From IMG/VR virus record IMGVR_UViG_3300028805_000037, positions 236,446-300,445 of that record: 64,000 bases of DNA; one strand, written 5' to 3'. Position 1 is the stretch's first letter. Every line of letters starts with the position of its first letter. The notes beneath the pieces are model-generated. The model was not told where the DNA came from. It saw only the letters and a program-made list of their open reading frames with translations, and ran no database searches. Of the stretch, positions 1-64,000 are shown piece after piece. Position numbers and translations under genes: made by a program. Origin of the DNA: a virus (taxonomy: Duplodnaviria; Caudoviricetes).

Positions 1-1
1 T

Positions 2-391
2 GATAAAAATAAAATAACAGTAGAACAAATTAAAAATTTTGAATTAGAAGATAAACAAATAAAAATTTTTCTTAATGATTTAACATCAAGTTGTGGAAAA
101 TTTTATTTAGCGGGTTATAATGTAAAATTTGATATAGAGTTTTTAACAGCAATTTTTGCAAGACAAAATCTAAATTTACATTATTATTTTAATTATTTAT
201 ATCTTGATGTAATGCAATTAGTTATAAATTTAAAATTAGCAGGAAAAATCAATCCAGAAAATTGTAAATTACAAACAGTTTTACAATATTTTAATCTTAT
301 AGAAGATATAAGTGTTTTGCATAATGCAAAACAAGATATAGTATGTACTAAAATGCTATATGATTTTCTTATAAATAAATTCAATATTTAA
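2..391 (+). CDS. DnaQ/DEDDh 3'-5' exonuclease, C-terminal part (5' truncated by window)
   Basis: Open frame 2..391 (absent from the ORF track) translates to LAGYNVKFDIEFL...YLDVMQL...KLQTVLQYF...LHNAKQDIVCT, matching DEDDh Exo II/III motifs. Confidence 0.8.
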   Translation, partial: DKNKITVEQIKNFELEDKQIKIFLNDLTSSCGKFYLAGYNVKFDIEFLTAIFARQNLNLHYYFNYLYLDVMQLVINLKLAGKINPENCKLQTVLQYFNLIEDISVLHNAKQDIVCTKMLYDFLINKFNI

Positions 392-393
392 AA

Positions 394-894
394 ATGAATA
401 AAATAATTATAATAGAAGGTATATCACGTGTAGGTAAAACTACATTATGTAATAAAATTAATAAATTATATAATATACCAATATATAAACATAATAATAA
501 AATAATAAATTATTCTGAAATGAATGATAAAAATGAAGTAGAAAAAATGATGGTTATGTTAGACGTATATAGAACTATACCATCAAATATAATATTTGAT
601 AGATTTCATTTTTCAAATGCAGTTTATGGTATTTTATTAAGAAATTATGATGTTAATGAATCTATTAATAATATTAAAAAGATTGAAAAATATATTAAAT
701 CTGTGAATTCTAGATGTATTTTAATTAAAGTTAGTCCTACAGATATTAAAGAATCTTCAAGACAATATGGTAGAGATTTAACAGAATTTGAAAATTATTT
801 TCAAAAATTATATAATATATCAATATTAGAAAAATATAATTGTAATTATAATAATCAAGATCAATTAATCAAAAAATTAAATTTAGGAGTTTAA
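394..894 (+). CDS. dNMP (thymidylate-like) kinase
   Basis: P-loop IIIIEGISRVGKTT and FDRFHFSNAVYG (DR motif). Confidence 0.75.
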   Translation: MNKIIIIEGISRVGKTTLCNKINKLYNIPIYKHNNKIINYSEMNDKNEVEKMMVMLDVYRTIPSNIIFDRFHFSNAVYGILLRNYDVNESINNIKKIEKYIKSVNSRCILIKVSPTDIKESSRQYGRDLTEFENYFQKLYNISILEKYNCNYNNQDQLIKKLNLGV

Positions 895-1995
895 ATGAAT
901 ATTTTATATTTTTATTGGGGATTTCTTGGTGATGTAAAATATAAACCAAATGGAGAATTAGGTAGTTTTCCTGATGGTAATGCATTTTATTCTTGGTCAA
1001 TAATACATGAATTACAAAAAAGAAATAATGATGTATATATTATTGAAGATAGAGATAAAATAGGTTATGAAAAGTTTAATAAAGATTTATTTCATTCATT
1101 TGCTCAGAATAAAAGATGTGAATGTTATAGAAAATTAAAGATTTTTAATAAAAATGTAAAAATAAATTATGCTATAATTGAATGGAGATGGCCAATACCT
1201 GGAAGAAATACATTAGATGTTAAAGGTACTAATATTTATCAACCAGATTTAGAATATATGCAAAATTGTATTGATTATTGTAATAATAATAAAATACCAT
1301 TTATTATTTTTGATTTAGATTATAAATTACAATATGAAGATATAAAGAAGTATGATATCAAATATATAATTGAATTAGGTAATAAATGGAATAAACTTTA
1401 TGGTGATATTAAAGCTACAAGAGTAGAGATACCATTTGATTTTTCTTGTATTAATGAAAAACCAATAAAAATGGAAAATTTTGAAAATGATTGTATTTAT
1501 ATTGGTTCACGTTATGAAAGAGATTGGTGTATGCATTATTTACCAAAAGGAACAGTTGTACATGGTAATTGGTTAGAACCAGGTCATGGAGATCCAGTAA
1601 ATGAATTTCCAAATTTAGTATTTAAAAAGAGGTTATCAGCATCTGAAATTTTTGAACCATATAATAATAGTATAGCAACTGTATTATTAGCTAAAAAAGA
1701 ATATTGTAGTAAACAATTTATGACAGCACGTATACAAGAAGCAATTTTTTATGGAACAGTACCATTATTTATTAGAGAATATGGTAAAGAATTAATTAAT
1801 AAATATGCTGGAAAATATAGTAACATTTTAGTAGTAGCTTCAGATGAAGATGTTAAAATGAAAATAGATATATTTAAAACACGTCCAGAATTAAGAAAAC
1901 AAATAATAATGTATTTACGTAAATATTTAAGATTTATGGATTGCAAATTTTTTGTTGATGATATACAAGAGTTAATAGGAGTTCAGAATGTATGA
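895..1995 (+). CDS. Putative GT-B glycosyltransferase (DNA base modification context)
   Basis: C-terminal YIGSRYER...HGNW...FMTARIQEAIFYGTVP resembles the GT-B/CgeB-like sugar-nucleotide-binding half; position within a nucleotide-modification cluster. Confidence 0.6.
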   Translation: MNILYFYWGFLGDVKYKPNGELGSFPDGNAFYSWSIIHELQKRNNDVYIIEDRDKIGYEKFNKDLFHSFAQNKRCECYRKLKIFNKNVKINYAIIEWRWPIPGRNTLDVKGTNIYQPDLEYMQNCIDYCNNNKIPFIIFDLDYKLQYEDIKKYDIKYIIELGNKWNKLYGDIKATRVEIPFDFSCINEKPIKMENFENDCIYIGSRYERDWCMHYLPKGTVVHGNWLEPGHGDPVNEFPNLVFKKRLSASEIFEPYNNSIATVLLAKKEYCSKQFMTARIQEAIFYGTVPLFIREYGKELINKYAGKYSNILVVASDEDVKMKIDIFKTRPELRKQIIMYLRKYLRFMDCKFFVDDIQELIGVQNV

Positions 1996-4045
1996 TTATC
2001 TTATAGTTGGTTCAGGATTATATGGCAGTTTTGCAGCATTTTTGTTAACACAAAAAGGCAAAAAATGTTTAGTTATTGATAAACGAAATCATATAGGTGG
2101 TAATGTATATAATGAAAGAAAAGATGATATAGATATACATATTTATGGACCACATATATTTCATACATCAAATAAAGAATTGTGGAATTTTTTAAATAAA
2201 TATATTAAATTTAATAATTTTATAAATCAACCATTAGCTATATATAAAAATGAAATTTATAATTTACCATTTAATATGAATACATTTTCAAAAATGTGGA
2301 ATATACAAACTCCAAAACAAGTACAAGAAATTATTTATAAACAAAAGCAAGAAATAATAAATGAACCAAAAAATCTTGAAGAACAAGCAATAAGTTTAGT
2401 TGGTAGAGATATTTATGAAAAATTAATTAAAGGTTATACTGAAAAACAATGGGGAAAATCTTGCATAGAATTAGATAAGAATATAATAAAAAGATTACCA
2501 GTAAGATATACTTATGATAATAATTATTTTAATGATATATATCAAGGTATACCAATTAATGGTTATAATGAACTAATAAATATATTTTTAAGTAAATGTG
2601 ATGTGAAATTAAATATTAAATTTGATTATAGTAATAAAAAAGAATTAGAGAAATTAGCAAAAAAAATTATATATACTGGTTCACTTGATGAATTATATAA
2701 TTATCAACTTGGTAAATTAGAATATAGGTCTTTAAAATTTGATACTTATTCTTTACAAGAAGTTAATTATCAAGGTAATGCTGTAATTAATTATACTGAA
2801 TATGAAATACCTTATACCAGAATTATAGAACATAAACATTTTAATAAATATCAGAAAGGTTATATAAATCCTATAACATATTTAACAAAAGAATATCCTA
2901 TTAAATTTGAAGAAGGTTTAGAAAGATTTTATCCAATAAATAATGAAATAAATAATCAATTATATCAAAAATATGTTGATTTAATTAATCAAGATAAAAA
3001 GTATATTTTTGGTGGTAGATTAGCAGAATATAAATATTATGATATGGATAAAGTTTTAATTAAATGTAAAGAAGATATAGATAAAATTTTAAAAATTAAA
3101 GATAACATTAAAATTAAAACTAGAGTTAAAAAAGAAAAAACAAATGTTATTAGTAATGAAGAAATTTTAGGCTATTTAAAACAAACACAAGATATAAATA
3201 CTTTAGAATATCCTGTATGTATACCAACTGTTCATAATAGAGAAAAATCAGTATTAAAATTATTAGATAATTTTGGTAATACAAAAATATTTTTATTTAT
3301 TATACCTAATGAAGTTCAATTATATAATTATTTAAATAAATCAAATATTATTAAAGTTATATTACCAGAAGAATATGTTGGTTCAATACAAAAAGCAAGA
3401 AAATATATACAAGAATATATGGATAAACAAAATATTGATTTATATCATTGTATAGATGATGATGTTGTTGGTTTTATGTTAATTAATAAAACAATAGATT
3501 GTAGTGTTTCTCAAGGTTTAAGAGTTCTAGAGTTATTTTCAAAAACTATTGAATTTTCATCATTAAGTTATTGTTTCAATGATATAAGTTGTAAATTTTG
3601 GAATGGTGAAAAATATGGTGAAGTTTTAACAGCAGTTCAATATTTATTTAATAATAAAAAATTAAAAGAATTAAATTTAAGATTTACTGGACAATCTGAT
3701 TTAAATGAAGATTTAGAATTTACTGTAAATTCATTGTTATATACTAATCTTCCAACAAAAGTTTTAAGATGGGGATTAATAAAACAAGCTTATGCAGCTG
3801 GAGGTAAAGATTCAATAGCATCATCAAATAATTTACATTTATTATATCAAACAAATAATTATTTAAAATTTGGTAATTATTTAAAATTTCATAAAGATAT
3901 ACGTGGTTTTAGAACAAATATTAATTATAGTAAAATTAAAAAAGATAAAAAGAATAATAACATTAAAATAGAATATGATGAAAATTTATATAATATGTGT
4001 ATAAGCAGAAATTATGAAGGATTAATTAAATATGTACAACAATAA
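1988..4045 (+). CDS. glf: UDP-galactopyranose mutase (N-terminal ~370 aa) fused to a GT-A-like glycosyltransferase domain
   Basis: YDYLIVGSGLYG, HIGGN, YGPHIFHT, YTEKQWG, GGRLAEYKYYDMD are UGM hallmarks; the C-terminal part has VCIPT..NR, CIDDDV (DxD) and NEDLEF, typical of GT-A folds. Confidence 0.85.
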   Translation: MYDYLIVGSGLYGSFAAFLLTQKGKKCLVIDKRNHIGGNVYNERKDDIDIHIYGPHIFHTSNKELWNFLNKYIKFNNFINQPLAIYKNEIYNLPFNMNTFSKMWNIQTPKQVQEIIYKQKQEIINEPKNLEEQAISLVGRDIYEKLIKGYTEKQWGKSCIELDKNIIKRLPVRYTYDNNYFNDIYQGIPINGYNELINIFLSKCDVKLNIKFDYSNKKELEKLAKKIIYTGSLDELYNYQLGKLEYRSLKFDTYSLQEVNYQGNAVINYTEYEIPYTRIIEHKHFNKYQKGYINPITYLTKEYPIKFEEGLERFYPINNEINNQLYQKYVDLINQDKKYIFGGRLAEYKYYDMDKVLIKCKEDIDKILKIKDNIKIKTRVKKEKTNVISNEEILGYLKQTQDINTLEYPVCIPTVHNREKSVLKLLDNFGNTKIFLFIIPNEVQLYNYLNKSNIIKVILPEEYVGSIQKARKYIQEYMDKQNIDLYHCIDDDVVGFMLINKTIDCSVSQGLRVLELFSKTIEFSSLSYCFNDISCKFWNGEKYGEVLTAVQYLFNNKKLKELNLRFTGQSDLNEDLEFTVNSLLYTNLPTKVLRWGLIKQAYAAGGKDSIASSNNLHLLYQTNNYLKFGNYLKFHKDIRGFRTNINYSKIKKDKKNNNIKIEYDENLYNMCISRNYEGLIKYVQQ

Positions 4046-4475
4046 GCAAATAAGAGAATTTAATTTTTTTATGAAATCAGCTTTATTGGCAGCACAAAAT
4101 TCTTATGCAATTAGAAATAAAGTTGGTGCCGTATTTGTTAGAGATGGAAGAATTATAAGTAGTGGTTGGAACGGTCAGCCTAAAGGTTTTGATAATTGTT
4201 GTGAAGAAAAATTAGAAGATGGTTCATTAAAAACATTACCAACAGTTATACATGCTGAAGCAAATGCGTTATGTTTTTGTGCAAAAAATGGTATATCATT
4301 AAAAGATTGTGATGCCTTTATTACATTAAGTCCTTGTATGAATTGTGCATTATTATTAATACAAGCTGGTATTAAAAATGTTTATTATTATGAAGATTAT
4401 AGAGATAATGGTGGTATTAAATTATTAAATAATGTCGGAATTAAATGTGAAAATATTAAGGAGTATATTAAATGA
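4032..4475 (+). CDS. dCMP deaminase
   Basis: VGAV..GWNGQP, HAEANA and SPCMNC zinc motifs. Confidence 0.9.
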   Translation: MYNNKQIREFNFFMKSALLAAQNSYAIRNKVGAVFVRDGRIISSGWNGQPKGFDNCCEEKLEDGSLKTLPTVIHAEANALCFCAKNGISLKDCDAFITLSPCMNCALLLIQAGIKNVYYYEDYRDNGGIKLLNNVGIKCENIKEYIK

Positions 4476-5206
4476 AAAATGAAGAAATAATATTACCATA
4501 TTTTAAAGAATTAAAAAGAAAAAAAGATAATGGTAAATTTAAAATTGATAAAACTGGAGTAAAAACAGTTGAAATTAGAAATTGCCATATAGATGGATTA
4601 AATCCGTTACAACCAATATTAGAATTTCCTGGAAGAAAAACTCCAGAAAATTATGTAAAAAAAGAATCTAATTGGTATAATAGTTGTTCATTAAATATTA
4701 ATGGTTATGTTGATGATGTAAAAATTTGGAAACAAGTTAGTGATAATGATGGTTTTGTAAATAGTAATTATGGTTGGTGTATATATTCAAAAGAAAATTA
4801 TAAACAATATAATCATGTTTTAAAAGAATTAATTAATAATAATTGTTCTAGAAGAGCATCAATGATTTATAATAGACCATCAATGTGGATTGAATATAAT
4901 CAAGATGGTATGAATGAATTTATGTGTACTTATGCAGTTCAATATGATATTACAGATAATGAATTAAATGCTATTGTATATATGCGGTCGAATGATAGTC
5001 AATATGGGTTCTTTAATGATCTAGCTTGGCAGTGTGAAGTATATATGAAATTATATAATGATTTAAAGAAACATTATAAAGATTTACAAATAGGTGTAAT
5101 AGATTGGAATTCTGGTAGTTGGCATATTTATGAAAGACATTTTGAAATGTTAGATAAAATATGTACTTATGAGGTTAAAAATGAAGAACCAAAAATCAAT
5201 AATTAA
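4472..5206 (+). CDS. Thymidylate-synthase-fold dCMP hydroxymethylase (T4 gp42-like)
   Basis: NSNYGW, FMCT, MRSND..YGFFNDLAWQ (Asp at the position that is Asn in dUMP-specific ThyA), GSWHIYERHF. Confidence 0.8.
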   Translation: MKNEEIILPYFKELKRKKDNGKFKIDKTGVKTVEIRNCHIDGLNPLQPILEFPGRKTPENYVKKESNWYNSCSLNINGYVDDVKIWKQVSDNDGFVNSNYGWCIYSKENYKQYNHVLKELINNNCSRRASMIYNRPSMWIEYNQDGMNEFMCTYAVQYDITDNELNAIVYMRSNDSQYGFFNDLAWQCEVYMKLYNDLKKHYKDLQIGVIDWNSGSWHIYERHFEMLDKICTYEVKNEEPKINN

Positions 5207-5345
5207 GAAAATTACACAAAGGTATAAAAATGCACATAAAGTAGATTGTAAAAATTGTAATAGAGATGAAAAAAGTTGTGTAATGAAAATACATATGAGT
5301 AAAAATGATAAATGTATCTGGTTTAAATATAAAGTGGAAGAATAA
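5181..5345 (+). CDS. Small Cys-rich hypothetical protein (54 aa)
   Basis: ATG after GAGG SD; CKNC...C...C; below the ORF-track cutoff. Confidence 0.5.
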   Translation: MKNQKSIIKKITQRYKNAHKVDCKNCNRDEKSCVMKIHMSKNDKCIWFKYKVEE

Positions 5346-5387
5346 TGGAACAAATATATAAAAACAAATAAATTAAAGAGGATTAAT

Positions 5388-5576
5388 GTGTATAATAATA
5401 AATATTACTATTTAGATGATATATATGATTCAAATAAAAATCTTGAAAAATTAGCAACTTATATAATTTGTAGAGATAATGCTGAACGACCTGCAAATAA
5501 ACTTGAGTTTATATTAGAGAAAATGCATAATAATAAAAAGTTTAAAGAACAATATTATTGTAACAAAGGAGAATAA
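5388..5576 (+). CDS. Hypothetical protein
   Basis: ORF track; GAGGA SD upstream. Confidence 0.5.
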   Translation: MYNNKYYYLDDIYDSNKNLEKLATYIICRDNAERPANKLEFILEKMHNNKKFKEQYYCNKGE

Positions 5577-5579
5577 ATA

Positions 5580-6686
5580 ATGATAAATGCAAGTTTTGAA
5601 CAAATTGAAAAAGTAGAAAAACATCCTAATGCAGATAAATTAGATATAATTACAGTTTCAGGTTATACAGTAGTTTCACAAAAAGATACACATAAAGTAG
5701 GGGATACTGTGTTTTTTATTCGTGAAGATAGTCAAATACTTGTTGATGAACAAAAGTTTCCTTGGCATACAGGAGTTAAAACATATTTAGGTAAAAGTGG
5801 TAGAGTTAAAACAATTAAATTAAGGGGAATATTTAGTTCGGGCATTGTATTAAATGCCGAAAAAGTATTAGAATCATATTTTAAAAATAACGGTCTTAAA
5901 CGATATACCTTAGTAAGATATGAAATAAATAAAAGGTTGGAAGATGAAAAGTTCCTTGAAGAAAATTTTGGTATTAAACATTATGTACCACCAGCAGTTG
6001 GTGCAAGTTTTGGCAATTTACAAATGATAGGAACTATACCATTTGGTATACCAAAAACAGATGAAGAAAATGTACAAAATATAGATAAATCAGAATTACC
6101 ATTTGGTGAAGAAGTTTTAGTTACAAGAAAACTTGATGGTACAAGTTGTACAGTAATATTTGATAATGATGGTAAATATCATATTTGTGGTAGGAATTAT
6201 GAATATAAATTAGGTCAAGATAATATTTATGAAAGAACAACTAAACAATTAATAGATTTAATATTAGAAATAGGTTTTTATAAACAATTAAAAGAAAATG
6301 AACATTTAGTTATACAAGGTGAGGTTGCAGGCAAAGGAATACAATCAAATAAAATAAACAAAATTAGTCAAATAGAAGAACCAAGATTTTATATATTTAG
6401 AACAATGTTATGGAATGATAAAGATAGAACAAAAGTTGATTGGGGCAATTATGGTAGTAAATATCATTTTTTTAAAATTAGAAGACAATTAGTTGAAGAA
6501 GAATTTAGAAAAAATAAAACTAATAGTGTAGTATATTGTGTTCCTATATTAGGTAGAGAAATATTAACAGAAGAAATGGTGCAAAAATATATAAATGCAC
6601 CTGCAGAAGAAGGTGAAGGCGTAGTAATTAACCACAAAAAAGGACATTTTAAGATTAAGTCATTAGATTACATAAGTAAATTTTAG
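5580..6686 (+). CDS. RNA ligase, DRB0094/Rnl2-like family with N-terminal OB domain
   Basis: KHPNADKLD N-terminus, motif I RKLDGTS, QGEVAGKGIQ, EGVVI, FKIKS. Confidence 0.85.
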   Translation: MINASFEQIEKVEKHPNADKLDIITVSGYTVVSQKDTHKVGDTVFFIREDSQILVDEQKFPWHTGVKTYLGKSGRVKTIKLRGIFSSGIVLNAEKVLESYFKNNGLKRYTLVRYEINKRLEDEKFLEENFGIKHYVPPAVGASFGNLQMIGTIPFGIPKTDEENVQNIDKSELPFGEEVLVTRKLDGTSCTVIFDNDGKYHICGRNYEYKLGQDNIYERTTKQLIDLILEIGFYKQLKENEHLVIQGEVAGKGIQSNKINKISQIEEPRFYIFRTMLWNDKDRTKVDWGNYGSKYHFFKIRRQLVEEEFRKNKTNSVVYCVPILGREILTEEMVQKYINAPAEEGEGVVINHKKGHFKIKSLDYISKF

Positions 6687-6707
6687 GAAAAAGGAAAAAT
6701 TAAAATA

Positions 6708-7277
6708 GTGGAAAAGAAAATATTTATAATAAGTGATACTCATTTTTGGCATACAAGAATAATCAGATTTGAAAATCGTCCATTTAAATCAGTAGAAGAA
6801 ATGAATGAAGAACTCATCAAAAGATGGAATTCTAAAGTGTCTAATAATGATACTGTTATTCATTTAGGTGATTTTTGTTTTGGAAATAAAGAAAAGACTC
6901 AAGATATTGCACAAAGATTAAATGGTAAGAAAATACTTATAATGGGAAATCATGACGACTCTAGAAATGTAAAATGGTTTATAGATTGCGGCTTTGATGA
7001 AGTTTATAGGTATTCTATACTTTTTCAAAATTATTTTATTCTTTCTCATGAACCTATTGCTTATTTAAAAGCACCATTTGTGAATCTTTATGGTCATGTT
7101 CATGGTAGTCCCAATAATCCAACATTCACTAAAAATAGTGTATGTTGTTGTGTAGAAAGATGGAATTATGCGCCTATAAATTTTACTACAATAATGAGGA
7201 ATATAGAAAAATTACAAAGACAAATTGATGCAACTATGATTAACTTTGAATCTTCAGAAACAATAGAAGAACAATAA
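6708..7277 (+). CDS. Calcineurin-like metallophosphoesterase
   Basis: SDTHFWH, HLGDF, MGNHD, LSHEP, YGHVH. Confidence 0.9.
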   Translation: MEKKIFIISDTHFWHTRIIRFENRPFKSVEEMNEELIKRWNSKVSNNDTVIHLGDFCFGNKEKTQDIAQRLNGKKILIMGNHDDSRNVKWFIDCGFDEVYRYSILFQNYFILSHEPIAYLKAPFVNLYGHVHGSPNNPTFTKNSVCCCVERWNYAPINFTTIMRNIEKLQRQIDATMINFESSETIEEQ

Positions 7278-7293
7278 ATTTAAATTTTAAAAA

Positions 7294-7575
7294 ATGAAAC
7301 AAATTAATCAAACCCAATTCTATGCTAAAATTCTTTTAAAATTACATAAAATTTTATCAATTTATGAAGGTAAAATTTTATGTAGAGAGATTTCTGAAAA
7401 AATAGAGAATGATATAAAAGAATTTTATAAACAATTAAAAATTAAATATAAAAGTATTTTAAATATAAGATATTTAAATGAACTCATTAAACAGCCAATT
7501 CATTATAAAGTAAGATATCATACATTATTAAGTATACAGATTGATATAGATTTAAAGAGGTTATTTAAAAAATGA
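7294..7575 (+). CDS. Hypothetical protein
   Basis: ORF track; overlaps the next start codon. Confidence 0.55.
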   Translation: MKQINQTQFYAKILLKLHKILSIYEGKILCREISEKIENDIKEFYKQLKIKYKSILNIRYLNELIKQPIHYKVRYHTLLSIQIDIDLKRLFKK

Positions 7576-8666
7576 ATTTAGAAGTATTAGAATTTATTAA
7601 TAATAATAAAAACTGGAAAGAAATTCTTGAAAAAAATCCATATAATATAAAAATTAAAGAAGAAGATAATTTTATTATATTAAATTATTCTCAAGTTGAA
7701 AGTGATTTTTCATTAAGAATAGTACAAGAATGTAGAGGATTAATTTTAGTTAAAGAAGATAATAAATATATTCCAGTATGTATTCCATTTTTTAAGTTTT
7801 TTAATTATGGTGAAAAATATGCAAGTAAAATTGATTGGAATTCAGCACAAGTTCAAGAAAAAATTGACGGTTCATTAATTAAAATATGGTTTTATAAAGA
7901 TAAAATGCATATATCTACAAATAGTATGATTGATGCATTTAAAGCTACTATAGCATTACCTACTGATAATTTTAAAACTTATGGTGATTTAGTAATATAT
8001 TGTTTAAATTCATTTTATAAAATAGAAGAGTTTAATAAAGATTACACGTATATGTTTGAATTAGTTTCACCTTATACAAGAATAGTAGTTCCTTATAAAG
8101 AAATAAAATTATTTTATTTGGGACAAAGAAATAATAAAACATTTAATGAGATGAATTTAAGAAATTTTTATAATTATGTACCTAAGTTATATAATATATC
8201 AATATTAAGTGATTGTGTAAATAATGCTAATAAATTGCCTAAAGATAAAGAAGGATATGTAGTAGTTGATGAAAGATTTAATAGAATAAAAGTAAAATCA
8301 CCTGTTTATGTAGCTATGCATCATATAAGAACAAATGTGGCAACCGAAAAATCAATATTAGAATTGATAAGAAAAAATGAAATAGATGAATTTACAAATT
8401 ATTTTCCAGAATATAAAAATGTTTCACAACAAATAAAAGATAAATATAATAATGCATGTGCAGACATAGCAAATTGTTATTTGTTTGTTGAAATGAAAGT
8501 AAAAAATTTAAAAACAAGAAAAGAACAAGCACAACTTATAATGCAAAATTTTAAAAATTGTTCAGATTTTGCATTTAGTTATCTTGATGGAAGAGTTAAA
8601 GGAATAGAAGAATTCATTAAAAATTTGAGTTTAGAAAAATTATTGAAGCGATTGGAGAATTATTAA
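7572..8666 (+). CDS. T4 Rnl1-like RNA ligase
   Basis: ECRGLIL, PFFKFFN, QEKIDGS, FELVSP, EGYVV, RIKVKS. Confidence 0.85.
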   Translation: MNLEVLEFINNNKNWKEILEKNPYNIKIKEEDNFIILNYSQVESDFSLRIVQECRGLILVKEDNKYIPVCIPFFKFFNYGEKYASKIDWNSAQVQEKIDGSLIKIWFYKDKMHISTNSMIDAFKATIALPTDNFKTYGDLVIYCLNSFYKIEEFNKDYTYMFELVSPYTRIVVPYKEIKLFYLGQRNNKTFNEMNLRNFYNYVPKLYNISILSDCVNNANKLPKDKEGYVVVDERFNRIKVKSPVYVAMHHIRTNVATEKSILELIRKNEIDEFTNYFPEYKNVSQQIKDKYNNACADIANCYLFVEMKVKNLKTRKEQAQLIMQNFKNCSDFAFSYLDGRVKGIEEFIKNLSLEKLLKRLENY

Positions 8667-8667
8667 A

Positions 8668-8988
8668 ATGAAATTAAAGCATGGAAGTTGTTATCAATAT
8701 GATAAAACAATATATATTATTGAAAAAGTTGATTATGATAGAATACTTGCAAAACCTAAAATGATTTATTATAAAATATTTTATTATACAAAATTAAATA
8801 GATATAATAATCAAATTGCTTTTGTAAAAGATAAAAATAAAGAAATAGATAATTTTTGTATGACATTTAATGATTGGAATATATTTATTAATGTAAATAA
8901 ATGTAATTTTATAGGTATTTTACATCAAACAGTAAGATTAAATAAATTTAGTTTAACAATAAATAAAAAATATTTTAAGAAGGTGTAA
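8668..8988 (+). CDS. Hypothetical protein
   Basis: ORF track; GGAG SD. Confidence 0.55.
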   Translation: MKLKHGSCYQYDKTIYIIEKVDYDRILAKPKMIYYKIFYYTKLNRYNNQIAFVKDKNKEIDNFCMTFNDWNIFINVNKCNFIGILHQTVRLNKFSLTINKKYFKKV

Positions 8989-8991
8989 ATT

Positions 8992-9648
8992 ATGGATGTA
9001 AAAATTATAGGTAATACTTATACTGATGAAGCAACTATTACTGAATATTTTGCTAAAATAGCAAGAAGATGCTATACAACTATTCCATTTATAGATATTC
9101 AAATTGATTATGAAAAAGCTAAAAAATTATTAAAAAAGATTATTGATTCTGGACATTTATCAATTTTAGAACATTATTCATTTACATTTGCTATAGAAAA
9201 CGTATCTGTAGCGCTTCTTGGACAATTAACAAGAAATAGATTAGCATCATTTACAGTTCAATCATTAAGATACAATAATATGAAAGATAGTGATATCAAT
9301 GTAAGTATACCTGAAGGTATAAAATATGATGATTTAAATGAAATATATTTAAAGTCAATTAGTGAATCTTACAATAATTATAATAAACTTATAGAAAAAG
9401 GCTATAAACCAGAACAAGCTAGATATGTTCTGCCTCAAGGAATAAGAACAAATTTGATTATGACGATGAATGTAAGAGAACTTTTTCATTTCTTTGATTT
9501 AAGGTATTGTAATAGAGCAGATAATGAAATACATCAATTAGCAACTATGATCTATTTTCTAGTAAATCAAAAAGATAATTATTTATTTAGTTTTGCAAAA
9601 CATTCCTGTCAACAATGTAAAAATAAATGTGAAAAATATAAAAAATAA
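8992..9648 (+). CDS. thyX: Flavin-dependent thymidylate synthase, copy 1 (variant motif RNRLASFTVQSLRY)
   Basis: ARRCY, GHLSILEH, ARYVLP, MTMNVRELFHF..LR. Confidence 0.85.
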   Translation: MDVKIIGNTYTDEATITEYFAKIARRCYTTIPFIDIQIDYEKAKKLLKKIIDSGHLSILEHYSFTFAIENVSVALLGQLTRNRLASFTVQSLRYNNMKDSDINVSIPEGIKYDDLNEIYLKSISESYNNYNKLIEKGYKPEQARYVLPQGIRTNLIMTMNVRELFHFFDLRYCNRADNEIHQLATMIYFLVNQKDNYLFSFAKHSCQQCKNKCEKYKK

Positions 9649-9696
9649 AAATTTTTATATAATATATTATAAAATATTTAAAGGAGATATATTTAT

Positions 9697-10407
9697 ATGA
9701 AATTTACACAAGAACAAATTGATGAAATTAATCAAAAAGCAGAAGAATCATTAAAATTTAGAATAGAGATTAATGATAATTTGAATCAGCAAAAATCACA
9801 ATATAAAAGAGTATTTTTATCACATTTTACTCAAGGTTTAGATAAAAAATCACAAGAATATAAAGAACAAGTTAAAAAATGTAGTAATATATTTAATATG
9901 ATACATCGTGCATATTATTATGATAAAGATTTTAAAGATGCTAATAAAACATATAAAGATGTATTATTACATTTATTAGAACAAGTTCAGATATTAGTAA
10001 TGTGGATGAGAACATTAAAACTTGATAGTCATTTACAAGATACATTAGATAAATTAAATATGTCAATACAAACCCCAGAATTACATTTAAATGAACAAGA
10101 TGTAGATACATTAAATAAAGTATTTGAAGCAATGAAAACTACACAAGCAAAAATATGTGAAAACTCTGATATGATAACAATACAAAAATTTAATGAATTG
10201 CCATTTGATGTTAAATTTAATAATATGGATAATCGTAGTGGAATGAAATCATCAAAATTTAATAATTTAACTACATTATTGTATAAGAAAATGAAGAATA
10301 AAGACAAGGCTGTTGAGTCTGTAAATAAATTAATAGATCAAATTAATATAAATAATGAAAGTAATGATAATTATTTAAATAGTGCATTTACAATTACTAA
10401 GGAGTAA
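9697..10407 (+). CDS. Hypothetical helical protein
   Basis: ORF track; AAGGAG SD. Confidence 0.65.
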   Translation: MKFTQEQIDEINQKAEESLKFRIEINDNLNQQKSQYKRVFLSHFTQGLDKKSQEYKEQVKKCSNIFNMIHRAYYYDKDFKDANKTYKDVLLHLLEQVQILVMWMRTLKLDSHLQDTLDKLNMSIQTPELHLNEQDVDTLNKVFEAMKTTQAKICENSDMITIQKFNELPFDVKFNNMDNRSGMKSSKFNNLTTLLYKKMKNKDKAVESVNKLIDQININNESNDNYLNSAFTITKE

Positions 10408-10411
10408 TTAA

Positions 10412-10906
10412 ATGGATAAAAAAGAATATCAAAAGATATATAGATTAAAAAATAAAGATAAAATTAAAGAGTACCAAAAAATATATAGATTAAAAAATAA
10501 AGACAAAGTTAAAAAATGGAGAGAAAGATATTATTTGAAAAACAAAGATAAAATTAAAGAATATCATAATAAATACAATAAAGAATATTTTAAAAATAAT
10601 AAAAATAATAAAAATAAATTGAAATATTCTGTATATAAAAGTAGATATAAAACAAAAGAAAGTTATAATAATTTTTTAAAATATCAAAGAAATTATTATA
10701 ATATTACTAAACAATTAAAAGAAAAATACAAAATTAATAAGAATTATAATGTAAAAACAGTTTTAATATCAAATGATAATACATTTAAAGGTTTATTTGA
10801 TAAACAAGGTTATGAATGTGGAAAACAATATTTAGATCAAATTTTTACTAAAAAACAAATTGAACTTTTATTACAAGGTTTAATTGATTATTTACTAGTT
10901 GTTTAA
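10412..10906 (+). CDS. Lys/Tyr-rich helical repeat protein (resembles homing-endonuclease DNA-binding linker, no nuclease domain)
   Basis: Tandem KEYQKIYRLKNKDK repeats. Confidence 0.6.
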   Translation: MDKKEYQKIYRLKNKDKIKEYQKIYRLKNKDKVKKWRERYYLKNKDKIKEYHNKYNKEYFKNNKNNKNKLKYSVYKSRYKTKESYNNFLKYQRNYYNITKQLKEKYKINKNYNVKTVLISNDNTFKGLFDKQGYECGKQYLDQIFTKKQIELLLQGLIDYLLVV

Positions 10907-10963
10907 AATTTTTATCTTAATTTAAAACACAAATTATTTACAAAAATATAGATATAAATTAAA

Positions 10964-11221
10964 ATGAATATATTTAATGATGAATTAGAAAAATTAAAGA
11001 AATTAAAAGAACAATTAATTAGATTAGATACGAGATTATTTGCTTGTGGTCTTTTTGATAATGGTAGTGATCGTATTGAAGCAGAAATAGATATACATTT
11101 AAAATATGAAGAATTAATTAAATTTGCTAAAGAATTGATACAAAAATATAAAGGCAATGAAAATAAAATTAAAAACATAAAAGATATTTTAAAAGGTGTT
11201 AAATTAAAGGAGGAATTATGA
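10964..11221 (+). CDS. Hypothetical protein
   Basis: ORF track. Confidence 0.55.
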   Translation: MNIFNDELEKLKKLKEQLIRLDTRLFACGLFDNGSDRIEAEIDIHLKYEELIKFAKELIQKYKGNENKIKNIKDILKGVKLKEEL

Positions 11222-11553
11222 ACGTAGGACAATTAAAAGCTTTTATTGAAAAACTTAATGATGATATGGAAATTGTTATTGAAGGTGAATATAATAGAGG
11301 TGTACCTGTTTGTGAATTAAAAGTTGATAAAAGAGTATGGGATGATAATTATTATAGTAGAGATGAAAAAAGAATAGCAGAAAAATGTTTAATTATAACT
11401 ATTGATGAATATCTTGCCGAATCTGAAGATATTGGAGATAAAGAATTATTTCTTACAACAAGTGAATATAATGATATATATAATCAAAATGTTAATGAAA
11501 TAGATGATGAAGATGAACTTCAAGAATATGATGAGGACAATCAAGATGAATAA
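11218..11553 (+). CDS. Hypothetical acidic protein
   Basis: GGAGG SD; MNVGQLKAFIEKL..DMEI phage-type N-terminus. Confidence 0.65.
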   Translation: MNVGQLKAFIEKLNDDMEIVIEGEYNRGVPVCELKVDKRVWDDNYYSRDEKRIAEKCLIITIDEYLAESEDIGDKELFLTTSEYNDIYNQNVNEIDDEDELQEYDEDNQDE

Positions 11554-11935
11554 ATTACCTATAATTAAATCACAACAAGATATTGATAATATTGATTTTT
11601 CTTTATATAATGATGAAGATATAAAGAAAATAAAAAGAAGAATATATTATTTTAAAAATAAAAATAAAATTAGTAATTATATGAAGAATTATTATAAAAA
11701 TAATTCAGAATATTTTAAAAAGAATGCTAAAGAACATTATAAAATAAATAAATTAAATGAAAATTATATAAATAATATAAAAAAATATAGAATAAAAAAT
11801 AAAGATAAATATAAAGAATATTATAAGAAGTATAATGAAGCACATAAAGAAAAAATACAAATGTATTATAAAGATTATTATCAAAAAAATAAAATAAAGT
11901 ATAAAGAAAGATATTCAAAAAAGAATAAAATCTAA
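11546..11935 (+). CDS. Lys/Tyr-rich helical repeat protein
   Basis: Start reassigned to ATG 11546 (GAGG upstream); YY.KNK repeats. Confidence 0.55.
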   Translation: MNKLPIIKSQQDIDNIDFSLYNDEDIKKIKRRIYYFKNKNKISNYMKNYYKNNSEYFKKNAKEHYKINKLNENYINNIKKYRIKNKDKYKEYYKKYNEAHKEKIQMYYKDYYQKNKIKYKERYSKKNKI

Positions 11936-11940
11936 AATTT

Positions 11941-11996
11941 AAATACCTCGAAAAAGTTAAAATTTAAATTTAAAAAAAGATAATTTCGAGGTATTT
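11941..11996 (+). promoter_or_regulatory. Late-promoter-like motif inside an RBS-sequestering hairpin
   Basis: AAATACCTCGAAA / TTTCGAGGTATTT 13-bp inverted repeat around AATTTAAATTTAAAA (11961-11975); the 3' arm holds the SD GAGGT. Confidence 0.7.
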
Positions 11997-11999
11997 ATT

Positions 12000-14219
12000 A
12001 TGTTTAAAAAGACAGCTAAACTTGAATTTAAGAAGATATATGCCTCTGATAATAATGGTAATTATTATTGGAGAGATTTTGTTAAACAAGCCAATACTCA
12101 ACTAGCCACTGATTCTAATTTTGTACCTAAAAATTTCTATGAATACAATACAGATAAATTCCTTTATTTGACTGCGAGAGCAATTTCTTCATTAGAATCT
12201 TGGGGACCTAATGGAAATTTTGATGCATTTCCTTGGGAAGAATTAAAGAAATCATATCCTACTTTTTGTGGTAAAGGTTTTTATATTGAACATAAAGAAG
12301 ATGATGAAAATGATGCAAAAGGTATAATATTAGATGCACAACCAGATGAAGACAATGAATTTATTAATTGTATATGTGCAATATCTAAAGAAGAATACCC
12401 TGAAATATGTGATGATATATTAAATGGAAGATTAAATCAAGTATCAATGTCATGCTTGGCTTCTTCCTGTGAATGTAGTAGGTGCCATAATGTAGCTACT
12501 AAAGAAGAAGAACTTTGTGAACACATGAACCCAGAACATCCTCATTTTTGCAAAGGTTCACTTGATGAAAATAATAAACCTATATATGAAATCAATAGAG
12601 ATATAGTATTTACTGGTTTATCTGGTGTTGCAATCCCAGCAGATAAAGATGCTTTTATATTTGATATTAAAGCAAGTAAAAAACAAAGAACTACAATAGA
12701 TAAAGAATATAATAAATATTTAAGAGCTAAAAAAGAATATGAATATATTAATTCTTTATTAGAAAAAGAAGATATACGTAAATATATAGAATCTCAATTG
12801 AAGAAAGCATTTGAAGATATTAAAGGTAAATCTTGGGAAGATGTATTAAATAAAATATCTGAATTAGGTTATGAATTTGATGAACATTATTATGATGAAC
12901 CATATAAATTTATTACAGTATTAAAAGATAATAAAGAATATAAAATAAAATTATTTGGTTATAATAATGGTTCATATGAAGTAATTAGTATTGTAGATAC
13001 AGGTAAAACATATAAAGATTTAGATGATTTTTTACTTAATTCTAGTTTAAAGAAAAAAGCTGGTAAATTTAATCTTTCAAAAGAAACTATAAAAGGAATG
13101 GTGATAGATGCCTTAGATTTATTAAAATCAGAACACACAATGTATAATAAGCAATTTAATACAGACGATGAAGTATTAAAAGTACAACTTGAACAGAGAG
13201 ATAAGGAACACGAATTTTTTAAAAAATGGAGAGGATATGATTATGGTAATTTTGTAAATAGACATAATGATACTTTTCATAAATTATATACAAATCAAAT
13301 TTCTATTGAGCAAGCTGTTGAACAAGTAAAAGCACTTGAAGATCAAATTCATAATTATGATTCACTTAATCCACATAAAAAAGCTAATCTTAAAAAGAAA
13401 GCAGATATAGAATACTTTTCAGATAAAGTTCAAGAAATTCCAGAAATTGATTTTTATACAGAATTTATGAATGCTGGTAAATCTAAAGGTAATTCAGAAG
13501 AAATAAATAAAGAACAATTAGAAATGGGTAAAAAAGTTGAGATGGAACATACTACAAATCCTATTATAGCAGAAAAGATAGCTATGGATCATATTAAAGA
13601 AATACCTAATTATTACAATTTACTTGCAGAAATGGAAGCTTCAGCTAAAGCAAACTATGAAGTTGCTAAGCAAGAAATAAATAAAGAAATCAATGAAGAA
13701 TATCCTACAAAACAAGCATCTAAACAATTCTTTAAAATTAAAAAAGCAAGTTGGGAAGTTAAAAAAGATAAAGATAATAAGTATCATATTTTAACTCCTG
13801 ATGGAAAATATAAAAATAGTAAAGGTGAAATATATAAATTTGATACTGAAAAAGATGCACTTGAAGAAATGGAATATTTAAAAGCTGAACATAAATATGA
13901 AAATAAAAAACAAGCATCTAAACAATTCTTTAAAATTAAAAAAGTATCTAAGAAATGGTTTAAAATAGCTAGTGTTTATGATGATCCTGAAGATAGAAAC
14001 GAAATAGATGAATATGGTTTAAATCAATTAGAAAGAGAAACTCTTGCTGATGTTGTATGGAATATAAATAGAGTTAATGAAGAATCATATATAACTTGGG
14101 AAGAATTAATTGAAAGTATACCTACTGATATAATATCTTATGATTTTATGAATAAAAATAAAGATAAAATAATAGAATTTATTCAAAATGAATTGGAACA
14201 AGATATAGAAGTATATTAA
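12000..14219 (+). CDS. Prohead maturation protease with appended cargo modules (including a DUF5661-like domain)
   Basis: N-terminal RAIS..NGNFDAFP, YIEH...KGIILDA, VSMSC..CECSRC, YEIN...SGVAIPAD; later GKKVEMEHT...IAMDHIKEIPNYY; located at the start of the head module. Confidence 0.7.
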   Translation: MFKKTAKLEFKKIYASDNNGNYYWRDFVKQANTQLATDSNFVPKNFYEYNTDKFLYLTARAISSLESWGPNGNFDAFPWEELKKSYPTFCGKGFYIEHKEDDENDAKGIILDAQPDEDNEFINCICAISKEEYPEICDDILNGRLNQVSMSCLASSCECSRCHNVATKEEELCEHMNPEHPHFCKGSLDENNKPIYEINRDIVFTGLSGVAIPADKDAFIFDIKASKKQRTTIDKEYNKYLRAKKEYEYINSLLEKEDIRKYIESQLKKAFEDIKGKSWEDVLNKISELGYEFDEHYYDEPYKFITVLKDNKEYKIKLFGYNNGSYEVISIVDTGKTYKDLDDFLLNSSLKKKAGKFNLSKETIKGMVIDALDLLKSEHTMYNKQFNTDDEVLKVQLEQRDKEHEFFKKWRGYDYGNFVNRHNDTFHKLYTNQISIEQAVEQVKALEDQIHNYDSLNPHKKANLKKKADIEYFSDKVQEIPEIDFYTEFMNAGKSKGNSEEINKEQLEMGKKVEMEHTTNPIIAEKIAMDHIKEIPNYYNLLAEMEASAKANYEVAKQEINKEINEEYPTKQASKQFFKIKKASWEVKKDKDNKYHILTPDGKYKNSKGEIYKFDTEKDALEEMEYLKAEHKYENKKQASKQFFKIKKVSKKWFKIASVYDDPEDRNEIDEYGLNQLERETLADVVWNINRVNEESYITWEELIESIPTDIISYDFMNKNKDKIIEFIQNELEQDIEVY
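13709..13944 (+). repeat. 38-bp exact direct repeat (13709-13746, 13907-13944) encoding KQASKQFFKIKK
   Basis: AAAACAAGCATCTAAACAATTCTTTAAAATTAAAAAAG occurs twice. Confidence 0.9.
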
Positions 14220-14242
14220 TATATATAAAAGGAGTAATAAAA

Positions 14243-14521
14243 ATGGCACCACATCAAGAGAAGAAAAATAATATTACTAGTTACTTTGATTTAAAATCAT
14301 TAATAACTATATTAGGAATCATAGGTTTTGGTTTATTTTGGATCTTTACTATAAATGGAATACCTTCAAGAGTAACAACATTAGAAACAAAGGTCGAAAT
14401 GTTAGAAAGAAGTATAATTAAAAATGAAACACAAACTGAACTTATATTAAATGCTATATATGAAATTCGTAATAATATACAAAATATAACATTACAAGTA
14501 AATAATAAAAAAGGTAAGTAA
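14243..14521 (+). CDS. Single-TM plus coiled-coil protein (holin/XhlA-like?)
   Basis: LITILGIIGFGLFWIFTI followed by a heptad region. Confidence 0.5.
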   Translation: MAPHQEKKNNITSYFDLKSLITILGIIGFGLFWIFTINGIPSRVTTLETKVEMLERSIIKNETQTELILNAIYEIRNNIQNITLQVNNKKGK

Positions 14522-14523
14522 TA

Positions 14524-14946
14524 ATGAGTAAATTTTTTAAAATTAAAAAAGCATCTGAAAATGAAATATATACATCATTAAGTAATAAACAAGTTTCTAT
14601 TACTAGTGATATATTAAAACAATATGTAAGAAAAGATGATGATCCAATTGATGGACTTATTGATTTTACACCAAATGATGAATCATATATAAAATGGACA
14701 ATAAGAGTAGTTAACACTGGTATTGGTCAAGCTAGATTAGAAGTTAAAGTTTTAGACATACAAATTAAAGGTAATATAGAATATGAAATAGAAAATAGTT
14801 ATGAACCAATTATTATAGAAAATATTGTATTACCTATAAATGAAATAAATGTTGATATAAACTTTAGTACAAATTTAATAGCTGTAGATTATATTGATTA
14901 TAATGAAAATGGTAATATAAATGTAAATTTTTCAAGTTTAACCTGA
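14524..14946 (+). CDS. Leader-bearing putative head protein
   Basis: N-terminus MSKFFKIKKASE; the last codons probably derive from the IS insertion. Confidence 0.65.
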   Translation: MSKFFKIKKASENEIYTSLSNKQVSITSDILKQYVRKDDDPIDGLIDFTPNDESYIKWTIRVVNTGIGQARLEVKVLDIQIKGNIEYEIENSYEPIIIENIVLPINEINVDINFSTNLIAVDYIDYNENGNINVNFSSLT

Positions 14947-14992
14947 AAACAAAAGAAATCTCTTTCCTTTAGGGAAGAGATGAAATTTGTAC

Positions 14993-15021
14993 TTGACATA
15001 AACAATAAAATAAGTTATAAT
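14993..15021 (+). promoter_or_regulatory. Sigma70-type promoter of the IS
   Basis: TTGACA-17 bp-TATAAT. Confidence 0.8.
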
Positions 15022-15049
15022 ATGGTATATCAAAAAAGGATATACTATA

Positions 15050-15184
15050 ATGTATAAAGTAGATAAGAACAGAGGTTCGGTAAGTAGTATAATATATCAT
15101 CTAATTGTTTGTGTAAAATATAGACAAAAAGTATTCAGAAATGTTACAGTTGATATATTGAAGGAATATATTGAAAATCAATGA
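15050..15184 (+). pseudogene. tnpA: Truncated IS200 Y1 transposase (44 aa)
   Basis: MYKVDKNRGSVSSIIYHLIVCVKYRQKVF matches the TnpA N-terminus; stops before the HUH motif and overlaps the tnpB start (ATGA). Confidence 0.75.
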
Positions 15185-16335
15185 TACAAAATAAAGCATA
15201 TAAATTTAGATTATATCCAAATAAACAACAACAAGAACAAATAGATAAAACTATTGGTTGTTGTAGATTTTTATATAACATCATGCTCTCAGATAAGATA
15301 GATTGTTATCAAGAGAATAAAACAATGCTATATAATACTCCGGCTATGTATAAAGACTTTTATTATTTTCTTAAAGAAATAGATAGTTTAGCATTAGCAA
15401 ATGTACAGTTAAACTTAGAAAGAGCATATAAGAATTTCTTTAAGAATATAAAAGTAGGATTTCCTAAATTTAAAAACAAACATAAATCTAAATGGTGCTA
15501 TACTACAAACAATTTAGGACAAATTCAAATTGAGAATAATAAAATAACATTGCCTAAATTAAAAGAAGTTAAAATTGTACAACATAGACAAATAAAAGGT
15601 GTAATTAAATCTTGTACAATAACAAAAACAAGAACAAATAAATATTATATATCAATATTGTGTGAATACGAAAACCAAGTTGAACCAATATTGATAAATA
15701 TGCAAAAGTCTAAAATGGTCGGTTTAGACTATTCAAGTTCACATTTCTTCGTTTCTTCTGATGGTGAAATTGCAGATTATCCAAAATTTTTTAGAAATAG
15801 TGAAAAGAAATTAGCCAAAGAACAAAGAAAGTTGAGCTTGAAGAAAAATAAAAAGTCAAAAAATTATCAAAAGCAAAAGTTAAAAGTTGCTAAAATCCAT
15901 GAGAAAATTGCTAACCAAAGAAATGACTGGTTACATAAGAAGTCAAGTGAGTTAGTAAATGCTTATGATTGTATCTTTGTTGAAGATATAGATATGAAAT
16001 CAATATCAAGATGTCTAAATTTAGGTAAATCAACAATGGATAATGGATTTGGGTTGTTTAGGAATATGATAGAGTACAAAGTTAAAGAACAAGGGAAATG
16101 TTATATGAAAATAGACAGATTTTCTCCTACAACCAAGTTATGCCATGTATGTGGATATAAATATGAAGATATAAAATTATCAGTTAGGGATTGGACTTGT
16201 CCTATTTGCAAGACATATCATAACAGAGATATAAATGCGGCTCAAAATATATTAGCTTTTGGTAGAGAAATATTATTTAGAGGTAGGAACTGCCTTGATA
16301 GCTCTGTAGTATATTCTGGTAGTAAACAGAATTAA
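15181..16335 (+). CDS. tnpB: RNA-guided endonuclease TnpB
   Basis: KAYKFRLYP HTH, RuvC GLD / VED / RDINAAQN, zinc finger CHVC..CPIC. Confidence 0.95.
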   Translation: MIQNKAYKFRLYPNKQQQEQIDKTIGCCRFLYNIMLSDKIDCYQENKTMLYNTPAMYKDFYYFLKEIDSLALANVQLNLERAYKNFFKNIKVGFPKFKNKHKSKWCYTTNNLGQIQIENNKITLPKLKEVKIVQHRQIKGVIKSCTITKTRTNKYYISILCEYENQVEPILINMQKSKMVGLDYSSSHFFVSSDGEIADYPKFFRNSEKKLAKEQRKLSLKKNKKSKNYQKQKLKVAKIHEKIANQRNDWLHKKSSELVNAYDCIFVEDIDMKSISRCLNLGKSTMDNGFGLFRNMIEYKVKEQGKCYMKIDRFSPTTKLCHVCGYKYEDIKLSVRDWTCPICKTYHNRDINAAQNILAFGREILFRGRNCLDSSVVYSGSKQN

Positions 16336-16383
16336 AATGAGAAGCTCTATGCTTTAGCTGAGAGTAGTTCACATGAGTAGGTA

Positions 16384-16412
16384 TTTACATTTTAATAAAA
16401 ATTTATTATAAT
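16384..16412 (+). promoter_or_regulatory. Sigma70-type promoter
   Basis: TTTACA-17 bp-TATAAT; same design as 32281. Confidence 0.65.
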
Positions 16413-16443
16413 ATTTATAAAATAATTTAAAGGAGTAAATAAA

Positions 16444-16692
16444 ATGACTAAATGGACTATTAAGAAACAAGCAGAAGATACTAAATATACAGATGAAGAT
16501 AAGAAAATATATAATGAAACTACTAAATTAATGAAAGAATGTGTTGATATATTAAATACATATATTATACAAAGTAAAGATATGAAATTTGAAGATTATG
16601 TAATAAATGATCAGCAAAGATCATATCGTAAACAAGATTTAGAAACATTGAAACAATTAAAAGATTTTATTAAAAAATATTTTTGGAAATAA
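16444..16692 (+). CDS. Leader-bearing small protein
   Basis: MTKWTIKKQAE N-terminus; AAGGAG SD. Confidence 0.7.
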   Translation: MTKWTIKKQAEDTKYTDEDKKIYNETTKLMKECVDILNTYIIQSKDMKFEDYVINDQQRSYRKQDLETLKQLKDFIKKYFWK

Positions 16693-16708
16693 TTAAGGAG
16701 TAAAAATT

Positions 16709-16912
16709 ATGGCATTTAAAAAATCTGGTAGTCATAAAGATTCAAAAATAGAAGTAATAAAGCCAATAACAAAATTGCAAGCTAGCGAAAGTATAATTAA
16801 GTGTCCTAAATGTAAACAAGTTATAGGTAAAAAATTAGGTAATATATATCAAATATTAGATAAACAATATGTATCTATGAATGGCATTGTTTGTCCAAAA
16901 TGTGGGAGATAA
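16709..16912 (+). CDS. Zinc-ribbon protein
   Basis: CPKC...CPKC. Confidence 0.7.
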   Translation: MAFKKSGSHKDSKIEVIKPITKLQASESIIKCPKCKQVIGKKLGNIYQILDKQYVSMNGIVCPKCGR

Positions 16913-16915
16913 TAA

Positions 16916-17217
16916 ATGACTAAATGGATTGTTAAAAAGCTAATGAAGCTGAAGTTTTAAAAAATTTTACTGATCCTAAATCATCAAAAGCATTAATAAC
17001 TGTATTAGTTAATGGTAATTATATTAAAGATGTTGATTTCGTATTAAATGATTTTGATGCTTATATACAATTACAAGATGTTGATAATCTTATAAACCAA
17101 GATAAAGATATTGATTATATAATAGATTATATTAATAAAATAAATATAAATATTGGATGGTTAGAAAAATTAAGACAAGAAAAAATACAATATGTTAAAG
17201 ATATGTATAGACCATAA
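16916..17217 (+). pseudogene. Leader-bearing gene broken by a -1 frameshift at GTT AAA AAG
   Basis: MTKWIVKK in frame 0 stops at 16960; the -1 frame continues ANEAEVLKNF...MYRP to 17217 (100 aa joined). Confidence 0.65.
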
Positions 17218-17277
17218 TTTAGATCATACACATTCTATAATATTAGATAAAATTAAAAATAAAGGAGAGTAAATAAA

Positions 17278-17589
17278 ATGACTAAATAGGTAATAAAGAA
17301 AAAAGCATTTCTTGGTGATGAATTACCTATGCCTATACCTAATTCAATAGTAGGTTTATTAATTAGGTGTAATAAATATGATGGCAATAGATATACTAAT
17401 ATAGAATTAGCTGGTTATTTTGATAACAATAAAGGTAAAAGATATTATAATGATAAAATATCTAATGAAGAATTACAAAGTTTTAAAAAACAAGTTTTAA
17501 ATGAATTAAAACCATTAGTAGATCAAATTGGAGAAAAATTTGATGAATTAGTTAGAGCAAAAGGTTTTATAACAAAAGATGAAGATTAA
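17278..17589 (+). pseudogene. Leader-bearing gene with in-frame TAG at codon 4 (or leaderless product from ATG 17329)
   Basis: AAGGAG SD then ATG ACT AAA TAG GTA ATA AAG AAA AAA GCA, in frame with ORF 17329..17589; paralogous leaders have TGG here. Confidence 0.65.
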
Positions 17590-17622
17590 ATAAAATTAGT
17601 TGTGAAGATATATAAAAATATC

Positions 17623-17664
17623 AAAAATAGGTTAACTTAAAATCATTTTAGTTAACCTATTTTT
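17623..17664 (+). terminator. Intrinsic terminator
   Basis: AAAAATAGGTTAACT / AGTTAACCTATTTTT. Confidence 0.75.
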
Positions 17665-17670
17665 ATTTTT

Positions 17671-17685
17671 AATTTAAATTTAAAA
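17671..17685 (+). promoter_or_regulatory. Late-promoter-like motif
   Basis: AATTTAAATTTAAAA upstream of the scaffold gene. Confidence 0.65.
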
Positions 17686-17730
17686 ATTGATGCCCACTTT
17701 GGGCTAATTCTATTAAAAGGAGTAATCAAA

Positions 17731-19329
17731 ATGGCAGAAGAATTAAAAAAGAAACTGAAAGCCGAAGAAGAAAATATTGATGAAACAAAGAAAAATGAAG
17801 AAAAGAAAAATGATGAAAAAGATATTAAAACTGAAGCTGAAACAGTTGAAACAAAAGTAGAAGACAAAAAAGATGAAGATACAGATGTAGAGAATACAAT
17901 AGTATTAGATTCTGGTGCAGTTGTAGATGAAAATGAACAACCTGAAGAAACAGAAGATTTAGTAACTATTACGAAAGATGATGGTACTAAAATTTATGTT
18001 GATAAAGTTGAAGCTGAAACTGAAGATGAAAAGAAAGATATTTATGAAGCCATTGTATCAGCAGATGAAGCAGATGATGGTATGGCTGAATCAGTAGAAA
18101 TTGGTGAAGAAATGTCTGATGAAATTAATGAAGGAGCTGATGTTGAAGCACCTGTTGTAGAAGATGAAGAAATTGAAGAGGCTTCTTATATTGGTGCAGC
18201 TTGCAATTCACATAAAGCTTCATTAAATAATTCTTATTTCATATTTAGAACTAAAGCTGGCAAAATATTAGCAGTTAAAGCCGGTAAATTACTTTCTAAA
18301 CAGTTGAAGGCATCTTTACTTAGTAAAATAATTAGAAAGCAAGAGCTTCCTTCTCAAGAGACAGTTGTAAGTAAAATACTTGCTAAAATTGGTACAAGAT
18401 TTTCTGATGTTAAAAGATATGTTAAAAAATTAGCATCTTTGGAAAAAGCAAATATTACTAAAAAAGCTTCTATTACTTTACCTAAAATAGGAGATGAAGT
18501 TGAAATGAATGGCAAAACATTTAAAATTGTAGCTTCTAAGAAAGATGAAGTTATACTTAATAATGGTAAACATCTTAAAGCAGCAGATTTAGCAACATCT
18601 GATACTAAAGATATTGAAGGTGATTCAAAACAGACTGTAGATAAAGATAAACAATTAGAAACATTTTCTATAGATGAAAAAGATATAGAAGATTCTAATT
18701 ATGAATCTACAATGGCTATTGATGGCAAAGAAGCAGATAAAGCTGATGAAGATGATGTTAAAGCAGCAAAATCTAAAGTTAAAAATTTCTATAGTAGATT
18801 ACCTGGTAAATCTGGTGTTGGTGGAGATCCTGATTGGGCACTTAAAGATTTTAATTCATTAAGAAATAAAACAGTTGCTTCTCAAATTAAATCAATAAGA
18901 GAATTAACAAAACAACTCAGAGCAAAACAAGAAGAGATTGAAGCTAAAGAAAAAGAAAATAAAGAACTTCAAGCAAAATTGAATACAATTGAAGAATCTA
19001 AAAAATCAATGGAAAAACATGCTAAAATAACAAAAATATTGAAAGCAATGAACATTGAAGATCCACAACAAAAATTTGTTATGGAAAAGAAATTTGCATC
19101 ATTTAATGACAATCAATTAAATGCAGTATATGAAACATTAACAACAAATGTTGATGCTGAAACAGACTCATATAACGAAAAAATGATAAATGAAGGAATG
19201 AATAAAGAAGCAAGTTTTTCAGCAGAAAGAATACCGGCATTTAATTTAAAAGATGAGCAGATAACAAGTGGTGAAGTTGATTACGTTTCATACTTGGCAG
19301 AAAGAGAAGAAAGAGAATTAAATAAGTAA
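17731..19329 (+). CDS. Capsid scaffolding protein
   Basis: Very acidic, C-terminal coiled coil, many K-x-x-A-S sites, upstream of decoration and MCP genes. Confidence 0.65.
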   Translation: MAEELKKKLKAEEENIDETKKNEEKKNDEKDIKTEAETVETKVEDKKDEDTDVENTIVLDSGAVVDENEQPEETEDLVTITKDDGTKIYVDKVEAETEDEKKDIYEAIVSADEADDGMAESVEIGEEMSDEINEGADVEAPVVEDEEIEEASYIGAACNSHKASLNNSYFIFRTKAGKILAVKAGKLLSKQLKASLLSKIIRKQELPSQETVVSKILAKIGTRFSDVKRYVKKLASLEKANITKKASITLPKIGDEVEMNGKTFKIVASKKDEVILNNGKHLKAADLATSDTKDIEGDSKQTVDKDKQLETFSIDEKDIEDSNYESTMAIDGKEADKADEDDVKAAKSKVKNFYSRLPGKSGVGGDPDWALKDFNSLRNKTVASQIKSIRELTKQLRAKQEEIEAKEKENKELQAKLNTIEESKKSMEKHAKITKILKAMNIEDPQQKFVMEKKFASFNDNQLNAVYETLTTNVDAETDSYNEKMINEGMNKEASFSAERIPAFNLKDEQITSGEVDYVSYLAEREERELNK

Positions 19330-19380
19330 TCAAAAATGTAGTAAATGTAGTAAATAAATTTAAAAAGGAGTATTACAAAA

Positions 19381-20157
19381 ATGTTAAACAGAGATTTTAA
19401 TGCATTGACAGTAATAGGTGATTGTGATTTAGCAGTAATGAATATATATCAAGGATCACCTTTGACTTTAGGAGTAAATGGTTATAAAAAAGCAACAAAA
19501 ACAGATAAACTTGCAGGTTTTTCTTTCAACTATTATAATCAGTATAGAAATGATGTAACTGGTGGAGAATTCTTTGCAAATTCTGGAAAAGTTGGTATAG
19601 TAAAAGTTGGACAGGTTACTTTTGATAAAGATGTTTATCAGAATGCTGGTAACATAAATGCAAAAGTATATTTTGCAGTAACAGCAGCAAATGGTGCTAC
19701 GGCTGGTACAGCAGTAGTAACAATTGAAGGTGTTTCTGGTTCTTCTGCAACTATAGCAGCAAATGCAACAAAAGAAGCAGTAGCAGCAGCTCTTGCAGCA
19801 GCAGCTCCTTCTGGCTGGGTTGGAACAGTTTCCAATGATGTAGCAATATTTACAAAAGTTGCTTCTGAAGCTATGGCTTCTACTGATGCAGCAGATAATA
19901 AAGTAGTTGTAACAACTGCTGATGCAACTGTATCTAGTGCAACAATTGAAGATTTTAAACCGGCTGGATCATTATTTAATGTATTTCCGTATGATGAAAC
20001 AAGAACATATAATGTAAATGATACACTTTATGTTGATGAAAATGGTATACTTACAAATGATTCTTCTGCAGCTAGTACAGCTAATGAAGCTGGAACAGTT
20101 ATAGTTCCTCCTACGGCAACAAAATCGGCAATGACAGTATATGTAAATATAAAGTAA
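19381..20157 (+). CDS. Head decoration/minor capsid protein with Ala-rich insertion
   Basis: SGKVGIV...YNVNDTLYVDENGILT pattern; directly upstream of MCP; high-expression codon usage. Confidence 0.6.
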   Translation: MLNRDFNALTVIGDCDLAVMNIYQGSPLTLGVNGYKKATKTDKLAGFSFNYYNQYRNDVTGGEFFANSGKVGIVKVGQVTFDKDVYQNAGNINAKVYFAVTAANGATAGTAVVTIEGVSGSSATIAANATKEAVAAALAAAAPSGWVGTVSNDVAIFTKVASEAMASTDAADNKVVVTTADATVSSATIEDFKPAGSLFNVFPYDETRTYNVNDTLYVDENGILTNDSSAASTANEAGTVIVPPTATKSAMTVYVNIK

Positions 20158-20164
20158 TTTAAAA

Positions 20165-20200
20165 TGTTTTTAAATAGGATGAATTTCCTATTTAAAAACA
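20165..20200 (+). other. 15-bp perfect stem-loop between decoration and MCP genes
   Basis: TGTTTTTAAATAGGA / TCCTATTTAAAAACA. Confidence 0.7.
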
Positions 20201-20234
20201 CAATTTGAAAGAAATAAAAAGGAGATAAAATAAA

Positions 20235-21164
20235 ATGACTAACAATGATATATTAAGACAATTAGCTGAAGCTTTACAGTCTACAGCTATAAAAAAGACT
20301 GCTTCTAAAAATGAAGGTCCGTCAGTAGAACAAATGAATGCAGATTTTGCAAAATATTTGAATGCTGGTGATTTTGGTAGAAAAAAAGCTGCTGTAGCTT
20401 TTGACAAACCTTTGAAAATGAAAGTTGCTTATGAAGCAATTCTTCCTAAAATTTTCAAAGAAGATAATATAGCAAATTCAGTTGCTTGGGCAGATGTTGA
20501 ATTTCCTGAAATTGGAGCTGTAGTTGTTCCTTTCAGAGGAGCTCCTGCAAGAATCGAAAGAGGTACTGCAAGAGTATTTTATAAAACTTATACAGTATCT
20601 GCTGCTTGGGATGTATTTTATGATGACGTTTTCACAGCAGCTTATTCAGTATTAGATGAAGCTAAAAATAAAGTTGCTATTGGTCTTGCAATACAGATTG
20701 ATACAGATTTGTTTAAAGCTTTGAATGCAGCAGCATCTACTGGAGTATATCCGGATTTAGCAGTTTCAACAATGTCACTTTCCGTTATTAACTCTATTAG
20801 AGGCGAAATGATGGAATTTGATTTGATTGCAACAGCAATGTTATTGAATCCGAAAAGATATTATGAAATGTTAGATGTTACACCTAACCAAGTTGATCAG
20901 GTTACTTTGAACACAGTTATAGAAACTGGTTATATTGCTCAGCTCTATGGAGTAAAATTCTTTGTTTCTAAACTTTGTCCGAAAAATGCTGGTTTTGTAA
21001 TCACAGCACCTGAATATATTGGTAAATGTGTATTTAGACAATCACAACAGATTAAAATTACTGATATACCTTGGGAATTAAAATATGTTGTAGTAGGATA
21101 TCAAAATTATGGATTAACGCTTCATAATCCTAGATCAGTAAGAAAAGTTAACTTTATTGGTTAA
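20235..21164 (+). CDS. Major capsid protein (HK97 fold)
   Basis: Size, position after scaffold/decoration, AMLLNPKRY..., GYIAQLYGV, strong terminator after. Confidence 0.8.
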   Translation: MTNNDILRQLAEALQSTAIKKTASKNEGPSVEQMNADFAKYLNAGDFGRKKAAVAFDKPLKMKVAYEAILPKIFKEDNIANSVAWADVEFPEIGAVVVPFRGAPARIERGTARVFYKTYTVSAAWDVFYDDVFTAAYSVLDEAKNKVAIGLAIQIDTDLFKALNAAASTGVYPDLAVSTMSLSVINSIRGEMMEFDLIATAMLLNPKRYYEMLDVTPNQVDQVTLNTVIETGYIAQLYGVKFFVSKLCPKNAGFVITAPEYIGKCVFRQSQQIKITDIPWELKYVVVGYQNYGLTLHNPRSVRKVNFIG

Positions 21165-21190
21165 TTAAATAAAGTTTAATTTTTAAATAT

Positions 21191-21227
21191 AGACGAAAGT
21201 AAAAATTTATTTTACTTTCGTTTTTTT
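21191..21227 (+). terminator. Intrinsic terminator after MCP
   Basis: ACGAAAGTAAAA / TTTTACTTTCGT plus T run. Confidence 0.8.
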
Positions 21228-21240
21228 ATTTTATATAATT

Positions 21241-21255
21241 AATTTAAATTTAAAA
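21241..21255 (+). promoter_or_regulatory. Late-promoter-like motif
   Basis: AATTTAAATTTAAAA. Confidence 0.65.
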
Positions 21256-21379
21256 GGTATTGGAAACACCTTGACTAGTTTAAATAAGAATATTATATTT
21301 TTTATATAATATATAATTATAGTTTATAGAATCTAGTCAAAGTTTCCAGCTTTAAATTAAAATTCTATAAACTATTTTT
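21254..21379 (+). ncRNA. Nuclease-associated pseudoknotted leader RNA, copy 1
   Basis: Pairings AAGGT/ACCTT, TGGAAAC/GTTTCCA, GACTAG/CTAGTC, ATATTATAT/ATATAATAT, ATAGTTTATAGAAT/ATTCTATAAACTAT; covaries with copies 2 and 3. Confidence 0.75.
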
Positions 21380-21396
21380 ATTTATGGAGATATAAT

Positions 21397-23265
21397 ATGA
21401 ATTTAGATAAATTAAAAAAAATTATTAATGATGAAAATTTTAAAAAAATTAATATTAAATGTAAATTTCCTAAAATGAATAAAAATAATATTAATATATT
21501 TAAAATAATAATGCAGAAATATGATAATATAAATCAAGATGATATTATAAATATATTTATAAATAAAAATATAAATAATTGTATATGTAAATGTGGTAAT
21601 TTTAAACATGCAAAACAAAATTTTTGTTCAACAAAATGTTATTATTTTAAACAATATTTAAAACAAAGGCAAGAACAGGGATGTTTAGAAAAATATGGTG
21701 TAAAAAATGTATTTCAAAATAAAGATATAATTAATAAAATAACTAATAAAAGAATTAATAAAACAAAAGAAGAAAAGCAAAAAATAGCAGATAAAAAACA
21801 TCAAACTAAATTAAATAATATAGATGAAAATGGTTTAAATTCATATCAAAGAGGTGTAAAACATAGCAAAGAAACTTGTTTAATTAAATATAATATTGAT
21901 AGTTATTCAAAAACTCAAGAATATAAAAATAAAATGCATGAAACATATAATAATAAAACAAATGAAGAAATGAATAATATTTTAGAAAAAAGAAAACAAA
22001 CATGCCAAGAAAAATATAATGTAGACAATGTATGGCAATCTGAAAATGTTAAAGATAAAATTAAAATTACTAATAAAACAAGATATAATGTTGAATTTTA
22101 TACACAAACAGATGAATATAAAATTAAATCAAAAAATACTTGGAATAGCAAAACACAAGATGAATTAGAAGAAATTAAACAAAAGGCAAAATTAACAAGA
22201 ATACAAAATGGTAATCAATATCCTGATGGAATAACAAAAGAATTTCTAGATAATTGGGATAAAGATAGAAAACCTACACCACAAGATTTATTAGATTATT
22301 TTCATCAATATTATAATAAAAATACACATTTAACAAATATTTATCCACTTATTATTAATAACAAAGAAGATTTTGAATTACAACAATCACGACTTGAATT
22401 AAAAGTTAAAGATTTTTTAGATAAATATAATTTAAAATATGAACAACATAATAGAAGAGTAATAAAGCCTCTAGAATTAGATTTTTACTTACCAGAATAT
22501 AATTTAGCTTTAGAAGTAAATGATATTTTAACACATAATTCTACATTACATTTATTTGGAGGACAACCTAAAGAATTAAATTATCATTTTAATAAAACAA
22601 TGTTATGTAAAAAAGTAGGAGTAAGATTAATACATATATTTGAACCAATTTTAAATAATGAAAAACAATGGGAAATTTTGCAAGATATTATTTTGCATGC
22701 TTGTGGAAAAAGTAAAAAGATATACGCACGTAATACTGAATTAATTGTGAAACCAGCTATTGAATTAAAACAATTTTTTAGAGATAATAATATACAAGGT
22801 TATCGTTCAGCAAATACAGCTTTTGTATTAATTGATAAAAATTCAAAAGAACCATTAATGTGTTATACTATAGGGCAGGCATATTTTGGTAAAGGTAAAT
22901 ATGATGCTGAAATAGTTAGAGGAGCTTGTAAGTTAGGTTATTCAGTAATTGGTGGTGCAAGCAAATTATGGAAATTTATTATTAATTATTATAAAGATAA
23001 AGATTTATATGGAAATCCTGGCAGTATTAATTCTATAGTTTATTATGTTAATCTTAATTATTATGATGGTAAAAGTATGAATTTTTTAAATAATATTAAA
23101 TTTATTAAAAATCAAAGAGGATTTTGGAATTATTGGGTAAAAGATAAAATTTTAAAAAATAGAGAACCAGGAAGACACAAAGAAATAAAAGATTTAATTA
23201 AAAAAGAACAAGTTTTAGTTATTGGAAATTCTGGAACTCAAGTAAATGTTTGGTCAAGAGAATAA
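21397..23265 (+). CDS. Hef-like free-standing endonuclease (Zn finger, KYGV repeats, PD-(D/E)XK/Vsr-like domain, C-terminal GNAT-like domain)
   Basis: CKCG..FCSTKC; EKYGV/KYNV repeats; ELDFYLPEYNLALEVND; KIYARN..NNIQG..VIGGASKLW. Confidence 0.75.
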   Translation: MNLDKLKKIINDENFKKINIKCKFPKMNKNNINIFKIIMQKYDNINQDDIINIFINKNINNCICKCGNFKHAKQNFCSTKCYYFKQYLKQRQEQGCLEKYGVKNVFQNKDIINKITNKRINKTKEEKQKIADKKHQTKLNNIDENGLNSYQRGVKHSKETCLIKYNIDSYSKTQEYKNKMHETYNNKTNEEMNNILEKRKQTCQEKYNVDNVWQSENVKDKIKITNKTRYNVEFYTQTDEYKIKSKNTWNSKTQDELEEIKQKAKLTRIQNGNQYPDGITKEFLDNWDKDRKPTPQDLLDYFHQYYNKNTHLTNIYPLIINNKEDFELQQSRLELKVKDFLDKYNLKYEQHNRRVIKPLELDFYLPEYNLALEVNDILTHNSTLHLFGGQPKELNYHFNKTMLCKKVGVRLIHIFEPILNNEKQWEILQDIILHACGKSKKIYARNTELIVKPAIELKQFFRDNNIQGYRSANTAFVLIDKNSKEPLMCYTIGQAYFGKGKYDAEIVRGACKLGYSVIGGASKLWKFIINYYKDKDLYGNPGSINSIVYYVNLNYYDGKSMNFLNNIKFIKNQRGFWNYWVKDKILKNREPGRHKEIKDLIKKEQVLVIGNSGTQVNVWSRE

Positions 23266-23313
23266 AACAGGTTTATTTAAAAAGAAATATGGAGTACAAT
23301 TGTATAACGAATA

Positions 23314-23355
23314 TTCACTATAAAATTTAAATTTAAAATAAGTTTATAAGGTGAA
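23314..23355 (+). promoter_or_regulatory. Late-promoter-like motif (23324-23338) in an SD-occluding hairpin
   Basis: TTCAC-TATAAA ... TTTATA-AG-GTGAA brackets the motif and covers AAGGTG. Confidence 0.55.
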
Positions 23356-23358
23356 ATT

Positions 23359-24141
23359 ATGAGTATAAATATAACTTGGACACTTCCATATTCTATATTA
23401 CAAAATCCTAATTATACAAAGATAGATATTTATCGTGGTAATGATGAGAATAAAATTGAGTCATATCATATTATTGCTACTCTTGATAGATGGGTAGATA
23501 ATGACTATGAAAAAGAAGTAACATCATATACTGATCCTTCTGGTAATAATCAAAAATTTTATTTTGTTAAATATACTAATAATAATGGTACATTAGTATC
23601 AAATATGTTATTAACAGCTTTTGATTTAAGTCCTAAGCAACAACGCTGGGTAAATAGTTTAAGAGATATGTTAGATCCTATTATAACAAGTAAAATTCTT
23701 GATGATGGCACAATGCAACCATTAAGTGATACTGATTTATTTTTAGGTATTAATATGGCACTTGATTATTTTAATAATTATAGTCCAGTAACTGATTTTA
23801 CTTATGCTACATTTCCTAAAGGTGGAGGATATGAATTTATTATATTATTATTTGCACAATACTTCACTATTATGAATAAATTTATAGGTTTATCAATCCG
23901 TGATTTCAGTTATTCTGATAATGGTTTATCTTTAAACCAGCAATTTACTCCAGCATTAACTACTGCTATGGATAAAATATTAGGTATATTAAATCCATTA
24001 ATGCAGAAAGTTAAAATGGATTTCAGTATTGATTCTAGTGCAACTTTAGGTTCAACAATGTATGCGGTGGGGCTAAATGGAAGGATGGGTCAGTACCCGG
24101 CTGAAGTTTTTTCAATATTTCGTTCACTTACTACAAATTAA
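23359..24141 (+). CDS. Putative neck/head-completion protein
   Basis: Position after MCP; FN3-like N-terminus; FSYSDNGLSLN C-terminal motif. Confidence 0.5.
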   Translation: MSINITWTLPYSILQNPNYTKIDIYRGNDENKIESYHIIATLDRWVDNDYEKEVTSYTDPSGNNQKFYFVKYTNNNGTLVSNMLLTAFDLSPKQQRWVNSLRDMLDPIITSKILDDGTMQPLSDTDLFLGINMALDYFNNYSPVTDFTYATFPKGGGYEFIILLFAQYFTIMNKFIGLSIRDFSYSDNGLSLNQQFTPALTTAMDKILGILNPLMQKVKMDFSIDSSATLGSTMYAVGLNGRMGQYPAEVFSIFRSLTTN

Positions 24142-24156
24142 AATTTAAATTTAAAA
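24142..24156 (+). promoter_or_regulatory. Late-promoter-like motif
   Basis: AATTTAAATTTAAAA directly after the stop codon. Confidence 0.65.
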
Positions 24157-24163
24157 TATGTTA

Positions 24164-24290
24164 TAGGTAATACGAGCACCTAGAACCAGTTAAATATAAG
24201 ATATTATATTTTTTATATAATATATAAATATAACCTATAGAATCTGGTTCAAAGCTCGTAACTTAAATCAAAAATTCTATAGGTTATATT
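24164..24290 (+). ncRNA. Nuclease-associated pseudoknotted leader RNA, copy 2
   Basis: TAGGT/ACCTA, TACGAGC/GCTCGTA, GAACCAG/CTGGTTC, AATATAACCTATAGAAT/ATTCTATAGGTTATATT. Confidence 0.75.
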
Positions 24291-24310
24291 ATTATAAAGG
24301 AGATATAATA

Positions 24311-25987
24311 GTGAATAAAGAAGAAATACAAAAAATTTTTAATGAATATAAAGATAGGATTATAATTCATAAAAATATAACATATTCTGGCAATTTAAAA
24401 CAAAATATTTTATTGTTCAAAGAAATCAATACAAAATATCCTAATATTTTTAAAAACATAACAGAAATTATTTATTTAATGAATCATAGTATTGATGAAA
24501 AATTTTGTTATTGTGGAAATAAAAATAGTTTTAGAGGGTTAAAATATGGTTATGCTAAATATTGTAGTAATAAATGTGCTGCAAATAGTAAAGAATTTAA
24601 GCAACATTATGAAGATACATTATATAAACGATATGGTGTAAGAAAATTAAGTCATACTAGCTTTATGCAAGAAAAATTTAAAGATCCGGAATGGGGTAAA
24701 AAATGTAGGCAAAATCAATTAAAAACATTTCAAAAAAGAACTGGTTATTTACATCCAAGTTTATGCCCAGAAAGTAATGAAAAAAGAAAGAAAACTATGC
24801 AAGAAAGATATAATGTAGATCATCATTGGATGAGTAAAGATCCTAAATTAAATGGAAGTAAAACAAGATTAGAAAAATATGGTTATTATAATTCTTTTAA
24901 TATGCCAGAAGTTAAACAAAAAGCTATAATTGCAAGAAAAAATCCACAATGGATTGAAAAAGTTTTAATAACTCGTAATAAAAATAAAAAAATAATATTT
25001 GAAAAAAAGCATAAACATTTTGAAGATTATAATGAAAAATTTTTTAGAGATAATTTTATAAAAGATGGTAAATTTGATATAAAAGCTTGTTGTGATTATT
25101 TTAATATAATTGAATCTTGGTGTAATTGCAAAAAGCGTGAATTTAATATAATTGAACCAAATAAAAATGAGCAAAATTTTAAATTACAAAAAGAAGTTTT
25201 TGATTATATAAAATCTATATATAATGGTGAAATTTTATTTAATACACATAAATTTATTTATCCTTTAGAAATAGATATTTATATTCCAGAAAAGAAAATT
25301 GGTATAGAATTTAATGGTGTTTATTGGCATTCAATACGTTATAAAGATAAAGATTATCATTATAAAAAGTCATTATTAGCTAAAGAAAAAGATATAGAAT
25401 TAATTCATATTTGGGAAGATCAATGGTTATATCAAAAAGATTTAATTAAATCAATAATTAAAGTAAGATTAGGATTAAATACAAATAAAATTTTTGCAAG
25501 AAAATGTATTATAAAAGAAATTACTACACAACAATATAAAGATTTTACAAATAAAAATCATATACAAGGCTATAGGAAAGCTTCTATTAAATTAGGTTTA
25601 TTTTATAATGATGAATTAGTACAAATAGCATCATTTAGCAAATCAAATAAATATGATTATGAATGGATAAGAGGATGTCCAGCATCATTAAATGTTGTTG
25701 TTGGTGGGACATCAAAGTTATTTAATTATTTTATTAAAAATTTTAAACCAAAATCTGTCTTATGTTATGCGGATTTTAATCTTTTTAATGGGCAAGGCTA
25801 TAGACAATGTGGCTTTCAATTTAACGGTTATACTGGGCCGAATAAATTTTATTTTGATTCAGAATTAAAAAGAATCGAAAGAAACCCACACAGATATAAA
25901 GAATTTAAACAATTAGTAGAAAATAATCAACTATTATTATGTTATGGTTGTGGTAGTTTGCGTTATATTTGGTTCAATAAAATTTAA
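24311..25987 (+). CDS. Hef-like free-standing endonuclease with C-terminal GNAT-like domain
   Basis: CYCGN..YCSNKC; EIDIYIPEKKIGIEFNGVYWHS; KIFARKC..NHIQG..VVGGTSKLF..YAD. Confidence 0.8.
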   Translation: MNKEEIQKIFNEYKDRIIIHKNITYSGNLKQNILLFKEINTKYPNIFKNITEIIYLMNHSIDEKFCYCGNKNSFRGLKYGYAKYCSNKCAANSKEFKQHYEDTLYKRYGVRKLSHTSFMQEKFKDPEWGKKCRQNQLKTFQKRTGYLHPSLCPESNEKRKKTMQERYNVDHHWMSKDPKLNGSKTRLEKYGYYNSFNMPEVKQKAIIARKNPQWIEKVLITRNKNKKIIFEKKHKHFEDYNEKFFRDNFIKDGKFDIKACCDYFNIIESWCNCKKREFNIIEPNKNEQNFKLQKEVFDYIKSIYNGEILFNTHKFIYPLEIDIYIPEKKIGIEFNGVYWHSIRYKDKDYHYKKSLLAKEKDIELIHIWEDQWLYQKDLIKSIIKVRLGLNTNKIFARKCIIKEITTQQYKDFTNKNHIQGYRKASIKLGLFYNDELVQIASFSKSNKYDYEWIRGCPASLNVVVGGTSKLFNYFIKNFKPKSVLCYADFNLFNGQGYRQCGFQFNGYTGPNKFYFDSELKRIERNPHRYKEFKQLVENNQLLLCYGCGSLRYIWFNKI

Positions 25988-25994
25988 ATTTAAA

Positions 25995-26120
25995 AAGGTA
26001 TTGAGAACACCTTGAACCAGTTTAAATAAAGATATTATATTAGTACAGTATATAGATGTGGCCTATAAAATCTGGTTCAAAGTTCTCAAAGCTTAATCAA
26101 AAATTTTATAGGCTACTTTT
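25995..26120 (+). ncRNA. Nuclease-associated pseudoknotted leader RNA, copy 3
   Basis: AAGGT/ACCTT, TTGAGAAC/GTTCTCAA, GAACCAG/CTGGTTC, GTGGCCTATAAAAT/ATTTTATAGGCTAC (one G-U). Confidence 0.75.
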
Positions 26121-26138
26121 ATTTTGTGAGTATAATAT

Positions 26139-27407
26139 ATGAATTATATTAATATAATAAAACAATTAAAAAAAGAGTCACTAATAATATCTGGCAAAAC
26201 GCCATATCAATTTCAAATAAATAAAGATATATTTCAAAAATATAAAGATTATTTTATTAATATTTCTGAAATGTTATATTGTTTTAAAAATGATAATATT
26301 TTAAATGAAATATTTTGTAAATGTGGAAATAAAAAGAATTTCATTAATATGACGATTGGTTATACTAAATTTTGTTCAAAAGAATGTAATTATAAATATA
26401 GAAATTTTGATTCACCATTCAAAAGAAAAGATGTACAAGAAAAATCTAGAAAAACATTTCAAATAAAATATAATAGTAATACATTTGCTGGCACAAAATT
26501 ATTTAAAGAAAAATCAAAATTAACAAAATTAGAAAGATATAATGATGAAAATTATAATAATAGCAAACAAGCAAATAAAACTAAATATGAACGTTATGAA
26601 AATCACGCCTATAATAAAAATAAATTTGAACAATCAATGTTAGAAATTTATGGTGTTACACATCATTGGAAAGATAAAAATGTAAGAAAACAAATTATAA
26701 ACACTATGTTAAATAATATAGATGAAAATGGATTAAATAGCATTCAAAGAAGAAAATTAAAAATAGAACAAACAAATTTAGAAAAATATGGAGTTAAATG
26801 TAGTTTTTCAAGCAAAGATCCAGAAATAAATGGTAGAGCATCTATAAAAAGAAAATATGGTGTAGAATCTTTTTGGAGTTCACAACAATTTAAAGATCTT
26901 TATAAAGATGAAGAATATAAAAATAAAGTACAAGAAAAAGCTATTCAAACTAGATTACATGATATAGATGAAAATGGTTTAAATAGTTATCAAAGAAGTG
27001 CAATAAAACGTTTTGAAACAATGAAAAAAAATAATTCTTTTAATACATCTCAGCCAGAAGAAGAATGTTATCAATTACTTTTAAAAAAGTTTAGTAAAGA
27101 TGATATAGAAAGGCAATATAAATCTCAATCATATCCTTTTCATTGCGATTTTTATATTAAATCTCTAGATTTATATATAGAATACCATGGAACTTGGACG
27201 CATCAATTTAAACCATTTAAACATTCAGTAGAAGATTTGCAAAAATTAAAAGAATTACAAAATAAAAATACAAAATATTATAATACTTCAATTGAAATTT
27301 GGACAAAAATTGATCCATTAAAATTACAAACATTTAAAAAGAATAAACTTAATTTTAAAATATTTTATAATATAGAACAATTTAAAAATTGGTTCAATAA
27401 AATTTAA
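26139..27407 (+). CDS. Free-standing PD-(D/E)XK/Vsr-like endonuclease with KYGV repeats
   Basis: CKCGN..FCSKEC; KYGV repeats; YPFHCDFYIKSLDLYIEYHGTWTH. Confidence 0.75.
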   Translation: MNYINIIKQLKKESLIISGKTPYQFQINKDIFQKYKDYFINISEMLYCFKNDNILNEIFCKCGNKKNFINMTIGYTKFCSKECNYKYRNFDSPFKRKDVQEKSRKTFQIKYNSNTFAGTKLFKEKSKLTKLERYNDENYNNSKQANKTKYERYENHAYNKNKFEQSMLEIYGVTHHWKDKNVRKQIINTMLNNIDENGLNSIQRRKLKIEQTNLEKYGVKCSFSSKDPEINGRASIKRKYGVESFWSSQQFKDLYKDEEYKNKVQEKAIQTRLHDIDENGLNSYQRSAIKRFETMKKNNSFNTSQPEEECYQLLLKKFSKDDIERQYKSQSYPFHCDFYIKSLDLYIEYHGTWTHQFKPFKHSVEDLQKLKELQNKNTKYYNTSIEIWTKIDPLKLQTFKKNKLNFKIFYNIEQFKNWFNKI

Positions 27408-27432
27408 ATTTAAAATATAAGGAAATAATATT

Positions 27433-29223
27433 ATGTCTATTAAAAAAACAGCTTCAGAAATATTAGATAATTTTACTGGTGGAATTGTTAATATATCTAG
27501 AGGAAGAAAAAAGAAAGCGGCAATGAATAAAAAAGCTGGCGATATGAGTTATGATGCTGCTTATGATGCAAGTAGAACACCACTTTCATACCAAGAACCC
27601 TTATATGACGCTTATCTTGTGATGTTTCCTGAATATAATTTAGTTGAAGCTAATAAAAGATATCGTCATTATGCAAAGTTTCATCCCGTACTTGGTAATT
27701 GTGTAGATATACATTCAACTTTTCCTTTTACTGATTTTGAAATAATGGTAGATAATGAAGAAATAAAAGAATATTATACATATTTAGCTAATGATAAATA
27801 TGATTTACCAAATATGAATACATTATCTGCAAGAGATGAAGTTCTTCTTGGTGAGGCAGTATTTCTTGGTAATTGGGATGAAGCTAATTTTGAATGGGAA
27901 GAATGGTTACAATATCCTCCAGAATTTATTGATATAACAACAATCCCAGGTATTTCATCTAAAGTTTTTACAATTAAACCAGATCCAGAAATACAAAATA
28001 CAATCAGAGATAAAGATAAAAATAGTGATGCTAATAAGATTTTGACAGAAATACTTAAAAAGATGAATCCTAAATATTATGATGCTGCTGTTGAAGATAA
28101 ACCATATACTGTACCAGAAGATAGAGTAATATATCTTGCTAATAAAATTGATGGTTATTCTAAAAGAGGATATCCTTTAACAAAAAGAGCATTACAAGAT
28201 TTAATGCATGAAACAGATTTAAGAACTCTTCAACATACATTTGTACAAAGACACATGTTCCCAATTAAATTATGGAAGTTAGGTAGTGAAAGTATGGGTT
28301 GGGTACCAAGTCAAAAACATTATCAAAATTTTAAAAAATTATTAGTGCAAGCGAGTGCAGACCCTGATTTTAACTTAATCTACCATATAGGTGTTCAATT
28401 TGAAGCAGTTGGAACTAAAGATAAAATTGAAGATTTACAACCTAAATTTGAATGGTGTTCAAAAAGAATAATGAATGCATTTTTTGTTAATGATGCTCTT
28501 CTTAATGGTGAAGCACCAAGTTATGCTGGACAAGTTGCTAATACAAAATTATTAATGTATAGATTTGCTACAGTAAGAAATAATAGAGAAAAAGCATATA
28601 GACAAAAGATATTTTTACCTATAGCTAAAAAGCAAGGTTTAGTTAAACAAAATAATAATGAAAAGAAAACATATACATTAATTAAAAGCAAAACATTTAG
28701 AGATACTCAATATTATCTACCTGAATTTATGTGGAGACAACAAAATACATTAAATAATTATCAATTACAACAAATGTTAGTAGGTTTATATAATGATGGA
28801 GCTATTCCATTTGGTATAATAAGTGATATATTTGGTTTAAGTGATAAAATACTTGAAAATTATCGTAAAAAAGAACAAGGTACTTATGCAAATAGATTAA
28901 CGAGAGAAATTGTAGATGAAATAGTTAAAGCTGATCCTAGTATGTCATTAAAATTTGCTTTAGGTGAAGATCCAATCGAATTATTAAAAGAAAAAAAGAA
29001 AAATGATGAAGTATTAAATAGTACAGAAGAAGGACAAAAAGATGAAAATGGAAATATAGATGATAATTTAGATATGAGTGGCGGAGATATGGGATTTGAT
29101 TCAAGATCACCTATAGAATTAGATAATAATGAAGAAGAAACAAGTAATAATGAAGAATCTGGAAGTGAGCCTCCAATGAGTGAAACTGGAGAACCTCCAT
29201 CAAATGAATCTTCAGAAATATAG
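27433..29223 (+). CDS. Portal protein
   Basis: 596 aa with acidic tail; HPVLGNCVDIHSTFP, LLGEAVF, RGYPL..RAL, FPIKLWKLG; leader MSIKKTAS. Confidence 0.7.
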   Translation: MSIKKTASEILDNFTGGIVNISRGRKKKAAMNKKAGDMSYDAAYDASRTPLSYQEPLYDAYLVMFPEYNLVEANKRYRHYAKFHPVLGNCVDIHSTFPFTDFEIMVDNEEIKEYYTYLANDKYDLPNMNTLSARDEVLLGEAVFLGNWDEANFEWEEWLQYPPEFIDITTIPGISSKVFTIKPDPEIQNTIRDKDKNSDANKILTEILKKMNPKYYDAAVEDKPYTVPEDRVIYLANKIDGYSKRGYPLTKRALQDLMHETDLRTLQHTFVQRHMFPIKLWKLGSESMGWVPSQKHYQNFKKLLVQASADPDFNLIYHIGVQFEAVGTKDKIEDLQPKFEWCSKRIMNAFFVNDALLNGEAPSYAGQVANTKLLMYRFATVRNNREKAYRQKIFLPIAKKQGLVKQNNNEKKTYTLIKSKTFRDTQYYLPEFMWRQQNTLNNYQLQQMLVGLYNDGAIPFGIISDIFGLSDKILENYRKKEQGTYANRLTREIVDEIVKADPSMSLKFALGEDPIELLKEKKKNDEVLNSTEEGQKDENGNIDDNLDMSGGDMGFDSRSPIELDNNEEETSNNEESGSEPPMSETGEPPSNESSEI

Positions 29224-29235
29224 GAGAAAATAAAA

Positions 29236-29835
29236 ATGAAATGGACAATTAAGAAAAAAGCTGCAATAAAAACAAATGAATATATTGATGCAGTATTAGA
29301 TAAATTTGTACAAAAATATAATTTAAAATTAGAAAAAGATGGTAAAGTAAGACGCTATTATTCAGCACCATTTTTACCAAATACATATATTATGTTTAGA
29401 TATGATGGAAATACATATAAATTTACTATAGTAAGAGATGATGGTAGAGAAACTGGTAATTATCAAGTTAATAATAATGATTTAATTAATGCAATAATTG
29501 AATTTGAAAATAAATTAACAAATCAATCTAAATTATATAAAAATTATAATAAACAAAAAGAACAACCAAAACAAGAATTAAAACAAGAAGAACAACAAAG
29601 TAAATCAAAAACAATATATAGTGTAGAATTACTTAATAATGAAGGTGATACTGAAACTTCAACTGATTGTAATAGTTATGATGAAGCAATACAAGCTATG
29701 GAGAAATATAAAAATAATAAAACGCAATATGTTGATAGCTGGGGTTTAAGTGGTAAAGGTAGAATAATTAAATATACACAAGATGAAAATGGTAATATAG
29801 ATGGAGAAAAAGTATTAAAAACTTTTTGGTTATAG
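29236..29835 (+). CDS. Leader-bearing putative internal head protein
   Basis: MKWTIKKKAA. Confidence 0.7.
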   Translation: MKWTIKKKAAIKTNEYIDAVLDKFVQKYNLKLEKDGKVRRYYSAPFLPNTYIMFRYDGNTYKFTIVRDDGRETGNYQVNNNDLINAIIEFENKLTNQSKLYKNYNKQKEQPKQELKQEEQQSKSKTIYSVELLNNEGDTETSTDCNSYDEAIQAMEKYKNNKTQYVDSWGLSGKGRIIKYTQDENGNIDGEKVLKTFWL

Positions 29836-29845
29836 GAGTAATAAT

Positions 29846-30232
29846 ATGAGTAAATGGACAAAAATAATTACTGCAGATCAAACATATCATGAAGAATATA
29901 CAATAACAGTTGAAGATGATTTACCATTAATAAAATATAATAATAAAGATTATATATTATTTCAAGTTTTAGTAAATGTAGAAAAAATATATAATACTTA
30001 TAATAAAGATATACATGATATCGTAAATGGCGAAGATAAAGTTACATATACAATTGACCAAGATATTCTTGATGAATTTGTTATAGATGAAATATATAAT
30101 GTTGAATTAATTGATCCTGAGACAGATGAAATAATTAAAATTGAAAATGATAAAAATCTTTTTAATGAAATATTAAATAATAAAGTATATATGGATTATT
30201 TTTATAATTATCTTGAAGGGTATATAGAATGA
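29846..30232 (+). CDS. Leader-bearing acidic protein
   Basis: MSKWTKIITAD. Confidence 0.7.
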   Translation: MSKWTKIITADQTYHEEYTITVEDDLPLIKYNNKDYILFQVLVNVEKIYNTYNKDIHDIVNGEDKVTYTIDQDILDEFVIDEIYNVELIDPETDEIIKIENDKNLFNEILNNKVYMDYFYNYLEGYIE

Positions 30233-30423
30233 TAGAAAACTTACCTAATTATCTAATTCAAGATGAAACATATATATATTGTAAAAAAGAAGATTTAAAT
30301 AAACTTCAACAATATAATAAGTTTATTCCACTTGATGATTATATGGAACAAGCCAATGCAAGAAAATTATATTATAATGTAATTGGTTTTATAGATTTTA
30401 AACAAGTAGTCATAAAAGAATAA
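30229..30423 (+). CDS. Hypothetical protein
   Basis: ORF track. Confidence 0.5.
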   Translation: MIENLPNYLIQDETYIYCKKEDLNKLQQYNKFIPLDDYMEQANARKLYYNVIGFIDFKQVVIKE

Positions 30424-30464
30424 TTGTAGAAATTTAAGATTTGACGTATTTTAATAAGTTTTTT

Positions 30465-30493
30465 AAGCTCATATAAATTAATATATGAGCTTT
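30465..30493 (+). terminator. Hairpin/terminator immediately before the late motif (30494-30508)
   Basis: AAGCTCATATA / TATATGAGCTT. Confidence 0.6.
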
Positions 30494-30546
30494 AATTTAA
30501 ATTTAAAAATGAATGAGGAAAACCTCAGAGAATAAAGGAGAAAAAT

Positions 30547-31674
30547 ATGGATAACAATCAATTCATGAATGCATTCCAAAATTTTGTACAACAAGCTGCA
30601 GGACAAAGTCAATCAAATAAAGTTTTTATTAAAAACAATTCAAAATCAATTTTATTATTACAAAATAATAAAAAAGAAGTATTTTGTAAATTAGAGCCTA
30701 AACAAGTATCAATTGAAGCATTTGATAAACAAGAATTAAGAACAAATGTTTTCATACAAAAGTTGTTGCAGAGTAATATGATAATATTATTAGAAGAAAG
30801 AGTTGAAGAACCTAAACCAGTATATAGAAATTATGGACAAAAATATCTTATAGGACAAAGATGTGAAATTAAAGGTGAACATCATTTAGTTATTAATATT
30901 GTACAATATTTACCAGAAACTGGACAATATAGATGTAAACTTGAAAAAACTGGTGGAATAATGATACTTACTGAAAGAGAAATTGTACCATTATCTAAAG
31001 AAGTAATAAATAAAGAAAATAATGTTGAAACTGTAGATGTAGTAGTAAATCAAGAAAGTAAAGTAAAACCTGAAGCTAAAAATGTAAAAGATATAATGAA
31101 AGATGCACTTAATGAATTAAATGATGAAGAACAATATCAAACACCAGAAATTATAACTGTTGAAAATCAAAAAGATTATAAAGAAATGATAGATAAAGAA
31201 GTTAATATACAAGCCGAGCAAGATATAGAAGCTGAAAAACAATTACAAAAAAGAATATATGGAAATAAAATGCCTAATAATGAAGTAATTCAGCCTTTAC
31301 CACAAGAACCTGAAGAAGATCTTGAAGAAAACATATATATAATGAGAAATAAAGATATTAATCAAAAATTTGCTAAAGAAGTTAAAGCAAGTAAAGTTAT
31401 AAATGATACAATGACAGCACAACAAAAAATACTTCAAGAAGAATTAAGTAAAGCTAAAGTTGTAGAAAGAAATAATGATAATCAGTTAAATGTAAATGAA
31501 ATTCCAGAAAAATTTAGAAAATGGTTTTTAGAATTTCTTAAAAAAGATGAAAGAAAAAAGAAAATAGCAATTTCAGCTTGCAAAGATATAGAAAAACTTA
31601 ATTTAATTATAAAATATTGTGGAGAATATGAACAAAATTTAGCAAAACAAAAATTGGCAATGATAGGAAAATAA
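30547..31674 (+). CDS. Hypothetical late protein
   Basis: ORF track; late motif and AAGGAG SD upstream. Confidence 0.7.
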   Translation: MDNNQFMNAFQNFVQQAAGQSQSNKVFIKNNSKSILLLQNNKKEVFCKLEPKQVSIEAFDKQELRTNVFIQKLLQSNMIILLEERVEEPKPVYRNYGQKYLIGQRCEIKGEHHLVINIVQYLPETGQYRCKLEKTGGIMILTEREIVPLSKEVINKENNVETVDVVVNQESKVKPEAKNVKDIMKDALNELNDEEQYQTPEIITVENQKDYKEMIDKEVNIQAEQDIEAEKQLQKRIYGNKMPNNEVIQPLPQEPEEDLEENIYIMRNKDINQKFAKEVKASKVINDTMTAQQKILQEELSKAKVVERNNDNQLNVNEIPEKFRKWFLEFLKKDERKKKIAISACKDIEKLNLIIKYCGEYEQNLAKQKLAMIGK

Positions 31675-31676
31675 AA

Positions 31677-32204
31677 ATGAATAAACCTAATATAAATTTA
31701 AGAGTTTTTCGTAGAGATACAAATGATATGACATTAGTCTATAATCATAAATCAATTCATAATAAATTTGCATTATGTCCTATTATAAGTATTGGTAAAA
31801 ATGAGCTTAAATATACAATGCTTAATGAGAAATCATCTAATGCAGCTGAAGGTGATGTAAAAGTTTTTATTGATTATCAAGAAAATAAGTTAAATTCTAA
31901 AGATAGATATAAAATTGATTTTTGTTTTGGAGAATATGATTATAGTTTAATTGTTGAACCTAAAGGTGTTATACCGAATCTTAAAGATAATATGAAATAT
32001 GTATCACAAAATATGATATGGGATAATGTTAAACAACGCTGGGTTAAAACACAATCAATGAATGATGGATTTAATAGAAATAATATGCTTGTTCATGATG
32101 CTAATAATAATGTTATATTAAATGAAATATTACAAAAATCAAAACAAAATAATGAAGTATTAAATGAAATATTAAATGAAATTAAAACAAAAATAATGAA
32201 ATAA
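31677..32204 (+). CDS. Hypothetical protein
   Basis: ORF track. Confidence 0.65.
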   Translation: MNKPNINLRVFRRDTNDMTLVYNHKSIHNKFALCPIISIGKNELKYTMLNEKSSNAAEGDVKVFIDYQENKLNSKDRYKIDFCFGEYDYSLIVEPKGVIPNLKDNMKYVSQNMIWDNVKQRWVKTQSMNDGFNRNNMLVHDANNNVILNEILQKSKQNNEVLNEILNEIKTKIMK

Positions 32205-32226
32205 ATATTTTTATTTTACATTGATT

Positions 32227-32262
32227 AAAAAAGAGTATACATTAAATTGTATACTCTTTTTT
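32227..32262 (+). terminator. Bidirectional-type intrinsic terminator
   Basis: AAAAAAGAGTATACA / TGTATACTCTTTTTT. Confidence 0.8.
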
Positions 32263-32280
32263 ATAATATATTTGTATATA

Positions 32281-32309
32281 TTTACATTTTCATAAAAATA
32301 TATTATAAT
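32281..32309 (+). promoter_or_regulatory. Sigma70-type promoter
   Basis: TTTACA-17 bp-TATAAT. Confidence 0.7.
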
Positions 32310-32344
32310 AATTATATAAAATAAAAAATAAAAAGGAGAAGAAA

Positions 32345-32632
32345 ATGAAAAAATCATTAGAAGAACAAATTAAAGAATTTAAAAATTTTTTAGATGCAAA
32401 TTATTTTATTTATGATTATTATACTTTAGATAATAATAAAGTTCATAATTTTATAATTTACCCTAAAAATGATAAAACTAAATCATATAAAGTTATATTT
32501 GAAAATCAATATTGCATACGAATAATTATGAAATTTGATATGAATAATTATGTTACAACTAATATATCACCATTACCTGGTGTATATTTTACTTTAGAAA
32601 AAACTATAGAATTTTTTAGATTATTTTTATAA
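32345..32632 (+). CDS. Hypothetical early-type protein
   Basis: AAGGAGAAGAAA-ATG. Confidence 0.65.
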   Translation: MKKSLEEQIKEFKNFLDANYFIYDYYTLDNNKVHNFIIYPKNDKTKSYKVIFENQYCIRIIMKFDMNNYVTTNISPLPGVYFTLEKTIEFFRLFL

Positions 32633-32694
32633 AAGTATTTACATTTTCAAAAAATATTATAATATTTATATATAAAAATAAAGGAGAAGAAGAA

Positions 32695-32910
32695 ATGGTA
32701 AAAACAAGTAATTATGTAGTAGAATTAATCAATAAAGGTAGTGAATTTGCAACTGAAGTTGGTAGGTTTACTTGGACTAAAGAAGAAGTAGATAAATACT
32801 GGGATGAACAAGTAATGATTTGGTTAAATGATGATAATGTAGAAATTGGTGGTAAATTAATATTAAGAAATGAAAAAACAAATAAAATTGTAAAGGAGGC
32901 AATAAAATGA
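32695..32910 (+). CDS. Hypothetical early-type protein
   Basis: AAGGAGAAGAAGAA-ATG. Confidence 0.65.
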   Translation: MVKTSNYVVELINKGSEFATEVGRFTWTKEEVDKYWDEQVMIWLNDDNVEIGGKLILRNEKTNKIVKEAIK

Positions 32911-33272
32911 GAGTTCATTATTTAACAAGAACTGGAATGATTCCACAAGCAATAGATTTTATTTTAAAAGAAAACCCAAATTTTGAAGTAACTTTAGAGC
33001 AATATGAAAATGCACAAAATACAAAAAAATATGATAAAAAACGAGGATATTATACATCTAAAGAAATACGTAGAATTAACAAGACTATAGATGAATATTT
33101 AGATAAACATTATTTAATGTACACAATAGATTATACTGATGAAAGAGATTACGGTTCAAGAATGGAAGCAATTTTAGTTTGTAAAAAACCTGAACATGAT
33201 GAAAGTGGTGATGATTTTATGATATATAGTCCAGATTTTACAAAAGATATTGTAGCTTGTTTTTATAGATAA
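32907..33272 (+). CDS. Hypothetical protein
   Basis: GGAGG SD. Confidence 0.65.
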   Translation: MRVHYLTRTGMIPQAIDFILKENPNFEVTLEQYENAQNTKKYDKKRGYYTSKEIRRINKTIDEYLDKHYLMYTIDYTDERDYGSRMEAILVCKKPEHDESGDDFMIYSPDFTKDIVACFYR

Positions 33273-33274
33273 AA

Positions 33275-33799
33275 ATGAGGAATAAAATGGAAATAGATAA
33301 AAGATTTTATATGAGTTATATAGAAAATATGTATAATTATATATCTGATTTAAAAAAATTATATGATAATAAAAAATTAATTATATTAGGTAGTGATTGG
33401 AACAATAGTAAAAAAAGTACAATAATTGAAAGTATAATATTAGGAATACCAATTAACACAATATATATGTTTGAAAATATAAATTCAAAATTAATTTGCA
33501 TTGATGGTAATAGAAGATTAGAAGCGATATTTAATTATATGAATAATAATTATGTATTAGATGATTTATATATTATGAATAAATTAAATAATAAAAAATA
33601 TTCACAATTAAAAGGTGATAATGAAAAATATTTATGTAGAATAGAAGATTGTAAACTTCATATTATGAAGATAAGATATGATACAGATAAAGATTTTATA
33701 TTGGAAATTTATCATAGATATCATAATATGAGTAAAGATAATGATTATTATATTAATAATATAATAAATAAATATAAAGATGAAAAACCAATGTTTTAA
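33275..33799 (+). CDS. DUF262 (ParB/GmrS-like) domain protein
   Basis: W...KKSTIIESIILGIPI..IY...CIDGNRRL. Confidence 0.7.
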   Translation: MRNKMEIDKRFYMSYIENMYNYISDLKKLYDNKKLIILGSDWNNSKKSTIIESIILGIPINTIYMFENINSKLICIDGNRRLEAIFNYMNNNYVLDDLYIMNKLNNKKYSQLKGDNEKYLCRIEDCKLHIMKIRYDTDKDFILEIYHRYHNMSKDNDYYINNIINKYKDEKPMF

Positions 33800-33816
33800 T
33801 AAAAAGGAGAAGAAGA

Positions 33817-34101
33817 ATGAAAAATAAAATAATGAAACTTTATGTTATTGGACCAGAAGATGATGGAGAAGGTATTTATCATTTAGTAGCTCAAACAGGT
33901 GAAGTATTTTATGGACATTTTTGTAGTCATATAGGTTTTGCTATGGGTGATCTTTATGCTAATAGACCTGAAAGAATAGAAGAATTAAATAAAAAATTTG
34001 GCAAAGTTAAAATTTTAAATTTAGGTGATGATAAAATAACAAGAGAAAAATTAATTGAATTAAATAAAAAATTTTATAAGGATAAGAAAAATGGTAAATA
34101 A
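33817..34101 (+). CDS. Hypothetical protein
   Basis: AAGGAGAAGAAGA-ATG. Confidence 0.65.
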   Translation: MKNKIMKLYVIGPEDDGEGIYHLVAQTGEVFYGHFCSHIGFAMGDLYANRPERIEELNKKFGKVKILNLGDDKITREKLIELNKKFYKDKKNGK

Positions 34102-34336
34102 ATCAATAAAATTGTTTTGTCCAAAATGTAACCAAATAAGAGAATTTGAAGTGCAGCATAAATTTGATATAAATAGTCATCATGATGTAAATGATGGTGT
34201 TATTGATTTTGATGATTTTGACCCAAATGCAGACATAAGATGTGAAGTAAATGTTGAATATGAAATAAGTATAAAATGTAGTTATTGTAATCATGAAATG
34301 TATAATGAAATAGGAAATGAAAACTACAAAATTTAA
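34091..34336 (+). CDS. Zinc-ribbon protein
   Basis: CPKC...CSYC; stop codon lies inside the late motif 34330-34344. Confidence 0.6.
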   Translation: MVNKSIKLFCPKCNQIREFEVQHKFDINSHHDVNDGVIDFDDFDPNADIRCEVNVEYEISIKCSYCNHEMYNEIGNENYKI

Positions 34337-34368
34337 ATTTAAAATATATTGTTTTTTTGAGGATAAAA

Positions 34369-34953
34369 ATGGCTAAATGGACTATTAAAAAACAAGCAGA
34401 AAATAAAACTTATGAAGAAAAAATGTTAAATGAAATTAAAGAAGCTGATGAAAGAATAAAAGAATTAAAAAAGAGTATAGATTTTTGGGAAAGACATAAA
34501 ATAGATATTCAAAATCAAATTAAGAAGAATAAAGGTGATAGTGAAAATCCTGAAATTAAAAATAAAGTTCAATCTCTTATAAATAAATTAGAGAAAAATT
34601 TAGATGAATGGAATAAAGCATTTAATGATCTTAAACAACAAGCTGGTATAAGTAATTTACGTGATTTAATAGTTAAATATAATAAATATTTTACAGATAA
34701 AGGTCAATATCCTAAAATTGATTATTATAATATTTATAAAAAATTTATTGAACATAAACAATATTTAAATATGTATTTAAGAAAATATAAAAATGAAAAT
34801 AATTTATCTGATTTAAATTATAATTTGAAAAATATATTTAATAATAATGATTTATGGTTTAATAGATCAGAAAATGAAGAATATACTGTACAATATTTTT
34901 ATAATGAATTACTTAAAATGGTTGATTTTTGTAAAAAACATAATATAAAATAA
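34369..34953 (+). CDS. Leader-bearing putative internal head protein
   Basis: Start reassigned to ATG 34369 (GAGGA SD); MAKWTIKKQAE. Confidence 0.7.
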   Translation: MAKWTIKKQAENKTYEEKMLNEIKEADERIKELKKSIDFWERHKIDIQNQIKKNKGDSENPEIKNKVQSLINKLEKNLDEWNKAFNDLKQQAGISNLRDLIVKYNKYFTDKGQYPKIDYYNIYKKFIEHKQYLNMYLRKYKNENNLSDLNYNLKNIFNNNDLWFNRSENEEYTVQYFYNELLKMVDFCKKHNIK

Positions 34954-34954
34954 A

Positions 34955-35116
34955 ATGAATAACTGGACTAAAATATTATCTTATATAAGAAAAGAAAAAG
35001 GCGTATATAATGTATATTCTGAAAAAGGTAAATGTTTAGGTAAAGGTTATAAAACAAAAGAAGACGCTGAAAAACGTCTTAAACAAATAGAATACTTTAA
35101 ACATAAAGGAGATTAA
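34955..35116 (+). CDS. 53-aa leader-bearing basic protein
   Basis: MNNWTKILSYIRKEKGVYNVYSEKGKCLG..KTKEDAEKRLKQIEYFK; similar to a module inside the protease; not in the ORF track. Confidence 0.65.
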   Translation: MNNWTKILSYIRKEKGVYNVYSEKGKCLGKGYKTKEDAEKRLKQIEYFKHKGD

Positions 35117-35117
35117 A

Positions 35118-35471
35118 ATGAGTAAATTTTTTAAAGTAAAATCTAGTAAACAAATAAAGTCTGGAAATGAAGTAAATGTTAAAATGAATCTTGATGAATA
35201 TGTTGAACTTCTTAAAATGATATATAATTCACGATTTTCTGATATTGATGAAGTAAAACAATCATTATTTCCTAAATTAACTGAATTTATTCATGAAGCT
35301 GGTTATGATAATATTGAATCACCGCAAGAAATGATAGATAGATATATTAATAGAGCAGATGTTCATTATAGAAGTGAATTTGAACCTAATGAAACATATA
35401 ATACTTGGGAAGAATATTGTAGTGATAATGCAATATTATGGAATGATGAATATGCAATAATTAGTTTTTAA
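35118..35471 (+). CDS. Leader-bearing protein
   Basis: MSKFFKVKSSKQIKSG. Confidence 0.7.
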   Translation: MSKFFKVKSSKQIKSGNEVNVKMNLDEYVELLKMIYNSRFSDIDEVKQSLFPKLTEFIHEAGYDNIESPQEMIDRYINRADVHYRSEFEPNETYNTWEEYCSDNAILWNDEYAIISF

Positions 35472-35492
35472 TATATATTATAAAAATAATAT

Positions 35493-35539
35493 AAAATAGC
35501 TCCGGGAAATTTAAATTTAAAAATGTCAGGAGCTATTTT
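35493..35539 (+). promoter_or_regulatory. Late-promoter-like motif (35508-35522) inside an RBS-sequestering hairpin
   Basis: AAAATAGCTCC / GGAGCTATTTT; the 3' arm contains the SD GGAG. Confidence 0.7.
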
Positions 35540-35542
35540 TAT

Positions 35543-37180
35543 ATGTCAATAAAATCAAAATTTTCTCCACTTGGTTATCTTTTTCCTAAAATACCAAAAA
35601 TAAAATTAACAATTGTTTGTAATATTGTATGTGATAATATTTATTTAAATGGTGTCTCTGTTGCACAGAATGTTAGCCAGATTGAAAATCTTGAAGTAAA
35701 TAAAGGATTATTATGTAATATTAAATTTGAAGCATCTGGGTATGATAGCTTAATTCTAGAGCCACAGGTAATATATGAAGATACTACAATTGAAGGTTAT
35801 ATAGGTGCAACTGATACATTAATATTGAATATTAATTCAGGTGATGAAGGTGAATTTTATATACCTTTAAATCATTATAGACAAGTTAATTATAATTGGA
35901 ATATAAAATGGGGTGATGGAACTCCTACTCAGAACGTAACTGGAATATATTCATCATCTAATACTGGTATACTTCATGAATATCCTAATAAAAATACAAA
36001 TTATACAATAACAATAACTCGAAATCAAGCATCTAATTATAATGGTTGGTTACTTGCATTTGGTTTTGATACTACTACTACAAATTATGGACCTCATTCA
36101 CTTATTAATAAAGGTAAAATATATCTTGTAGATGGTGAACTTACCGAATCAATGTTTTATGATATAATGAGACCAGCAGGTAGAACACCTGTTGATATGT
36201 CACAAAATGATTATAAATATGCATATATGTTTAATGATTGTAGAAATCTTCAACTTGGTAATTCAATTTCAATGCCAAGACATTATAATATAAATAAATC
36301 TGGAACTCATTATTGTGAAAATATGTTTTTAAATTGTACTTCACTTACAAGTTTAAAGAATTTTCAATTTGATGGAGAACATATAGAAGCAAGTGATTAT
36401 TATTGTAATTCAATGTTTCAAGGTTGTATAAATCTTGTTGATATTGGTAATTTTAGTATAGGTACTTATGACGATGATGGAACAATGTATCAAGGTCCGC
36501 AAATAGCCGGCACTTACATGTGTGCTAATATGTTTAGAAATTGTCAATCATTAATTTCATTACAAAATTTTGTACTTTCTGATTCATTATCTGTACTTGG
36601 TGATTATTCATTATCAAATATGTTTAATAATTGTAAATTACTTAATGATGTATCTGATTTTAATTTTCCACGTTATATGACTACAGCACCAAGATCAGCA
36701 TTTGCATATAAAATATTTTATGATTGTCAATCACTTGAAGATCTTGGTAATATGAAAATACCTAATATAACATCTATTAATAATAGTACTGAATCTGAAA
36801 TAACAGATAATAATGAATCAAGTTGGATTGGCTATTTTGAAAGTGCATTTGAAAATTGTATATCTTTAAAAACAGGTTATACATCATTTTTAAGTAATTG
36901 GACAAATGCTACTCAAGCTATGATAGATTATCATTGGTATTATTATGTTGTTATACCTTATGCAGCTATAAAAGTTCTTGTATATTATAGAACATTCTAT
37001 AAAATGTTTAAAAATTGTACATCTATAGAAGAAATACTCACTACTAATATTAAACCTCTTTCATTTACTCCAACAAGATCTTCAGATCAAAATGAACCTT
37101 ATTCTTATTATATTGAAAAACAAACTTTTAGAGGCTGTCCTTCAGAATATGTTAGTCAATTAAATGCAAATTGGTTATAA
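35543..37180 (+). CDS. Virion/surface protein with PKD-like domain and BspA/DUF285-like leucine-rich repeats
   Basis: IKWGDG...HEY; repeated MF.NC.SL motifs. Confidence 0.7.
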   Translation: MSIKSKFSPLGYLFPKIPKIKLTIVCNIVCDNIYLNGVSVAQNVSQIENLEVNKGLLCNIKFEASGYDSLILEPQVIYEDTTIEGYIGATDTLILNINSGDEGEFYIPLNHYRQVNYNWNIKWGDGTPTQNVTGIYSSSNTGILHEYPNKNTNYTITITRNQASNYNGWLLAFGFDTTTTNYGPHSLINKGKIYLVDGELTESMFYDIMRPAGRTPVDMSQNDYKYAYMFNDCRNLQLGNSISMPRHYNINKSGTHYCENMFLNCTSLTSLKNFQFDGEHIEASDYYCNSMFQGCINLVDIGNFSIGTYDDDGTMYQGPQIAGTYMCANMFRNCQSLISLQNFVLSDSLSVLGDYSLSNMFNNCKLLNDVSDFNFPRYMTTAPRSAFAYKIFYDCQSLEDLGNMKIPNITSINNSTESEITDNNESSWIGYFESAFENCISLKTGYTSFLSNWTNATQAMIDYHWYYYVVIPYAAIKVLVYYRTFYKMFKNCTSIEEILTTNIKPLSFTPTRSSDQNEPYSYYIEKQTFRGCPSEYVSQLNANWL

Positions 37181-37345
37181 TAATTTTAAATATTATAAAC
37201 TTGTATAATGACACTCTAATATATAAATTATAAATGCAAAAACTTCTTTTTTATAATAAAAGTTTATTTTCATTTATATATAATATATTTGTATTATATG
37301 AATAAAAAATTTAAATTTAAAAATTGTATTCACAGGTGAAAATTT

Positions 37346-40279
37346 ATGAAACAATCAATAAATAAAATAAATGTAGCAACAAAAGATTATAGAGGCAGAA
37401 AATCTGTTTTATCTGAAAGAGTGATAGAAGGTGTATCTAATGAATATGATTTAGCTGAAGATTTATTATTAAATATTGATATACCTAAAACTATTATTAT
37501 AGATAAAGTTAATGATAAAAAAATATATTTACCTAATGCACAGACATTACTTCCTGGTTGGAAAATAACAATTATTAATAATGATATTAATGAAGATATA
37601 GAAGTATATTATTATGATTCTAATATATTATTTACTACAGTATCAAAAAATAAAATGACTGAAATATTATTTTTGAATACTGATAATGAAAATGATATAC
37701 AAGGTAATTTTAAAGTAGTTGTTTTATCAGAGCAAGTAGTAAATGATACTGATATATATACAACAAATTTATATACTACTACAGATATTGATTATACAGA
37801 TTTAGGTACAAGTTTTTCATATAATGTATTATTAGCTAAGATAAAGAAAAATAAGATTCTTCAATCTATATATATAAGAAATAAAAATAATTTTGTTGGT
37901 GCTAATGTTAAACTTGATATTGGTATACCAAGTAATACAAAATATTTTTATGAAGGTATAGATTTAACTACAAACACTAATATAAGAGATTTATTTAATG
38001 AAATACTTAATGTTAATAATGATGAATATATAGTAGGAAATTTTTATATTGATAACGCAGTAAGTAATACTTGGAATACTATTACTCCAGCATCACCTAT
38101 ATCAGCAGATATAAAGAATTCATGTTATGGTGATGGTTATTATGTATTTCAAGATGGTACTAATATATATAGTACAAATAATTTAAGTAGTAATATAACA
38201 TTTACTTCTGTAGCAATAAGTACATTTTCTTATGATAGTATATCTGATTATAGTTTACAGTATATAAATAATAAATTTTATTTCTTTGGTGTTAAAAATG
38301 GTAAAATAAGTTATACAACATCTTCTAATGGATCATTATGGGATTCTATATTAATAAATAGTGATATAGAAATTGATACAATAGAATATATAACATATAA
38401 TAATGATAATATTTATATAAAATGTACTAAAGATAATAATTCATATATTATATATATAGATGATATAACAAATATGGCTACTTGGTCACTTTATGAAATT
38501 AAATATAATAATACATTTATTAGCAATATACATAATATTACTTGCGATAATAGTAATAATATAGTAATAAATGCAAATAATGGTACATATTATTCAAATG
38601 ATTATGGACAAACTTGGAATATTATAGAACAATATAGTAATTCAGAAATATATAAATATAAATATTTGAATAATATATGGGTAAGATTTGAATATAATAC
38701 TAGCAATAATATAATAAAATTTATAAATGAATTTAATTCTAATATTAATAATTGGGAAAGTAAAACTCTTGTTGGAGCAAGTAGTAATATAGATTATATA
38801 CTTGATATTAATTATACAAATAATTTATATACTATATTCAGAGCATATAATGCTAGTGATGCTGATCATTTTAATATAATAACAAGTGCGAATTTCTTTA
38901 CAACATTAGTAGAAGCAAATCCAAATTTTGGAATTGATAATATATTAAGTATATGTGGTGATAATAATGGTTATTTATTAACTGGAGAAAATGGTAAACT
39001 TTCATATATGAGTGGAAATTCATCATTTATAGGTTTATCTGCTGGTGAAATAGAATTTATTATTGAATATTCATCAGATATTAATCCAGTTAATTTATTA
39101 AATCCTATTATACAAGGACAAATAATGCCATTAGGAACAATTGTACATTATCCTTTTGGAAATTCGCTTCCTGGCGGTTATGCAAGATTAGATGGACATA
39201 TAGAAATAAATGCAAGAAATAAATATCCTGAATTTTGTAAATTACTTGATGATAACGCTAATATAATGGTATATAATAATTATTCAGATTATGAAACAGC
39301 ATATACTGATAATAATGGTAATGTACCTAAATTTGCTTGGGTTAATAGTACTGATTTAAGATTTCCAAGTATAAATTGTTTTATAAGAGGTTTTACTGGA
39401 GATATACAAAATATTGATTATATAAGTTTTTATAGTGATGGTTTACCAAATATTACTGGTTCTATTATTCCTACAGCAAATTATCCAGTGAGAACAAGAG
39501 ATGCTTCAGGCGCTTTACAAAGTACAAATTTTAATTCAAGAGTAATGCAGCGTGATGAAGGTACATCTTCTTATGATTATGGTATATCAATTGATGCATC
39601 AAGAAGTAGTAATATATATGGTAAATATAGTACTACTTCAGATACAGTACTTCAAAATAAGGTTATTCCTGCACATATAGCTTATCCTTATATAATGGCT
39701 ATATATCATACAGCACAAGAAGTTGGCACATATAATTTACAATCTTTAGGTGAAGAGCTTGATAGATTAAATGCACAAATAGTTATTGCACAATCAGAAA
39801 TTAATGATATGGCAAATAAAGTACCAGTAGGAACAATACTTGCTTATTCTAGTAATGATCTTCCTGATGATAATTCTTGGATGTGGTGTAATGGTACAGA
39901 ACTTTTAAAAGTAAATTATCCTAAATTATATGAAAAAATAGGTAATATATATAATACTTCAGAAACTGATGAAGATCATTTTAATATACCAGATATAAGT
40001 GATAATAGATTTATTGAAGGTGTTAGTAATAATACTAATAGTAAAGTTAATGCTGGACTTCCAAATATAACTGGTGGATGGAGAGAAGATTCAAATGCTT
40101 GGGTTTATGCCGGAGCTATATATGATGCTGGTGAATCTAGTGGTTCTGGTTCTGCAGATGGTGGTGGAGCATCAAAAAGATTTAATTTTGATGCATCAAG
40201 AAGTAGTAATATATATGGAAATTCAGATACTGTACAACCAAAATCAATAAGATTAAGATATATAATAAAGGTAAGATAG
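37346..40279 (+). CDS. Tail fibre with beta-propeller-like region and two tail-collar domains
   Basis: MPLGTIVHY..GYARLDG and VPVGTILAY..WMWCNG..YPKLY; two GLPNITG..DASRSSNIYG units; late motif 37308-37322. Confidence 0.8.
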   Translation: MKQSINKINVATKDYRGRKSVLSERVIEGVSNEYDLAEDLLLNIDIPKTIIIDKVNDKKIYLPNAQTLLPGWKITIINNDINEDIEVYYYDSNILFTTVSKNKMTEILFLNTDNENDIQGNFKVVVLSEQVVNDTDIYTTNLYTTTDIDYTDLGTSFSYNVLLAKIKKNKILQSIYIRNKNNFVGANVKLDIGIPSNTKYFYEGIDLTTNTNIRDLFNEILNVNNDEYIVGNFYIDNAVSNTWNTITPASPISADIKNSCYGDGYYVFQDGTNIYSTNNLSSNITFTSVAISTFSYDSISDYSLQYINNKFYFFGVKNGKISYTTSSNGSLWDSILINSDIEIDTIEYITYNNDNIYIKCTKDNNSYIIYIDDITNMATWSLYEIKYNNTFISNIHNITCDNSNNIVINANNGTYYSNDYGQTWNIIEQYSNSEIYKYKYLNNIWVRFEYNTSNNIIKFINEFNSNINNWESKTLVGASSNIDYILDINYTNNLYTIFRAYNASDADHFNIITSANFFTTLVEANPNFGIDNILSICGDNNGYLLTGENGKLSYMSGNSSFIGLSAGEIEFIIEYSSDINPVNLLNPIIQGQIMPLGTIVHYPFGNSLPGGYARLDGHIEINARNKYPEFCKLLDDNANIMVYNNYSDYETAYTDNNGNVPKFAWVNSTDLRFPSINCFIRGFTGDIQNIDYISFYSDGLPNITGSIIPTANYPVRTRDASGALQSTNFNSRVMQRDEGTSSYDYGISIDASRSSNIYGKYSTTSDTVLQNKVIPAHIAYPYIMAIYHTAQEVGTYNLQSLGEELDRLNAQIVIAQSEINDMANKVPVGTILAYSSNDLPDDNSWMWCNGTELLKVNYPKLYEKIGNIYNTSETDEDHFNIPDISDNRFIEGVSNNTNSKVNAGLPNITGGWREDSNAWVYAGAIYDAGESSGSGSADGGGASKRFNFDASRSSNIYGNSDTVQPKSIRLRYIIKVR

Positions 40280-40288
40280 GAGTAAATA

Positions 40289-40843
40289 ATGAATGCTTAT
40301 CGTTATGATGAAATAACAAAAGAATATAAATGTGAAGTAGAATGCAATATTGATTATGTTGCTTCTGATAAAGCTGGTAAAACTATATATTGTTTACCAA
40401 GTTTTTCTACATTTATAGAACCACTTCAAAAGAAAACAAATAAAGCAATAATATTTAATGGTGAGGCCTGGGAATATATACAAGATTATAGAGGAAAACG
40501 TGCTTATAATGATGAAGGTTTATTAATTATTACATATTTAGGCAAGCTTCAGGGTTCAGATAAACTTTTAACTAAAAAACAAATTCAAGGTCTTGATGAC
40601 GGTACATTAATTTGGAAAGATGGTGAAATAATTGAAAATCCTGGTCCTACTATTCCAGAACAGATAGCTGAATTAGAATCACAAATAGAAGTATTAAATC
40701 AAAAAATGTTAAGAGATATGATTATACTTCAAAATCCTAATGCTTCAGAGCAAGATAAACAAGAAGCACAAATATATTTTAATAGAAAGCTACAACAAAA
40801 AGAAGAACTTGTAGAAAAAATAAATGAACTCAAGAATACATAG
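40289..40843 (+). CDS. Tail fibre assembly chaperone
   Basis: YRYDEITKEY...LP..STFIEP...FNGEAWEYIQDYRG. Confidence 0.75.
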   Translation: MNAYRYDEITKEYKCEVECNIDYVASDKAGKTIYCLPSFSTFIEPLQKKTNKAIIFNGEAWEYIQDYRGKRAYNDEGLLIITYLGKLQGSDKLLTKKQIQGLDDGTLIWKDGEIIENPGPTIPEQIAELESQIEVLNQKMLRDMIILQNPNASEQDKQEAQIYFNRKLQQKEELVEKINELKNT

Positions 40844-40852
40844 GAGAGATTT

Positions 40853-43012
40853 ATGAGTAATAGAAAATTTTCATTAACTGCACAACCTAATAGTATTCCA
40901 TATACAGATGATGAAGGTAATTTTAGTGAATCTTGGAAAGAAAAGTTTGGTGGAGGTGGAAGCGGATCTGCTCTTCAAGTACAAGTTAGTTATAATGATG
41001 ATGTTATAAAAGGTGTAGCAGTAGTTGTTAATAGTAATACTTATACTACAAAAAATAATGGTATTGCTAATTTTACAAATTTACCAACAGGTAATACAGT
41101 AATTCAAGCAAGTAAAGATGGTTATATAAGTAATATAAGTTCAGTATTAATTGAGAATCCTATTGAATTTGCTGATATAATAATGAATCCTGTAACATTA
41201 ACATTTACGGTTACTAATAGTATAAATAACCCAATAAAGGATGCACAAGTTACGGTAGGTACATATAGTGCAAAAACCAATAATGAAGGTATTGCAGTAA
41301 TTAGTACAATTGTTGATGGAACGTATCAATATACTATATCAAAAGAAATGTTTGAAACAATGTATGGTACAGTTATAATTAACAGAGCAAGTGCAGCTGA
41401 ACCTGTTGTAATGTTAACTGCACCGATAAACTGTTATGCAGTTGATGCAGTAACAATGGATGACACCGTAAAAGTAAATGCAGGTATGGGCAGTGCAGAT
41501 GTTGATTATAATGTATATGCTGCAAATACATCAATAACTAATGTATTAACTCTTGATGGACTTGCAAGAAGTTCAGCAAGCATTGGTGAAACAGCAGAAG
41601 TGCGAGTAACTGATTACCAAGAAAATGTTATAACCATAACAACCGACCAAGAAAATGCAGATATACAATTTAATAACGGTAATGATATAAATCAAGCAAC
41701 AATCAACTTAAATCCTATAATAGTAAGACAAAAATATTTAGCATTTACTAAAACTGATAATTCTGTAATTTACTTTAAAGGTTCTGTTGCTCCATTTTCT
41801 GCTGGTGGAAATGCAGTTAATAATACACAATTTACATATTATACTTATGCTAATGGAGTAATGACTTCACATTTAGCTACAACAGCAACAGCAACAACAG
41901 GCAATTCTAATTATCAAGATAATATATTAACAATATACTCACAAACGCAAGTGGTAAATGGTATATTTACAAGAACACCTGAAAATGATGTTATAACAGA
42001 AACGCCAGAAGATTTAACAGATGCAACAATTACAACTTCAAGCTATTTAACAACACCTGAAGTTGTTATACCACGAAACAATTATTGGAACTTTGCAATT
42101 GAAAAAATTGACACAACACAGTGGAAAATGTTTTTTATTGTTGGAGGAAGTTATTTAGATTTACCAAATTTACGTCAAATAGTAGTACCTAATAATACTC
42201 TTGTTAAAATTTGGGGTTTTAGAGCAGATAAAGTATCAAGTCCGCAAGTTACACAATATGTATATTATAGAACATTTACAATTACTAATGATAGAACATT
42301 TAGAAAAATTAAATTCTTTATTACAGACCCTTCAGAACAAAATTTTGATGTTGTTATTACAGTTAATAATGTTCCGTTTGAATTTACAGGTGCTTGCAAT
42401 ATAGAAGCTTATGCTGGCGATGTTATTAACTGGACTGTTAGCAAAAGTGGTTATATAACACAAACAGGTAGTTATACTGTTCCTGATTACCCATTACCTA
42501 CATCAAATTATGAGCAAATACAATCTGTAACACTTGTAGCAAATACTGTAACATTAACCGTTACAGACGGAACAAATAATTTAAGTGGTGTAACTGTTAT
42601 AATCAGTGAAAATACATATACTTCTGATAATACAGGTAAAATTATAATTTCTAATATGAATAATGGTATACATAATTATACTGCAAGTTTAACGAGTTAT
42701 CCAACAGTAACAGGCAGCTTTACGGTAGCTGGTGCAAATTTAACGCAAACCATAGCACTTGCAGAAGGTGAAGTTACATTCACTGTAATTAACAGTTCTT
42801 CAACACCGCTTGAAAATGTATTAATAGCTTTAAATGGTAATAGTTATAGAACAGATAGTAACGGGCAAGTAACCATAAGTAATGTAGATTATGGAATACA
42901 AAATTATACTGTATTTTTAAATGGTTATGCTAAAAAAACTGGTGATACAGTTAATGTAAATGTAGCTACAATAACTAAAACAGTTACACTTGTTGCAAAT
43001 TATAATAATTAA
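40853..43012 (+). CDS. Virion protein with tandem Ig/carboxypeptidase-regulatory-like repeats
   Basis: Repeats of TLTVT...V.V...Y.TD.NG...I....G...YT.SK.GY. Confidence 0.7.
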   Translation: MSNRKFSLTAQPNSIPYTDDEGNFSESWKEKFGGGGSGSALQVQVSYNDDVIKGVAVVVNSNTYTTKNNGIANFTNLPTGNTVIQASKDGYISNISSVLIENPIEFADIIMNPVTLTFTVTNSINNPIKDAQVTVGTYSAKTNNEGIAVISTIVDGTYQYTISKEMFETMYGTVIINRASAAEPVVMLTAPINCYAVDAVTMDDTVKVNAGMGSADVDYNVYAANTSITNVLTLDGLARSSASIGETAEVRVTDYQENVITITTDQENADIQFNNGNDINQATINLNPIIVRQKYLAFTKTDNSVIYFKGSVAPFSAGGNAVNNTQFTYYTYANGVMTSHLATTATATTGNSNYQDNILTIYSQTQVVNGIFTRTPENDVITETPEDLTDATITTSSYLTTPEVVIPRNNYWNFAIEKIDTTQWKMFFIVGGSYLDLPNLRQIVVPNNTLVKIWGFRADKVSSPQVTQYVYYRTFTITNDRTFRKIKFFITDPSEQNFDVVITVNNVPFEFTGACNIEAYAGDVINWTVSKSGYITQTGSYTVPDYPLPTSNYEQIQSVTLVANTVTLTVTDGTNNLSGVTVIISENTYTSDNTGKIIISNMNNGIHNYTASLTSYPTVTGSFTVAGANLTQTIALAEGEVTFTVINSSSTPLENVLIALNGNSYRTDSNGQVTISNVDYGIQNYTVFLNGYAKKTGDTVNVNVATITKTVTLVANYNN

Positions 43013-43031
43013 TTTTTAAGGAGAAATAAAA

Positions 43032-44063
43032 ATGTCAACATCAAAAACAGTAAAAATACAGAAGAACAAAATTTTAACTTATAGTATTAATAAAACAGGT
43101 TATCAAACAGTAAATAAAAGTTTAGTGGTAGCAGAAGATACATCAATTAACGAAGATTTAACACCTACAACAGGTAATCCTATTTTATATTTGTCAGAAG
43201 ACCATCACGATAGAATATTTGATTGTGCAACTTTTGTTTGTTATTTTACACCCTCAGGAACTTATGATGTAGATAGTTTAAAATACATGACTCCAAGTCA
43301 AACTTCAGGAACAGGGCTTACAGATATACAAGTTAATAAGAATTTATGGCTTGCACAAATAGAAACTGTATCATCGATTGAAACGCCAAAAGGTCAGTCA
43401 AAATCTTTTGTATTTACTTATAATGGTTCAGCTTGGGATTTAACAGGTGTAACAACGGTTTCAGGTATTTCTACACAAGATTTAAACGATGTTTATGGAA
43501 TAAGTTATACAGGTACTGAAAGCTCGGGTAATGCTATAACGATAGTTGAAACACAATACAATAAGTTTGCTTGTTATGTATTAGACGCTAATTATAGGGC
43601 TAATCAACAATGGAGTTCAAATGATACTTTAACTATAATGCCTAAACAATATGATTCTAATCCACAAAATTGTTTAGAAAGTGCAACATACTATAATCAA
43701 TATGTTTGGAATAATGCTAATTTAAGTAATTATGCAATATTTAATTTTTGTAAAAATAAAGGATATTTTTTATTACCTAATGGAATAAAAATTAATGCTT
43801 TGGTTCCTAATGGTGTTGAGTTACAAGCTATTTATGATAATAGGGTAGTACTTGATAGCTTTGATCCGATTATTCAAGAAGGCTCAACGAGTTTTAATTT
43901 AACTAATTGGAATTTTCGTGATTCTATTGTTTGGAGTTGTATAGAGAACTCTAGTTATAGCGCTTGGTTTATGGGTAGTAATGGTAGGTTTGATAATTAC
44001 ATTTATAATCATAAGAAAGCTCAAGGTGGTATTGTACCAGTTTTTGAAGTGCCTGTGATGTAA
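43032..44063 (+). CDS. Virion protein with C-terminal C-type-lectin-like (DUF1566/Lcl) domain
   Basis: VPNGVELQAIY...VWSCIE..SYSAW...G...K....VPV. Confidence 0.5.
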   Translation: MSTSKTVKIQKNKILTYSINKTGYQTVNKSLVVAEDTSINEDLTPTTGNPILYLSEDHHDRIFDCATFVCYFTPSGTYDVDSLKYMTPSQTSGTGLTDIQVNKNLWLAQIETVSSIETPKGQSKSFVFTYNGSAWDLTGVTTVSGISTQDLNDVYGISYTGTESSGNAITIVETQYNKFACYVLDANYRANQQWSSNDTLTIMPKQYDSNPQNCLESATYYNQYVWNNANLSNYAIFNFCKNKGYFLLPNGIKINALVPNGVELQAIYDNRVVLDSFDPIIQEGSTSFNLTNWNFRDSIVWSCIENSSYSAWFMGSNGRFDNYIYNHKKAQGGIVPVFEVPVM

Positions 44064-44098
44064 TATTAATTGATAGGGTTAATATATAGTAATATTGT

Positions 44099-44134
44099 TC
44101 TCCAGTATAATTTATATACTGGAGATTTTCTTTT
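44099..44134 (+). terminator. Intrinsic terminator followed by the late motif (44139-44153)
   Basis: TCTCCAGTATA / TATACTGGAGA plus T-rich tail. Confidence 0.75.
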
Positions 44135-44174
44135 AAAAAATTTAAATTTAAAATACATAAGTGAGGTAAATAAT

Positions 44175-44408
44175 ATGGCATTAATAGTAAAACCAACAAT
44201 TTTAATTGATAATGATGATGAAAGTATTGTTTATATTGGTATATGTAGAAATAGTGGAATAACTCAAGCTCCAACTGATAAAGAAATATGGGAAATAACA
44301 AAAATAACTTATCAAGATGAAAAAATAAATAAAATAGAACACGGTATTAATAAAAATAATAGAGTTAATTTAGCTTGGGATAAAAGAACTACATATAATT
44401 ACATATAA
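44175..44408 (+). CDS. Small virion-associated protein
   Basis: Start reassigned to ATG 44175 (GAGGT SD); YIG...W.I.KI...WDKR..Y.Y motif. Confidence 0.65.
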   Translation: MALIVKPTILIDNDDESIVYIGICRNSGITQAPTDKEIWEITKITYQDEKINKIEHGINKNNRVNLAWDKRTTYNYI

Positions 44409-44419
44409 GGAGTAAAATA

Positions 44420-46678
44420 ATGTGGGTATATGATATAGAGAATGGTAAAGAATTATTTTTAATAGGACTTGATGGTATTAATGGCTCTGGCGGTGGCGTA
44501 AGTAAAAAGAAAATAATAATAAAATCCGATGTAATACCTGAAGCAAGTGCCAAGACATATAAGTTAATATATATTTATTCTGGTGAAAGTAATGGTACAT
44601 ATCATCATGGTTATATATATGAATGTGTAGCTGATGTTACTTATGATGCAAAAAATATTTACTTTGATTCACATAATATGGGTTTTGATTACAGAAATGC
44701 AGATCCTTCAAAGAACTTTACTACTGATGGTGAAGCAATGGAAGCATTTTTAGAACTTGTATTAAGAGATAAAGATGTATCTTTTTTACAAGTTACTAAT
44801 GGTGCATTAACACGTAAAGAAACAGGAATGTGGAATGTCCAATTAAAAAATAAAGATGGTAATATATTACTTGATAATTATCAATTAGGTCCTGAAGATT
44901 TAGAAGATTTCGGTTTTGTTTTTTTACAGCAGCAATCTGCTTATGTAGTAGGTGAACCTGAAGATTTTAATTTTGTATGGGAGCAAACATCAATTTCAAA
45001 TTATCGTTGGGAACAACTTAATGTACAACCGAATGGTAGTGGTGGTGATTTAAGTATATATCAGTTAAAAATGAATATGACAAATGACCCTAATAGTACA
45101 TCACAAGGAACATATCCTTCAAGTTATGCATTAAGTGAAGCAGTAAAAGCAACATTAACAGTATTTGAAAACAATACAGGTACAGTACTTGAAACTGGTT
45201 TAACATTAGGTAATTCAGTACTTGTATTTATTAATGGAAGTTTGTTAGAGGCAGGAGCAGAAGCTGATTATACAATAAATGGTAATCAAATTATATTTAG
45301 TATTCCATTACAATCAACTGATAAAGTTACTATAATAAATGGTAATTTAAAAGCAATTGATTTAAGCCCGTATCAATTAAAATTAGGTGCATCCAATGTA
45401 ATTACAATTGGTGAAGGTAATGTAGTTGATGGTGTAAGTGCAGATGGTGGAACAGTAACTGTAACAAAAAACACTACATTATCAACAGTTGCAACAAGTG
45501 GAGATTATAATGATTTAAGTAATAAACCAAGTATTAATGGTGTTACATTAAGTGGAAATAAAACAAGTAATCAATTAGAATTACAAAATATGTCAATTGA
45601 AGTTCAAAATAGTGGAGATGAATTACCATCAGATACGACAGGTTATAATTTAGGAGATAAATTTTTAAATAAAACTGATAAAAAAGTATATGAAGTCAGT
45701 AATGAGTATACATTAAATAGTGGTGTAAATACTAATGGTTTAACTATTAATTATACTACTGGAGAAGTTAGTGGCTTTGATTACGCATATTATATAAATA
45801 GAAATTTTGGAAGTTATAATTATTTATGGTCGGGAAATAAAAACTACACTGTTAAATTTAAATTAACAACATTGAATAATGGAGGTGGGATAATAAGTTT
45901 CCACAATGAGAATGGTCAAGGTCAAGGTGATATTATTGCATTTAGTGTAGACGTTGATAATAAAATATATTATAGTCATTATACAAGAGACTTCGGTTCA
46001 TATGTAATATTATCAAAAGAATTATTATTTAATGAAACGTTATCAGCTAATAAAGAATATGTATTAAATATTAATAAAATTGATAATATTTGTAACGTAG
46101 AATTAGTTTCAGATTCACAAATAATAAACACAGGCCAATTTTCTACACAAGATATAACAACATATACACAACAATGTACTATAAGTTTTGGTAGTGGAGT
46201 TCTAACTAATACACCACTATATTTATCAGGTTCAATATATTTACTTGAATCTTCTGGTGATTTTCTTACATCCACAGGTAATGTTGTATGGAATAGCGGA
46301 ACAGCATTAGTAAATAACACACAATATATAGATGTAAATAAAGATATATTATGGTTATTTAATAACAATGAATTAATGCCATATTCACAAGACCCTTCAA
46401 TAATAATTAACGATAGTGCAACAATTACAGATTTAGCAATACAAGTAAATAAAGTATATAAATTTACCAATGCAAATATAACAAACATTAGCTTTGCAAG
46501 TTGTGAACAGTCGGAACTTGTAACTAAAATAGATTTTACAACTGGTAGTTCAAATGTTACATTTAGTGATGGTAATGTAATTAATTGGGCTGACGGAGAA
46601 ACACCACATTTTTATGCTTACCAACACTATTGGATAATAATAAGTAACGGTGTAGGATTTGTAAAAGAAATATACTAA
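44420..46678 (+). CDS. Tail fibre/receptor-cassette long subunit 1
   Basis: VATSGDYNDLSNKPSING fibre motif; C-terminal ~70-aa domain shared with 54072 and 48801. Confidence 0.7.
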   Translation: MWVYDIENGKELFLIGLDGINGSGGGVSKKKIIIKSDVIPEASAKTYKLIYIYSGESNGTYHHGYIYECVADVTYDAKNIYFDSHNMGFDYRNADPSKNFTTDGEAMEAFLELVLRDKDVSFLQVTNGALTRKETGMWNVQLKNKDGNILLDNYQLGPEDLEDFGFVFLQQQSAYVVGEPEDFNFVWEQTSISNYRWEQLNVQPNGSGGDLSIYQLKMNMTNDPNSTSQGTYPSSYALSEAVKATLTVFENNTGTVLETGLTLGNSVLVFINGSLLEAGAEADYTINGNQIIFSIPLQSTDKVTIINGNLKAIDLSPYQLKLGASNVITIGEGNVVDGVSADGGTVTVTKNTTLSTVATSGDYNDLSNKPSINGVTLSGNKTSNQLELQNMSIEVQNSGDELPSDTTGYNLGDKFLNKTDKKVYEVSNEYTLNSGVNTNGLTINYTTGEVSGFDYAYYINRNFGSYNYLWSGNKNYTVKFKLTTLNNGGGIISFHNENGQGQGDIIAFSVDVDNKIYYSHYTRDFGSYVILSKELLFNETLSANKEYVLNINKIDNICNVELVSDSQIINTGQFSTQDITTYTQQCTISFGSGVLTNTPLYLSGSIYLLESSGDFLTSTGNVVWNSGTALVNNTQYIDVNKDILWLFNNNELMPYSQDPSIIINDSATITDLAIQVNKVYKFTNANITNISFASCEQSELVTKIDFTTGSSNVTFSDGNVINWADGETPHFYAYQHYWIIISNGVGFVKEIY

Positions 46679-46690
46679 TTGGAGTAAGAA

Positions 46691-48343
46691 ATGAACGAAT
46701 TACTTACAATATTAGATACAAAATATAAGAGGTTAGAGTATATTGAAAGTACAGGGACTCAATATATCGACTTAGGTTTAACTGCAAATCAAGATATTAT
46801 AATAAAATGTAGAGTTTCAAATGTTAATTCAGGAACTCAACCTTTTATTGGTTTATCAGATGCTAATAATCTTATTTATGGAATTGGACAACAATCAGAT
46901 GGTAATTATTTGTTTAGTCAATATTACAAAACTATAATAAATAACGGTAGAATAGTATCTGATATAGTAGGTAATGATGGTATAGTAAGAAATTTTGAAT
47001 TACGAAAAAATGAGTTTTATATTGATAATGTTTTAATTGGTTCAATTACTTATCATACATTTACTACACAAAACACAATAAAATTATTTACATTAAATCC
47101 TTCAAGTTCTAAAGCAAGTATCAAAATGTATAATGCACAAGTTCTTGATGGTAATATGAATTTATTGAGAAATATGATACCTGTTATGAGAAAATCCGAC
47201 AACGAAATCGGAATGTTAGACTTGGTAGAAGGAAAGTTTTACCCTAATGCAGGAACAGGGAAATTTACTGCTAATTTAGACACGATGTATGCTTTAATTC
47301 AGGGAACACCGACTGTGCAAGACGGAAGAGTATCAGGGTTTTCAAGTAGTGATTATTTGAAGATAAATCAAACAGTTTCTTTAGGAAGTAGTTTTGAAAT
47401 AGTAACTAAAATAACAACAGGTTCAGATGTAAGCACTCAAACAGTTTTTATTTCAGGTAAAACAAATCAATATTTTAATCTATGTGTCCAAAATGGAAAA
47501 ATACAACAAAATATTGGAAATGGAAGTGCTTGGTTAATAAATGTTACTGCCCAAACATTTGGAATAACTGATATACAGACAAATACATCATATTTAGTTA
47601 AATTTACTTTTGACGGTAGCATATATAAAACATTTATATCAATAGATAATGGAAAAACTTGGATATTAGATTGGAGTTATAGTTCAAGTTCCATAATACC
47701 TAATTGTCAAATTGTTTATGGAGTTTCAAGAAGTTTAATAAATGCTTTTACAGGCACCCTCGACCTCAACCGTTCATACATCAAGATAGACGACACGAAA
47801 TACAAACTTCAGGCGGTGGTGGGGTATAGTCAACCAAGTGGAAGTAGTGTTACGATAACAAATGGAATTGCGAGTGGGTTTTCAAGTAGTAATTATTTGC
47901 AAATTAATAATGGTTTTTCTTTAGAAAAAGATTTTGAAATAGAAACAGAATTTTCTGCAAATAGTGTTACTGCTGGAAATCTTATAACTTTTGTTGGAAA
48001 TAATGGAAATAATTATGGAATGTATATCGATACTAATCAAAAAATACATTTTTTTACACCAATAGCAACTTCAACTTCTACTTCAATAGCTGGAACAACA
48101 ACAATTCCTTTCAATACAATTTGTAAAGCAAAATATGTTCGAAACAAAGACATACAAATTTTGTATTTGGATATTGGTAATGGTTATAAAATAGAAGCAA
48201 CAAGAAATATTACAGGTTTAAATGCACAAAATATTGTTCGCTTTGATATATGTAAAGGTGCAACAGGAATAAACCAAATAAATTTAAACAATACACATAT
48301 AAATCTTAATCACAAACTATGGTTTAACGGATTAGAACAATAA
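46691..48343 (+). CDS. Lectin/ConA-like repeat receptor-binding protein
   Basis: LEYIESTGTQYID...PV.RKSDN..GMLDL; G.PT...G..SGFSSS.YL repeats. Confidence 0.65.
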   Translation: MNELLTILDTKYKRLEYIESTGTQYIDLGLTANQDIIIKCRVSNVNSGTQPFIGLSDANNLIYGIGQQSDGNYLFSQYYKTIINNGRIVSDIVGNDGIVRNFELRKNEFYIDNVLIGSITYHTFTTQNTIKLFTLNPSSSKASIKMYNAQVLDGNMNLLRNMIPVMRKSDNEIGMLDLVEGKFYPNAGTGKFTANLDTMYALIQGTPTVQDGRVSGFSSSDYLKINQTVSLGSSFEIVTKITTGSDVSTQTVFISGKTNQYFNLCVQNGKIQQNIGNGSAWLINVTAQTFGITDIQTNTSYLVKFTFDGSIYKTFISIDNGKTWILDWSYSSSSIIPNCQIVYGVSRSLINAFTGTLDLNRSYIKIDDTKYKLQAVVGYSQPSGSSVTITNGIASGFSSSNYLQINNGFSLEKDFEIETEFSANSVTAGNLITFVGNNGNNYGMYIDTNQKIHFFTPIATSTSTSIAGTTTIPFNTICKAKYVRNKDIQILYLDIGNGYKIEATRNITGLNAQNIVRFDICKGATGINQINLNNTHINLNHKLWFNGLEQ

Positions 48344-48353
48344 GGAGGAACAA

Positions 48354-48797
48354 ATGTTTGGAAAATTAATTGATGGAAATTTAGTAATAGCAGGAAATGA
48401 AATAAAAACAGACAAAGGAACTGTTACAAACCCTTCTGAAACTCTTTTGAGAAGTTTAGGTTACAAAGAAATTGAATATACAGAAAAACCAACATTTAAT
48501 AAAGAAGAAGAAAAGTTAATTGAAACATATAGAGTAGATATAGAACAAACAACAATATTAGTATGTTATGAAAAAGTAGCACTTACTTCTGCAGAACACA
48601 ATGCAATTATTAAGCAGGAAATTGTGGAAGAAGAAAGTAAGATAACAGATAGAAATTATCGTGAAGCAATTAAAGATTTAAAAGCGAAAAAAGAAACAAG
48701 CTATGCACTTGATAAGATAGAAGAGATAGAAGCAAATATTGCAACATTAAGAGCTAAATTACAGCCAGAAGATAATATAAATCAAGACAAGGAGTAA
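48354..48797 (+). CDS. Small tail-cassette protein (paralog of 58490)
   Basis: MFGKLIDGNLVIAGN.IKTDKG..NP. Confidence 0.7.
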   Translation: MFGKLIDGNLVIAGNEIKTDKGTVTNPSETLLRSLGYKEIEYTEKPTFNKEEEKLIETYRVDIEQTTILVCYEKVALTSAEHNAIIKQEIVEEESKITDRNYREAIKDLKAKKETSYALDKIEEIEANIATLRAKLQPEDNINQDKE

Positions 48798-48800
48798 AAA

Positions 48801-50822
48801 ATGTCACAAACAAAGATTAATAAAAATCGTTTAAGAAATACCTTTGTTGAAACAGTAAACTTTAAAGAACCCGATGCTAGCGGTAATGTATTAATAACAC
48901 AAGTAGCTACGGCAGAGAACTTAGTTTCACCAGACAATATTAATGATACTGCATATATATTATTTAGGACAGCGGGTGGAACAAAAAGTATAAGTGACGG
49001 ACCTGCAACATTAATGAAAATAGCAGGTAATGTAGTAAATCCGAGAAGAAGTCCAAACGATATAGATACAGAACATAGTGAAACACAAAGAATAACGGCA
49101 ACTGTAGATGCAACTTTATTCGGTGCATTAAGTTTTGTAAACAATACAAGTGGAACATATAGATTAAGTTGTAATAATGTAAATGATACACCAACTTGGC
49201 AGCATGATAATAATGGTACATTAATAGATGTAGATTTAGAAACTGCTGGTATAACTTTAAGTAGTACTGCAGTTGTTAACGATACAATGGAAATTGTATA
49301 CAATTATAGTGATATTGAAGGTGAAGAAAGTTATGCAATAGCTACATATAATGCAGTAGACAGATTAACAATAGCAGTAGATGAAATTATATTTGCACAA
49401 AAAGTAAATGAAACTTTTGGCGTATATACATTCTTACGTCAAGGTACTATATGGATGATTAATGATTCTGTAGTAAATATAAGTGAATATGGTATCACAA
49501 TTACAGGAACAGCACAAACAGGAGATACAATTACAGTAACATATAATGGTGATATGCAAGTTGCAACACCTACAAGTTTTCAAGCAAGTGGCTTTAACCA
49601 ATTTAATCCTGCTAATGTATTAAGTGGATACACAATAAACGAAAATGGAGAAATTGTTGCAAGTGCTGGTAGTTATGTTGCATATATACATGCAGTTGGT
49701 GGACTTGAAAATAATTACGGTAACAGACATGGTGATTATACAATATACGATGACAATACAACAGGAACGTTGGTAAGAGTTGGATATAGTGCAACAATAC
49801 CTACAACATCAAGTACTGTTACATTAAGTGGTAGTGATGGAATAGAAGTAGTAAATGATACATCAATATTACCCGCAAACAAGTTACAATGGATAACATT
49901 CCCAAAAGATGGTTATATATGTGTAGCATTAACAGACATAACAAAGTTATGTGTACATCCTACTTGGAGTAATTATAAAGACCAAGATTATGCAGAATAT
50001 GTTGCACCGAGTGTAATTAATATACCAACAACTGGTTATGATATTTCAGATCCTACACAAACACAAGTATCTTTAAATTGTGCAAACTATTTTGGTAAAG
50101 TAGGTAATGTATTTGATGAAATATTCTTAGAAGATAATAGATATGTAAATAGAATAGGAAGATATACATATAGTGCAGAAAATTTAGCAACAGTAGAAGA
50201 ACTTGGTGTAGATTATATTTATGATAGTAATTATATTTATTATGTATTGCCTACACCGATAACTTATGTAGTAGATATACCAAACAATGGACAGTATATA
50301 GCAAATGACTTTGGTACAGAAGAGTTTGTAGGAACAATAGTAGCAGTACTTGCAAATACATTGTATGGTAATAACTTGGTAGATAAGTTAAGAACGGATG
50401 TATTAACGAAATCTGCACAAAGTTTAAGCCAAGATCAGAAAGAGCAAGTATGGAGAAATTTAGGAACTTTACCACTATACAATTACTCTAAAACAATACA
50501 ATCTAATGCTTTACTTGTAATAGCACTTGAAGAAGTTTATACATTTTATGACTTAAAACCTGAAACAAATATTACAAGTATAACAATTGATGATAGTCAA
50601 CTATTAGAAAAAGAAAATGCTTGGTACACATTCTATTTGCATGTTAATATGGATAATCCTACAACTACTGTTTATGATATAGATTGGAATTCAAATCCGA
50701 ATATCACTTGGGGAAATACAAGTCCGACAATGACAGCAGGATGTCATTATTTATTTAGTTTTACTAAACCTAAAGGAAGTAGTGTTTGGGTAGGAAATCA
50801 ATGCTATACTTGGATGGAATAA
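48801..50822 (+). CDS. Tail fibre/receptor-cassette long subunit 2
   Basis: AQSLSQDQKEQVWRNLG fibre motif; C-terminal ITWG..P....YLFSF domain. Confidence 0.65.
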   Translation: MSQTKINKNRLRNTFVETVNFKEPDASGNVLITQVATAENLVSPDNINDTAYILFRTAGGTKSISDGPATLMKIAGNVVNPRRSPNDIDTEHSETQRITATVDATLFGALSFVNNTSGTYRLSCNNVNDTPTWQHDNNGTLIDVDLETAGITLSSTAVVNDTMEIVYNYSDIEGEESYAIATYNAVDRLTIAVDEIIFAQKVNETFGVYTFLRQGTIWMINDSVVNISEYGITITGTAQTGDTITVTYNGDMQVATPTSFQASGFNQFNPANVLSGYTINENGEIVASAGSYVAYIHAVGGLENNYGNRHGDYTIYDDNTTGTLVRVGYSATIPTTSSTVTLSGSDGIEVVNDTSILPANKLQWITFPKDGYICVALTDITKLCVHPTWSNYKDQDYAEYVAPSVINIPTTGYDISDPTQTQVSLNCANYFGKVGNVFDEIFLEDNRYVNRIGRYTYSAENLATVEELGVDYIYDSNYIYYVLPTPITYVVDIPNNGQYIANDFGTEEFVGTIVAVLANTLYGNNLVDKLRTDVLTKSAQSLSQDQKEQVWRNLGTLPLYNYSKTIQSNALLVIALEEVYTFYDLKPETNITSITIDDSQLLEKENAWYTFYLHVNMDNPTTTVYDIDWNSNPNITWGNTSPTMTAGCHYLFSFTKPKGSSVWVGNQCYTWME

Positions 50823-50841
50823 TAAAGGAGGACTATAGAAA

Positions 50842-53800
50842 ATGTTAACACCACAAGCTGGAATTCAGGTTGATCGTTTTTACCCACCTACAGATTGGCA
50901 ATATAGTTTTCCTGAAGGGTATACAAGGTTGGAGTATTTGCAGAGTAGTGGGACACAGTATATAGATACTGGGTATGTGCCAAATGTTGATGATATTATC
51001 GAAACCGATATACAACAATTAGGAGCAGATATTGGAACAGGGGATAAATTCTTTTTCGGTCAACAAAACATAGATAGTTCAAAAGGTGGATTATGGGTAG
51101 AACAACACGGACGTAATAATGCCTGGTATGTAAGATTTGGCTCTACAAGTTCCGTTTCTGCTGATCCAACAAATCAAGAAAAAACAGACAAAATACACTT
51201 AACTTTACAAAAAGAAAGTTTTGTGTCAAGTGGAGGAACGACATTAAGCCCTTCTTGGTCTGGAACAATGCAAACTACAAATTTAACATTATTTGGTAGG
51301 TTTTCTTCAAATGGAACAACGATAGTAACTTCAATAATTAAAATGTGGAATTTTAAAGTTACAAGAAATGGAGAAGTTAAATTAAATCTTATTCCTGTTC
51401 TTCGCAAATCCGACAATGAGTTAGGTATGTTAGACTTAGCAAACGTTGATGCAAGTGGTAATTATGTATTTTATGTTAATAAAGGCACTGGTGAATTTGT
51501 TATGGGACCTGAACTTTACACCAACAAATCCCAAATAGATATTCGTCAGAAGAATAATTTGAACTTTGGTAAAAACTATAAGTTCAACACAAACAATGAA
51601 CTAACTTGGGCTAATCCGAATTTGTATTTAACTGGTAAGGTTAATTATACAAAGGTTGGAAATCCCACGATAACGGATAATGTTGTTAGTGAATTTAGCG
51701 ACAGTAATTATATAGAATTACAACAACCATTTATTTTAAATGTCAATACTATTTCAGAAATTATAATAAAAATTAATTTTAATAATGAAAGTTCAGGCCA
51801 AGTTTTTTTAGGACATCCTAACACTTATGGAATACAAATGATTAGAAGTTCCGGTGATAGTAAAATTCATTTATATTTAGGAAATAATAATAGTTGGAGT
51901 TTAATAAATAATGCAGTAGGAACAACGGTTTTATCTTCTTTAACAAACTATTATATTAAAGTAGTTTTTAACAAAGGTAATGTGCAAGTTTTATTGTCAA
52001 CAGATAAAATAAATTGGACAACTGAAATTAACAGAAATATAACTTTGACACAAGAATATAGTTATATTATAGATTTTGGTAAAGGTAGAGCAAGTAACCA
52101 ATATCTTAAAGGTTCCATAGACCTCAAAGAAACATACATAAAAGTAAATGATAAGTTATGGTTTTACGGTAAAAACTATACAAGTGAAAACTATGCACCA
52201 GTACCTGCAGGGTTGAACTACAACAATACAACAACCCCAAGTATAGGTTACGTAAATACACAAACACAAGAATTTATACCTGCACCAACGGATGGAATAA
52301 AATATTCACAAACTCGTGACATTAAGGTAATACCACCTGAAGATAATACCATTACTTTGTTGTATGGTGTTAAAAGTAATTTTAGTAAATATTCTTTATT
52401 CGGTTTAATAGCAAATGTTTCAAGTGGAACTTATGATATTTATATTGATGATGTATTATATGCAACAACTGCAAGTGAAACACAAACAGATATAGACTTT
52501 AGTACATTAGGTGCTGAATATGTAAGTATAGGAACTTGCACAACACCTGAAGAGTTAGTATTACATAAAATTGTGATTAAGCCAACAAACAATGGAGAAA
52601 CGATAACGAGATTTGCTTGTAGAAGAACAACAGGTGCAACAGGAACACAACAACAAGGAATATTATGGGCAAATTTGCAACTAGAAAACAACTTAACATT
52701 AGGTAATTGTTTTGGTACAGAAACAGCATATAACAATAGAATTTTATATGCTGTAACTGCTAAAAATAATAAGATAACAGTAACTAGTACAAGTACAAAT
52801 ACTACTGGTTTATATTCAATATATGCAAGATGTGCTAGTTTAGTATATTCACCAATATTAGAATATAGTACTAAAGATTATATAAATGGAGTATATCTAT
52901 CTTTTGACCAAACAAAATTAAAAAGAATAACAATAAAAAATAATCCTAGTATAGATATGACAATAATTAGGAATGCTCAACAATTAGAAAAAATAGACAT
53001 AGAAAATCCAATAAGTTTAAGAAGTAATACTGCATCAGGAAATAGTGCACAAAATGCTTATAAATTAGAATTATTTCCTAAATATGAAACTGAAACACGA
53101 ATCTGTGATAATATTAATATGTATGACACAACATCTTTATATCCAACAAAAATAAATGACAGTACAAATAAATTAAGAGAATTTTTAAGAATGTACGGTT
53201 CTTCAACTTATCCAATGCGAGGTCTTCGTGGTTTAAAGGTAAGTAACGAAGCACCATTTAGTGGTACATCTCCACAAATCAACGTTTCCTACACAGGACT
53301 TGACAGGGATGCACTTGTAGAGTTGTTTAATTTTCTACCTGATGTTTCAGAAGCAACAGATGGAATAACAAGAACATTAAGTTGCGTAGCAGCGACAGGA
53401 AACAATTTAACTGTAGTAGGTAGTCCGACGATTGATGCTAATGGCGTTGCAAGTGGGTTTAGTAGTAATGATTATTTGAACATAGTAGGAAATATAAATT
53501 TATCATCTAATTTTAAAATTCAAATAAAAATTACACCATCTTCAGTTACAACTGGTAGTAAGAAATTTTTATCAATATTTTATACTAATTCTATTTATTT
53601 AGATTTTTATACTTCTGGAACAACCCCAAGAATAGATTGTCAATATAGTGGTGGAGCATATTGGACAGAAATTGCAACAAATTTATCTTATGACATACCT
53701 ATTGTTATAACTATCAAAGGAAATGGAACAAATTTAAACATTGATATAAATCAAAACAATGTTACACAAACAGGCACAAAAACATTGCAGAAATTAGGAA

Positions 53801-53985
53801 TAAGTGATATAAATGCTACTGTTTATTTAGGTAGAGGACATACTACATCTTTGCCTATGGTTAATGGCACTATTGACCTTGAAAACACATATATCAAAGT
53901 AGATAACAACTACCTAATGAAAGGCTACCTTACTGATAACGATAGACTAATAGCAACGAATAAAGGTTGGACAATTACAGGATAA
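50842..53985 (+). CDS. Large lectin-like repeat virion protein
   Basis: YTRLEYLQSSGTQYIDTG; VG.PTI...SGFSS.DY repeats; IATNKGWTI C-terminus. Confidence 0.65.
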   Translation: MLTPQAGIQVDRFYPPTDWQYSFPEGYTRLEYLQSSGTQYIDTGYVPNVDDIIETDIQQLGADIGTGDKFFFGQQNIDSSKGGLWVEQHGRNNAWYVRFGSTSSVSADPTNQEKTDKIHLTLQKESFVSSGGTTLSPSWSGTMQTTNLTLFGRFSSNGTTIVTSIIKMWNFKVTRNGEVKLNLIPVLRKSDNELGMLDLANVDASGNYVFYVNKGTGEFVMGPELYTNKSQIDIRQKNNLNFGKNYKFNTNNELTWANPNLYLTGKVNYTKVGNPTITDNVVSEFSDSNYIELQQPFILNVNTISEIIIKINFNNESSGQVFLGHPNTYGIQMIRSSGDSKIHLYLGNNNSWSLINNAVGTTVLSSLTNYYIKVVFNKGNVQVLLSTDKINWTTEINRNITLTQEYSYIIDFGKGRASNQYLKGSIDLKETYIKVNDKLWFYGKNYTSENYAPVPAGLNYNNTTTPSIGYVNTQTQEFIPAPTDGIKYSQTRDIKVIPPEDNTITLLYGVKSNFSKYSLFGLIANVSSGTYDIYIDDVLYATTASETQTDIDFSTLGAEYVSIGTCTTPEELVLHKIVIKPTNNGETITRFACRRTTGATGTQQQGILWANLQLENNLTLGNCFGTETAYNNRILYAVTAKNNKITVTSTSTNTTGLYSIYARCASLVYSPILEYSTKDYINGVYLSFDQTKLKRITIKNNPSIDMTIIRNAQQLEKIDIENPISLRSNTASGNSAQNAYKLELFPKYETETRICDNINMYDTTSLYPTKINDSTNKLREFLRMYGSSTYPMRGLRGLKVSNEAPFSGTSPQINVSYTGLDRDALVELFNFLPDVSEATDGITRTLSCVAATGNNLTVVGSPTIDANGVASGFSSNDYLNIVGNINLSSNFKIQIKITPSSVTTGSKKFLSIFYTNSIYLDFYTSGTTPRIDCQYSGGAYWTEIATNLSYDIPIVITIKGNGTNLNIDINQNNVTQTGTKTLQKLGISDINATVYLGRGHTTSLPMVNGTIDLENTYIKVDNNYLMKGYLTDNDRLIATNKGWTITG

Positions 53986-54071
53986 TGAAAGAGCTTGAAG
54001 ATCGACAAAGTCATCCTTATTAAAAGAATTGGAATTTGGTTTAACAAAAAATATAAAAATGGAGTAAAATA

Positions 54072-57000
54072 ATGGCTATTAAAACAACTGATAAACAACA
54101 AATTCATGTTGTAACTGATGCGAATTTTAATCATAATAAACTTATCAATGCAAAAATTGATGCTAAGGAAAATGAAATAACCAATTTACCTAGTGGAGGT
54201 AATGTTGATGATGTTAAGGTTAATAATACATCTGTAGTAGAAAATAAGATTGCAAGTATTAATTTAAAAACTATAAATCGTCAAAGCATTGTAGGTTCTG
54301 GTAATATAGATGTAGAGGGTGGTGGTTCAAATTTAAACGAGTTTGTTATCACGCAAGAAATATTTGATGAATATAAAAATGAAAACAATTATGCAGATTT
54401 AGCAGATATTATTGATAGTGAAGAAATTACACAGAAAGTAATAAACTTAAATAATTTTAATTATTTCTTAAATAATTTAATAATTTCTAATAAAGATTTA
54501 ACATTTAAGAATGGTAATATTATACTTGACTCTAATGGAGTTGATGGAACATGTGATAAAGCTATTACAGCATCAGGGTGTAATATAGAATTTAAAGATT
54601 GTCAAATAAGTTCTGTTAATTGTATAGGGAATACAAATGCTTTAATAGATATAAATAATACAAATCTAACATTTAATAATGTAATAGCAGATGATATAAA
54701 TTTTAGTGTTACTAAAACATTTATACAAACTACTAATGCTTGTAATATAAAAATAAATGATAGTGATATAGAATTAAAAAATAATGATGCTAGTGAAGAT
54801 GAACCAGAAAATATAATAACTCTTATAAAAGTATTAAATGATAATAGTAATATAAAAATTAATAATTCAATAATAAAAATAAACAAAACTAATAATCAGT
54901 TAAGATATTTTCAGCACAAAATAGTATCTACTGCAACGAACACAGATGTTGCAATAAAGATAAATAATTCTTATTTAGAAATAGAAGATAATTGGGATTT
55001 ACCACATACTCCTAAAGAATATGAGTTATCTAATATTTTTGATGTTAATTTAGATAATATTAATATAGATATAATTAATAGTTGTATAAATAATCAATCA
55101 TTATTAAGATTAGAATCTAAATATATGTTCCAACAAGGTAATACATATACTACTGATGATCCTTATTGTATTAATATTTATAATGATATAAAAATAAGAG
55201 GACATTATACCGAAGATGAAGAATATATTTTTGAAGAAATAAATGTTGATAAAGATACTTTTCTTTCAATAGTTGATTATGCAGAAGGAGAATATATTTT
55301 TGTATATGATGGAACTAACTGGATTTTAAATGATGAAATAGTGAATCTTGAAGATTATGGTATAACTTATATATTAGTAGATGGTGCAGAATTATATGAT
55401 GGAGTAGAAATACAAGTATATTATAATAAAGGTTATGAAGCATATGATATATTAAAAAATTTTACAGCAGATAGTGATGATATAGAAAATTATACTAAAA
55501 TAATTAAAGACACGATAATAGATGACACAGTTCCTGGTATAGAATTTATAAGAGTAGAAAATGAAGAACACTATATTAATACTATAAATGATATTTTAGA
55601 AGAAAACGATTATCCTACAGATGATACATATTATGAAGAGTATACTTATAATAATGATGAGTGGCATTTAAAACTTTATCGTATTGTAAATGAAACTGAA
55701 GATGTTGTTATACAAGATGAAGTAGTTGATTTAAACGAATTTGGTGATGCTATACAAATAGGATTAAATGATGAAACACCTGATTTAGTAAATGGAATGA
55801 AATTTACTGTAGTTTCACAAAATCCTTATTTAGAAAAAAGAGAATTACATATAAATAAATGTTATAATTCTGTTCTTGCACAAGATACTTCTGATGGATA
55901 TAAATTTTTAGATTATTTTATAAATGTAAATAATGATACTGTTGGCGAAACTAGTGTTTTTGGTATTCATAGAATAGATAGTAAAATTATTAATACTGGT
56001 GAAATCAATGCAGATAATGTAAATGCCGATATGTTAACTATTAATGAAGAAGAAGGAGATTATTTTTTACCTATACATAATGAAAATTTAGAAAGTAATA
56101 ATGTTAAAGATGCTATTAATGAATTAGCCAATAGAGAAATTTCAACTAATAATTTATTTGACATAAAAACAATGTCAGAGCCAATGACACAAAAAGGTTG
56201 GAGTTGTATTTCTTATCCGACACAAAATAAATTAGATAAAGCAGGTGTTCCTACAGCTTATAATTTTTTAAAAGATAAATTGGATAATGTTGACGCAAAT
56301 ATTGAGGGTTGGCAAACTTGGAGTTCTTCTTATCAAGTTGGTTCTTTGCGTGCATATATAATGAACGATACATATTGTTTAGTCTTTTTTCAAGGACATA
56401 TTTATAAAGCACCTATCATTAGTATTGGAACTACTTCTACTTGGGAAATAATAACTATTAATGATAATACATCTTTTATTTATGACGAAAAATGTTTGGT
56501 TAAAATAGTAGGTGATTTAGTTTTCTTTAACATAAGAACAGATAAATCATACCTTATTATTCTAAATAAAAATACTTTTGAAGTTGTAAAAATTATTGAT
56601 ACAGGTTTAATAGATGATAATTGGTTTTCTTTTGTATCATTAATAAATGGTGTTGTATATTATGGTATTAATAATAGAACTTATAAATTTAATTATACAA
56701 CTAACGGTAATGATATAAATCCCGAATTAATTAGAAGTGATTTGAATATTATGGGTATTTTTAAATATTCAGGTGGCTATTATTATTTTTATATTAATGC
56801 TGACAATTGGTGTTATGTAGCAAAAACAACAGATTTATCCGGAACTTATACACAAATAGCAAGTTTTGGTTTTTCGGGTTGGACTCGTTTTAGCAAAAAT
56901 GCTATTGCTAGTAATCCCGTTCAGTTTGATAATAATGGCAATCTTTATTTAATAGACGGAAGTATAAAAGTTGCAAAAAATATTAAAAGTTGGAACGGAA

Positions 57001-57827
57001 CAGCACAATGGGAAACTATATCTAATTTTACCGGTGAATTTCAATATTTTTATCAAAATCCTATCTATTCTTGCTTTGCTTTTAAAACAACCTCTAAATT
57101 TATTGGTTTATATTCAAGAAATGGAATTAGTTTAAATTATTTATATGAAATAGATATACCAACAGGAATTGTTCCAACTATACAATCAATAGATACTAAT
57201 GGTGAGTTTGGTTGTTATGGTTGGTCAGCAAATGCTGTTCCTACTTTTAAATTTTCAGCACCTCACGCTGTTCCTATTATTTACACTGACACAATAAACG
57301 GTATTGATATAAAATATTACAAAAATGGCGATTGGAAAATATGCACTCCCGATATTGCTGTTGGAAATGATGATAATTTACAAGCTGTTTATGAGTATTT
57401 AGGATACTTAAACTATTGGTGGATAGATACTACTAATGAGCAGATAACTTTACAAAGAAACTCAAATCTATGGACTATGATGTATGTTGGAGATGATTAT
57501 ATTGGTGATGAGTTGCCAAGCGGAAATTATTTGCCGAACAAAACAGTTGCCGAAATAATAGAAATTGATACAGCCTCAATAACAATAGCTAATATACAGC
57601 CAAACAAAAACTATGTGTTTACCAATAATGATATTACGGATATAACAATTACAGCTTGTGAAACTTCTTTTGAAGAAACTACAATACAATTTACAACGGG
57701 AAATTCTGCTCCGACACTTACTGATAATAGTGGTTTGGTTTGGTTTGGTGGAATACCAACATTATTGCCAAATACAACTTATGTGATTGTAATATTTAAC
57801 AAACAAGCATTTTATCAAGAAAATTAA
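54072..57827 (+). CDS. Tail spike/fibre long subunit 3 with beta-helix-like region
   Basis: LKTINRQSIVGSGNI fibre motif; I.I.NS.I repeats; C-terminal domain shared with 44420. Confidence 0.65.
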   Translation: MAIKTTDKQQIHVVTDANFNHNKLINAKIDAKENEITNLPSGGNVDDVKVNNTSVVENKIASINLKTINRQSIVGSGNIDVEGGGSNLNEFVITQEIFDEYKNENNYADLADIIDSEEITQKVINLNNFNYFLNNLIISNKDLTFKNGNIILDSNGVDGTCDKAITASGCNIEFKDCQISSVNCIGNTNALIDINNTNLTFNNVIADDINFSVTKTFIQTTNACNIKINDSDIELKNNDASEDEPENIITLIKVLNDNSNIKINNSIIKINKTNNQLRYFQHKIVSTATNTDVAIKINNSYLEIEDNWDLPHTPKEYELSNIFDVNLDNINIDIINSCINNQSLLRLESKYMFQQGNTYTTDDPYCINIYNDIKIRGHYTEDEEYIFEEINVDKDTFLSIVDYAEGEYIFVYDGTNWILNDEIVNLEDYGITYILVDGAELYDGVEIQVYYNKGYEAYDILKNFTADSDDIENYTKIIKDTIIDDTVPGIEFIRVENEEHYINTINDILEENDYPTDDTYYEEYTYNNDEWHLKLYRIVNETEDVVIQDEVVDLNEFGDAIQIGLNDETPDLVNGMKFTVVSQNPYLEKRELHINKCYNSVLAQDTSDGYKFLDYFINVNNDTVGETSVFGIHRIDSKIINTGEINADNVNADMLTINEEEGDYFLPIHNENLESNNVKDAINELANREISTNNLFDIKTMSEPMTQKGWSCISYPTQNKLDKAGVPTAYNFLKDKLDNVDANIEGWQTWSSSYQVGSLRAYIMNDTYCLVFFQGHIYKAPIISIGTTSTWEIITINDNTSFIYDEKCLVKIVGDLVFFNIRTDKSYLIILNKNTFEVVKIIDTGLIDDNWFSFVSLINGVVYYGINNRTYKFNYTTNGNDINPELIRSDLNIMGIFKYSGGYYYFYINADNWCYVAKTTDLSGTYTQIASFGFSGWTRFSKNAIASNPVQFDNNGNLYLIDGSIKVAKNIKSWNGTAQWETISNFTGEFQYFYQNPIYSCFAFKTTSKFIGLYSRNGISLNYLYEIDIPTGIVPTIQSIDTNGEFGCYGWSANAVPTFKFSAPHAVPIIYTDTINGIDIKYYKNGDWKICTPDIAVGNDDNLQAVYEYLGYLNYWWIDTTNEQITLQRNSNLWTMMYVGDDYIGDELPSGNYLPNKTVAEIIEIDTASITIANIQPNKNYVFTNNDITDITITACETSFEETTIQFTTGNSAPTLTDNSGLVWFGGIPTLLPNTTYVIVIFNKQAFYQEN

Positions 57828-57839
57828 GGAGCTAAAAAT

Positions 57840-58475
57840 ATGAGCAAACTTTTAGCTATGATGATGAATAAAAAACTTAATCCAATTTTTAGTATAGTTG
57901 GAAATCCAACAATAACAAAAGATTTTATTTATAAAGATGTAGGAGTAAATGATTATATCTATATAAATGAAATATTACCTTTATCAACAGCAAATACTTG
58001 GAAAATTCAAACTAAATTTATTTACAAGAGAAACACAAATAATCCGTATGCAAGTTGCCCAATAATTGCATACTATGGTGATAATTCAAATGATGGTAAA
58101 TCACCAGTCTTGAGAATAGAGGGTGATGGAGATGGAGATGGTCAGCTGGATAGATTAAGAGTATTAATATCTTCTGTTGGTAATAGTAATTGGAATATTA
58201 ATGTTACAACATCTAACTATTACTTTATTATTGATAATGAATATTATATAGAATATGGATTTGATGGATATATGTATTATGTAAAAGACCTATATACTAA
58301 TACTAATATATGGACTACAACTAATTCAAGCAAATGCGAGTGTTCCAATTATATAGCATTATTTCACAATGGATATATTACCAGTTGGGGATATGAATTA
58401 TGTGGAGGTGAAATGGATATGAAAAAATTTAAAGTATTTATAAACGATGAATTATATTTAAAAGGTGTAATATAA
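57840..58475 (+). CDS. Lectin-like receptor-binding subunit
   Basis: FSIVGNPTI...YI motif shared with 46691 and 50842. Confidence 0.6.
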   Translation: MSKLLAMMMNKKLNPIFSIVGNPTITKDFIYKDVGVNDYIYINEILPLSTANTWKIQTKFIYKRNTNNPYASCPIIAYYGDNSNDGKSPVLRIEGDGDGDGQLDRLRVLISSVGNSNWNINVTTSNYYFIIDNEYYIEYGFDGYMYYVKDLYTNTNIWTTTNSSKCECSNYIALFHNGYITSWGYELCGGEMDMKKFKVFINDELYLKGVI

Positions 58476-58489
58476 TTTGAGGAGGAACA

Positions 58490-58882
58490 GTGTACGGAAA
58501 AATAATTGACGGAAATTTAGTTTTTGCTGGAAACATAATAAAGACTGATAAAGGGTTTATTTCTAATCCTACAACAAAACAGTTAGTTGCTAATGAATAT
58601 AAAGAAATTAAATATACTGAGAAACCTGAATATGACAAAGAAGAAGAAAAATTGCAAGAAGTATATACTGACGGAGATAAGATAACAGTTAGCTATGAAA
58701 AAGTAGCACTTACTGATATAGAAAAATTGGAAATTAAAAAACAAAAAGTAGTTAGTTTGGAACAACAATATAATATGTGTAGGTATCAAAGAGAATTAAT
58801 ACTTTCTGAAAATAGCGGTGCAAGTCAATATGCTAAAGATAAAGCTCAAGAAATTGAAAATATTGCAAAGGATTTAAGATAA
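58490..58882 (+). CDS. Small tail-cassette protein (paralog of 48354)
   Basis: MYGKIIDGNLVFAGNIIKTDKG; GGAGG SD, GTG start. Confidence 0.7.
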   Translation: MYGKIIDGNLVFAGNIIKTDKGFISNPTTKQLVANEYKEIKYTEKPEYDKEEEKLQEVYTDGDKITVSYEKVALTDIEKLEIKKQKVVSLEQQYNMCRYQRELILSENSGASQYAKDKAQEIENIAKDLR

Positions 58883-59022
58883 TAAATAAAAATATAGAAA
58901 CAGGATATTATGATTAATCAAGGTAGGTTAAACATATATGTTATATTTTATAATGATTGGAATAATGATAATAATATGTTGGTATTTGAATAATAAATTA
59001 AATAAATTTTAAGGAGTGAAAT

Positions 59023-59313
59023 ATGGCAATACATATAGGTGATGATACAGATGCTTTTGGATTTAGTTTTCTAACTATAAATTTAGAAAATGCATCTGAA
59101 TATGTTATTACAAAAGCAGAAGTTAGAATAGGACCTGTAAAAAAGATATTTAATAATCCAGTATTTCCTTTGGAAGTTTCTTTGAATCAACAAGAGACAG
59201 ATAAGCTAAATGAGTATAAAAATGATTGTTATATGGCAGTATATGATGAAAATAACAAAAAGTATACTTGTGAAGGAACTTTAACATTTAAAGCAAGTCC
59301 AAAGGTGGTATAA
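59023..59313 (+). CDS. Baseplate/structural Ig-like protein (BppU-like)
   Basis: IHIGDD...beta-rich pattern; AGGAG SD. Confidence 0.45.
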   Translation: MAIHIGDDTDAFGFSFLTINLENASEYVITKAEVRIGPVKKIFNNPVFPLEVSLNQQETDKLNEYKNDCYMAVYDENNKKYTCEGTLTFKASPKVV

Positions 59314-59315
59314 TT

Positions 59316-59513
59316 ATGTCAAATCATTTTATAGCAGATTTTAATTTAGAGAGACCTAATCAACAAAACGTAAATTTTAAATTACAAGAAAATACTGTTA
59401 ATGCAGATTTTAATATTACAGCAACAAATTCAATGAATATTACTTTTGGTATAGCACAAGCCAATAAAGATAAATATTTTGTTTTTGAACATAGAGCATC
59501 TAGTAATATTTAA
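59316..59513 (+). CDS. Hypothetical protein
   Basis: ORF track. Confidence 0.5.
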   Translation: MSNHFIADFNLERPNQQNVNFKLQENTVNADFNITATNSMNITFGIAQANKDKYFVFEHRASSNI

Positions 59514-59534
59514 ATTTAAAATGGCGGTAGTAAA

Positions 59535-59762
59535 ATGTTTAAAGAATTATTTAAGAAATTGTTGTTTGAAATTGTAGGAGTAATTTTAGTTGTAGCATTA
59601 GCTTATGGTATTGTTTTTGTTACAGGTTGGTTAACTAAAACAGAGTATTTAGGTACAGCAGTATTAGCAATAGTATATTTTTATTGCAGCCCTATAATTA
59701 ATCCATATATTAATGAATTAAGAAAAAAGATAGTAAAAAATATTGGTAAAGAGGAAAAATAA
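59535..59762 (+). CDS. Two-TM membrane protein (holin-like)
   Basis: Two hydrophobic helices, basic C-tail; late-motif variant at 59507-59521. Confidence 0.5.
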   Translation: MFKELFKKLLFEIVGVILVVALAYGIVFVTGWLTKTEYLGTAVLAIVYFYCSPIINPYINELRKKIVKNIGKEEK

Positions 59763-59764
59763 TT

Positions 59765-60022
59765 ATGTCAAGATGGCTAATAGCTAAAGAGAAACAATTA
59801 TCTGATATAGAAACAAAAAAACCTACTCCGAAAGATTTGTTTACAAAACCAGCAAGTACAATTGTTAAAGTTTTATTGCAGATGACAAAAGGTAATGTAG
59901 GTAAAGCTATACAGAAAATTACTTTCTATATTAATCGTGCAGGTGAAAATTTATCCAATAAAACTGAAGTTTTAAAAGCAAAAGAAATACTAAAGAAAAA
60001 ATTGGAGAAAGAAAAAGATTAG
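59765..60022 (+). CDS. DUF3175-like protein with leader-like N-terminus
   Basis: PKDLFTKPASTI...AIQKITFYINRAGENL; MSRWLIAKEKQLSD. Confidence 0.6.
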   Translation: MSRWLIAKEKQLSDIETKKPTPKDLFTKPASTIVKVLLQMTKGNVGKAIQKITFYINRAGENLSNKTEVLKAKEILKKKLEKEKD

Positions 60023-60029
60023 AGGTATT

Positions 60030-60218
60030 ATGAAATATACTGTTGAGATTTTTAAAGTTAATAATAAATATGTAGCTAAATGTACAGAATTAAATATTGA
60101 AGTTCTCGGAGATACAGAAGCTGGTGTGAAACAGAATTTTGTACAGGAATTAATTTTATATAGTAAAAAGAATAATACTTTCATCGATTTTGTTTGGGAA
60201 TATAATATTGACAAATAA
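60030..60218 (+). CDS. Orphan HicB-like antitoxin domain
   Basis: YTVEI.....YVAKCTELNIEVLGDT...V..N..EL.LY. Confidence 0.55.
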   Translation: MKYTVEIFKVNNKYVAKCTELNIEVLGDTEAGVKQNFVQELILYSKKNNTFIDFVWEYNIDK

Positions 60219-60236
60219 AATAAAAAATATTATAAT
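60208..60236 (+). promoter_or_regulatory. Consensus sigma70 promoter
   Basis: TTGACA-17 bp-TATAAT. Confidence 0.8.
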
Positions 60237-60275
60237 AATTATGTTGTTAAATTTAAAAAGGAGATAGAAACAAAA

Positions 60276-60476
60276 ATGTATCAAGGAAAAATTAAGTGGT
60301 TTAATGGTGCAAAGGGGTATGGATTTATTACGGGAAATGATAGTAATGATTATTTTCTTCATTTTTCTGAAATTCAAATGGAGGGTTACAAAACGTTGCA
60401 AGAGGGAGATAACGTAACTTTTGATGTAGAAGATACTGAAAAAGGCAAGAAAGCTATAAAAGTACATAAAATATAA
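60276..60476 (+). CDS. csp: Cold-shock domain protein
   Basis: GKIKWFN..KGYGFI, YFLHFS, GYKTL.EG. Confidence 0.95.
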   Translation: MYQGKIKWFNGAKGYGFITGNDSNDYFLHFSEIQMEGYKTLQEGDNVTFDVEDTEKGKKAIKVHKI

Positions 60477-60492
60477 TTTCTTTATTTTTCAT

Positions 60493-60530
60493 AGAGACGT
60501 CATATTTATATGTGACGCCTCTTTTTTTTT
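60493..60530 (+). terminator. Intrinsic terminator
   Basis: AGAGACGTCAT / GTGACGCCTCT plus long T run. Confidence 0.75.
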
Positions 60531-60533
60531 ACT

Positions 60534-61589
60534 ATGAAAACATTAACTAAATATATTAAAAATAATAAATTTAATTATATATTTATTAAGAAAAATTACT
60601 TAACTCAAGAAGTTAATAATGTACTTAATAAATATAATTTAACTTTACAAGAATTGTGTTATAGAATTAAAAACAATATTCCTTTAGATGAGGTATTTAA
60701 ATGTAATTATTGTGGTAAGAAAATAGTATTACGCAAAAAAGATAAATATTATAAAAAATTTTGTAATTGTACTTGTGCCAATTCTTATAGAAACAAATCA
60801 CAAGAGTTTAAAAATAAGAGAAAACAGACTTGGTTAAATAAATATGGTGTAGATTTTCCTGTGAAATTACAAACAACACAAGACAAACGTAAACGAACTT
60901 GTATGGAAAAATATGGAGTAAATAGTCCTGTTAAATCTAAAGAAGTACATAATAAAATAGAAGCCACTTGTTTAAAAAAATATGGTGTTAAGCATTATGC
61001 GCAAACAAAAGAGTATCGAAATTTTGTAAAAGCAAATCATAATAAATTAGTAGAGAAAGCTAAAGTTACATGTCTGAAGAAATATGGAGTAGAGCATTAT
61101 TCTAAAACACAAGAATATAAAGATAAAATGAAACATTATAATACTGTTATTCAACAAAAGATTTATGATACTAAAAAAGTAAATAATTCATTTACTAAAT
61201 CAAAACAAGAAGAGAAAGTTTATAAGCTTTTACTGACTAAATTTACTAAAGAAGATATCGAACGTCAATATAAGTCAAAATTATACCCTTTCAATTGTGA
61301 TTTTTATATTAAAAGTATAGACTTATATATTGAGTATAATGGAAATTGGACGCATGGTCCTGAATTATTTAATATAGATAATGTAGAGCATCTCAAATTA
61401 CTGAATTATTGGAAAAATAAAATAAACGAATTAAATTTTAAAGGTAAGAAAAAGGATTATTTTAAGATAGCTATTTACGTATGGACAGATTTAGATGTTA
61501 GAAAGTTAAAAGCTTTTAAAGATAATAATTTAAATTACAAGATTTTTTGGAATATTAAAGAAGTTGAAGATTGGATAAGTAAAATATAA
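60534..61589 (+). CDS. Free-standing PD-(D/E)XK/Vsr-like endonuclease (paralog of 26139), no RNA leader
   Basis: Four KYGV repeats; YPFNCDFYIKSIDLYIEYNGNWTH. Confidence 0.75.
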   Translation: MKTLTKYIKNNKFNYIFIKKNYLTQEVNNVLNKYNLTLQELCYRIKNNIPLDEVFKCNYCGKKIVLRKKDKYYKKFCNCTCANSYRNKSQEFKNKRKQTWLNKYGVDFPVKLQTTQDKRKRTCMEKYGVNSPVKSKEVHNKIEATCLKKYGVKHYAQTKEYRNFVKANHNKLVEKAKVTCLKKYGVEHYSKTQEYKDKMKHYNTVIQQKIYDTKKVNNSFTKSKQEEKVYKLLLTKFTKEDIERQYKSKLYPFNCDFYIKSIDLYIEYNGNWTHGPELFNIDNVEHLKLLNYWKNKINELNFKGKKKDYFKIAIYVWTDLDVRKLKAFKDNNLNYKIFWNIKEVEDWISKI

Positions 61590-61614
61590 TCTCCCATAAT
61601 ATTTGTTTGCTTTT

Positions 61615-61646
61615 ATCCGTGAGTATCAATACTCACGGATTTTTTT
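61615..61646 (+). terminator. Intrinsic terminator
   Basis: ATCCGTGAGTA / TACTCACGGAT plus T run. Confidence 0.8.
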
Positions 61647-61647
61647 A

Positions 61648-61676
61648 TTGACATTTAATTTTAAATATTATATAAT
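61648..61676 (+). promoter_or_regulatory. Consensus sigma70 promoter
   Basis: TTGACA-17 bp-TATAAT. Confidence 0.8.
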
Positions 61677-61703
61677 ACTTCCAAATTATTTTCGGAGGTC
61701 GTA

Positions 61704-62063
61704 ATGATATCCAAACAAAAGTTCAAACATTATATTGAATTCCTAAAAAATTATGAATCTAAACTTGAAAAAGCAAATAGTGCACTTCAAAGTATTAGTA
61801 CAGAGTTTACAGGTATTTATGGGATAGCTTCTCCGTTAATAGATCAGTATATGAATGTATTAACTGATTTAATAGGACTAACTAAAATAGATCCAGATTT
61901 ATTATGGTGGTGGTGTTACGAACAAGATTTTGGTAGAGATACTTGTGAAGCTTGGTTTCAAAAGAAAAAATATTATTTAAATACTCCAGAAAAACTTTAC
62001 GATTATATAATATTATTGTTAGAAAAACCTAAAGGGAAAAAAGGAGAAAAAAATGGAAAATAA
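61704..62063 (+). CDS. Hypothetical phage protein
   Basis: WWWCYEQDFG...TPEKLYD; GGAGG SD. Confidence 0.7.
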   Translation: MISKQKFKHYIEFLKNYESKLEKANSALQSISTEFTGIYGIASPLIDQYMNVLTDLIGLTKIDPDLLWWWCYEQDFGRDTCEAWFQKKKYYLNTPEKLYDYIILLLEKPKGKKGEKNGK

Positions 62064-62844
62064 ATTAGTTAATGCTTATAGAAAAGGATATAATAAAGAC
62101 TACTTAAGTTTTGATGCATTAGATAGTAACGAAGAAAGATTAAGTTTTATAAGAGGATTAATTGAGTCCACTGGGATGTATACAGACGGACATTTAGTTT
62201 TATCTGGTAATTTCACAGATACTTTAGTAGACTATTTAATTGACTTAACATTTAAACCAATGCCTGTAAGACCTACAGACGGTTATTCGTATTTACAATT
62301 AAGTGGAGACCGTGCAAAAGACTTTTTAGGAATAATATATAATAACTTTGAAGAAAACTATACACTTGCAAAAGACACAAGAGCTTTTATTAAAGGGAAT
62401 GTTTTTAATAACAAACCACCTTTACAATTTTATTTAGAAGATAAAGATGCAGTAATCCCTTCAAAAGCGTATTTATCTGATACAGGTTATGATTTAACGG
62501 TTATAAAAAAAGTAAAAGATATTGGAGATAAAACTGCGTTATATGATACAGGTGTTGTTGTAGTTCCTCCAGATGGATATTATACAAGAGTTGTAGGAAG
62601 AAGTTCAATATCAAAAACTGGATATACATTAGCTAATTGTGAAGGTATAATCGATAACGCATATAGAGGAACAATAAAAATTGCTTTACATAAATATGAT
62701 GATACGAAACCAGATATAGAATGCCCGCATAAAATTGCACAGTTAATTATAGAAAAAAGATATGACTTGCCTGTAGAGATAATACAAGAAAAACCATTAT
62801 CTGTAAGAGGAGATGGTGGGTTCGGGAGTACGAATAAAAAGTAA
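62053..62844 (+). CDS. dut: Trimeric dUTPase with N-terminal degenerate LAGLIDADG-like domain
   Basis: DTGYDL, GRSS, GIIDNAYRG, AQLI, RGDGGFGST; N-terminal SFIRGLIESTG. Confidence 0.85.
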   Translation: MENKLVNAYRKGYNKDYLSFDALDSNEERLSFIRGLIESTGMYTDGHLVLSGNFTDTLVDYLIDLTFKPMPVRPTDGYSYLQLSGDRAKDFLGIIYNNFEENYTLAKDTRAFIKGNVFNNKPPLQFYLEDKDAVIPSKAYLSDTGYDLTVIKKVKDIGDKTALYDTGVVVVPPDGYYTRVVGRSSISKTGYTLANCEGIIDNAYRGTIKIALHKYDDTKPDIECPHKIAQLIIEKRYDLPVEIIQEKPLSVRGDGGFGSTNKK

Positions 62845-62855
62845 GGAGAAATAAA

Positions 62856-63602
62856 ATGAAAGTAACTTTAATCGGTAAAACAAACACAGATATATTAAGT
62901 TATACTGAATTCTTAGCATGTATAGCTAGACGCTGTTACAGTATTAAACCTTTTAGTCATATTAAAGATACTGTAATACCTAATAGTGCTGAACCTAAAA
63001 ATAACCAAATAGATGCAAATAAACTTGTTAAAAAAATAATTGAATCAGGGCATCATTCTATACTAGAACATATCTCATTAACATTTTCTATTGAAGATGT
63101 TCCAGTATATTTAGTATCACAACTAACAAGACATAGAATGGCTTCGTTTTCCGTTACAAGTTTTAGATATAATAATTTAACAAAGAAGGATGGTTCTATA
63201 AGTCCTTTATGGGATGTTCCGTTTGAAAGTTTAACTCATGAACAAGAAGCTGAGTTTAATAAAGCTGCACTTAGATCTTTTGCAACTTATGATCAATTAA
63301 TAGAACAAGGTGTTAAACCAGAAGTAGCTAGAGGTATATTACCACAAAGTATGATGACAAATTTAATAATGACAATGAATGTTAGAGAGTTATTTCATTT
63401 TATTGATTTAAGAAATTGTTTAAGGGCTGATAAACCTATCAGAGAATTAGCTAAAGAAATTTTAAAAATATGTGAAACTCTAGACTCTTATTTATTTAGT
63501 TTTGCAAAACATGATTGTATTAGTTGCAGTAAATTTACAACGTGTGATGTAGTAAGAAAAACACCAACTTGTAAATATAATATGGTGGAGGAAAAGAAAT
63601 GA
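62856..63602 (+). CDS. thyX: Flavin-dependent thymidylate synthase, copy 2
   Basis: GHHSILEH, RHRMASFSVTSFRY, ARGILP, NVRELFHFIDLR. Confidence 0.9.
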   Translation: MKVTLIGKTNTDILSYTEFLACIARRCYSIKPFSHIKDTVIPNSAEPKNNQIDANKLVKKIIESGHHSILEHISLTFSIEDVPVYLVSQLTRHRMASFSVTSFRYNNLTKKDGSISPLWDVPFESLTHEQEAEFNKAALRSFATYDQLIEQGVKPEVARGILPQSMMTNLIMTMNVRELFHFIDLRNCLRADKPIRELAKEILKICETLDSYLFSFAKHDCISCSKFTTCDVVRKTPTCKYNMVEEKK

Positions 63603-63865
63603 ATAGATTCTTTGGAATGATGCCAAGCAAGGAAGTAGAAAAAGAAAAATGGTATGAAGATGATTTAGGACTTTCAATAGGTATTCAAGCAGGTCCACAC
63701 GGATGGACAATTATGTGGGCAGACACTAGTGCAACGTGGAAAGATAACGATGCAACTACGGAAGAAAATTTTGAAGATGCTTTAAAAACATTGAAATCAT
63801 ATCCTGGATTTGATACTGTAAAAGAAAAAGGTAGTGAAAAAAGCGAAATAGCAATGGAGGAATAA
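63599..63865 (+). CDS. Hypothetical protein
   Basis: ORF track; GGAGG SD. Confidence 0.65.
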   Translation: MNRFFGMMPSKEVEKEKWYEDDLGLSIGIQAGPHGWTIMWADTSATWKDNDATTEENFEDALKTLKSYPGFDTVKEKGSEKSEIAMEE

Positions 63866-63866
63866 T

Positions 63867-64000
63867 ATGTGTGACGATTTAAAATGTAATGCAAATAATC
63901 TTGATCTTGTTAAAGGTGAAGATGTTATAATCAAAGAGAACTTAATTTGGAAAATAAAACGTATGGCAGGTATGTATATAAGAGAAGCAAATTATACCAC
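63867..64000 (+). CDS. Hypothetical protein (3' truncated)
   Basis: GGAGG SD, ATG 63867, open to the window end. Confidence 0.5.
   Translation, partial: MCDDLKCNANNLDLVKGEDVIIKENLIWKIKRMAGMYIREANYT

What the first reader, a model, noticed from the sequence alone, without database searches (positions are those of the whole stretch)
21254..26120. Three copies of a covarying, multi-pseudoknot ~120-nt RNA, each leading a Hef/PD-(D/E)XK nuclease
Seen: copies at 21254-21379, 24164-24290 and 25995-26120 each begin at or within 8 nt of an AATTTAAATTTAAAA motif and end ~20 nt before a nuclease start. Their segment order is the same: P1a-B-P1b-C-(UUAAAU..AG)-AU hairpin-D-C'-AAA-B'-(CUU.AAUYAAAA)-D'. 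Paired segments differ between copies but remain complementary. P1: AAGGT/ACCTT vs TAGGT/ACCTA. B: TGGAAAC/GTTTCCA, TACGAGC/GCTCGTA, TTGAGAAC/GTTCTCAA. C: GACTAG/CTAGTC vs GAACCAG/CTGGTTC. D: 14-17 bp, with one G-U in copy 3. B pairs out of the P1 loop and D/D' crosses both B and C, so the RNA is either a nested pseudoknot or a two-state switch. The G-U pair points to RNA rather than DNA. I do not recognise it as hammerhead, twister, pistol, HDV, HEARO/omegaRNA or a known riboswitch. Inference: a previously undescribed nuclease-associated RNA. It could be an RNA cofactor/scaffold, a type III TA-like antitoxin RNA (copies 1 and 3 end in a U-run), a ribozyme, or an autoregulatory attenuator.
Basis: partly seen in the sequence, partly recalled or inferred. 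Interest (0 to 1): 0.92.

Follow-up and report, generated by a model that had tools for sequence, protein, structure and literature searches.

The report
Pseudoknotted leader RNA of homing-endonuclease cassettes
A roughly 125-base folded RNA of a type not yet catalogued sits between a phage promoter and several selfish DNA-cutting-enzyme genes in a group of ruminant-gut giant phages and moves with those genes; it most likely keeps enzyme production low, although one copy has survived on its own without any such gene.

Summary
The three copies are real. The 300-kb phage holds two more outside the window, and relatives raise the set to 17 distinct sequences (16 parsed helix by helix). All five helices (P1, B, C, the AU hairpin and D) covary: 30 of 43 pairs change on both sides, and 93% of cells pair against 32-45% when partners are slid. 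Junction lengths are almost invariant (1-2, 0, 0, 0 nt, then AAA). That fits an H-type pseudoknot (P1 with B:B') joined to a second one (C:C' with D:D'), ending in a U-rich tail. No Rfam family matches, even at E<=10, and no bacterial or archaeal genome hit was found. Comparison with near-identical relatives shows that leader plus nuclease gene are gained or swapped as one cassette, right after a late-promoter-like motif. The nucleases are DUF7487/PHROG 3339 homing endonucleases with a weak Vsr-like PD-(D/E)XK signal. Other copies of this nuclease family lack the RNA, so it is not an obligatory cofactor. My best reading (about 0.55) is a cis-acting attenuator of nuclease expression. This is a new architecture within the known theme of T4-type homing-endonuclease leaders. 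One orphan copy has kept its structure through compensatory changes without a nuclease gene, so an independent RNA function stays open.

The parts
21241..21255 (+). Promoter-like motif AATTTAAATTTAAA(A) before leader 1. The same motif lies at 24142-24156 (leader 2), 25981-25995 (leader 3), 23324-23338 and 27401-27415 (the next ordinary genes).
   Evidence: 13 exact + strand sites in the window against 3.7 expected, those examined lying between genes. Its role as a promoter is inferred, not shown.
21254..21384 (+). Leader RNA copy 1. P1 21254-58/21268-72; B 21260-67 with B' 21342-49; C 21273-78 with C' 21333-38; AU hairpin 21290-98/21304-12; D 21319-32 with D' 21362-75; U-rich tail 21376-84.
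21397..23265 (+). Homing endonuclease gene 1 (622 aa)
   Evidence: PHROG 3339 E=6e-57; Pfam DUF7487 E=2e-13
24164..24297 (+). Leader RNA copy 2. P1 24164-68/24178-82; B 24171-77 with B' 24254-60; C 24183-89 with C' 24244-50; hairpin 24201-09/24215-23; D 24227-43 with D' 24274-90. The tail is A/U-rich but not a clean U-run.
24311..25987 (+). Homing endonuclease gene 2 (558 aa, GTG start)
   Evidence: PHROG 3339 E=8e-98. Weak hits to I-Bth0305I (3r3p, E=0.049) and Pfam MTES_1575 (E=0.0018, below cut-off).
25995..26126 (+). Leader RNA copy 3. P1 25995-99/26009-13; B 26001-08 with B' 26082-89; C 26014-20 with C' 26072-78; weak hairpin 26035-40/26050-55; D 26058-71 with D' 26103-16 (one G.U); U-rich tail.
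26139..27407 (+). Homing endonuclease gene 3 (422 aa)
   Evidence: PHROG 3339 E=9e-16; DUF7487 E=2.5e-10
25996..27415 (+). Cassette 3 (leader 3, gene 3 and a second copy of the ~27-nt repeat TGGTTCAATAAAATTTAAATTTAAAA). It is absent from the 97%-identical relative L068, where endonuclease gene 2 is followed directly by the portal gene.
   Evidence: blastn of the window against L068
21256..23261 (+). Cassette 1 (leader 1 and gene 1). In L068 it is replaced by a different leader-plus-nuclease allele. The break-points fall right after the promoter motif and at the stop codon.

Best explanation
The element is the 5' leader of the mRNA of a mobile homing-endonuclease cassette. The cassette inserts directly behind a strong late-type phage promoter and carries a second copy of that promoter for the gene it displaces. 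The leader folds into a compact double pseudoknot. A 5-bp hairpin (P1) has its loop paired with B', which is a classic H-type pseudoknot: a 1-2-nt loop 1, a 0-nt loop 2 and an invariant AAA. Helix C stacks next to it. The long helix D pairs a strand from inside C's loop with a strand 3' of B'. D' is followed by a U-rich tail and then the start codon. I infer that this fold acts in cis to hold nuclease output down, by intrinsic-terminator-like release at D/U-tract and by occluding the translation start region. In the diverged relatives the AUG sits only 6-10 nt after helix D and has no Shine-Dalgarno. Shown: the structure (by covariation), its position, its co-mobility with the gene and its restriction to viruses. 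Inferred: transcription from the motif, termination, translational repression, and whether the helices coexist or alternate.
For: Covariation supports all five helices, including the crossing ones. Junction lengths are invariant in 16 sequences. Single-sequence folds are more stable than shuffles, z -3.2 to -5.0. All members followed by a gene lie on the coding strand directly 5' of a PHROG 3339/DUF7487 ORF. The cassette borders include the leader in three independent comparisons: cassette 3 present or absent, cassette 1 allele swap, and L072 against L073. A U-rich tail follows D' in 15 of 16 sequences, and the AUG lies 6-10 nt after D' without SD in six diverged members. Precedent: T-even phage homing-endonuclease genes are held down by leader hairpins, upstream or internal terminators and late promoters (PMC2988022). 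Other nuclease copies of the family work without this RNA, which fits a regulatory leader rather than a cofactor.
Against: No transcript data could be obtained, so the promoter, the RNA's 3' end and any effect on expression are untested. The SD and AUG are not paired by the leader. A test for B' pairing with the start region was significant only in copy 1, so the T4-style sequestration mechanism does not apply. Helix D has an 8-16-nt linker and a ~29-nt 'loop', which is atypical for an intrinsic terminator, and the simple terminator scan did not call it. Copy 2 lacks a clean U-run. A plain attenuator would not need five covarying helices. The orphan copy 5 keeps the fold through compensatory changes (B and D differ between G000 and L218) although no nuclease gene follows.
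Confidence: 0.55

Rival explanations
1. A stand-alone small RNA (promoter, ~125-nt RNA, hairpin plus U-tail) that acts on its own. It could be a partner, decoy or antidote of the nuclease (type III toxin-antitoxin-like logic) or a trans-acting regulator. The nuclease gene would then be expressed only by read-through.
For: Orphan copy 5 lies in a 1.2-kb non-coding gap with no nuclease ORF. It is kept at the same locus in relatives L219 and L218, with two compensatory double changes in B and several in D. Copy 4 is intact although its nuclease gene is reduced to a 41-codon stub. The layout of promoter, pseudoknotted RNA, terminator-like hairpin and nuclease gene resembles type III TA loci (my own knowledge of ToxIN/CptIN).
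Against: There is a single RNA unit, not tandem repeats, and the protein is a DNA homing endonuclease, not a ToxN/AbiE-type RNase. At least seven nuclease genes of the same family lack the RNA. The orphan has decayed in relative L216, so it is dispensable there. In six diverged members the AUG follows the tail immediately, so RNA and mRNA are hard to separate.
Confidence: 0.17
2. A two-state riboswitch-like or protein-responsive switch. State A is P1 + hairpin + D (terminator/closed start region). State B is B:B' + C:C' (D open, A/U-rich start region free). A ligand, a protein or co-transcriptional kinetics would toggle between them.
For: In most members the two nested states are within about 1-3 kcal/mol of each other, for example -19.2 vs -18.4, -21.6 vs -21.9 and -22.1 vs -22.0. 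D crosses B and C, so the two sets cannot be drawn in one nested fold.
Against: The two sets share no nucleotides, so they are not mutually exclusive by sequence as in known expression platforms. The 0/0/0/3-nt junctions and the 8-16-nt A-rich linker fit simultaneous coaxially stacked pseudoknots. Conserved unpaired nucleotides are few (one loop A, AAA, A-rich linkers), unlike ligand pockets.
Confidence: 0.15
3. A self-cleaving ribozyme that trims the nuclease mRNA out of read-through late transcripts.
For: Nested double pseudoknots are typical of small ribozymes, and many ribozyme classes occur in phage DNA (my own knowledge). The element sits at the border between transcription units.
Against: No ribozyme (or any other) Rfam family matches the elements, even at E<=10. 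There is no conserved unpaired catalytic core. Its helix order differs from HDV and pistol ribozymes as I recall them; this comparison is from memory and was not tested with a tool.
Confidence: 0.05
4. A DNA-level element: inverted repeats serving as a protein operator, a nuclease target or a recombination site of the cassette.
For: The P1 arms AGGT/ACCT are invariant like half-sites and lie just downstream of the promoter. I-TevI represses its own promoter through a DNA operator (PMC2988022).
Against: G.U pairs outnumber A.C by 17 to 7 on the + strand. The outer P1 pair covaries (UA/AU/CG). Interleaved helices with fixed 0-3-nt junctions make no sense for duplex DNA. Scores on the reverse strand are far lower.
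Confidence: 0.05

Closest known systems
Regulatory leaders of T-even phage homing-endonuclease genes (I-TevI, I-TevII, I-TevIII, segB, Aeh1 mobE; the seg43(25) hairpin just upstream of the RBS), as reviewed in PMC2988022
   Same: A cis RNA structure lies between a late promoter and a free-standing homing-endonuclease gene, terminator-like elements limit transcripts, and the purpose is to keep a selfish nuclease low. The seg43(25) hairpin, like helix D here, abuts the RBS but does not cover it.
   Different: Those are single hairpins that sequester the SD or hold the promoter. This is a ~125-nt, five-helix, doubly pseudoknotted fold that does not pair with the SD. It is conserved as a family across paralogous cassettes and across phages, and it can persist without the gene.
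Other uncatalogued homing-endonuclease leader RNAs noted earlier in this scan (e1-5390132, e1-5411230, e1-3721453) and Rfam int-alpA RF02996
   Same: Covarying, promoter-linked leaders with loop pseudoknots that travel with nuclease cassettes in uncultured phages.
   Different: Those notes describe a hairpin loop that pairs with the SD or with a decoy copy of it. That design was tested here and is not met. There is no sequence look-alike in the scan and no Rfam hit.
Type III toxin-antitoxin loci (ToxIN, CptIN)
   Same: The order is promoter, pseudoknot-forming RNA, terminator-like hairpin, then nuclease gene.
   Different: There are no tandem RNA repeats and no ToxN-family RNase. The protein is a DNA homing endonuclease family that also occurs without the RNA.
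T4 gene 32 mRNA leader (5' H-type pseudoknot followed by an unstructured A/U-rich stretch up to the start codon; autoregulation by gp32) - from my own knowledge
   Same: An H-type pseudoknot at the very 5' end of a phage mRNA, followed by an A/U-rich run up to the start codon.
   Different: Here a second long helix closes most of the A/U-rich part, and no evidence exists for binding by the encoded protein.

Membership tests
Any Rfam 15 family (including hammerhead, twister, pistol, hatchet, HDV, HEARO, int-alpA and riboswitches) | Covariance-model score at or above the family's gathering threshold | tested here: not met
   0 hits in the window at gathering score. No hit overlaps any copy even at E<=10. 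The orphan locus and its relatives also give none.
T4-type RBS-sequestering homing-endonuclease leader | The SD/start codon is paired within the leader structure | tested here: not met
   The SD lies 3' of helix D and is unpaired. The B'-to-start-region duplex beats shuffles only in copy 1 (3% of shuffles reach it) and not in the other 12.
T4-type RBS-sequestering homing-endonuclease leader | [quoted passage not shown] | tested here: inconclusive
   A promoter-like motif lies 0-9 nt before P1 in copies 1-3, and TATAAT-like boxes occupy that place in relatives. No transcript start data are available.
Intrinsic (rho-independent) terminator | A stable stem with a short loop, followed at once by a U-tract | tested here: inconclusive
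   An 11-17-bp stem and a U-rich tail occur in 15 of 16 sequences. However, the stem is A/U-rich and encloses ~29 nt, and the consensus scan did not call it although it called the capsid-gene terminator at 21191-21223.
H-type RNA pseudoknot | A hairpin loop pairs with a downstream strand; a short loop 1, a ~0-nt loop 2, an A-rich loop 3; both stems supported | tested here: met
   For P1/B:B', loop 1 is 1-2 nt, loop 2 is 0 nt, and AAA precedes B' in all 16 sequences. In B, 5 of 8 pairs change on both sides in an alignment not fitted to B. Whether both stems form at the same time is not testable here.
Type III toxin-antitoxin system | Tandem repeats of the antitoxin RNA, processed by a ToxN/AbiEii-type endoRNase encoded downstream | tested here: not met
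   There is one RNA unit per locus. The downstream proteins are PHROG 3339 homing endonucleases / DUF7487.
PD-(D/E)XK (Vsr-like / EDxHD) homing endonucleases (the downstream genes) | Recognisable nuclease core related to I-Bth0305I or Vsr-type REases | tested here: inconclusive
   Gene 2 matches 3r3p (I-Bth0305I) at E=0.049 over residues 306-380 and Pfam MTES_1575 at E=0.0018, below its cut-off. Firm hits are only to PHROG 3339 'homing endonuclease' and DUF7487. No structure was predicted.

The most novel reading that the evidence does not exclude
The fold is a functional RNA in its own right, kept by selection even where the nuclease gene is gone. It could be a nuclease-binding inhibitor or activator, a ligand-sensing switch or a ribozyme, which homing-endonuclease cassettes of these jumbo phages carry as a second, RNA-level component. 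That would make the cassette a two-part (RNA plus protein) selfish element.
Probability: 0.2. Interest if true: 0.85.

Novelty: new variant of a known kind. Interest (0 to 1): 0.6.

Why it matters
Homing endonucleases must be expressed enough to spread yet not enough to harm the phage that carries them. The only well-studied solutions are the simple hairpins and terminators of T4-type phages. This finding adds a well-supported new RNA family: 17 sequences, five covarying helices and two interlocked pseudoknots. It shows that the RNA is part of the mobile unit, and that the unit parks behind strong structural-gene promoters and brings a spare promoter for the displaced gene. The cassette is therefore a compact, portable 'promoter-capture plus attenuator' module, of possible use as a tunable expression insulator. 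The orphan copy that keeps its fold without a nuclease gene raises a testable question: do such leaders have a life of their own? Together with earlier scan notes on unrelated leader families, the finding suggests that structured leaders are a general, under-described feature of phage homing-endonuclease cassettes.

Tried and rejected
- Rfam at gathering score and at E<=10 found nothing on the elements. ARAGORN found no tRNA or tmRNA.
- Anti-SD/decoy design, as in other leader families noted by this scan: B' against the start region is not better than shuffles in 12 of 13 sequences. Rejected.
- -1 frameshift or read-through signal: the motif contains slippery-looking heptamers (AAATTTA, TTTAAAT) and is followed by an H-type pseudoknot. 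However, the heptamers are not in frame with the upstream ORF at copy 3, the leader appears to carry stop codons (read by eye), and the motif precedes many genes that have no pseudoknot. Rejected.
- Internal sigma-70 promoter (TTGACT ... TATATT) inside leader 1: by eye the -35-like box is not kept in the relatives. Rejected.
- A small alternative hairpin AAAG.../...CUUU inside the D loop was seen by eye in many members, but RNAalifold did not pick it. Left open.
- Pattern scans of IMG/VR gave only chance matches by CM. A later pattern recovered known relatives plus one new contig.
- A scan of GTDB genomes gave 67 pattern matches and no CM hit.
- The metagenome scan gave one true hit.
- Sequencing runs: no RNA holder was listed, so expression could not be examined.
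- Contigs of four DNA runs laid on the region were too fragmented and noisy in this AT-rich DNA to define borders. Borders came from encoding-contig loci instead.
- No RNA 3-D prediction tool was available, and no protein structure or complex job was run.

Full report
**Setting.** The window is bases 236,446-300,445 of a 300,445-bp virus record with 26% G+C and a CheckV completeness of 98%. DNA near-identical to the region occurs only in sheep, bovine and other gut metagenome runs.

The region 19-29 kb of the window is a structural-gene block. It holds a major head protein gene (20235-21164), an unnamed 260-aa conserved gene (23359-24141) and the portal gene (27433-29223). Three long ORFs are interspersed among them. 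These ORFs match PHROG 3339 'homing endonuclease' (E from 9e-16 to 8e-98) and Pfam DUF7487. Gene 2 also gives weak hits to the Vsr-like homing endonuclease I-Bth0305I (3r3p, E=0.049) and to Pfam MTES_1575 (E=0.0018, below its cut-off).

The three ~125-nt elements align at 82% column identity. Each copy folds better than its shuffles, with z from -3.2 to -5.0. The nested minimum-energy fold is P1 + AU hairpin + D.

A profile search of the whole genome found two more copies outside the window:
- Copy 4 lies at G000 167.4 kb. It is followed by only a 41-codon nuclease stub, then an IS607-like transposase.
- Copy 5 lies at 199.0 kb on the minus strand, in a 1.2-kb non-coding gap.

Both carry new, perfectly compensated B, C and D helices.

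**The family outside this genome.** A covariance model was built from the five copies (R1). It contains P1, the hairpin and D, but not B or C. Loci were fetched through a metagenome pattern scan, through neighbours of the conserved 260-aa gene and of a helicase gene, and through IMG/VR. R1 then found members in L065, L068 (two), L070, L072/L074, L081-L083, L202 (two), L204, L215, L218, L219 and L223. That makes 17 distinct sequences.

No member turned up among 67 pattern matches in one-genome-per-species bacterial and archaeal assemblies. Related nuclease loci of other phages also gave none. On present evidence the family is therefore restricted to one clade of ruminant-gut jumbo phages.

**Structure.**
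- On the R1-fitted alignment (13 distinct rows), 92.9% of cells form standard pairs. Column shuffles give 79.5% (0 of 500 reach the observed value), and sliding the partners by 1-3 columns gives 32-45%.
- 30 of 43 pairs change on both sides. Helix B was not part of the model, so the fit does not bias it; it has 5 of 8 pairs with double changes.
- A position-anchored parse of 16 sequences finds B of 7-8 bp and C of 6-8 bp in every one. There are 8 distinct B, 14 distinct C, 15 distinct D and 13 distinct hairpin sequences. Shuffling the D-loop reaches these lengths in 6% of trials per sequence.
- G.U cells outnumber A.C cells 17 to 7, and every copy followed by a gene points towards it. The folded strand is therefore the + (sense) strand.

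The junctions are nearly invariant:

| Junction | Length |
|---|---|
| P1a to B | 1-2 nt |
| B to P1b | 0 nt |
| P1b to C | 0 nt |
| D to C' | 0 nt in 14 of 16 |
| C' to B' | AAA (one extra nt in the orphan lineage) |
| B' to D' | 8-16 nt, A-rich |

These are the proportions of a textbook H-type pseudoknot (P1 with B:B'). Helix C sits as an insert in its loop 3, and D-C' forms one continuous strand of a second pseudoknot.

The two maximal nested sub-structures have almost equal computed energies in most members. A switch therefore cannot be excluded. However, the two sets share no nucleotides, so they are not mutually exclusive by sequence. Unpaired conserved positions are few.

**Context and mobility.** P1 begins 0-9 nt after AATTTAAATTTAAA(A). 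This motif has 13 exact + strand copies in the window, most of them before ordinary genes. It is most simply a phage promoter, which is an inference.

Comparison with L068, a 97%-identical relative, shows the following:
- Window bases 25996-27415 (leader 3, gene 3 and a second copy of a ~27-nt repeat that includes the motif) are simply absent from L068.
- Window bases 21256-23261 (leader 1 and gene 1) are replaced in L068 by a different leader-plus-nuclease allele.
- The break-points fall exactly after the motif and at the stop codon.

In a second lineage, L072 and L073 are 98-99% identical, except that leader plus nuclease gene (1.87 kb) is exchanged for two small ORFs. The leader therefore belongs to the mobile cassette. 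The cassette lands behind a promoter and restores a promoter for the gene it displaces.

**Link to the nuclease family.** The link is not obligatory. Five further family members in this genome lack this leader (80.6, 82.6, 108, 142 and 297 kb). So do the upstream nuclease gene of L072 and the one in L076. One of these (at ~83 kb) has a different leader, with GGAG in a hairpin loop.

**The 3' end.** D' is followed by a U-rich tail in 15 of 16 sequences. In the window's clade a GGAG or AAGG Shine-Dalgarno and the start codon follow 19-23 nt after D'. In six diverged members the AUG lies only 6-10 nt after D', with no SD. There, a closed helix D must hinder initiation.

The leader does not pair with the SD. 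The B'-to-start-region test was negative in 12 of 13 sequences. The simple terminator scan did not call D.

**The orphan.** Copy 5 has no nuclease ORF or remnant downstream. It is nevertheless present at the same locus in L219 (helicase 97% identical) and in L218 (83% identical). Between G000 and L218, B differs at two pairs and D at several pairs, all compensated. Both are followed by the same partial second leader fragment. This suggests that the gene loss is shared and that the fold was maintained afterwards. In L216 only debris of the leader remains, so it can be lost.

**Interpretation.** The best-supported reading (about 0.55) is a cis-acting attenuator leader. It lets a selfish nuclease gene sit behind a strong late promoter without being over-expressed. 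It would work through terminator-like release at D/U-tail and through occlusion of the start region. This continues the theme reviewed for T-even phages, where hairpins, terminators and late promoters restrain I-TevI-III, segB and mobE, and a hairpin abuts the RBS of seg43(25) (PMC2988022).

The architecture differs from those cases: five helices, two pseudoknots and no SD pairing. It is also a conserved family rather than an ad hoc hairpin. It differs too from the loop-versus-SD 'decoy' leaders recorded earlier in this scan, whose defining feature fails here.

The rivals are:
- a stand-alone RNA, 0.17, supported mainly by the orphan;
- a two-state switch, 0.15;
- a ribozyme, 0.05;
- a DNA-level element, 0.05.

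No expression data were available, so every functional step is inferred.

**Verdict.** This is a real, strongly covarying, uncatalogued RNA family that forms part of homing-endonuclease cassettes. It is a new variant of a known kind of regulation. A minority possibility is that the RNA is a functional partner in its own right.

Noticed in passing
L008:2057-2960 (minus strand) = G000:C1 ~198,057-198,960, outside the window; relatives L216, L218, L219: Downstream of orphan leader 5, between divergent SNF2-type and PIF1-type helicase genes, a ~330-nt non-coding core is much better conserved than its flanks in four phages (alignment A5, columns ~100-430). It has no Rfam hit, and in G000 a GAATTA tandem array follows it. 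It could be a large non-coding RNA or a replication origin.
   Followed up: partly
L068:8655-11933 versus window 27433-29223: The portal gene of the 97%-identical relative is 1092 aa against 596 aa here. It carries a ~1.5-kb in-frame insertion with a faint LAGLIDADG_3 hit and is probably an intein. The relative that lacks nuclease cassette 3 thus carries a different selfish element inside the next gene.
   Followed up: partly
window 7277-59522 (13 exact + strand sites, e.g. 11961, 17671, 23324, 27401, 30494, 34330, 35508, 37308, 44139): AATTTAAATTTAAA is a strongly over-represented motif pointing at downstream genes (26 matches with up to one mismatch against 3.7 expected). It is probably this phage's late or structural-gene promoter.
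   Followed up: partly
L009:2567-4728 = G000:C1 ~167,566-169,727: Leader copy 4 is followed by a 41-codon nuclease stub, a fresh promoter motif, an IS607-like serine recombinase (PHROG 6620, E=1e-46) and a 455-aa ORF. The insertion sequence seems to have replaced the nuclease gene.
   Followed up: partly
G000:C1 ~83,803-83,900 (minus strand): Another nuclease gene of the same family has a different ~90-nt leader with GGAG displayed in a hairpin loop (CTATAGGAGTATAG). Other copies (108 kb, 297 kb) have only a terminator and a short spacer. The same genome thus uses several leader solutions.
   Followed up: partly
window 25969-25995 and 27389-27415: A ~27-nt direct repeat (TGGTTCAATAAAATTTAAATTTAAAA) flanks cassette 3. 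It includes the last codons of both nuclease genes 2 and 3 plus the promoter motif, so the cassette may move by recombination through this shared end.
   Followed up: yes
G000:C1 ~198,940-198,970 (minus strand), right after leader 5: Directly after the U-tail of orphan leader 5 comes a partial second leader (hairpin 3' arm to D 5' arm, roughly 30 of 34 identical to copy 1 by eye). It looks like the scar of a deletion between two tandem cassettes.
   Followed up: no
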